Virus record (IMG/VR): IMGVR_UViG_3300007513_000131 | Coordinates: 1-30,952 of that record | DNA length: 30,952 nucleotides | Origin: a virus | Lineage: Duplodnaviria > Caudoviricetes | Reading direction: 5' to 3' (one strand) | Shown: positions 1-30,952 of the stretch, piece after piece | Layout of the letters: each line of letters opens with the position of its first letter | Position numbering within the stretch: position 1 is the stretch's first letter | Translations under genes and position numbers: made by a program | The notes under the pieces: generated by a model | The model's database searches: none | Told to the model about the DNA's origin: nothing | The model's input: only the letters and a program-made list of their open reading frames with translations

Positions 1-2
1 GT

Positions 3-1094
3 GACTACCAAGTAGAAACAATTAATAAATTTTTAGAAGCACCACAAAGCCTACAAGAAATTGCCACTGGTGCAGGTAAAACAATTATTACTGCCGCACT
101 TTGTAAGTTAGTTGAACCTCATGGACGTACACTAACAATCGTTCCTAATAAAAGTTTAGTAACACAAACAGAAGAAGACTTCCTTGCTTGTAACTTAGAC
201 ACAGGGGTTTATTTTGGCGATAGAAAAGAAGTAGGCAGATATAATACAATCGCAACTTGGCAATCAATTAATGTTCTTGAGAAAAAAGATAAAGTAGAAT
301 TTAAAGAAGTAATGCAAGGAATACAAACAGTAATTGTTGATGAGGTGCATATGGCAAAAGCAGACGTACTAAAAAGATTATTAACAGGAGCATTTGCAAA
401 CGCAGGTATACGTTGGGGACTAACAGGAACCATACCTAAAGAAGAATATGAATTTGTGGGAATAAAATGTTCGTTGGGTGATGTCACGCACAGAATCCCT
501 GCAAAGGAATTACAAGACAAGGGTGTGTTAGCAAAATGTCATGTTAATGTTTTACAAACACAAGACCACCCAATATTTAAAAGCTATCCGGAAGAACTAA
601 AGTGGCTTACAACCGACGACACTAGGACAACATGGATTGCAAATACAATTAGTGATATTGCAACATCGGGCAATACACTTATACTTGTTGATAGAATTTC
701 AGCTGGTGAGACGCTTAATAAAAAAATAAAAAATTCAGTGTTTATATCCGGAGCAACCAAAAACATAGAAAGAAAAGAACACTACGACGAAGTGTCTACA
801 GCAGAAAGCAAAATTATTATTGCCACATATGGAGTGGCTAGTATTGGAATCAATATTCCTAGAATATTTAATCTTGTTCTTATTGAATCTGGTAAATCCT
901 TTGTTCGGGTAATACAAAGCATAGGAAGAGGAATAAGAAAAGCAGAGGACAAAGATTATGTACAAATTTGGGATATAACTAGTAGTTGTAAGTTTGCAAA
1001 AAGACATTTAACACAAAGAAAAAAATTTTACAGAGAAGCCAATTATCCATTTAAAATTGAAAAAATAGATTATGAAAATCCTTACATTAGATAA
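3..1094 (+). CDS. uvsW: SF2 DNA helicase, UvsW-like (5' end lies outside the window)
   Basis: The frame is open from base 3: DYQ Q-motif, Walker A ATGAGKT, DEVH, GLTGT, GINIP, QSIGRGIR. The track's start at 312 is internal. Confidence 0.9.
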   Translation, partial: DYQVETINKFLEAPQSLQEIATGAGKTIITAALCKLVEPHGRTLTIVPNKSLVTQTEEDFLACNLDTGVYFGDRKEVGRYNTIATWQSINVLEKKDKVEFKEVMQGIQTVIVDEVHMAKADVLKRLLTGAFANAGIRWGLTGTIPKEEYEFVGIKCSLGDVTHRIPAKELQDKGVLAKCHVNVLQTQDHPIFKSYPEELKWLTTDDTRTTWIANTISDIATSGNTLILVDRISAGETLNKKIKNSVFISGATKNIERKEHYDEVSTAESKIIIATYGVASIGINIPRIFNLVLIESGKSFVRVIQSIGRGIRKAEDKDYVQIWDITSSCKFAKRHLTQRKKFYREANYPFKIEKIDYENPYIR

Positions 1095-1575
1095 TAAAAC
1101 ATATACTTTAGAAAAAATACCCGAATGGGTTGATGAAAAATTAAGATTTGCTGTATTAGATAATGCAAACCCAGAAGAACCGGATTTCTTTTATATTCCA
1201 TTAATATTTCTTGAGAGTTTTAGTGCACCGGCGGCAGTCCTAGAAATTGGTCCTTATAAAATAAAAATGCCATTAGATTGGAAAATGCTAATCGGAGAAC
1301 AAGGACAACCTGAGATGCACGTGTTGCCAATCACTAGTTTGAATGACAGAGGCTTTGACGCTTTTACATTCAATCCGTTATCGAGTGCAAAACCAGATTT
1401 TTATCCAATTGACATTGTAGACATTTATACAGAAGTAAAATGGTATTTTCCTAAAATTAAATCAGGACAATTATTAGCAGTTCCTTTACAGGATGGTCCA
1501 AAACCAATATGTGCTTATTTTGTAAAAGATATTTCGAGACAATGTGAACAAATCGATTATGGCAACGTCTGGTAG
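1072..1575 (+). CDS. Hypothetical protein, possibly an inactive Hint-like beta fold
   Basis: 167-aa ORF overlapping the helicase stop; strand pattern resembles Hint blocks but the catalytic residues are absent. Confidence 0.7.
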   Translation: MKILTLDNKTYTLEKIPEWVDEKLRFAVLDNANPEEPDFFYIPLIFLESFSAPAAVLEIGPYKIKMPLDWKMLIGEQGQPEMHVLPITSLNDRGFDAFTFNPLSSAKPDFYPIDIVDIYTEVKWYFPKIKSGQLLAVPLQDGPKPICAYFVKDISRQCEQIDYGNVW

Positions 1576-1798
1576 AAAAACAATTAAAATTGATGCACCT
1601 ATAATGAAAATACAAGGTGCTTATGTTTGGATGGACAAAAATTGGCCAATGAAGTTTTTTGATTGGATGATAGATGAAAAATTAAATACCAAACTTTCTG
1701 GTATGAAACAGATGAATAATAAGTTAAAATTAGAATTTATAGATGGCAAAAGTGCTACATTATTTGTATTAAAATATGACAAACAGAAAATTTTTTGA
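1559..1798 (+). CDS. Hypothetical protein
   Basis: ORF overlapping both neighbours; ATG at 1559 (MATSGRK) preferred as start. Confidence 0.6.
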   Translation: MATSGRKTIKIDAPIMKIQGAYVWMDKNWPMKFFDWMIDEKLNTKLSGMKQMNNKLKLEFIDGKSATLFVLKYDKQKIF

Positions 1799-2222
1799 AT
1801 TAAGAAACGGATTAAAGGCCGTGGATTTTCGTAATAAGGACTATTATGATAGAATAGATGACCACGAACGATCATTATATTCACCTTATATGTTAATGAG
1901 ATATGCTTCAAGTGTCTCATCTAAAGATCCTTTTTATGTTGAGCACTACGTAGAAATGATTAATGAATGCGTTAACAAACATTGTTTCAGTCTTGGCAAA
2001 CATAAAAAATTATTATGGATATTAACTGCTATGTGTGGTGCGTTAAAACAACAATTCCATCCATGGATTAAACCAATGAAACGTGTTCCAAATAAAAGTT
2101 TAAAACAATTACAACAATTATATCCTAATATGAAGGAATCAGATCTTGAAACACTTGATACTATTATAACAGATCGTGAGCTTGAAGAATTATTAGAATC
2201 ACATGGAATCAAATCTAAATAA
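1776..2222 (+). CDS. Putative clamp-loader small subunit (T4 gp62-like)
   Basis: YSPYMLMRYASS...EMIN...PWIK pattern, size and replication context resemble the gp62 family. Confidence 0.5.
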   Translation: MTNRKFFELRNGLKAVDFRNKDYYDRIDDHERSLYSPYMLMRYASSVSSKDPFYVEHYVEMINECVNKHCFSLGKHKKLLWILTAMCGALKQQFHPWIKPMKRVPNKSLKQLQQLYPNMKESDLETLDTIITDRELEELLESHGIKSK

Positions 2223-2889
2223 ATGTACCTATTGCGATAAAGAATTCGCTAGAGAAAGAACACTACAAGTTCATTTATGTGAACCCAAAAGAAGACATTT
2301 ACAAAAAAATGAAAAATGGGTGCAAAATGCTTTCATGGTATTTCAAAGATTTTATGAGATACACCAAAACAATAGTAAATCAAAAACATATAAAGATTTT
2401 TGTAGTTCAGCATATTATAATGCATTTGTAAAGTTTGGTAGATATATTATGCATATCAATCCATTATATCCAGAAAAATATATTGACTATATTATACTAT
2501 CAAAAATTAAATTAGACCATTGGGCTAGAGATGATTTATACGAAACATATCTTATAGATACATTAAAAGCAGAACCAGTTGAAGAGGCTATGAGGAGAAG
2601 TATAGCAACTATGATGGATTGGGCTGATGAACAAAATGCACAATGGTCTGATTATTTTAGATTAGTAAACACAAACAGAGCAGTACAGCATATCCAACAA
2701 GGAAAAATTTCTCCATGGTTATTACTTGGTTGCTCGGCAGGTAAAAAAATGTTAAACTTATTTACAGATGAACAATTACAAATAACACAAAGATTTATTA
2801 ATCCAGCATACTGGGCAAATAAATTTAAAAGTTATCCAGCAGATCATTTGTTTGTACAAGAAACAGCTAAGGAGGCTAAAATTGAGTAA
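2203..2889 (+). CDS. Protein with N-terminal C2H2/C2HC-type zinc finger
   Basis: CTYCDKEFARERTLQVHLC at the N-terminus, followed by a helical domain. Confidence 0.75.
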   Translation: MESNLNKCTYCDKEFARERTLQVHLCEPKRRHLQKNEKWVQNAFMVFQRFYEIHQNNSKSKTYKDFCSSAYYNAFVKFGRYIMHINPLYPEKYIDYIILSKIKLDHWARDDLYETYLIDTLKAEPVEEAMRRSIATMMDWADEQNAQWSDYFRLVNTNRAVQHIQQGKISPWLLLGCSAGKKMLNLFTDEQLQITQRFINPAYWANKFKSYPADHLFVQETAKEAKIE

Positions 2890-3118
2890 AATAGATTTTG
2901 AAGTTGCTGACGAATTAGAATTTGAAGATGGTGACTGTTGTGTTATAATAAAAAGAAATGGAACAATAGGTAGAGTAGTGATGCCAGATATAAATCAAGA
3001 TATTATAAAAACTAAAGGATATAAAAAATTACTAGACGTGTTAGAAATATTAAAACCGGGTTCAAGAAACGAATTTATAAAACATAATCAGATGAAAGGG
3101 AGTAAACTTTTACACTAA
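2882..3118 (+). CDS. Hypothetical protein
   Basis: TTG start at 2882 preceded by AAGGAGG; its stop overlaps the next ATG (TAATG). Confidence 0.65.
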   Translation: MSKIDFEVADELEFEDGDCCVIIKRNGTIGRVVMPDINQDIIKTKGYKKLLDVLEILKPGSRNEFIKHNQMKGSKLLH

Positions 3119-3708
3119 TGCCTGATGTGGATATAGATTTTTTTGATAGAGACGGAACATTAAGATTGTTCAAACACGCACCAGCATCTATAATTAAAGA
3201 TGGCAAAATAGAAAAGCACAAAACTGGAGTTTACTTTCATGCTGTGCCTACACACCCAATTACAGGACATTCAACTTTAGATTATAAAAAAGCAGAAGAA
3301 AGAGGCTACTTTAAAATAGATTGTCTTAATGTAAGCATCTATAAAAATATTAAATCTGAACAAGAACTTGTTGAATTAATGATTGAAGAACCGGATTGGG
3401 ATATGTTAAAAGACCCAAAAGTTGTTGAAAACCTTTTTCACCTAAATAACCATTTTAACATTGTATCCAAATTAGAACCTAAAAACATTGAACAACTTGC
3501 GGCTGTATTAGCAATTATACGCCCAGCTAAAAGAGGATTAATGTATAAGAACTGGGTAGATATTCTTAAAGAGGTTTGGCTTAAACCAACTGATGGTTCA
3601 TACTTTTTCAAAAAGTCACACGCAATTGCTTATGCTCATGCAATCGTTGTACAAATGAATTTATTAAAGCGTAATAAATATAACTTTAGTGCAACGCAGG
3701 AAACGTAA
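3118..3708 (+). CDS. Miniature family-C DNA polymerase (DnaE / Pol III alpha catalytic core), 196 aa
   Basis: PDVDIDF, HKTGVY, GYFKIDCL, LAIIRP and FKKSHAIAYA motifs occur in DnaE order. Confidence 0.85.
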   Translation: MPDVDIDFFDRDGTLRLFKHAPASIIKDGKIEKHKTGVYFHAVPTHPITGHSTLDYKKAEERGYFKIDCLNVSIYKNIKSEQELVELMIEEPDWDMLKDPKVVENLFHLNNHFNIVSKLEPKNIEQLAAVLAIIRPAKRGLMYKNWVDILKEVWLKPTDGSYFFKKSHAIAYAHAIVVQMNLLKRNKYNFSATQET

Positions 3709-3832
3709 ACCCACTAAAAAACGTAAGAAACAAATCTCCACCCATCGTTCAGAACCTTTTGGTTATCAACCAGACAATCCGTTGACGATATATTACGCAA
3801 AGTATATTGAAGGGGAAAAAGAAGTTAGGTAG
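3689..3832 (+). CDS. Small, highly basic protein (47 aa)
   Basis: GTG start 8 nt after TAAATA (3675-3680); MQRRKRKPTKKRKKQ...EKEVR. Below the ORF-track cutoff. Confidence 0.55.
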   Translation: MQRRKRKPTKKRKKQISTHRSEPFGYQPDNPLTIYYAKYIEGEKEVR

Positions 3833-4199
3833 GTTTTCGAACAAGTTGTATTGTTCTACGTTTCACTCTCTTCTTTGATATATTAGATAATCTTACAGTT
3901 GGTCCTTCAACTATTTCAACATCTTTTGAATTTAAAGTTATTAAAGTAGATCTAAAATATTTAAAATCACCTTTTAGAAATATGTTAATTGGTAATTTAC
4001 GATTTGATTCATGCCACCAAATTTCACCACATTTCAAATATTTCATCTTATCTTGTGGTTGCATTAATCTACCATAATCATAAAAACTAATAACATTATT
4101 ATCTTGGTTCTGAACTATACCAACAAATTCCATATCTCCCTTCCTTATAAGGCTTAAAAATGGAAATTTATCTCTTAATGTTTTAAAAATTTCATTCAT
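3825..4199 (-). CDS. Hypothetical phage protein
   Basis: 124-aa ORF filling the gap, with normal protein composition. Confidence 0.75.
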   Translation of the reverse strand: MNEIFKTLRDKFPFLSLIRKGDMEFVGIVQNQDNNVISFYDYGRLMQPQDKMKYLKCGEIWWHESNRKLPINIFLKGDFKYFRSTLITLNSKDVEIVEGPTVRLSNISKKRVKRRTIQLVRKPT

Positions 4200-4207
4200 A
4201 CTCTATC

Positions 4208-4225
4208 TATAAATACTGTTAAATA
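4208..4225 (+). promoter_or_regulatory. T4-late-type promoter motif(s) TATAAATA / TAAATA
   Basis: TATAAATA at 4208-4215 and TAAATA at 4220-4225, 6 nt before ATG 4232. Confidence 0.6.
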
Positions 4226-4231
4226 TGTACT

Positions 4232-5032
4232 ATGCAAACAGTCTCAAGGTATTTACTAACAAACTCGGTAATTGTTTACCAAAGCGGTTATCATGGAAGG
4301 AATTCAAAAGTGTACGATAGACGTCTACAAGTGTATAGAGGTGTATGGAACCCGCTTACTTTTACCTTCAAAAACGAAGATCAAAAGGCTCAAAATGTGG
4401 TTGGAAAGACTTATACCTTTAATATTGTTGATACTGAAAGCAAAAAAGCAGTAGTTACACGAAACCTTAAAATACTTGACGATGGGTCAACTCAAGCGTC
4501 AAAAGGTACTGCTTCAGTAGATATTACAGAGGGCGATCTTTTACCTTTAGATGCAAAATTTTATGAGTATTCTATACAAGAAGTACTAACAGATGGTAGT
4601 ACTTTAGTAACTTACGCAGATACAAACTATGTAAGTAGTGGTACTATTGAGGTGCTTGATGGTGCTTATCCACAATTTTCAGCAAGTATATCAGTATCAG
4701 ATTTTACTGGTTCTGGAGGACCATTGCAAAAAACATCAGGATCTATTAGTGCTAATCCTGGTAGTAATAATAATAAAGCACTACACACAATTGCTGTGTA
4801 TACCAAAAACTTTTCGGGTGCTTTAAGAGTACAAGGTACTATGTCTTCTTCTCCTGCAGATGCAGACTATTTTAACATTACTTTAGATGGAGAATCATCT
4901 CCTGTAACTTTTTCCAGTTCTACTACTGTTGCCAACTATAACTTTTATGGTGTTTTCCATTATGTAAGATTTAGTTGGGATAACGACACTGGTAATACTG
5001 GAGTCATTGACAAAATCCTTTATAGACGTTAA
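4232..5032 (+). CDS. Probable virion structural protein (beta-rich)
   Basis: Ser/Thr/Gly-rich, beta-type composition; preceded by a late promoter motif. Confidence 0.6.
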   Translation: MQTVSRYLLTNSVIVYQSGYHGRNSKVYDRRLQVYRGVWNPLTFTFKNEDQKAQNVVGKTYTFNIVDTESKKAVVTRNLKILDDGSTQASKGTASVDITEGDLLPLDAKFYEYSIQEVLTDGSTLVTYADTNYVSSGTIEVLDGAYPQFSASISVSDFTGSGGPLQKTSGSISANPGSNNNKALHTIAVYTKNFSGALRVQGTMSSSPADADYFNITLDGESSPVTFSSSTTVANYNFYGVFHYVRFSWDNDTGNTGVIDKILYRR

Positions 5033-5035
5033 AAT
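5007..5035 (+). promoter_or_regulatory. Sigma70-type promoter for primase (leaderless)
   Basis: TTGACA-N17-TAAAAT, then 7 nt to ATG 5043. Confidence 0.75.
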
Positions 5036-5042
5036 ATAAGGT

Positions 5043-6056
5043 ATGAACCTGATCCAGAATACAATTCTGAATTCATTACCTGCGAACAAAAAGAAAACAC
5101 CTTCCGGATGGATTTCTTTTAATGCTCCTTGTTGCATTTATAATGGGGAAACTCAAGACAAGAAAAAACGTGGTGGTATAATGGCTGGAGCTGATGGCAC
5201 AATATCATATCATTGTTTTAATTGTGGCTACAAAGCCAGTTATGTTATAGGAAGAAAATTAACTCAAAAAATGAGAACATTTATGGGTTATATTGGTATA
5301 GCAGATGATACAATCAAAAAACTTGCTATTGAGGCTATGCGTCATGAAGAGGGTGACACAAAATATGAAAAGAAAAAGTTTGTAAGTTTTCATAAAAAAC
5401 AAATGCCTAAAAATACACACAGCCTTGACGTGTGGTTAGAAAAATATGTTGCAAAAGATTTAACTGCACCCCAATATAATAAAATTGACGGCTTGTTAAA
5501 TTATCTTAAAGTAAGAGGCATAGATCCTACATGGTATGATTTTATGTACTCACCTGATATGTATTTTAATTTTAATCAACGTTTAATTATTCCGTTCTAT
5601 TGGAGGGGTGACGTTGTAGGTTACACTGGTAGACTATTTGAAGATATTGAAAAAGTAAAATATGTTACAGATGTGCAACCGGGTTATGTGTTTAATATGG
5701 ACACGCAAGATTGGACAAGAAAATTTGTTATTGTAACAGAAGGACCGTTTGATGCTATTACCGTTTCTGGAGTAAGCATACTAGGATCAGAGATAAATGA
5801 CGTACAGCGAGAGCTGATAAACAATTTAAATAGACAGGTAATTGTAGTACCTGATAGAGATGCACCGGGAGAAAAATTGATTAATCAAGCAATAGAATTT
5901 GGATGGAGTGTTGCGTTTCCAGAATGGGATAAAACGGTTGATGATGTAGCTGATGCTGTGTTAAAATATGGAAGACTGTTTACTATACAATCGATATTAA
6001 AATCAACAGAGTCTAGTAAACTTAAAATAGATTTAAAGAGAAAGATGTATGGCTGA
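5043..6056 (+). CDS. DNA primase (Zn-binding + TOPRIM)
   Basis: NAPCC...YHCFNC zinc domain; EGPFDA, PDRDAPG and DVAD TOPRIM motifs. Confidence 0.9.
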   Translation: MNLIQNTILNSLPANKKKTPSGWISFNAPCCIYNGETQDKKKRGGIMAGADGTISYHCFNCGYKASYVIGRKLTQKMRTFMGYIGIADDTIKKLAIEAMRHEEGDTKYEKKKFVSFHKKQMPKNTHSLDVWLEKYVAKDLTAPQYNKIDGLLNYLKVRGIDPTWYDFMYSPDMYFNFNQRLIIPFYWRGDVVGYTGRLFEDIEKVKYVTDVQPGYVFNMDTQDWTRKFVIVTEGPFDAITVSGVSILGSEINDVQRELINNLNRQVIVVPDRDAPGEKLINQAIEFGWSVAFPEWDKTVDDVADAVLKYGRLFTIQSILKSTESSKLKIDLKRKMYG

Positions 6057-7476
6057 TTATAGTTTTGATATACAAAAACTTTATTTAGAAATGTTCTTAG
6101 CAGATGCTGAATCGTTTGCAAGAGCAAGTAATATCTTTACACCAAAAAGTTTTGATAGAAAATTACAACCTATTGCAAAATTTATTAAAAATTACGTAGA
6201 AGAATACAAAGTTATGCCTGAAGTTGATCAGGTTAATGCTAAACACGATATCAAATTAAAAGGTGCAAAAGATTTAGATCCATCTCACTTCTCATGGTTG
6301 TTAGATGAATTTGAAACATTTTCTAGACATAAGGCACTTGAAGGTGCAATACTCCAATCAGCTGACTTACTTGAAAAGGGCGACTATGCTCCAGTAGAGG
6401 ATATGATTAAAGATGCAGTTGCAGTTGGATTAACTCGTGATCTAGGTACAGACTACTTTGAAGATCCAAAAAGTAGACTTGAGTTCTTAAAGAGCTCAAA
6501 CGGACAAGTCAGCACAGGTTGGCCAGCAATTGACAAGAAACTCTTTGGTGGATTTAATAAAGGTGAACTAAACATTTTCGCAGGCGGATCAGGCGCAGGA
6601 AAAAGTTTGTTCTTACAAAATCTTGCAGTTAACTGGGCAATGGCTGGCTTGAACGTAGTATACATATCTTTTGAATTATCTGAATCGTTGGCGGCTATGA
6701 GGATAGATGCAATGACAACTAACATACCAACAAGGCAAGTTATGAAACAAATGTCTGATGTTGAGATGAAAGTTAAAATGCTAAAGAAAAAAGCAGGTAA
6801 CTTACAATTAAAATATATGCCAAGTGGTTATACAATAATGGATATTAAAACTTATATAAAAGAATTAGAACTTAAAAACAAAAAGAAAATAGATTGTATA
6901 CTAATTGATTACTTAGACTTAATGATGCCAAAAAGTAAAAAGGTATCTCCAAGTGATTTGTTTGTAAAGGACAAATACGTATCAGAAGAATTAAGAAATT
7001 TTGCAGTAGAGAAACAATGTTTATTAGCAACAGCATCACAATTAAACAGAGCAAGTGTTGAAGAAATAGAATTTGATCATTCTCATATAGCAGGTGGACT
7101 ATCTAAAGTACAAACAGCAGATAATGTGATAGGTATCTTTACAAGTAGAGCTATGAGAGAGCGTGGAAGATATCAAATACAATTCATGAAAACCAGATCA
7201 AGTTCGGGTGTTGGACATAAAGTTGATTTAGAGTTTGACATTGAAACATTAAGAATACGAAATCTTGAAGAGGAGGAACAAAAATCTTCATTTGCATATA
7301 AAACATCAACAGTGTATGACACACTTAAACAGAAGTCAAAAATAACTCCTTCCGATGCAACTCCTAACTTAGACCCTACCAAAGGTGAAGCTATGGGTGT
7401 TAAACAAAAAGCAGAAGTTGAAGGTACTAAATTAAGAAAACTACTAAACGAACTACACTCAGACGAAGAGCAGTAA
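6049..7476 (+). CDS. Replicative DNA helicase (DnaB / T4 gp41-like)
   Basis: GGSGAGKS, ISFEL, LIDYLDL, ASQLNR and KTR motifs. Confidence 0.93.
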   Translation: MADYSFDIQKLYLEMFLADAESFARASNIFTPKSFDRKLQPIAKFIKNYVEEYKVMPEVDQVNAKHDIKLKGAKDLDPSHFSWLLDEFETFSRHKALEGAILQSADLLEKGDYAPVEDMIKDAVAVGLTRDLGTDYFEDPKSRLEFLKSSNGQVSTGWPAIDKKLFGGFNKGELNIFAGGSGAGKSLFLQNLAVNWAMAGLNVVYISFELSESLAAMRIDAMTTNIPTRQVMKQMSDVEMKVKMLKKKAGNLQLKYMPSGYTIMDIKTYIKELELKNKKKIDCILIDYLDLMMPKSKKVSPSDLFVKDKYVSEELRNFAVEKQCLLATASQLNRASVEEIEFDHSHIAGGLSKVQTADNVIGIFTSRAMRERGRYQIQFMKTRSSSGVGHKVDLEFDIETLRIRNLEEEEQKSSFAYKTSTVYDTLKQKSKITPSDATPNLDPTKGEAMGVKQKAEVEGTKLRKLLNELHSDEEQ

Positions 7477-7622
7477 GCGTAAATTTTTTAAATTGTGTTT
7501 TTTAAAAATACGCGAATGCGTAAAAATGCGTAAAGACAACCTGTCCTTTTTGAACTAACCACCTTTAATTGTATGTTCTGTAAAATTGTAGCACCTTATA
7601 CTAACACTTTAAATAGTACATT

Positions 7623-7802
7623 ATGGGAATACACTACGACTATAAAAGCACTAGGGCTGAGAAGCATTTACGTAAGAAGCAGAAAAAAGACGAAAGACGT
7701 AATCGTAAAAAACGTACGACTAAATCTTCTGAAAATGTTATTCCGTTAGATAAACTAATAACACTTGATATGTTAACAGACCCTAAAAGAAATGACATTT
7801 AA
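7623..7802 (+). CDS. Small basic protein (59 aa)
   Basis: ATG 7 nt after TAAATA (7610-7615); MGIHYDYKSTRAEKHLRKKQKKDERRNRKKR... Confidence 0.7.
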   Translation: MGIHYDYKSTRAEKHLRKKQKKDERRNRKKRTTKSSENVIPLDKLITLDMLTDPKRNDI

Positions 7803-7977
7803 TATTAGTAGTCACCAAATATATCGCTTTCCGTGTATTGGTGTATGCAGTATAGATGCGGAAAGCGGATACTGTTTAGGATGTAGTCGCACTGAAGAAG
7901 AAGTATATAAGTGGGAAGATCCAAATACTACTGACGAATGGAAGAAGAAGAACGAAGAAGAATTAAAAAATAGATGA
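7792..7977 (+). CDS. DUF1289-family small Cys-rich protein
   Basis: PCIGVC...YCLGCSRTEEEV..W signature. Confidence 0.85.
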   Translation: MTFNISSHQIYRFPCIGVCSIDAESGYCLGCSRTEEEVYKWEDPNTTDEWKKKNEEELKNR

Positions 7978-9029
7978 TAAATCAGAGACTATTTGATCAT
8001 TACAAAATAGACACAAAGAAAAATTTACAAATTAAAAATATATGTCCAAGGCCATATGATACTATCTTAATAGATAAAAATGGATCTTGTTATGCTTGTG
8101 AATGCACATCGTGGTTACCACAAAGCATAGGAAACTTACAATTACAAAACTTATCTGAAATTACTGGGTCAGAAATACACAACCTTTTGCGAGAATCTGT
8201 AAGTGATGAAACATATCGTTACTGCAATGAGCACCAATGTTCTTATATAAAATCTGGAGCAGTATTAAATGATAATACAAATAAACTTAGACATCTACGT
8301 TTAGCTATTGACGATTCTTGTAATTTAAGATGTCCTAGTTGCAGAAAAGGATTAATATTTCATAAAAACGGATCAGCATTTAGATTAGGCATTAAACTTG
8401 CTAATAAAATTAATAATTTTTTACAACAAGGAATAAATTATGATTTATTCCCCACACCCATTACAGTACATATAGGTTCGGATGGCGATCCTTTTGCTTC
8501 ACACGTGTACAGACATTTCATGGAACAAACACCAAAAAGCAAAATGATTCGTTATTCTATTTTGACAAACGCACTTATGTTTGAGGACTTTCATACAAAA
8601 GTACCACACATTATAAACAGTTTAGACGAATTAGGAGTTAGTATTGATGGTGCTAGTAAAGAAACGTATGAGAAACTAAGACTAGGTGGCAAGTGGGACA
8701 ACATTCATCGCAATTTAAAATGTATAGCTAACTTAAAACAAAAACATAATTTTAGATTTATATTACACTTTGTTGTACAAAAAGACAACTATCACGAAAT
8801 GGAAAAAATTATTGACCTAGGCGAACAATACGGTGCTGACAGAGTTTGGCTTAACAAGATTGAAGACTGGGGTACCATAGACGATTTTAAAACACAAAAC
8901 ATATTTGAAACAACAGATTACAAACGTCAACTAGACAATGTTGTGCAACGTATACAAAAACGCAATGATAGATTTATTGAGTGTCCTACATTAATAAGTG
9001 AAGCAGTTCGTTATAGAACCAAAAAATAA
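7974..9029 (+). CDS. Radical SAM protein with N-terminal SPASM/twitch-like Cys cluster
   Basis: CNLRCPSC, GDPF, LTNA, VSIDG motifs. Confidence 0.88.
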   Translation: MINQRLFDHYKIDTKKNLQIKNICPRPYDTILIDKNGSCYACECTSWLPQSIGNLQLQNLSEITGSEIHNLLRESVSDETYRYCNEHQCSYIKSGAVLNDNTNKLRHLRLAIDDSCNLRCPSCRKGLIFHKNGSAFRLGIKLANKINNFLQQGINYDLFPTPITVHIGSDGDPFASHVYRHFMEQTPKSKMIRYSILTNALMFEDFHTKVPHIINSLDELGVSIDGASKETYEKLRLGGKWDNIHRNLKCIANLKQKHNFRFILHFVVQKDNYHEMEKIIDLGEQYGADRVWLNKIEDWGTIDDFKTQNIFETTDYKRQLDNVVQRIQKRNDRFIECPTLISEAVRYRTKK

Positions 9030-9031
9030 TT

Positions 9032-9613
9032 TTATATTTCGCCTAGTTGACCTTCGTTTATGTTCTCTTTAAAACGTTTTACGTGTGTTTCTCTTGCCCA
9101 CTGTTCTTCTTCTTTAGTTGGATTTAAATAATTTATTGGTTCTTTATAGAAACAAAAACTAAATTGTAATCTAGGTATTTTTGGATTTTTACCCATGTCT
9201 ATTCCGTGTAAAATATCAGAACGTAATACAATTGGTGTAATACACTCAACTCTGTCTATTTCGTTCCTATCTTCATCATACCAGGTATTATAGGTATTTT
9301 TAGTGTTTAATACTGGAAAATTTATTTTTGCTATTACCGGGGGTCTGTCTATATGAGTTTCTACTTGGTGAGTGGAATTGGTCCCCCAGTAAGTATAAGA
9401 CATATCTCTAACTTTTAAATGCATACTATCAAACCATTTTCGCAATTCTAAATTTTCGTTTGATGAATAAAAATATTGTTTAACTTGTTCGCGGGTACAG
9501 GTGTTCCAAAAGCCTTTGGGTTTATCGTGGGCGGTAATACCTAAAAAAAATCCGTACAGGCTATCAGCAATTTTTTGTTGCTTTTCGCAATCCAAAATAA
9601 AATATGACTTCAT
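9032..9613 (-). CDS. Hypothetical protein, possible cupin / 2OG-Fe(II) fold
   Basis: HID...H...R pattern; INFPVLN. Confidence 0.55.
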   Translation of the reverse strand: MKSYFILDCEKQQKIADSLYGFFLGITAHDKPKGFWNTCTREQVKQYFYSSNENLELRKWFDSMHLKVRDMSYTYWGTNSTHQVETHIDRPPVIAKINFPVLNTKNTYNTWYDEDRNEIDRVECITPIVLRSDILHGIDMGKNPKIPRLQFSFCFYKEPINYLNPTKEEEQWARETHVKRFKENINEGQLGEI

Positions 9614-9617
9614 GTGC

Positions 9618-9631
9618 AGTATTTAAATACT
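9618..9631. promoter_or_regulatory. Palindromic bidirectional TAAATA motif
   Basis: AGTATTTAAATACT is a perfect 14-bp palindrome between the divergent starts at 9613 and 9645. Confidence 0.6.
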
Positions 9632-9644
9632 CTTTAACACTCAT

Positions 9645-10154
9645 ATGAAAATTGCGATTACAGGACATAAAAAAGGTATTGGTAAAGCATTTGCAGAACA
9701 ACTTGCTGAAAAAGGACACGAAATAGTTGGTATATCTAGAAGTGATGGAGAAAACATTCGTAGAACAACACACACAGCATCGTTAATAGAACCCTGTGAT
9801 TTGCTTATAAACAATGCTATAAGTTTTTATGCACAAACAGAACTTCTATTTGAAGTTTGGCATAGGTGGTCTACAGCAAAAGAAGTTCACTACATCTGGA
9901 ACATATCAACAAAACTTTGTGAACATACTGAAGATATTACTATAAAGGGATTAACAATGAGAGAGTCAATGCAATATAGAAACCAAAAGATGGCTCTTGA
10001 ATTGGCACACCAGCAACTTGAATCACAACCTAGTAATATTAAGATGTCACTAATACGTCCAGGAAGTGTTAACACACAAACATTTAGTGAAGCAAACAGT
10101 ATATCTGCTGAAGAATATGTCAAGGGAGTATTAAATGCTTACCCACTGGAATAA
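9645..10154 (+). CDS. Short-chain dehydrogenase/reductase (compact)
   Basis: ITGHKKGIG, INNA, NIS, YRNQK (YxxxK), RPG motifs. Confidence 0.85.
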   Translation: MKIAITGHKKGIGKAFAEQLAEKGHEIVGISRSDGENIRRTTHTASLIEPCDLLINNAISFYAQTELLFEVWHRWSTAKEVHYIWNISTKLCEHTEDITIKGLTMRESMQYRNQKMALELAHQQLESQPSNIKMSLIRPGSVNTQTFSEANSISAEEYVKGVLNAYPLE

Positions 10155-10662
10155 ACTTATTAATACCGACTGTACTGTTATTGATATTGGGGTTAATACA
10201 ATCTATCCTATATTTAAAAATGGCTCTAGTAGTTTAATGGCTGTTGCAGATAAAACTTATGTTAACAAACAAATTGCTAATTGTAACAATATTATTATAC
10301 TGTTAAGAGATCCGGAAGAGCGTTTTGTTTCTGGAATCAATGAATACTGTAAACAAAACAATCTAGATGTTAGAGACACATGGGAATTAGTTTACAACGA
10401 CAAAATAATAAACAGACATTTTGCTCCACAATGGTTATGGCTATTTCATTTATATAAATTTTATCGAGGCAAGGTAATATTAAAACCGTTTAAAACTATA
10501 AAGGAATATTGCAAAGTTCATACAAACAAAGAAAAAAAGAAAACAGATGTTGCTTTAATAAAACAATTTGTTGAGGTGGATTATGAACTAATAGAAAACC
10601 ATTTAAACAAACCTATATTACTTGAAAAATTAATTAGAAAGTATAAAAATGTTTTGTCCTAG
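10135..10662 (+). CDS. Sulfotransferase-family-like protein
   Basis: PIFKNGSSSL and LRDPEERFVSG resemble the 5'- and 3'-PAPS-binding motifs; HFAPQ. Confidence 0.65.
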   Translation: MLTHWNKLINTDCTVIDIGVNTIYPIFKNGSSSLMAVADKTYVNKQIANCNNIIILLRDPEERFVSGINEYCKQNNLDVRDTWELVYNDKIINRHFAPQWLWLFHLYKFYRGKVILKPFKTIKEYCKVHTNKEKKKTDVALIKQFVEVDYELIENHLNKPILLEKLIRKYKNVLS

Positions 10663-11671
10663 GCTAGAACACTTTATTAGATTAAATCAAGATGGCACTA
10701 TTGGCAAGTGTGGACATATGGTTAAAGCTAAAGGATTTAAAACATTTAACGAATTACATAACAGTCAATGGCTTAAAAAAATACAAATGGATATGATTTT
10801 TGACAAGTGGCCAGATGAGTGCATGAGGTGTAAACAAACAGAAGATACAACAGGTGAAAGCATTCGTACTAAAAGTATAACAAGACATAAGATGTTACAT
10901 CCACTCAAAGAAGATTACTTGGTTGTTGGTGGTGTGTTAGATAATGTATGCAACAGTGCTTGTCAAACTTGTAATGCTGGACTATCAACCAAAATTGGTA
11001 GTTTAGAAAAAAATTATATAAAAACAAATAACTTTGCAAAGTTTCTTAAACTTCCACAAAGTAGAATTTTAGAAGTAGATGTCAATGGTGGTGAACCTAC
11101 TGCTAGTAAAAATTATAAAAAATTATTAGCTAACTTGCCTCGTAAGACAAAAATAGTTAGAATGAATACCAACGGTTCAAGAATGATTGATGAAATAATA
11201 ACATTACTCAAAAAGAAAATTATGGTTATTGTTACAATAAGTCTTGATGGTGTAGGTGATGTTCACGACTATGTACGTTGGCCAATTAAATGGAAAGATT
11301 ATACAAAAACTGTAGAAAAATATAAAAAATTACAAGAACAATACAAACTACTTAAATTAGATTTTTGGACTACTGTTAGTTGCTTAAACGTAGGAGACTT
11401 ACCTAACATTATAGAATATGCAAAAAATAAAAACATACCACACGCATGGGCATTTTTGAACACGCCTGATGCTTTAAATGTAAAATATAAAAACAATTTA
11501 ACAACCAATGCCAAACATATAGCACCAGATAAAATTGCTATTGCTGAAAATAATTCTAACCAACTTAGACTTTTTATTAAAAAACAAGACTATGTTAGAA
11601 AAATTAATATTAGAGATTATTTGAGTTTTAATCTAAACTTATTTAGGAATAATTTAGCAAATCTTTTATGA
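10649..11671 (+). CDS. Radical SAM protein (N-terminal twitch-like domain)
   Basis: CNSACQTC, GGEP, NTNG, ISLDG motifs. Confidence 0.88.
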   Translation: MFCPRLEHFIRLNQDGTIGKCGHMVKAKGFKTFNELHNSQWLKKIQMDMIFDKWPDECMRCKQTEDTTGESIRTKSITRHKMLHPLKEDYLVVGGVLDNVCNSACQTCNAGLSTKIGSLEKNYIKTNNFAKFLKLPQSRILEVDVNGGEPTASKNYKKLLANLPRKTKIVRMNTNGSRMIDEIITLLKKKIMVIVTISLDGVGDVHDYVRWPIKWKDYTKTVEKYKKLQEQYKLLKLDFWTTVSCLNVGDLPNIIEYAKNKNIPHAWAFLNTPDALNVKYKNNLTTNAKHIAPDKIAIAENNSNQLRLFIKKQDYVRKINIRDYLSFNLNLFRNNLANLL

Positions 11672-12360
11672 TGTTCTACACCATAATGTATAAGATCTTT
11701 AGCTAAATTTGGTTCAGTTATTCTTTTTCTTTGTGCACCTTCTCCAAGATGTTTATCCCATACTGGCCAGCAGTTTTTAATAGTTGTATCACTAAAAATG
11801 TTTGCTACTTTTGGTGTGTTGTACACTTCTTGAGCAAAGCAATGAAATGTTTTTGCTTGTATTTTTTCTGCAAATTTTTCAACAAAAAAAACATTTTTTA
11901 AAAAGTTATTAAGATCTGTACTTTCATTTTCGTCTTTTAGTCTTGGATTATTACTTGTTAAATTTTCGGGTTTTCGATCTAATCTTTCTCTACGACTCCA
12001 TTCTGGCCAACATACAATTATTATATTAGGAAACAATACTTTTTCACAACCATACAAAATACGCACAATTTTATCAGCACTTGCACCTGGTTGTCCTAAA
12101 TTCCAATATCTTAATCTATCAGTATTATGTTTTGAAAGAAAACTTACCCAATACTCATTATCGTCTGAGCCAACACCAAACGTATGTGAACAACCTAATA
12201 TCACAACATTCTTTTTTCCGTCTGGTACATTAAATTCAGGACAACGATATCCATGAGAATTTAATTTATAAGAGAATTGTTTTATTTTACTTTTACTAAT
12301 AAAAGTTGGCTGTTCTTCTGACTTGGGTAATTCCTTATCACTGTAATATCCAAACTTCAT
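11617..12360 (-). CDS. SGNH/GDSL-hydrolase-like protein
   Basis: LGCSHTFG, NLGQPGAS and DLIH (DxxH) blocks. Confidence 0.7.
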   Translation of the reverse strand: MKFGYYSDKELPKSEEQPTFISKSKIKQFSYKLNSHGYRCPEFNVPDGKKNVVILGCSHTFGVGSDDNEYWVSFLSKHNTDRLRYWNLGQPGASADKIVRILYGCEKVLFPNIIIVCWPEWSRRERLDRKPENLTSNNPRLKDENESTDLNNFLKNVFFVEKFAEKIQAKTFHCFAQEVYNTPKVANIFSDTTIKNCWPVWDKHLGEGAQRKRITEPNLAKDLIHYGVEHHKRFAKLFLNKFRLKLK

Positions 12361-12382
12361 AAAAGTAATTATAGAAAGAGCA

Positions 12383-12458
12383 TGGCGGTCTGTATGGGAT
12401 TCGAACCCATGATCTTCCCCGTGACAGGGGGACGTGTTGACCGCTACACTAACAGACC
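12383..12458 (-). tRNA. tRNA-Asp (GTC)
   Basis: Full cloverleaf: GGTCTGT/ACAGACC acceptor stem, CTGTCAC loop, TTCGAAT, G73, encoded CCA. Confidence 0.97.
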
Positions 12459-12466
12459 GTTATGAT

Positions 12467-12898
12467 CTATTCAGTTACTGGGCAGTTTGGATTTTCAAGT
12501 GCATCATCCAATCGCCATTTTGCATCATTTAAAGCTAAAGTATTTGCAGATAATTCAGCTTGTAAGTTAGCAACTTCTACTTCTAGGTCAACTCTTACAG
12601 AGTCTACTTGATTTAGTTTAGCACTAACTTCGGTTGCTTGTCCTTGCCATCCTAAAATTTCGCTTTGTAATCCTGCTATCGCATCATCACGAACAGCTAC
12701 TTCCATTGCCATTGCTTCTAACGTAGTTTCATTTAACGCCTCTAACGTTGAAATTTCTGTAATAGCATTGTCTAGATCTGCTTGTAAACCTTTAATAGAT
12801 TTAGAGTTATCTGATACAATGTATAACAAAGCAACTACAAGAATAAAGTAAGCCCATGAAGCTGGTCTGCCAAGTTCTTTTTTTATTTTTTCTATCAT
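12467..12898 (-). CDS. Membrane-anchored coiled-coil protein
   Basis: N-terminal hydrophobic helix followed by heptad-like acidic sequence; TTGCAA-N18-TATAAT upstream. Confidence 0.75.
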   Translation of the reverse strand: MIEKIKKELGRPASWAYFILVVALLYIVSDNSKSIKGLQADLDNAITEISTLEALNETTLEAMAMEVAVRDDAIAGLQSEILGWQGQATEVSAKLNQVDSVRVDLEVEVANLQAELSANTLALNDAKWRLDDALENPNCPVTE

Positions 12899-12947
12899 AG
12901 TATTATTATTATATAGTCATATTACACTATCTTGCAAGAAAATATTT

Positions 12948-13023
12948 TGGTGGACCGACGGGGGATCGAACCCCGGACCTCCTGAATGCAAATCAGGCGC
13001 TCTCCCAGCTGAGCTATCAGCCC
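12948..13023 (-). tRNA. tRNA-Ala (TGC)
   Basis: Cloverleaf with G3:U70, TTTGCAT loop, A73 and encoded CCA. Confidence 0.97.
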
Positions 13024-13110
13024 ACAGTAATTATGAACCAACCATACCAAAAACACCAAGTTCGCCTTTATTACCAAAAAGTGGTAATAACGTCCATTTT
13101 TACTTTTATG

Positions 13111-13186
13111 TGGTGCCCCCAGATGGACTTGAACCACCAACCTACTGATTACAAATCAGTTGCTCTACCAGTTGAGCCATGGGGGC
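13111..13186 (-). tRNA. tRNA-Thr (TGT)
   Basis: GCCCCCA/TGGGGGC acceptor stem, TTTGTAA loop, TTCAAGT, encoded CCA. Confidence 0.97.
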
Positions 13187-13203
13187 ATAATGCACATCTT
13201 CTT

Positions 13204-13893
13204 TTACTTACAATTTTCCAATGCATGGTTAAAAAATTTGTAATAAACTTCGGTTGTAGGATTTTTTGGTTCATCCATTTGTAAAGAGTTAATATGGTTT
13301 GGGTGTAACGATTCGTCTACAAGATTTGTTTGTAATAATTTTTTTATATAGGTTTCTGAGTTATCAATTGCGTCTATTAACGATTGTTGACTAATACCTA
13401 ATTTTTCTTTATGTTTACCAAACCATTCTATATATTTTCCAAGTAATAACGGAACCTCTGGAAGTTCTTCATGAACAATAAAATCAACAATGTTTTTATT
13501 ACCTGTTACTCCGGAGGTCCATGCACTACAAATATAGTTTGGACAATCTTGTAATGCTTTGTTTAATATGTTAACTTCTTCTTTTAACAAACGTTTTAAG
13601 TATTCATTTAATTCTTTTTTAGTTTTATGATCGGGCGGACATAGTTTAAGTTCTTTATTTTTTCCTCTACCAACTTCAGTAAGTCCTACTATTACGTAAG
13701 GTGTGTGTCCTAGTTGTTTAATTGCTTCAACATTCTTTATAGTTCTTTGAATTATATCGTGGTTGTTGTCGCCTGGTACAGCATTATTGATTACCAACCA
13801 ATTTTTAAACATACCATAATGTTGTTCTAAAAACTTTATTATCCTAGGAACTTGTAACCAACTGTCGCCATCAATGTATAAAACTTTATTCAT
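13204..13893 (-). CDS. SGNH-hydrolase-like protein
   Basis: DGDSW, NNAVPGDNN and C-terminal LHP motifs. Confidence 0.65.
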   Translation of the reverse strand: MNKVLYIDGDSWLQVPRIIKFLEQHYGMFKNWLVINNAVPGDNNHDIIQRTIKNVEAIKQLGHTPYVIVGLTEVGRGKNKELKLCPPDHKTKKELNEYLKRLLKEEVNILNKALQDCPNYICSAWTSGVTGNKNIVDFIVHEELPEVPLLLGKYIEWFGKHKEKLGISQQSLIDAIDNSETYIKKLLQTNLVDESLHPNHINSLQMDEPKNPTTEVYYKFFNHALENCK

Positions 13894-13995
13894 TTTGTAA
13901 TATATTATAGTACTTAATATGCTGTTAGTCTAGCCTTTTAAACGCACACAGAAGCACGTATACGCATGGTAAAGGTGTTGATGGAGTAACTGGTG

Positions 13996-14793
13996 CTACT
14001 CTTTTCTCATACCATTAAACACTGTTATTTTGAGTTTTGAATTATCTGCGTCAATTGATTTAAACATATCAAAATCAATATTTAATTTGTCTAATAATTT
14101 ATCCATTGCCCGTACATCTTTTGGTAAACACATACCTCCATATCCTTTTAGGTCATCATTTACATCTAGGTATGTGTCTTTGCATCTGCCGCCTTTAACA
14201 AAAGCATTTTTAATTTTGGTATAATCACAATTGGTTTTTTCACATAACTCATTCATTATGTTTGCAAAATTAATCTTGGTAGCGGCAAATACATTGTTAT
14301 AATATTTTAAAATCTCTGCTTCGGTTGGTTTTAATCTTACTTTATCTTTTGGATAATGTCTGTGTGCTTCTACAATTTTTTGGTAAACAAAAGGATCGTT
14401 TGTTCCAACTGCAAGTACATTATGATTATTAACAAAATCATCTTCTGCACAACGTTCTCTTAAAAACTCTGGAACAAAACAAATAGTTAAATCAGTAAAA
14501 GTGTCAATGGTTTGTTGTGTAAATCCACATTCAACAGTAGACTTAATTGCTATTATGCCTTTATATTTTAACTGTTCTAACTCTTGTATTACTGCTGTAA
14601 TAATTGATGTATCGCAACTGCCATCATCTCCTTGGGGTGTTGGTACACATATAAAAACTATTTCAGTATCAATAACATCTTTAACTTGAGATTGTAATTT
14701 AAGATCATGACATACAACAGTATGATTTAATTTTTCAAATCCGTTTTTAATTGCTGTACCTACTACACCTACTCCTACGATACCTATTTTCAT
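13996..14793 (-). CDS. UDP-glucose/GDP-mannose dehydrogenase family (short form, no C-terminal domain)
   Basis: GVGVVG, ICVPTP, KST, PEFLRE, GYGGMCLPKD motifs. Confidence 0.92.
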   Translation of the reverse strand: MKIGIVGVGVVGTAIKNGFEKLNHTVVCHDLKLQSQVKDVIDTEIVFICVPTPQGDDGSCDTSIITAVIQELEQLKYKGIIAIKSTVECGFTQQTIDTFTDLTICFVPEFLRERCAEDDFVNNHNVLAVGTNDPFVYQKIVEAHRHYPKDKVRLKPTEAEILKYYNNVFAATKINFANIMNELCEKTNCDYTKIKNAFVKGGRCKDTYLDVNDDLKGYGGMCLPKDVRAMDKLLDKLNIDFDMFKSIDADNSKLKITVFNGMRKE

Positions 14794-15647
14794 CTTAGAG
14801 CCTCTATTGTTTTTGCGAGTCCTTTATGTAAAGGAGTATAATCATCAAACATTATCAACTCTCGTAATTGTTTAGTATCCGGACATCTACGTTTAGCACT
14901 ACCTTCTGGTCCTTTATTAATTTTAAGTTTGGTAGGATCAACTCCCATTATATCTAAAATACATTTAGCAACATCTTCTATTTGTGTTTCTTCTTGTCTT
15001 CCTACGTTTACAATTTTATTTTTTGTATTTTTTACTAACTCGTGTGTTAGAAAAACTACATCATCAATGTAACAAAAACTTCTTGTATCGTTTCCATTAA
15101 TATAATATTCTCCTTGTTTAACACGTTCAACAAATTCACTTATAAAATGATCTTTTTGTTTGGGACCATATACATTAAAATAACGCAACACTAACCAGTC
15201 AAGTCCACAATTAGCAATTAAATTTTCACCTAATGCTTTTGGTATACTATAACTCCATCTAGGATTTGTAATATCATTAAACATTACAGGAACATTTTCA
15301 TCTGTAGGTACAGGATATAATTCTTTATCTATTGCTCCGTTAAAAATTTCACAAGTGCTTGTAAAAACAAATTTAGTATTTGTATTTTTATATCTTTCAA
15401 TTAAGTTAAATGTTGGCAATGTATTGTTAAACGAAACTTCTGTTGGCGTTTTATAAAATAAACCTGTGCCGTTTGTTGCCGCCATATGTACAACAACATC
15501 GCAATCTGGCATACCACTTGTTACTGCTTTATCTTTAAGATCTTGTCCGTCTGCTGAATCATACGTAACCACTTCATGATAATTTTTTATAAAGTCATAA
15601 TAGTGCGAACCAATAAATCCTTTGTGTCCTGTTAATACTATTTTCAT
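14790..15647 (-). CDS. NAD-dependent sugar epimerase/dehydratase
   Basis: LTGHKGFIG, YSIPK, RYFNVYGP, TRSFCYIDD; start coupled to the upstream stop (TAATG). Confidence 0.92.
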   Translation of the reverse strand: MKIVLTGHKGFIGSHYYDFIKNYHEVVTYDSADGQDLKDKAVTSGMPDCDVVVHMAATNGTGLFYKTPTEVSFNNTLPTFNLIERYKNTNTKFVFTSTCEIFNGAIDKELYPVPTDENVPVMFNDITNPRWSYSIPKALGENLIANCGLDWLVLRYFNVYGPKQKDHFISEFVERVKQGEYYINGNDTRSFCYIDDVVFLTHELVKNTKNKIVNVGRQEETQIEDVAKCILDIMGVDPTKLKINKGPEGSAKRRCPDTKQLRELIMFDDYTPLHKGLAKTIEALR

Positions 15648-16450
15648 TATTTCCAATACAATTGTTCTGTTCTTTCACTTTTAATTTTGTCTTTAAAATC
15701 TTCTATGCTTGATTTACCTTGTGCTTTTCTATTGTCTCCTTTGAGATGATCCATAAATGTTCCTAATATCGAATTAACAAAAGGATGTTTTTTACCTAAT
15801 CCAGATTCTCCTGTTATATCGTTACTAGAAGTACTATACTTGTTTTCAATTTCTTTTCTTGCAATATCAAATGTAAAACAATCTACCTGATATTCTAATT
15901 CAAACATCTTGCCTGATGTATATAAATTTTCAAACACATCTGCAAATTTTTTTATGTTAGGGTGTTGCAAATTATACATAATAAACCCTGTTTCAGAAAA
16001 AGGTAATCGTTTATTATTTGGTCTTCCTATATATGCACACAAGTTATTATCTGGTAATAACTCTTCTAGTTTTTGCATTGGTGGCGTATCAAATGTAAGT
16101 GTATCTGCATCTATAAAAATTATTTTATCTGCTTTACTGTTTCTTATCATATGACACTGTGCAAATACTTTGTAACAATGTTTTATTGCATTATATCTAA
16201 AATCTTTTTTATCATTTCTTATTCCGTTTGCTTTGGGGGTGTTATACCGATCTAAGTATGGTTTAAGTTCTGGACATACTTCAAATATATCATATTCTTT
16301 TACTCTATCTAAACGCAAATTGGGCTGAATGTTTTCACAATACAAATGTATTTTGACTTCTTGTGGCCAATACTTTAGAAATGTTTTTACCATTCTTTCT
16401 CCATACGAATGCCATCCTGCTTCGTGAAACGTAGTAAAAATTTCTATCAT
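15647..16450 (-). CDS. Glycosyltransferase-like protein (GT-A type, DxD), paralogue 1
   Basis: YKVFA...FIDAD...YIGRP...SETGF...HLKG; ATG 6 nt after TAAATA. Confidence 0.7.
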   Translation of the reverse strand: MIEIFTTFHEAGWHSYGERMVKTFLKYWPQEVKIHLYCENIQPNLRLDRVKEYDIFEVCPELKPYLDRYNTPKANGIRNDKKDFRYNAIKHCYKVFAQCHMIRNSKADKIIFIDADTLTFDTPPMQKLEELLPDNNLCAYIGRPNNKRLPFSETGFIMYNLQHPNIKKFADVFENLYTSGKMFELEYQVDCFTFDIARKEIENKYSTSSNDITGESGLGKKHPFVNSILGTFMDHLKGDNRKAQGKSSIEDFKDKIKSERTEQLYWK

Positions 16451-16513
16451 TGTCAATATTTACTACAAAAATATTATTGGTTACTATTTCTTATAACCAT
16501 AAGTAAACTTACT

Positions 16514-16699
16514 ATGAGAGATAAAATACACCTAATTAAACATTCAAAAAAACTTGCTGAAAGTAAAAAAGAAAAAACACTATTCAGAACTCAACGTCAC
16601 CCCGTTGAAGCTGGCGCCCATGGTACTCTTAATTACACAATTAAAAAAGGTGTAAATAAGAACAAAATTGCTGACAATAAAATCATTAAAAGCAAATAA
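16514..16699 (+). CDS. Small basic protein (61 aa)
   Basis: ATG 8 nt after TAAGTA; Lys-rich. Confidence 0.65.
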   Translation: MRDKIHLIKHSKKLAESKKEKTLFRTQRHPVEAGAHGTLNYTIKKGVNKNKIADNKIIKSK

Positions 16700-16734
16700 A
16701 AGTCCTACATTACCAATTGTAAATAATCGTGTAT

Positions 16735-16899
16735 ATGAAAAAGATGTTAAAAAAATTTTGGGATTGGAAAATAAAACTAATCCGTGACTATCCGGTTTGG
16801 TGTGCGTATGCGGCATGGCTGGAAGGAATAATTATTGGGCTTTTAATTTACCATTACTTCCTAATAGAAAAATTAAGTTGCTGTGGAGTATATGGATAA
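16735..16899 (+). CDS. Small membrane protein (54 aa)
   Basis: ATG 9 nt after TAAATA; MKKMLKKFWDWK...AAWLEGIIIGLLIYHYF; overlaps the next start. Confidence 0.7.
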   Translation: MKKMLKKFWDWKIKLIRDYPVWCAYAAWLEGIIIGLLIYHYFLIEKLSCCGVYG

Positions 16900-17146
16900 A
16901 AAATTAGAACGAAATATAATACGGGCTCTCACTATAATATTAATTCTAATTGGCGTGTTTGGTTGTGCATCTGTTAAACCTATTACTAACTTAAAAACTA
17001 AAGAGATCACTACGCTCGATACCATATCAAAAATACCAACAATTGTTAGTGTATTAGGTTGTATGTTTGCACCGGGTAGTCCTAATTGTGACAAAGATAT
17101 AAAAGACAAACCAGTATCGGCTATAACCGATGCTGAAGTTGACTAA
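16892..17146 (+). CDS. Small lipoprotein
   Basis: Signal peptide with lipobox VFGC; GGAG upstream. Confidence 0.7.
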   Translation: MDKKLERNIIRALTIILILIGVFGCASVKPITNLKTKEITTLDTISKIPTIVSVLGCMFAPGSPNCDKDIKDKPVSAITDAEVD

Positions 17147-17457
17147 ATCGCTAATCTATTTTTATCAAAATCAATATCTAATAATTCGTCTGGCTTACCG
17201 TTTGGATATGATGGTTCGATTGTAAACTCTTCTCCTGTAAGATCATTCTTACAACCTGCTAATAACCAATCCCATTTAAAATTACCATCTACAACAAATT
17301 CCCAAAGCACATCATACGTTCCATTATCTCTAGTTTGTAAAAGTAATTCTTTTTTACAATCTTCCATTGTATTATATGTTTGTTGCATTTGAAACGTTTG
17401 TTGAGTATCGATTGGATTTTGTGTTATCAGATATGCTAAAATTAAAATTTTGTACAT
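17143..17457 (-). CDS. Hypothetical protein with hydrophobic N-terminus and two Cys
   Basis: YNTMEDC...GC pattern. Confidence 0.7.
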   Translation of the reverse strand: MYKILILAYLITQNPIDTQQTFQMQQTYNTMEDCKKELLLQTRDNGTYDVLWEFVVDGNFKWDWLLAGCKNDLTGEEFTIEPSYPNGKPDELLDIDFDKNRLAI

Positions 17458-17688
17458 CTATGAAAGATTAGCTGGCTTTTTTGGAAAATGTAATTCTAAA
17501 ATATGTTGAAAGGGGGTTTTACCTGTTTGTTCATGCACTCCTGCTTGAATTGCACTAGAAATTATACCTGGTTGGTAATTTCCTGTAGCTATACTTGTTA
17601 TTGAACTTGTTGTGATGCTACCCACTAATGGTAATGCACAACCATTTAAAAACGTTATTACTAGTAATGCACCAACGATACGTTTCAT
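17458..17688 (-). CDS. Small lipoprotein
   Basis: MKRIVGALLVITFLNGC lipobox. Confidence 0.7.
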   Translation of the reverse strand: MKRIVGALLVITFLNGCALPLVGSITTSSITSIATGNYQPGIISSAIQAGVHEQTGKTPFQHILELHFPKKPANLS

Positions 17689-17708
17689 AGTGTTTTATTT
17701 GGGCCAAA

Positions 17709-17900
17709 CTACTCTGCAATTAAAGCACAGTTTTCTGTGTTGGCTTCCAATCCTTGATTTTTATCATATATCCAAAGGTATGAATATACAACTTCGTTAC
17801 CGTTCACGGTACACTTTTTACCAAATGCGAGTTTTGGGTTTTTAATAGATCCACATCCTACTAGTAAAAGTGTTGTTAATATAATTAATATATTTTTCAT
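17709..17900 (-). CDS. Small lipoprotein
   Basis: MKNILIILTTLLLVGC lipobox; TTGACA-N16-TATTAT upstream (17965-17938). Confidence 0.75.
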   Translation of the reverse strand: MKNILIILTTLLLVGCGSIKNPKLAFGKKCTVNGNEVVYSYLWIYDKNQGLEANTENCALIAE

Positions 17901-18045
17901 ATACGTCCTGTAATATTATTTATCATAATATACTACTATAATAGCACATCTTCAAACATTGTCAACCCGGTAATAATTGTATACTGTTAAGATCTCTAGG
18001 AAAAATACGATAAATATACACGTATATAAATTTAGGGAGAATATT

Positions 18046-18159
18046 ATGTTATTTACAATTGGACTAGTTTTGGGATTTGTAATAGGGTGGTATGTTAACG
18101 AGAAAGTTGAAAATCTTGCTGACAAGGCAAATCCATTAAAATGGTTTAAAAAAAAGTAA
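18046..18159 (+). CDS. 37-aa membrane peptide
   Basis: AGGGAG SD; hydrophobic helix followed by NPLKWFKKK. Confidence 0.75.
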   Translation: MLFTIGLVLGFVIGWYVNEKVENLADKANPLKWFKKK

Positions 18160-18171
18160 TAAGGAGTAATT

Positions 18172-18345
18172 ATGTTGGAAGAGCTTAAAAAATGGATTAT
18201 TGCCATTGCAAACGATTTTTGTAATAGTTCAATTGCAACCTCAGGTACAATCTGCGACGAAACTGTTGAAACTGCAGGTGCGATCTGTGATGGAACTCGT
18301 AAAGCTAATGCCGAATTTGTTAAAGCAATCATGGGCAAAGAGTAA
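18172..18345 (+). CDS. 57-aa peptide with 11-residue Cys repeats
   Basis: AAGGAG SD; MLEELKKWII...; Cys at positions 17, 28 and 39. Confidence 0.8.
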   Translation: MLEELKKWIIAIANDFCNSSIATSGTICDETVETAGAICDGTRKANAEFVKAIMGKE

Positions 18346-18365
18346 GTAACAGAAGGAGAAAACTT

Positions 18366-18521
18366 ATGTGGAAACCAAATCTTAAAGGATTAACCGATAA
18401 GATCAAGAATGTTGGTACTAAAGTTACTGGCGCTGGAAAAGGGCTAGGAACTAAGGCTAAGAATCTTGGTAAAGGTTCTGTAGACAAAGTTAAAAAACTA
18501 AACCCATTTAAAAAAAAATAA
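18366..18521 (+). CDS. 51-aa Lys/Gly-rich amphipathic peptide
   Basis: AAGGAG SD; repeats KGLTDKIKNVG / KGLGTKAKNLG / KGSVDKVKKLN. Confidence 0.8.
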   Translation: MWKPNLKGLTDKIKNVGTKVTGAGKGLGTKAKNLGKGSVDKVKKLNPFKKK

Positions 18522-18532
18522 GGAGGAATCTT

Positions 18533-18676
18533 ATGTGGAAATGGCTTGAAAAAGTACTTGGCACATCTGAGCAACCTTTAATACTAACCAAGGAGGTAAA
18601 ACCTAAATTGAAAACTTATAAAATTAAAGGAAGAACTTATTACCTTCGAAAAACGAAAAAGAAAGATAAAAAATAA
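18533..18676 (+). CDS. 47-aa basic peptide (MWKWLEK...)
   Basis: AAGGAGG SD; open frame to TAA at 18676. Confidence 0.8.
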   Translation: MWKWLEKVLGTSEQPLILTKEVKPKLKTYKIKGRTYYLRKTKKKDKK

Positions 18677-18679
18677 AAT

Positions 18680-18850
18680 ATGTGGACATGGTTAAAAAAA
18701 ATAATTAGTGCTGAAGCAGTAGTTTTAGATAAAAAACCTAAACGTGCAAGAACTAAACGTGGACGCTATAAAGGTGATAACAAATCTACTAAAGACTACA
18801 ACGAAGCATGGGTTGGCGGCAAAGCGCCTAAAAGAAAACGAAGACGGTAG
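18680..18850 (+). CDS. 56-aa basic peptide (MWTWLKK...RARTKRGRYKGDNKSTKDYNEAW)
   Basis: Starts 3 nt after the previous stop; N-terminus similar to the preceding peptide. Confidence 0.8.
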   Translation: MWTWLKKIISAEAVVLDKKPKRARTKRGRYKGDNKSTKDYNEAWVGGKAPKRKRRR

Positions 18851-18928
18851 TTGGCAAATACTAGACATCCTTGGCCAACACGAACAAGCCTATAGAGAAA
18901 AGAAATCCTGGGAGTAATTAATCATCAA

Positions 18929-19057
18929 ATGAAAAAAAATTATAATGAATGGGAACGGATAAGTGTCTGGACTTTACGTGTTATGGTAGCAATGGCTTTT
19001 ATTCTTGCATTTCTTATTATTACTGGAAAAATCGATTTATGGCTTGGATTAAATTAA
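18929..19057 (+). CDS. 42-aa single-TM protein
   Basis: ATG 8 nt after TAATTA; hydrophobic helix VMVAMAFILAFLIITG. Confidence 0.6.
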   Translation: MKKNYNEWERISVWTLRVMVAMAFILAFLIITGKIDLWLGLN

Positions 19058-19200
19058 CAATATTAACATTATTACTATGTGTTGCCTGTGCAAAAACAAA
19101 TCAAACTTTTATACTCGACCCTTCAATTACATATCCTGAAGAAAGAAATGTTGCTGTTGCCTGGCCTGTTCTTCCCGTTACTATAGAAGAAATTAAATAA
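19039..19200 (+). CDS. Small lipoprotein (53 aa)
   Basis: MAWIKLTILTLLLCVAC; internal ATG of the track ORF preferred. Confidence 0.6.
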   Translation: MAWIKLTILTLLLCVACAKTNQTFILDPSITYPEERNVAVAWPVLPVTIEEIK

Positions 19201-19204
19201 TACT

Positions 19205-20215
19205 ATGTCGTTGATATATTCACCAATTCCGGTTTGTCTGGCATTTGAACCAATCAATTTATGTAATGCTCAATGTTTTTGTTGTCCATATACTGAATTT
19301 GCTACGGATAAAACGTTTATAAAACAAAAAATGTCAGTAGAACAAATAACACAATTAATGGATGATTGGGGTAATTTACTAAGAAAACATAATATAAAAC
19401 CGTGGTCGGTTTCTGTTTTGCCGTGGCGATATTCAGATCCTTTACTCAACCCCCATTTAGATACTGTATTACAATTAGCAGACAAGCATAAAACAAGAGT
19501 AAGTCTTACAACAAATGCTATATCGTTTGGTAAACGACAATGTGACCTTTTACAAAAATATAGTCATACATTAACAAAAATATTCATTTCAGTAATAGGA
19601 TTTACTGAAAAAGAAGTATGGGAACAAATGAAAGTTCACAGAAAAAAAGTGTTTCAAAGTTTAGAATTTGTAAGAGATAACTACCCTAATCTATCTAAGT
19701 TGATGAAAATTGCTATTAAAAATAGAAGCCAGGATCTTCCTCCAGGAGATACAGTAGAGGAATATGCAAAAAGAACATTAGGAAAAGCTACAGGAAAAGG
19801 TAATTGGATGAGTAATAGATTAGGAAAAGGAGATGCCGTTTGGGCGAAGCCTGTTAAATGGAATCCGGGTCCTAACAGTTTTGTTAATGGGTGTGGCCTA
19901 ACTCCCGGAAAGATATTAAATCGTTTAGAAATCATGGTTAATGGTCGAGCGGCCCTTTGTTGTGATATGTCTTATGATCGTAATCATCCTATTGAGCAAA
20001 CAAATTACGGTAATGTGTTCGATATTGGTATTGAGGGTGTTTGGGCTAACTTAACAAAACAACACCAACTAATATACGATCAAAAGTATTCTGAAAAGAA
20101 ACTAGGATTAATATGCAATAACTGTGATAGGTCTGGAATAAGCAGTATGGGTTGGAAACTTAAAGACACTATACAACGCCAACAAAAGTATAAAAGAAAG
20201 TTTTTTGATAGATAG
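19205..20215 (+). CDS. Radical SAM protein with C-terminal SPASM/twitch domain
   Basis: CNAQCFCC, TTNA, ALCCD, GNV, CNNC motifs. Confidence 0.88.
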   Translation: MSLIYSPIPVCLAFEPINLCNAQCFCCPYTEFATDKTFIKQKMSVEQITQLMDDWGNLLRKHNIKPWSVSVLPWRYSDPLLNPHLDTVLQLADKHKTRVSLTTNAISFGKRQCDLLQKYSHTLTKIFISVIGFTEKEVWEQMKVHRKKVFQSLEFVRDNYPNLSKLMKIAIKNRSQDLPPGDTVEEYAKRTLGKATGKGNWMSNRLGKGDAVWAKPVKWNPGPNSFVNGCGLTPGKILNRLEIMVNGRAALCCDMSYDRNHPIEQTNYGNVFDIGIEGVWANLTKQHQLIYDQKYSEKKLGLICNNCDRSGISSMGWKLKDTIQRQQKYKRKFFDR

Positions 20216-20227
20216 CATATAAAATAA

Positions 20228-20351
20228 TTTACAAAATTTACAATTTGTAAATTCTTTACAAAAAAGTTGTAAATTTATTTACATCGTTTACAACGTACGA
20301 CTTGATTTTTAACCATTTTTCTATTAATTTACAATAAATAAATTTTGTAAA
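20228..20351. repeat. Intergenic array of nine TTTACA/TGTAAA hexamers
   Basis: Copies at 20228, 20237, 20246 (inv), 20255, 20268 (inv), 20278, 20287, 20328, 20346 (inv). Confidence 0.75.
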
Positions 20352-20359
20352 GAAATTTT

Positions 20360-20557
20360 ATGAAAAAAGAAAAAGAAACAAGTAACTGTGTAATACGTGA
20401 TGACAATCACGATTGGGGTGGTGCGGAACCTGTAATTGAATACTCACCAATGCCGGAAGAAATAATTAAAGATGCTGATACTTTGCTAAACGAGTTACTT
20501 AAAAAATTTCCAGAAATTCATATCGACGAACCTATGAATTGGCCTTTTCGTAGTTAA
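20360..20557 (+). CDS. Small acidic hypothetical protein
   Basis: 65-aa ORF downstream of the hexamer array. Confidence 0.65.
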   Translation: MKKEKETSNCVIRDDNHDWGGAEPVIEYSPMPEEIIKDADTLLNELLKKFPEIHIDEPMNWPFRS

Positions 20558-20560
20558 TTT

Positions 20561-21127
20561 TTATTCAATTATAGTAGCAATAAAATGAACACGGTGTTCG
20601 TGTCCACCATTAAGTGCAGTATGATATTTGGTATTATCAGTTATCCATGCATGGCCATCTGCTTTTAAATGTCGAGCTTCATTATCCACGACAGCAATAC
20701 AACCCGGATTAGTTACAATCGGAATATGCAACCTACGTTCAGGATCACGATGCCATCTAATAACTGTCAATGAATTCTTCCAAACAAGTCTTGTTCTGCC
20801 GAGCTTGTACTTTGTTGATAAAGAATCGTATACGTGTTTAAAGTATGTATGTTCTAATACTTTCACAAACTGACTGTACTTTGCTTCGTCTACTAACTCT
20901 AGTCTTTGTTGTTCTTTGTAGTTGTTATCGTATTCCCAATAACGACCTAACACATTACCGCCCGTGATAGAATTTTTATCTCCTGGTACTTGCGTTAAGC
21001 AAATTGCACCACCGTCATTTGTATCGCCATAATATTGCTGTTGTTGAACTATACTTTCACACTCTTTAAGAGCTGTTTGCATTTTATCAACGTCAAACAT
21101 AAATGGTGTTATCTCAAAATTTTGCAT
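20561..21127 (-). CDS. Asp/Asn beta-hydroxylase-like 2OG-Fe(II) oxygenase
   Basis: WHRD...RLHIPIVTN...HTALNGG..RVH motifs. Confidence 0.8.
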   Translation of the reverse strand: MQNFEITPFMFDVDKMQTALKECESIVQQQQYYGDTNDGGAICLTQVPGDKNSITGGNVLGRYWEYDNNYKEQQRLELVDEAKYSQFVKVLEHTYFKHVYDSLSTKYKLGRTRLVWKNSLTVIRWHRDPERRLHIPIVTNPGCIAVVDNEARHLKADGHAWITDNTKYHTALNGGHEHRVHFIATIIE

Positions 21128-21129
21128 CT

Positions 21130-21345
21130 TTACTTACTGTGTGGAGGTAATTTCTTTTCAACCCACCAACGATGCTTACGTGTAATGGGATCGTACTTAC
21201 GTACTTTTAACTTTTGATTTTTCTTTTCACCTTTATTAGGTTTCATTGCATAATAATAAAATGCGTGATCTTTTGAATCTGAATCTTCTGGAACTAGTCT
21301 TACTTTAGTATAAGGTCGTTTAGTTTTTGGTTTATCTGCTGGCAT
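21130..21345 (-). CDS. rpmG: Ribosomal protein bL33 homologue (Zn-independent type, divergent)
   Basis: KVRLV...FYY..K...KLKVRKYDPITRKH...E matches the bL33 consensus. Confidence 0.8.
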   Translation of the reverse strand: MPADKPKTKRPYTKVRLVPEDSDSKDHAFYYYAMKPNKGEKKNQKLKVRKYDPITRKHRWWVEKKLPPHSK

Positions 21346-22394
21346 TAACTTTCCATTGTTGTTAATATACGATTAGTAACCTTATAAGGATCAGCATTAC
21401 CTGACGGGCGTCTGTCTTCTAAATAACCTTTCCAATTATTTTGTGTAAGTGCTAATGGAATTCTAATACTTGCTCCTCTATCACTAACACCGTAACTAAA
21501 CTTATCAATGTGTTGTGTTTCGTGTAAGCCAGTTAAACGTTCATCATTCTTACTACCGTACTCTGCAATATGTTCTTTATGAAAAGAACTAAACAGATCG
21601 CAAATACTTTTAATATAATCTTCTCCACCTTCGTTTCTCATCTTATCAGTTGAGAAGTTAGTATGCATACCGTTGCCATTCCAATCTCCCTTAATTGGTT
21701 TTGCTTCAATGTTAACATCTATGCCATATTTTTCTGCTGTTCTATAAAGTATATAACGTGCCATCCAAGCATTATCCGCGGCTTTTTTTGCACCTCTGCC
21801 AAACACTTGATACTCCCATTGTCCTAACATTACTTCTGCGTTTGTTCCGTGTAATGATATTCCTGCTTTCAAACAATTTGAAATATGTTCATGCATTATG
21901 TCTCTACCTGTAAACATCCTTGCTCCTACACGATTAGCATTACCTACTAAGGTTTGGCCAACGTTGGCTGTACCTATTCCGCAATAATAATCACCTTGTT
22001 CTTTTGGATACCCTTCTGTAGGCCAACCTAATGGGCGTTCATTTTCAATAAACGTATACTCTTGTTCAAAACCAAACCAATATTCTTTTTGGTTCTCACT
22101 TGTAATTTTTGCTCTTGTATTTGATATGTGTGGCGTTCCATCTGCATTGTACACTTCACATAACACTATTTGATCAGAATCAAATGGACTATTGTATAAA
22201 CGTATAGGTTTTAATACACAGTCCGAACTTGATCCTTTTGCTTGTTGTGTACTTGATCCATCAAATCCCCACTCAGGAACTTCTAATAAGTTTGTACAAT
22301 ATCTGTCTATGATTTTAATTTTTGATCTTAAAGTAGCTTCGGGTTGATATCCATCTAGCCAAACATATTCTAGTTTATTTTTTTTAACTTCCAT
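21345..22394 (-). CDS. glnII: Glutamine synthetase type II
   Basis: EYVWLDG, WGFDGSST, GFEQEY, EVMLGQWEYQV, GDWNGNGMHTNFST, RLTGLHET, DRGASIRIP, EDRRP; 349 aa. Confidence 0.95.
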   Translation of the reverse strand: MEVKKNKLEYVWLDGYQPEATLRSKIKIIDRYCTNLLEVPEWGFDGSSTQQAKGSSSDCVLKPIRLYNSPFDSDQIVLCEVYNADGTPHISNTRAKITSENQKEYWFGFEQEYTFIENERPLGWPTEGYPKEQGDYYCGIGTANVGQTLVGNANRVGARMFTGRDIMHEHISNCLKAGISLHGTNAEVMLGQWEYQVFGRGAKKAADNAWMARYILYRTAEKYGIDVNIEAKPIKGDWNGNGMHTNFSTDKMRNEGGEDYIKSICDLFSSFHKEHIAEYGSKNDERLTGLHETQHIDKFSYGVSDRGASIRIPLALTQNNWKGYLEDRRPSGNADPYKVTNRILTTMES

Positions 22395-22551
22395 TCTTTT
22401 CCTTCCATCTTTTATATCCTTTTATCCAGTAGTCTTCTTCGCTGTGTAGTCCTTCTACAAACGACTCAAAATCGGCTGTAATAGAATAAGGTTTAATTCT
22501 TGTGTCTTTCTTTAACAGTTTCCAAAACTTCTTTTCTCTTTTCTTTGCCAT
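22384..22551 (-). CDS. Small hypothetical protein (55 aa)
   Basis: MAKKREKKFWKLL...; overlaps the glnII start. Confidence 0.55.
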   Translation of the reverse strand: MAKKREKKFWKLLKKDTRIKPYSITADFESFVEGLHSEEDYWIKGYKRWKEKNGS

Positions 22552-22621
22552 ATCTAAATCCTAGGTAGTAAGCTACTACTATGAATGCTGTAATCAATAC
22601 TGTGTGCCAAATATAAAACAT
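22493..22621 (-). CDS. 42-aa single-TM protein
   Basis: MFYIWHTVLITAFIVVAYYLGFRYGK... Confidence 0.6.
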   Translation of the reverse strand: MFYIWHTVLITAFIVVAYYLGFRYGKEKRKEVLETVKERHKN

Positions 22622-22631
22622 ATTGTATATA

Positions 22632-23504
22632 TTAATTAAACACTGCGTTTAAATGTGATTGTGGTTTCCTTATATTGTTTGCAATAGCATCATCTTTTGA
22701 TATTCTGTGTAAACTATTTCCTTCTACTCTGTAGTAAGGCTGGTTAACAAATTTAATATGTTTTTCTTTATCCAACACCTCGTTTAACTCAACTTTGTCG
22801 TACGGCGATTGGATATATGCATCTGAGTCGGCAATAGGTTTAACCTTTTCTCTATCCAGTTTATGTTTTATGTACAATGCCTGTGTGCCACACAGTACCA
22901 TACACATAGGAACTACAACTTTATCGCCAAAGTAATCTTTAAATTCCTGCATAAAACTTTTAGGATATTTGTGAACGCACATACCAAACGTGGTCCAATG
23001 GCTATAGTCGTGATTGAGTGTTCTAGCATATTCGTACACTTGAAAAAATATTGGTTGATAAATGTCTCTTGCCATACAGAATTGATGCATAGGATCATTG
23101 CCTTGTTGAGATACATATGGCGCCCAGTTGTTCCACCAATTAGATTCATTGTTGTCTTCAAACATCCAGTCTGGCAACAGGGGACCCCCGGGCCAGTCTC
23201 CGGTGTCTTTGTATTCGTTGTGTTGTTCGGGTGTGCTTTTTTCTAACAGCCACACTGCCGCGTGAGATACATTGAATGGATCACGGTGGGTGAATCCACC
23301 ATTCTGTGTGCAAACCCAGTTGATAAACTTATCTGCTAGTCCTACACGGTCTGGCAACCATAGTCTAAAGTTGAGTCTGTTGTCAAATGGAACTCTCAGT
23401 GCATTGTACACTGCTTGATTTACATGATTGGATGCAGGATCTTTGCTGTGATCTGCGTAACCTACTGTTTGATAAATTAAGTTTCTGTCTCTTTGTATTT
23501 TCAT
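22632..23504 (-). CDS. Hypothetical protein (290 aa)
   Basis: Long ORF directly downstream of clpP; no recognised motif. Confidence 0.8.
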   Translation of the reverse strand: MKIQRDRNLIYQTVGYADHSKDPASNHVNQAVYNALRVPFDNRLNFRLWLPDRVGLADKFINWVCTQNGGFTHRDPFNVSHAAVWLLEKSTPEQHNEYKDTGDWPGGPLLPDWMFEDNNESNWWNNWAPYVSQQGNDPMHQFCMARDIYQPIFFQVYEYARTLNHDYSHWTTFGMCVHKYPKSFMQEFKDYFGDKVVVPMCMVLCGTQALYIKHKLDREKVKPIADSDAYIQSPYDKVELNEVLDKEKHIKFVNQPYYRVEGNSLHRISKDDAIANNIRKPQSHLNAVFN

Positions 23505-23506
23505 TG

Positions 23507-24112
23507 TTATTGCTCCTGTTTGTTGTCGTCTTCTCTACTAGTTACTATTTTATCTGCAAGTCCATAAGCTACTGCCTCGTCTGGTGTCATGAATTTATCT
23601 CTTTCCATATCATCTTTAAGTTTATCTAAAGGTTGCCCTGTGTGCTTTTCATAAATTTTTGTAAGTTCGTCCTTCCATCTTAACAATTCATTAGCTTGAA
23701 TTTGTACATCTGTTGCTTGTCCTCTTGCTCCACCTAATGGTTGGTGTATCATATGTCTACCGTGTGGTAACATAAATCTTTTTCCCTTTGTTCCTGCTGT
23801 GGCAAGTAATGATCCCATTGAACAGGCTTGTCCAACAACAATAGTTTGTATGTCAGAGCGGACGTACTGCATGGTATCATATATCGCCATACCAGCAGTA
23901 ACTAATCCGCCTGGGGAGTTTATGTATAATGTAATATCTTTTTTGCTGTCTTGTGATTCTAAAAATAACAATTGGGCACACAATACTGATGATGTGCGTT
24001 CATCAATTGGGCCTTCCAACATTATAATTCTGTCTTTAAGTAAGCGAGAGAATATGTCGTAACTACGTTCTCCTTTACTTGTTTGTTCTATTACTATCGG
24101 TGTTAGTGGCAT
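23507..24112 (-). CDS. clpP: ATP-dependent Clp protease proteolytic subunit
   Basis: [25 protein letters not shown] (Ser), MIHQP (His), ERD (Asp). Confidence 0.97.
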
Positions 24113-24119
24113 ATAATTT

Positions 24120-24148
24120 ATTGTATACTAAAAAAGTTATTTTGTCAA
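24120..24148 (-). promoter_or_regulatory. Sigma70-type promoter for clpP (leaderless)
   Basis: TTGACA-N17-TACAAT, then 7 nt to ATG 24112. Confidence 0.75.
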
Positions 24149-25078
24149 TACTTGGCTTTTAACATATTCGAATGTTCTACGTAAGCCTTCTTCTAATGGA
24201 AAGTTTGGTTTCCATCCTGTAAGTTTCATTATTTTGGTATTATCAGAATTTCTTCTCATACATCCAGCCGGACCTGCTGGAAGATATTTTTTTGTGATTT
24301 GTTTACCAGATATCTTTATTAACATATCAGCAAGTTGTGTCATTGTAATTGCCTCATCTGATCCCATATTGATTGGAATATGAACATTGTTTTCTATAAG
24401 TTTATCAAGTCCTACCATTAGGTCATCTATATAACAGAAAGATCTAATTTGTGTTCCGTCTCCCCATATTTCTATTTCGCCTGGGTCTGATGCATTTAAT
24501 ATCTTAACACACATCGCGGCAACTACTTTTGAGTTTTCAAAAATATCTGAGTAAGGCCCATACATCGCATGGAATATTGGTAATGCAACTTTCATATCAT
24601 AATACTTTGCATACTCTTGTACCAACTGCATATTGTAAAGTTTTTCCATTCCGTATATATTTCCTGCAGGCTTGGCTGGCCATATGTGTTCATCTTCATT
24701 TAAGTCTGGACCATTGTGTCCTTGCACATCTGTATTGTACATCATGGCCGAACAAGCATAAATGAAATGTGATTTATTCTTTGCCGCAAAGTCTAATGCA
24801 TGAATTGATTGTATTGGATTACTTCTTCCGGTTGCCATTTGTGCTGAGCCGACAAACTTAGAGTTTGGTACGTCAGCCGACAAATGATAAACTCTATCAA
24901 AGTCGTTTTCAATTGTAATTTTATTTTCCATATTATGGCCATGGAACTCATCAACAAAAACAGGATCACCTGTTTTAAGTTTTTTATCTAAACCAACAAC
25001 GTAATGTCCTTGTTTCTTTAAATGCTGTGCTAAATTTTTTGCTATGAACCCTTGACAACCTGTAATAAGAACTTTCAT
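24137..25078 (-). CDS. NAD-dependent epimerase, GDP-mannose 3,5-epimerase-like
   Basis: ITGCQGFIA, YGMEK, EIWGDGTQIRSFCYIDD, RNSDNT motifs. Confidence 0.85.
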   Translation of the reverse strand: MKVLITGCQGFIAKNLAQHLKKQGHYVVGLDKKLKTGDPVFVDEFHGHNMENKITIENDFDRVYHLSADVPNSKFVGSAQMATGRSNPIQSIHALDFAAKNKSHFIYACSAMMYNTDVQGHNGPDLNEDEHIWPAKPAGNIYGMEKLYNMQLVQEYAKYYDMKVALPIFHAMYGPYSDIFENSKVVAAMCVKILNASDPGEIEIWGDGTQIRSFCYIDDLMVGLDKLIENNVHIPINMGSDEAITMTQLADMLIKISGKQITKKYLPAGPAGCMRRNSDNTKIMKLTGWKPNFPLEEGLRRTFEYVKSQVLTK

Positions 25079-25094
25079 GCTTCTATTTAATTTT

Positions 25095-25934
25095 TTAATT
25101 TTTCAACGTCTTCCAATATGGATGTGTTTGTTTTGTGGTAAGATCTCGTTTTTTAGATGTCATAGCCACTTTACGATCATAACCTTTTAAATGATCCATG
25201 TATTGGCCAAGCTCACTATTAATAAATGGATGCCTTGCTTTTCTATCTCCGGACCATCGGCCATCGTTTAAGTCCTCATTTTTTATTTTTCCGGCCTGTT
25301 CCATTTCAAGTCGCACTGCATCAAATGTAAACGAATCTGTATAACCTGCTATTGGAAAATGATTTAGGAATCCTTTTTGTATATTAAAGAACAAATCTTC
25401 AGCATAATATTGTTCCCACCTTTCAAAAAATTCTGTTGCGTACTTATGAGCGGTGTTGAAAGCATAGTATCCTGTTTCTGAAAAGCCTTTCTTGGGTCTT
25501 CCTAGATATGATGTGAACGCAGTGTTTGGTAATATATGTTCTAGCCAAGACATAGGAATCTTTTCAAATGTAATAATGTCTGCATCTAAGTACCAAAGCA
25601 TATCGGGTTTTGTTTTATAGTATGCATCTATACAGGCAAATACTTTGTAGCTGAATCTAATAGCATCATATTCAAACTTATATTGTTGTGGTTGCCATTT
25701 TGTAAGTCTCGGATTATCTTTGTTTCTTTCAATAAACTCTTTTAATACAAGTTGCTCTTTACATAAATCATAATACTCTGTTCGAGGCAACTCAAGTTGT
25801 TGTGACATGTCATCTGGATACAAAAGTATTTTTGCATGGCCCGGCCAATTCTTTACTGTACTTTGAATTCCTGCCTGTACAGGTTTAGGCCAATATTTTG
25901 GCCCCCATGTTGTTACAATTGTTAATGATTTCAT
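25095..25934 (-). CDS. Glycosyltransferase-like protein, paralogue 2
   Basis: RFSYKVFA...YLDAD...YLGRP...SETGY...HPF...DHLKG. Confidence 0.7.
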   Translation of the reverse strand: MKSLTIVTTWGPKYWPKPVQAGIQSTVKNWPGHAKILLYPDDMSQQLELPRTEYYDLCKEQLVLKEFIERNKDNPRLTKWQPQQYKFEYDAIRFSYKVFACIDAYYKTKPDMLWYLDADIITFEKIPMSWLEHILPNTAFTSYLGRPKKGFSETGYYAFNTAHKYATEFFERWEQYYAEDLFFNIQKGFLNHFPIAGYTDSFTFDAVRLEMEQAGKIKNEDLNDGRWSGDRKARHPFINSELGQYMDHLKGYDRKVAMTSKKRDLTTKQTHPYWKTLKN

Positions 25935-27127
25935 TTTACAAAGCTAGATATCACTTCGTACAATTTATCGATTCCTTCTTTGATATTTTCACTACCGTTT
26001 CCTACAAAGAATCCGTTGTTGTGTATATCATCTGCGGCTGTCATTTGTTTTGAAGCTAAAAGAATTTTATTTGGGTTTACCCATTGTCCTGAAACAATAA
26101 AGTCTAAGTCTCTCATAACAGGTTGTTTTAAAAAGTTTCTTGATGCTAACGGTCTATTTTGTATTCCGGCTTTGCTCAATGCGTTAATAACTTCTGCTCT
26201 ACGACCTTTTAACTCTCCATCTAGAACCATTCCAAACGTAAACCAACTGCTTTCACCTATTTCTTTTTGTATTCTGCACCACGGCTTATCTGCAAACAGT
26301 GAGAAGAAATGTTCTTTGTTTGCTAAACGTGTTTCCATAATGTTATTCCATTTAGTTAATTGTGCTGAACCAATTGCTCCACTCATCTCTAGTGGTCTAA
26401 TGTTATAGCCCGGAGTTGCAAAAATAAAGTTATCGTTAAATGCGTTTCCTGTTTTTTGATACAATGTCGAGTTATCTGGTAAATCTCTAACCCAACCATG
26501 TGCTCTCATACTTCGCATATAGTCTGCATCATCTTTATCTGTGCATAAAACCATACCGCCTTCCATTGTTTGTATATGATGTGAAAAGAAAAATGAGAAC
26601 GATCCTGCTAACCCTATCGCTCCTGTATACAAACCATTATACTTTGCACCCATACTTTCGCAATTGTCTTCTATTAATAATAAATTGTGTTTGGTGCATA
26701 TGTCTATTATCTTGCTATACTCGCAACTGTTACCTAGCAAGTTAACTGGCATGATAGCACAGGTATCAGGAGTAATTGCATCTTCAATTTTGTTTACATC
26801 AATATTCCAAGTGTTAGGATCTACATCAACAAAGTTAATCTTAAATCCGTTTTGTACTATAGGAAAATATGTTGTTGCCCAACCAACCACCGGAACTATA
26901 ATATTTCCTGTTAATTTATACTTCCACTTTAATAAACTTAACATTAATAAGTTTGCTGACGAACCGGAGTTAACCATTACAGCATGTTGACTACCAAACA
27001 GTTGTGCGAATTCTTGTTCGAACTGCTTAACGTGTTTGCCCATTGTGTACATGTCTGTATCAATGACTTTTTGTATTGCTTCTAACTCTTCTTTCCCCCA
27101 AGTAGAATATGCTAATGGATATATCAT
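25931..27127 (-). CDS. DegT/DnrJ-family PLP enzyme, ColD-type GDP-4-keto-6-deoxymannose 3-dehydratase
   Basis: VNSGSSANL, EDNCES, SFFFSHHIQTMEGG (His in place of the catalytic Lys), RAHGW, GYNIRP. Confidence 0.85.
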   Translation of the reverse strand: MIYPLAYSTWGKEELEAIQKVIDTDMYTMGKHVKQFEQEFAQLFGSQHAVMVNSGSSANLLMLSLLKWKYKLTGNIIVPVVGWATTYFPIVQNGFKINFVDVDPNTWNIDVNKIEDAITPDTCAIMPVNLLGNSCEYSKIIDICTKHNLLLIEDNCESMGAKYNGLYTGAIGLAGSFSFFFSHHIQTMEGGMVLCTDKDDADYMRSMRAHGWVRDLPDNSTLYQKTGNAFNDNFIFATPGYNIRPLEMSGAIGSAQLTKWNNIMETRLANKEHFFSLFADKPWCRIQKEIGESSWFTFGMVLDGELKGRRAEVINALSKAGIQNRPLASRNFLKQPVMRDLDFIVSGQWVNPNKILLASKQMTAADDIHNNGFFVGNGSENIKEGIDKLYEVISSFVK

Positions 27128-27921
27128 TTGTCCTCCTTTGGAACCAGTACTGATGGGAATACACTAGGCTCTGCTAACTCTGGTTTATTGTGTAATTTCT
27201 TTTGGCCTTTCATATGTATTAAAAACTCTGACAGTGGAGATGTTGGTACTGGGTCTTTAGTATTCATTCCTTTATGATACTTCATTAAGTCCATTTGTTT
27301 ACAATACTTAAATGAATCTCTTCCTATTGCCATTGTATATTGATCTGCTTGTTGGTTGTCATACCCCCATAACTCTCCACTAATATAAATCTCTTCTAAT
27401 CTATTTGCCCATTTCTTTGCTTCTGGGTGCTTTGGGTTATGCATATAAAATCCGGTTTCATCTCTCATTTTTGGCCTGTCAAAAAATGTACACAATGAAT
27501 CGGCTGGACAAATTTCTCTAAGATAATCTAAATTAGGTTTGGCTGTATACAATGTATCTGCATCTGAATATAATATAACATCTGCGTTAGAATTTTTTAC
27601 CCTGTGTGTTTGTGCAAAAACTTTATGTGAAAACTTAACACCGTTGTTTTTCCATACGTACTTTTGTCTATCCTCTCGCCAACCATGTTTTACAGGATCG
27701 TCTTTCCATTTGTCTACAAATTCTTTTAGTTGAGGTTGTGCTTTATACAGTTCATGGTAAACAATATTATCTTGGAATATCTCTGGTTCTTGCTCTTGCC
27801 AATATGCATGAAGTATACAGTCTTTTGGCCAATACTTAACAAACGACTCTATCATGTTCTTGGCACATAGATCATAATATCCTTTATTATAAGTTGTGCA
27901 AATTTCTACAGTTCTTGACAT
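27124..27921 (-). CDS. Glycosyltransferase-like protein, paralogue 3
   Basis: KFSHKVFA...YSDAD...DRP...ETGF...HMKG; start at ATG 27921 (MSRTVEICTTY) aligns with the paralogue N-termini. Confidence 0.7.
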   Translation of the reverse strand: MSRTVEICTTYNKGYYDLCAKNMIESFVKYWPKDCILHAYWQEQEPEIFQDNIVYHELYKAQPQLKEFVDKWKDDPVKHGWREDRQKYVWKNNGVKFSHKVFAQTHRVKNSNADVILYSDADTLYTAKPNLDYLREICPADSLCTFFDRPKMRDETGFYMHNPKHPEAKKWANRLEEIYISGELWGYDNQQADQYTMAIGRDSFKYCKQMDLMKYHKGMNTKDPVPTSPLSEFLIHMKGQKKLHNKPELAEPSVFPSVLVPKEDK

Positions 27922-27945
27922 ATTGTAATTTAGCAGGTTTGGTGT

Positions 27946-28007
27946 TGGCTGTCTACCTTTTACACCCGGGCACCTCTGTAGAAGATACCCAGGGGGGTCT
28001 ACAGCCA
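27946..28007 (-). ncRNA. GC-rich structured hairpin element in the operon leader
   Basis: TGGCTGT/ACAGCCA outer stem, ACC/GGT, and a 12-bp inner stem CCTGGGTATCTT/GAGGTGCCCGGG with G-U pairs. Confidence 0.55.
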
Positions 28008-28015
28008 CTTAATTT

Positions 28016-28113
28016 ATGCTTACCTATTCTTGCACACAGGAGTTGCCCTTTACGGCCATGTTGCTTCGGACTCTCGCCTTCACAACAGGTGTCTATACTT
28101 CCACCATAAGCAC
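28016..28113 (-). ncRNA. tRNA-like RNA with extended anticodon arm and no canonical anticodon loop
   Basis: GTGCTTA/TAAGCAT acceptor stem, GTG/CAC D-stem, TGTTG/CAACA stem, long variable arm, CCTGT/ATAGG T-stem; begins 7 nt after a consensus -10. Confidence 0.7.
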
Positions 28114-28120
28114 ACTAGTA

Positions 28121-28149
28121 ATTATATGATCTTATAATGATTTAGTCAA
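28121..28149 (-). promoter_or_regulatory. Sigma70-type promoter driving the tRNA-like RNA
   Basis: TTGACT-N17-TATAAT with an overlapping TAATTA late-type motif (28119-28124). Confidence 0.8.
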
Positions 28150-28173
28150 GCAAAACCAAATAACTATACATAT

Positions 28174-28446
28174 ATGACGTCACAAGTTCCTAAACGCACA
28201 CGACAAATACAAAGGCATTACCTCGATAAAAAACAAGCAGAGAAGCATTGTATAGATATAGAACAATACTTTGAGCAGGAACTCCGAAGTTATATGAAAT
28301 ATGCTGTTAATGTAATACTACAAGGATCTATACTAACTCATAGACAACGTGTAGATTTTATAAGAGGATGGATGCGTTCTTGGTTATCTGATGATAAGTT
28401 ACACAAACGATTGCACAAACATAAGAATTCGTCTAGGCCTACTTAA
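28174..28446 (+). CDS. Hypothetical protein
   Basis: 90-aa ORF 7 nt after TAACTA. Confidence 0.65.
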   Translation: MTSQVPKRTRQIQRHYLDKKQAEKHCIDIEQYFEQELRSYMKYAVNVILQGSILTHRQRVDFIRGWMRSWLSDDKLHKRLHKHKNSSRPT

Positions 28447-28639
28447 GAAGGTCAACGTTGTCTAGTTCACACACACCCCATATATGATCACCATGGGGAA
28501 CATCGTTGAAATTTTTAGCATACTGTTCGCATATCTCTTGGCTCTCAAAATGCATACGATGCCATCCATCATAGTTCAATGATTCTGCTGTATGCCATCC
28601 ACCATTTACTAAAAAATATACTACTAACGCCCATTTCAT
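28439..28639 (-). CDS. Small protein with FxSxExC...C pattern
   Basis: 66 aa; ATG 6 nt after TAAATA. Confidence 0.7.
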   Translation of the reverse strand: MKWALVVYFLVNGGWHTAESLNYDGWHRMHFESQEICEQYAKNFNDVPHGDHIWGVCELDNVDLLK

Positions 28640-28683
28640 ATTTGTTATTTAGAATATTTCGACTATGTATTAAATACTAGGTT

Positions 28684-28863
28684 ATGGAAATAGTAGATAC
28701 CAATTTTGTGTATGCTTTTATAGTAGCATGGAATGACGTTTCTCGTGGTGTATTCCTCACTGAATACTTTGCTAGTTTAGACGAATGTATGTCATATTTG
28801 CAATCATGGATCCATGATCCCACTCAAGTTAATCTAGAGTGTATCCAATTAATTTCCGATTAG
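28684..28863 (+). CDS. Small protein with FASLDEC...C pattern (59 aa)
   Basis: ATG 7 nt after TAAATA (28671-28676). Confidence 0.65.
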   Translation: MEIVDTNFVYAFIVAWNDVSRGVFLTEYFASLDECMSYLQSWIHDPTQVNLECIQLISD

Positions 28864-29118
28864 AGCGGCTATTATTATTAATGCTAGTGCATAATACGGA
28901 TAGTACGACTTAATGTGACGCCACCATGTTTTACGAGTAAAAATTTTTTCCTGTGCAAAAATTTTAGATTTAGAAAACACGGTACCCACATCAGTTTCTA
29001 TATTCCATAGTTGTGAGTCTCTTCGCCATGGTTTGAGATCAAATATAATATAAAAGAAAACACCGCCTATAAAACAAATGAATAGAAAACCAAATATTAC
29101 TTTAAGTATAGTAATCAT
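28849..29118 (-). CDS. Two-TM membrane protein (89 aa)
   Basis: Start at the ATGA overlap with the upstream micro-gene; hydrophobic helices at both ends. Confidence 0.7.
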   Translation of the reverse strand: MITILKVIFGFLFICFIGGVFFYIIFDLKPWRRDSQLWNIETDVGTVFSKSKIFAQEKIFTRKTWWRHIKSYYPYYALALIIIAALIGN

Positions 29119-29240
29119 GACTGGAATACTAGATGTCCTTTCCACCATGCTAACAAAAGTGATGTGCTAGTTATTATTACCCAAAACCATACGAAGTCCC
29201 ATAGTGTAGGACCTTTATCTTTATTTCCTTTAAAAGGCAT
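29115..29240 (-). CDS. 41-aa single-TM micro-protein
   Basis: MPFKGNKDKGPTLWDFVWFWVIITSTSLLLAWWKGHLVFQS; TAATG and ATGA coupling. Confidence 0.65.
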   Translation of the reverse strand: MPFKGNKDKGPTLWDFVWFWVIITSTSLLLAWWKGHLVFQS

Positions 29241-29326
29241 TATACAGGTACTCCCTTCATATAAAGCATAGCCAGGAACATTACAAAACAAACCAATAAA
29301 AGTGCTGTTATTATATAAAATTTCAT
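29240..29326 (-). CDS. 28-aa single-TM micro-protein
   Basis: MKFYIITALLLVCFVMFLAMLYMKGVPV; coupled at both ends. Confidence 0.65.
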   Translation of the reverse strand: MKFYIITALLLVCFVMFLAMLYMKGVPV

Positions 29327-29397
29327 TGTACCTTCCATATTACCCATATACAGTATGGTATTGCTATTGAATAGTAGATAATAAACAGCCATTCCAT
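29323..29397 (-). CDS. 24-aa single-TM micro-protein
   Basis: MEWLFIIYYSIAIPYCIWVIWKVQ; coupled at both ends. Confidence 0.6.
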   Translation of the reverse strand: MEWLFIIYYSIAIPYCIWVIWKVQ

Positions 29398-29492
29398 TAT
29401 CTAGTTGCCCACCACATTAATCCTATTATTACAATAGCAACACCAAAATATAGCAATATAAAGAACAGTGTAACGTTGGGCTCTCCATGCAT
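29397..29492 (-). CDS. 31-aa single-TM micro-protein
   Basis: MHGEPNVTLFFILLYFGVAIVIIGLMWWATR; TAATG coupling at both ends. Confidence 0.65.
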   Translation of the reverse strand: MHGEPNVTLFFILLYFGVAIVIIGLMWWATR

Positions 29493-29596
29493 TATAGATA
29501 TACCCTATACAAGACATTCCATGTTAGTTGAAATATTATAAGCAGTGCTAATGTAATCAAAGCACCTAGAATTATGTAGGTAATCCATTGTTTCAT
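29492..29596 (-). CDS. 34-aa single-TM micro-protein
   Basis: MKQWITYIILGALITLALLIIFQLTWNVLYRVYL; ATG 7 nt after TAAGTA. Confidence 0.65.
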   Translation of the reverse strand: MKQWITYIILGALITLALLIIFQLTWNVLYRVYL

Positions 29597-29657
29597 ATAA
29601 TAGTACTTATTGGCTATTGATGTGCTATATACGTGTACACAGAGAGGAGACACACAC

Positions 29658-29879
29658 ATGACAACAAACAAAAATGGCTTTGAAATCAGAGCCGATATCT
29701 TAAAACTAGCACAAGATCATCTTCAAACAGAGTTTAGTTATGCCCAAAGTCAATACGATCAAAGCATAACACAACCTGATTGGAAAGGTGGTACTGTGGC
29801 TAAACCTGTATATCCATGTACAAACGATGTAATCGAATGTGCTAAAGCGATGTATAACTTTGTAAACTCAAAAGTATAA
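29658..29879 (+). CDS. Small hypothetical phage protein (73 aa)
   Basis: GAGGAG SD before ATG 29658; NGFEIRADILKLAQD...YP...VI..A..MYNFV. Confidence 0.8.
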   Translation: MTTNKNGFEIRADILKLAQDHLQTEFSYAQSQYDQSITQPDWKGGTVAKPVYPCTNDVIECAKAMYNFVNSKV

Positions 29880-29887
29880 GCAATAAT

Positions 29888-29936
29888 CATAGCGGCCTGG
29901 GTATAGTAACCTTTTTGGCCGCTGTGCATTTTTTTT
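29888..29936 (+). terminator. Intrinsic terminator
   Basis: CATAGCGGCC/GGCCGCTGTG stem followed by a T8 run just after the stop at 29879. Confidence 0.7.
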
Positions 29937-30130
29937 ATATTGGGGGTATTTTATAGGCCACCTGGTGATTTTTAGACCATGGGGTTGCCATTTTACCAAA
30001 TTTATCTTTCAAAAAAATTGCTATGCGACCACCCCTTCAATAAAAAAGATTTTTCTACCACCCCACCCTTCAAACCACATCTGATGGTGTCAAGTGTAAT
30101 GACAGCCCAATCATTACACTACAACTCCTA

Positions 30131-30158
30131 TTGACTCTTACTGCTTCTATGCTATTAT
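30131..30158 (+). promoter_or_regulatory. Sigma70-type early promoter with extended -10
   Basis: TTGACT-N16-TATTAT with TG-n before the -10; AAAGGAG SD downstream. Confidence 0.7.
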
Positions 30159-30181
30159 TAAACTATAACGAAAGGAGTTGA

Positions 30182-30379
30182 ATGCCAAACATATCATCAC
30201 AACAAGTAGCCTATCTAAAAAGCCTAGTCAAGTATAAGTCATACTCAGTACATCACAAGTATCACTCGCCTGCTCATATCAAGTTCAAGTCATATGCTAA
30301 AGCCAAAGCCTATTGCATAAAGCACAATCTTGACTATAAATCAAGTTGGGTCCTTACTACTGTCAATCACTGTATATAA
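30182..30379 (+). CDS. Small basic His/Tyr/Lys-rich protein (probably early)
   Basis: Strong SD and its own promoter; followed by a 17-bp hairpin (30391-30429). Confidence 0.8.
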   Translation: MPNISSQQVAYLKSLVKYKSYSVHHKYHSPAHIKFKSYAKAKAYCIKHNLDYKSSWVLTTVNHCI

Positions 30380-30582
30380 TAACCCAACATATGTATAACA
30401 CATTATATTCATTATAGTGTGTTATATGTCATTAGTGCCGGAGGCCGATGTGGTAATCGTATTGCTCGGGCGGGGTAAACTCAGATTGGCTATGTGGTTA
30501 TTGCATGATCGACTTACTTCATAAGTCAGGCCTTCTCTTCGTTCATGCCATATACACATAGAACTCTATACTATATAGGGGA

Positions 30583-30738
30583 TTACCAATCCTTACCATA
30601 CCAACCCAGCGTCCTACCAATCTCTACCAGCGTAGAAGGGTACCCATCGACCAAACCAAATACACCAAGTTAGAACACACCGGAAGCAGACATCAATAGG
30701 TCTCCATATTACCAACGCTTACCATTCCTTACCATCTC
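30583..30738 (+). repeat. Degenerate 10-bp tandem repeats with TACCA core
   Basis: TACCA at 30584, 30594, 30599, 30615, 30625 and at 30710, 30720, 30730. Confidence 0.7.
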
Positions 30739-30952
30739 CGATAGCGTACCGACGGTATGGCATATTGTTCCAGATCGTACTCCGTCTCAACCATTCGCAC
30801 GGTGGTCATATGGGCAGGATAGGATAAGCGAAACAAAGTATTACCAAATAAAAATAGTTAGGATGGCCGGTGTAGCTAAAATACGATATGCTTTTATTCC
30901 ACCATACGACAACAATAGATATATAATGTTATGCCTACCGAGAGAGAACGAG

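Follow-up and report, generated by a model that had tools for sequence, protein, structure and literature searches.

It is not settled why bacteriophages carry tRNAs, or whether the odd ones among them serve as tools or are junk, a question that bears on a predicted small RNA encoded in the phage DNA considered here. The window, by which we mean the whole stretch of 30,952 nucleotides analysed, covers 31 kb of a virus record, and another, longer record (G001), of 72.7 kb, comes from the same phage; as the latter is estimated to be 21% complete, the full genome should measure about 350 kb. The primase of G001 shares 30–36% identity with the primases encoded by PA5oct, by Atu_ph07 and by GAP32-like jumbo phages. 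A preliminary description of the window had proposed a tRNA-like RNA on its minus strand, maintained but unable to decode. The questions raised are what this RNA is, from what it descends and what purpose it may serve.

Genomic setting

The element stands ahead of a likely operon on the minus strand. The first gene of this run (27124–27921, with its ATG at 27921) encodes a protein of 265 amino acids, likely a nucleotide-sugar transferase with a DxD motif. Searches of Pfam and PHROG with this protein gave no match, and comparison with solved structures gave none below E 0.67; the nearest named clusters are Glyco_transf_8 and Nucleotid_trans, at 0.96, on 18–31% of members. The rest of the likely operon (24137–27127, minus strand) comprises a DegT aminotransferase, a second transferase-like gene and an NAD-dependent epimerase, and the same strand carries host-like genes for ribosomal protein L33, glutamine synthetase and ClpP at 21130–24112.

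Other unusual sequences are present in this phage. Positions 30400–30952 of the window, which hold no open reading frame of at least 50 amino acids, form together with G001:25523–26100 a region of short repeats and hairpin-like segments that ends at a second atypical tRNA, 460 bases past the window end (L118:5983–6055, plus strand, equivalent to G001:25983–26055). This tRNA has a CAU anticodon, the T loop UGCAAUU and G8A9, and lacks CCA; it scores 38.5 bits with Rfam, is not called by ARAGORN and has the UGCAA loop in common with the element. A stretch of about 200 bases over a small gene (30171–30373) recurs at G001:42543–42749 with 76% identity.

Structure of the cloverleaf

The element is a 99-nt, tRNA-Leu-like cloverleaf of five stems (28015–28113, minus strand), in which the closing stem runs to 28016 and is followed by an unpaired A at 28015, the discriminator A73; the bases after it are AAT, so that CCA is not encoded. 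Minimum-energy and centroid predictions alike return this cloverleaf (at −30.1 kcal/mol and z −2.48, 2 of 200 shuffled sequences being as stable), and a true tRNA-Thr of the window, folded for comparison, gives z −2.41 with 5 of 200. The stems claimed in the preliminary description are thereby recovered. The 5' strand of the acceptor (28107–28113) pairs with 28022–28016 over 7 bp, including the G1.U72 and G3-C70 pairs also present in the Leu-type genes of related phages. It is followed by U8 G9 and a tRNA-Leu-type D arm (28089–28106), which is identical at 15 of 18 positions to that of an intact tRNA-Leu in the related contig G006 but has the G18G19 pair replaced. The anticodon arm (28059–28087) is enlarged to 29 nt: above a 5-bp stem, the 19 nt that replace the anticodon loop fold as a U.G pair, a 3x3 GAA/GAA internal loop and a short stem (GG/CC, a bulged U and C-G) capped by a GAGA loop, much as the purine-rich internal loop and GAGA-capped stem had first been described. 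The variable arm (28045–28056) keeps a 3-bp stem in all four known sequences while its loop varies, and the arm in the T position (28023–28040) has 5 bp and an 8-nt loop, GUGNAAGA, which is a T-loop of the UGNAA type and not UUC.

The element thus combines kept tRNA landmarks (7-bp acceptor, A73, U8/A14 and long variable arm) with the loss of others. The elbow pairs G18-U55 and G19-C56 are missing, and the absence of the D-loop GG, of a canonical T-loop and of an encoded CCA was confirmed, the three true tRNAs of the window all encoding CCA. There is no 7-nt anticodon loop with U33 and a leucine anticodon, and position 33 would be a G; judged from its sequence, the element almost certainly cannot decode, as had been proposed. 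ARAGORN and Rfam, both suggested at the outset, do not recognize it: ARAGORN makes no call, Rfam gives no tRNA match at E<=10, and no other Rfam family matches. Two further identities were considered and rejected. A tmRNA would carry the G3.U70 alanine acceptor where the element has G3-C70; a tag frame and a canonical T arm were not found, and ARAGORN and Rfam made no such call. A 6-codon frame that opens at +1 is unlikely to be coding, as its ATG-GTG-GAA derives from the tRNA-Leu D arm and is present in the intact gene of G006 too.

Predicted promoter and message leader

Upstream of the element lies a sigma70-type promoter, TTGACT-17-TATAAT (28121–28149, minus strand), with the -35 box at 28149–28144 and the -10 box at 28126–28121. 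The first base of the element, 28113, is the predicted +1 and lies 7 nt past the -10 box, and the ATGs of primase and clpP each lie 7 nt past their own -10 boxes, so that the coordinates match the spacing given in the preliminary description. A consensus promoter scan of 23400–28700 returned 24 matches against 24.3 in shuffled sequence, the promoter of the element (11/12) being among the two best; since this count does not exceed the shuffled level, what supports the promoter is its conservation (33 of 36 positions identical in contig L028) and not the scan. Transcription is predicted to start at 28113, without a 5' leader ahead of the cloverleaf. Leaderless gene starts occur across the clade, the ATG lying 5–9 nt past a sigma70 -10 box in 69 of 75 related primase loci (L036–L115), and within the window they are found at 5007–5043 (plus strand) and 24148–24112 (minus strand).

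A second structured element, absent from the preliminary description, adjoins the cloverleaf downstream, ahead of the sugar-transferase operon (27946–28007, minus strand). It is a long GC-rich hairpin with a tandem AG internal loop, an A-rich bulge and no U tract; it is strongly stable (z −4.18, with none of 200 shuffles as stable) and is identical at 51 of 60 positions in L028. From here a conserved A/C-rich linker (27922–27945, minus strand), which has no Shine-Dalgarno sequence and is identical at 23 of 26 positions in L028 over 27922–27947, leads to the ATG. As the hairpin (28007–27946) and the 24-nt linker reach the ATG at 27921, the predicted leader of the message measures 192 nt. No terminator-like sites were found on the minus strand. 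A pairing of 7 bp between the D arm and the loop of the second hairpin is possible in both lineages available. Comparison of the hairpin by eye with the consensus of HDV-like, hammerhead and pistol folds gave no fit, and Rfam gave no match.

Conservation and distribution

Three further copies were found in metagenome contigs by one scan: L026 and L027, with flanks 92–94% identical, and L028, the most distant, with flanks 79% identical; the conservation analysis covers two independent lineages only. The cloverleaf is identical to that of L028 at 89 of 98 positions, against 83 of 135 four-fold codon sites in three flanking genes (Fisher p 3.5e-7), and to that of L026 at 97 of 98, against 64 of 74 four-fold sites. 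DNA further upstream is identical to L028 at 109 of 298 positions. Identity to L028 drops upstream of the -35 box and again, at third codon positions, soon past the ATG; the conserved block spans exactly the interval from the -35 box to the ATG. Of the nine differences from L028, four fall in the acceptor stem, where all pairs are kept (one change being compensatory on both sides and two one-sided), and five are unpaired. Unpaired bases are identical at 37 of 42 positions and paired bases at 52 of 56; no position of the D arm or of the enlarged arm differs among the four sequences (the window, L026, L027 and L028), and the C56-like base varies between C, U and A. Taken together, the high identity and the preservation of pairing by every stem change indicate that the element is not decaying, and the proposal that it is maintained has held. 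Of the covariation that was looked for to support that proposal, the pairing-preserving changes are present, but with two independent lineages the signal does not rise above shuffles (164/500). On this comparative evidence it is highly probable that this is a real structured element under selection.

Exact-pattern scans of viral contigs returned only G001 or chance matches (12/13 in one scan, 5/6 in another). From 51 of 64 parts, a permissive scan for three motifs yielded 119 loci; 100 of these were scored with a search model, R1, the best reaching E 0.086, and none proved real when stems were checked. Model R1 found only G001 among 50 and a further 10 clade contigs, two bins and five complete jumbo genomes, the 50 being drawn from 80 primase contigs with the 30 shortest left out, and model R2 likewise found only G001 among the 50. 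A genome collection search gave 0 homologues, and BLAST of phages and plasmids nothing real. The absence of further copies from these searches implies that the exact form is narrowly spread. No description of the element was found in the literature searched, and the catalogue of structured phage RNAs in PMC10690425 gave no match in six of its supplementary files. In phage Phosso, R1 produced a non-significant alignment (8.3 bits, E 1) in an intergenic stretch that is structured and lies 1.9 kb upstream of Ro60; this phage has, 1.5–2 kb upstream of Ro60, a 500-nt unannotated and strongly folding intergenic stretch (L270:2244–2754, plus strand), which has no Rfam match and is a candidate non-coding RNA.

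Probable origin in a series of tRNA-Leu genes

A tRNA search of the 50 clade contigs revealed low-scoring tRNAs on contigs with a homologue of the transferase. In G002, G004, G005, G006 and G061, a Leu-type gene stands at +1 of a -10 box and ends in CCA, beyond which come a GC-rich hairpin and an ATG; in the first four, a gene with a tRNA-Leu D arm begins 6–7 nt past TATAAT. Of the five other viral contigs with a transferase homologue, four carry the Leu-type gene on the strand of the transferase-DegT pair, 7.5–8.6 kb upstream of it, and some genes between the two lie on the opposite strand. G003, which has the transferase, shows no Leu-type gene in about 11 kb upstream, and the gene of the same layout on G061:C66 belongs to a bin that contains an apparent counterpart of G003 on another contig. 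The bin (L256, L258, L295) is labelled as a Pacearchaeota archaeon but contains phage-clade contigs and is likely mis-binned.

These genes differ in how far they have departed from a standard tRNA. Those of G006, a Leu(UAG), and G061, a Leu(CAA), are intact, so that the 7-nt loop is preserved in two of the five, while the anticodon arm is altered in three: it is enlarged in G004, not assignable by ARAGORN in G005, and reduced to a 5-nt loop in G002, which also lacks the long variable arm. U8, G9, G3-C70, U72 and A73 are common to all eight sequences tabulated, U72 occurring also in two of six control tRNAs; pair 2-71 is U-A in the element and C-G in the Leu-type genes of its relatives. A model (R3) was built from G002, G004, G005 and G006 only, with the element excluded, the training genes having been picked after the likeness of the D arms was noticed. 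In the 72.7 kb of G001, R3 located the element and placed both of its ends exactly (21.4 bits; E 7.5e-4, a rough value), by a match to the acceptor and D arm only that skipped 66 nt. Among six matches the element came third, being outscored by two true tRNAs and outscoring another, and was the sole non-tRNA under E 0.3. No other tRNA-Leu was found in G001. As the element was recovered without having been in the training set, it is likely to be the far end of a series of tRNA-Leu remodelling.

Several observations set limits on this likeness. The 15/18 match over the 18-nt D arm compares with 14/18 at the next-best places in G001, and such a D arm is common to tRNA-Leu generally. MAFFT places the ancestral T loop on the variable-arm junction of the element and R3 skips the T arm, and whether the arm in the T position descends from the ancestral T arm is uncertain. 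The element adjoins the transferase here but lies 7.5–8.6 kb off in relatives, so that orthology by position is loose; in G004 and G006, the genes that separate tRNA and transferase are matched in G001 by transferase paralogues only, which is consistent with loss or movement of that block. Considering the acceptor, the D arm, A73, the promoter layout and the neighbourhood together, descent from tRNA-Leu appears probable, and a Leu-type ancestry, in line with the class II look first ascribed to the D and variable arms, is supported by the likeness to G006 and by R3.

Other structured RNAs accompany these genes. In G004 and G005 the element after the Leu-type gene (L285:400–483, minus strand; L284:459–540, plus strand) is a three-way junction with loops complementary over 6 bases, possibly a kissing-loop RNA. 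G005 also has a 100-nt tRNA (L282:478–580, plus strand; G005:4677–4776) with a Leu-type D arm, a very long A/U-rich variable arm, U1-A72 and G73, which ARAGORN calls as Thr with an intron.

Possible functions

The reading that we favour, at a probability of about 0.4, is that this conserved, anticodon-less cloverleaf, likely a descendant of tRNA-Leu, is released from the sugar-transferase message and likely functions, in place of decoding, as bait whose tRNA shape attracts a protein. The element would form the first 99 bases of that message and, with transcription beginning at its base 1 (28113, as predicted), 5' trimming would not be needed. Cleavage after A73 would free the RNA at its 3' side and leave an mRNA whose 5' end carries the GC hairpin; such release is suggested by the intact tRNAs of relatives, which must be cut out at their 3' ends from the same layout, provided that the element has inherited this processing. 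The invariant loops (D loop, GAA/GAA loop, GAGA and GUGNAAGA) may offer a new binding surface for a host protein that recognizes tRNA, and the conservation of unpaired bases to the same degree as paired ones makes it likely that the loops bind something. A candidate target would be a host defence nuclease directed at tRNA; depletion of tRNAs by host defences has been put forward as a pressure on phage tRNAs (a hypothesis in the available part of PMC10264068). On the other hand, 3' processing and mimicry might themselves be defeated once G18G19, the UUC loop and CCA are lost. In a related contig (92% identical in the transferase; a single contig at depth 5.5), other sequence precedes the ATG, with a TATAAT 8 nt ahead of it, so that this gene does not need the element. 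The decoy and the processing-signal roles considered in the preliminary description both remain candidates.

The same evidence can be read with the RNA acting in cis, the tRNA relic and GC hairpin being kept as a 5' leader of 192 nt, either to protect the end of the message or to be cleaved so that a sugar-transferase mRNA fit for translation is set free. This main rival comes close to the favoured reading, though the odds are rather against it. It would account for a conserved block that runs exactly from -35 box to ATG with no terminator and no Shine-Dalgarno sequence, for the persistence of the promoter-tRNA-hairpin-ATG layout in five relatives while anticodon arms erode in three, and for the possible D arm/hairpin-loop pairing. 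However, the layout already exists with intact tRNAs and may simply be inherited, and the hairpins of relatives are unrelated in sequence; the next gene varies among relatives (HAD-like, alginate lyase-like, radical SAM), which speaks against a gene-specific role, as does the relative with a -10-like box before its ATG instead; and 48 invariant bases, loops included, would seem to exceed what end protection needs. An aminoacyl carrier was also suggested at the outset; in the form considered here, a non-decoding RNA would be given CCA by host enzymes and charged by LeuRS, and would donate leucine to a non-ribosomal transferase. A73, U8/A14 and the variable arm are retained, and the anticodon arm is dispensable for leucylation according to the part of PMC2377443 available. 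The features that this source names as critical, however, are A73, U8-A14, G18-U55, G19-C56 and how the variable arm is oriented, and of these the two elbow pairs are absent, with the C56-like base varying; an encoded CCA is likewise missing, and the window showed no gene for an aminoacyl transferase. The loss of G18G19, the UUC T-loop and CCA makes leucylation unlikely and the carrier role is weakened accordingly; it is likelier for the genes of G002, G004 and G005, which retain GG, UUC and CCA.

The remaining alternatives are less probable still. A decaying tRNA pseudogene, its similarity between lineages reflecting recent exchange of the block, would fit the loss of most tRNA landmarks, the finding of only four copies and the absence of the element beside the transferase in one close relative; every stem change keeps pairing, though, similarity stops at functional borders, and identity to L026 (97/98 against 64/74) further lowers a reading already disfavoured, to which we give a slim chance. 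Much the same applies to a metabolite- or protein-sensing aptamer unrelated to tRNA: the UGNAA loop and a GUAUAG stretch are similar to the consensus that the FMN riboswitch shows in its T-loop and L6, and the element lies upstream of a metabolic operon, but G001 has no FMN match, no Rfam match or expression platform was seen, and tRNA-Leu explains the D arm better. It is very improbable that the element is a Y RNA in unpermuted form whose contact with Ro60 is made by GUCCGAAG, in the 3' side of the enlarged arm. In the portion of PMC4201824 at hand, the Ro60 stem of YrlA replaces the anticodon arm and carries GNCGAAN0-1G, and GUCCGAAG matches the vertebrate motif GGUCCGA at 6 of 7 positions in the equivalent place; Ro60 is encoded by two of five distant complete jumbo phages. 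Against this, the bacterial motif itself is not present, the near-invariant tRNA-like T and D arms of YrlA are lost here, G001 has no match to YrlA (RF02553), and a TROVE gene is absent from 50 clade fragments (G001, 21% complete, and 49 others) and two bins, with none within 4 kb of the element. That the element is an ordinary tRNA whose anticodon loop holds a small intron to be removed, as an arm 12 nt above standard might suggest, can scarcely be entertained: removal at 37/38 leaves G at 33, the internal loop is symmetric and not bulge-helix-bulge, the D loop, T loop and CCA would still be abnormal, and ARAGORN, run with the intron option unset, made no call.

Comparison with known systems

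The element is a tRNA mimic and not a functional tRNA-Leu. With bacterial class II tRNA-Leu (RF00005, and the genes of G006 and G061) it shares the 7-bp acceptor, U8 G9, a 3-bp D stem with its loop frame, the variable arm, A73, the +1 position and the adjoining hairpin; it differs in its 29-nt anticodon arm without a 7-nt loop, the missing G18G19, the 8-nt T-position loop and the missing CCA, and is found by neither ARAGORN nor RF00005. The YrlA Y RNAs of bacteria and phages (RF02553; PMC4201824 and PMC12135203, in the parts available) are likewise tRNA mimics, with a CGAAG-bearing stem in place of the anticodon arm and on the equivalent strand; in contrast to these, the element is unpermuted, has no canonical T or D loop, lacks the motif and has no Ro60 nearby. 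In phage Atu_ph07, a gene annotated as Clp protease-like (L269:1592–3247, minus strand) bears a TROVE (Ro60) domain (E 3e-34). Phage tRNAs with altered anticodon loops also change in the anticodon region, but those in the section of PMC10264068 available still decode, whereas the element and the genes of G002 and G005 have no standard loop. Irregular allo-tRNA-like sequences are, in the excerpt of PMC7609411 available, five-stem tRNA-like RNAs incapable of translation; they are of 8/4 or 9/3 form and are linked to soil bacteria and mobile elements, phages not being mentioned in that excerpt, while the element is of 7/5 form and stands at +1 of a phage promoter. Finally, its two loops recall the docking modules of the FMN riboswitch (PMC2615604, in part), from which it differs in lacking an RF00050 match and two T-loop/receptor pairs.

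Implications

What is new here is that five related contigs with a Leu-type gene in the same layout likely form a remodelling series of tRNA-derived mimics, with natural intermediates between an intact tRNA-Leu and a conserved RNA without anticodon, standard elbow or CCA, all in one gene neighbourhood. More speculatively, a clade of jumbo phages might be converting tRNA-Leu stepwise (first intact, then with a shrunken loop, next with an enlarged arm and finally with the elbow rebuilt and CCA lost), so that a new class of RNA arises which does not decode but serves to bait or block a host defence that targets tRNA, the element being the fully converted form; we hold this tentatively. The relatives and the element make up a set of RNAs on which charging, processing and nuclease action could readily be tested, and the element itself is an example of a structured phage RNA missed by ARAGORN and Rfam alike. 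If the decoy role is true, this would be an RNA-based counter-defence; if the RNA acts as a leader, a tRNA fold would have been reused for the control of mRNA.
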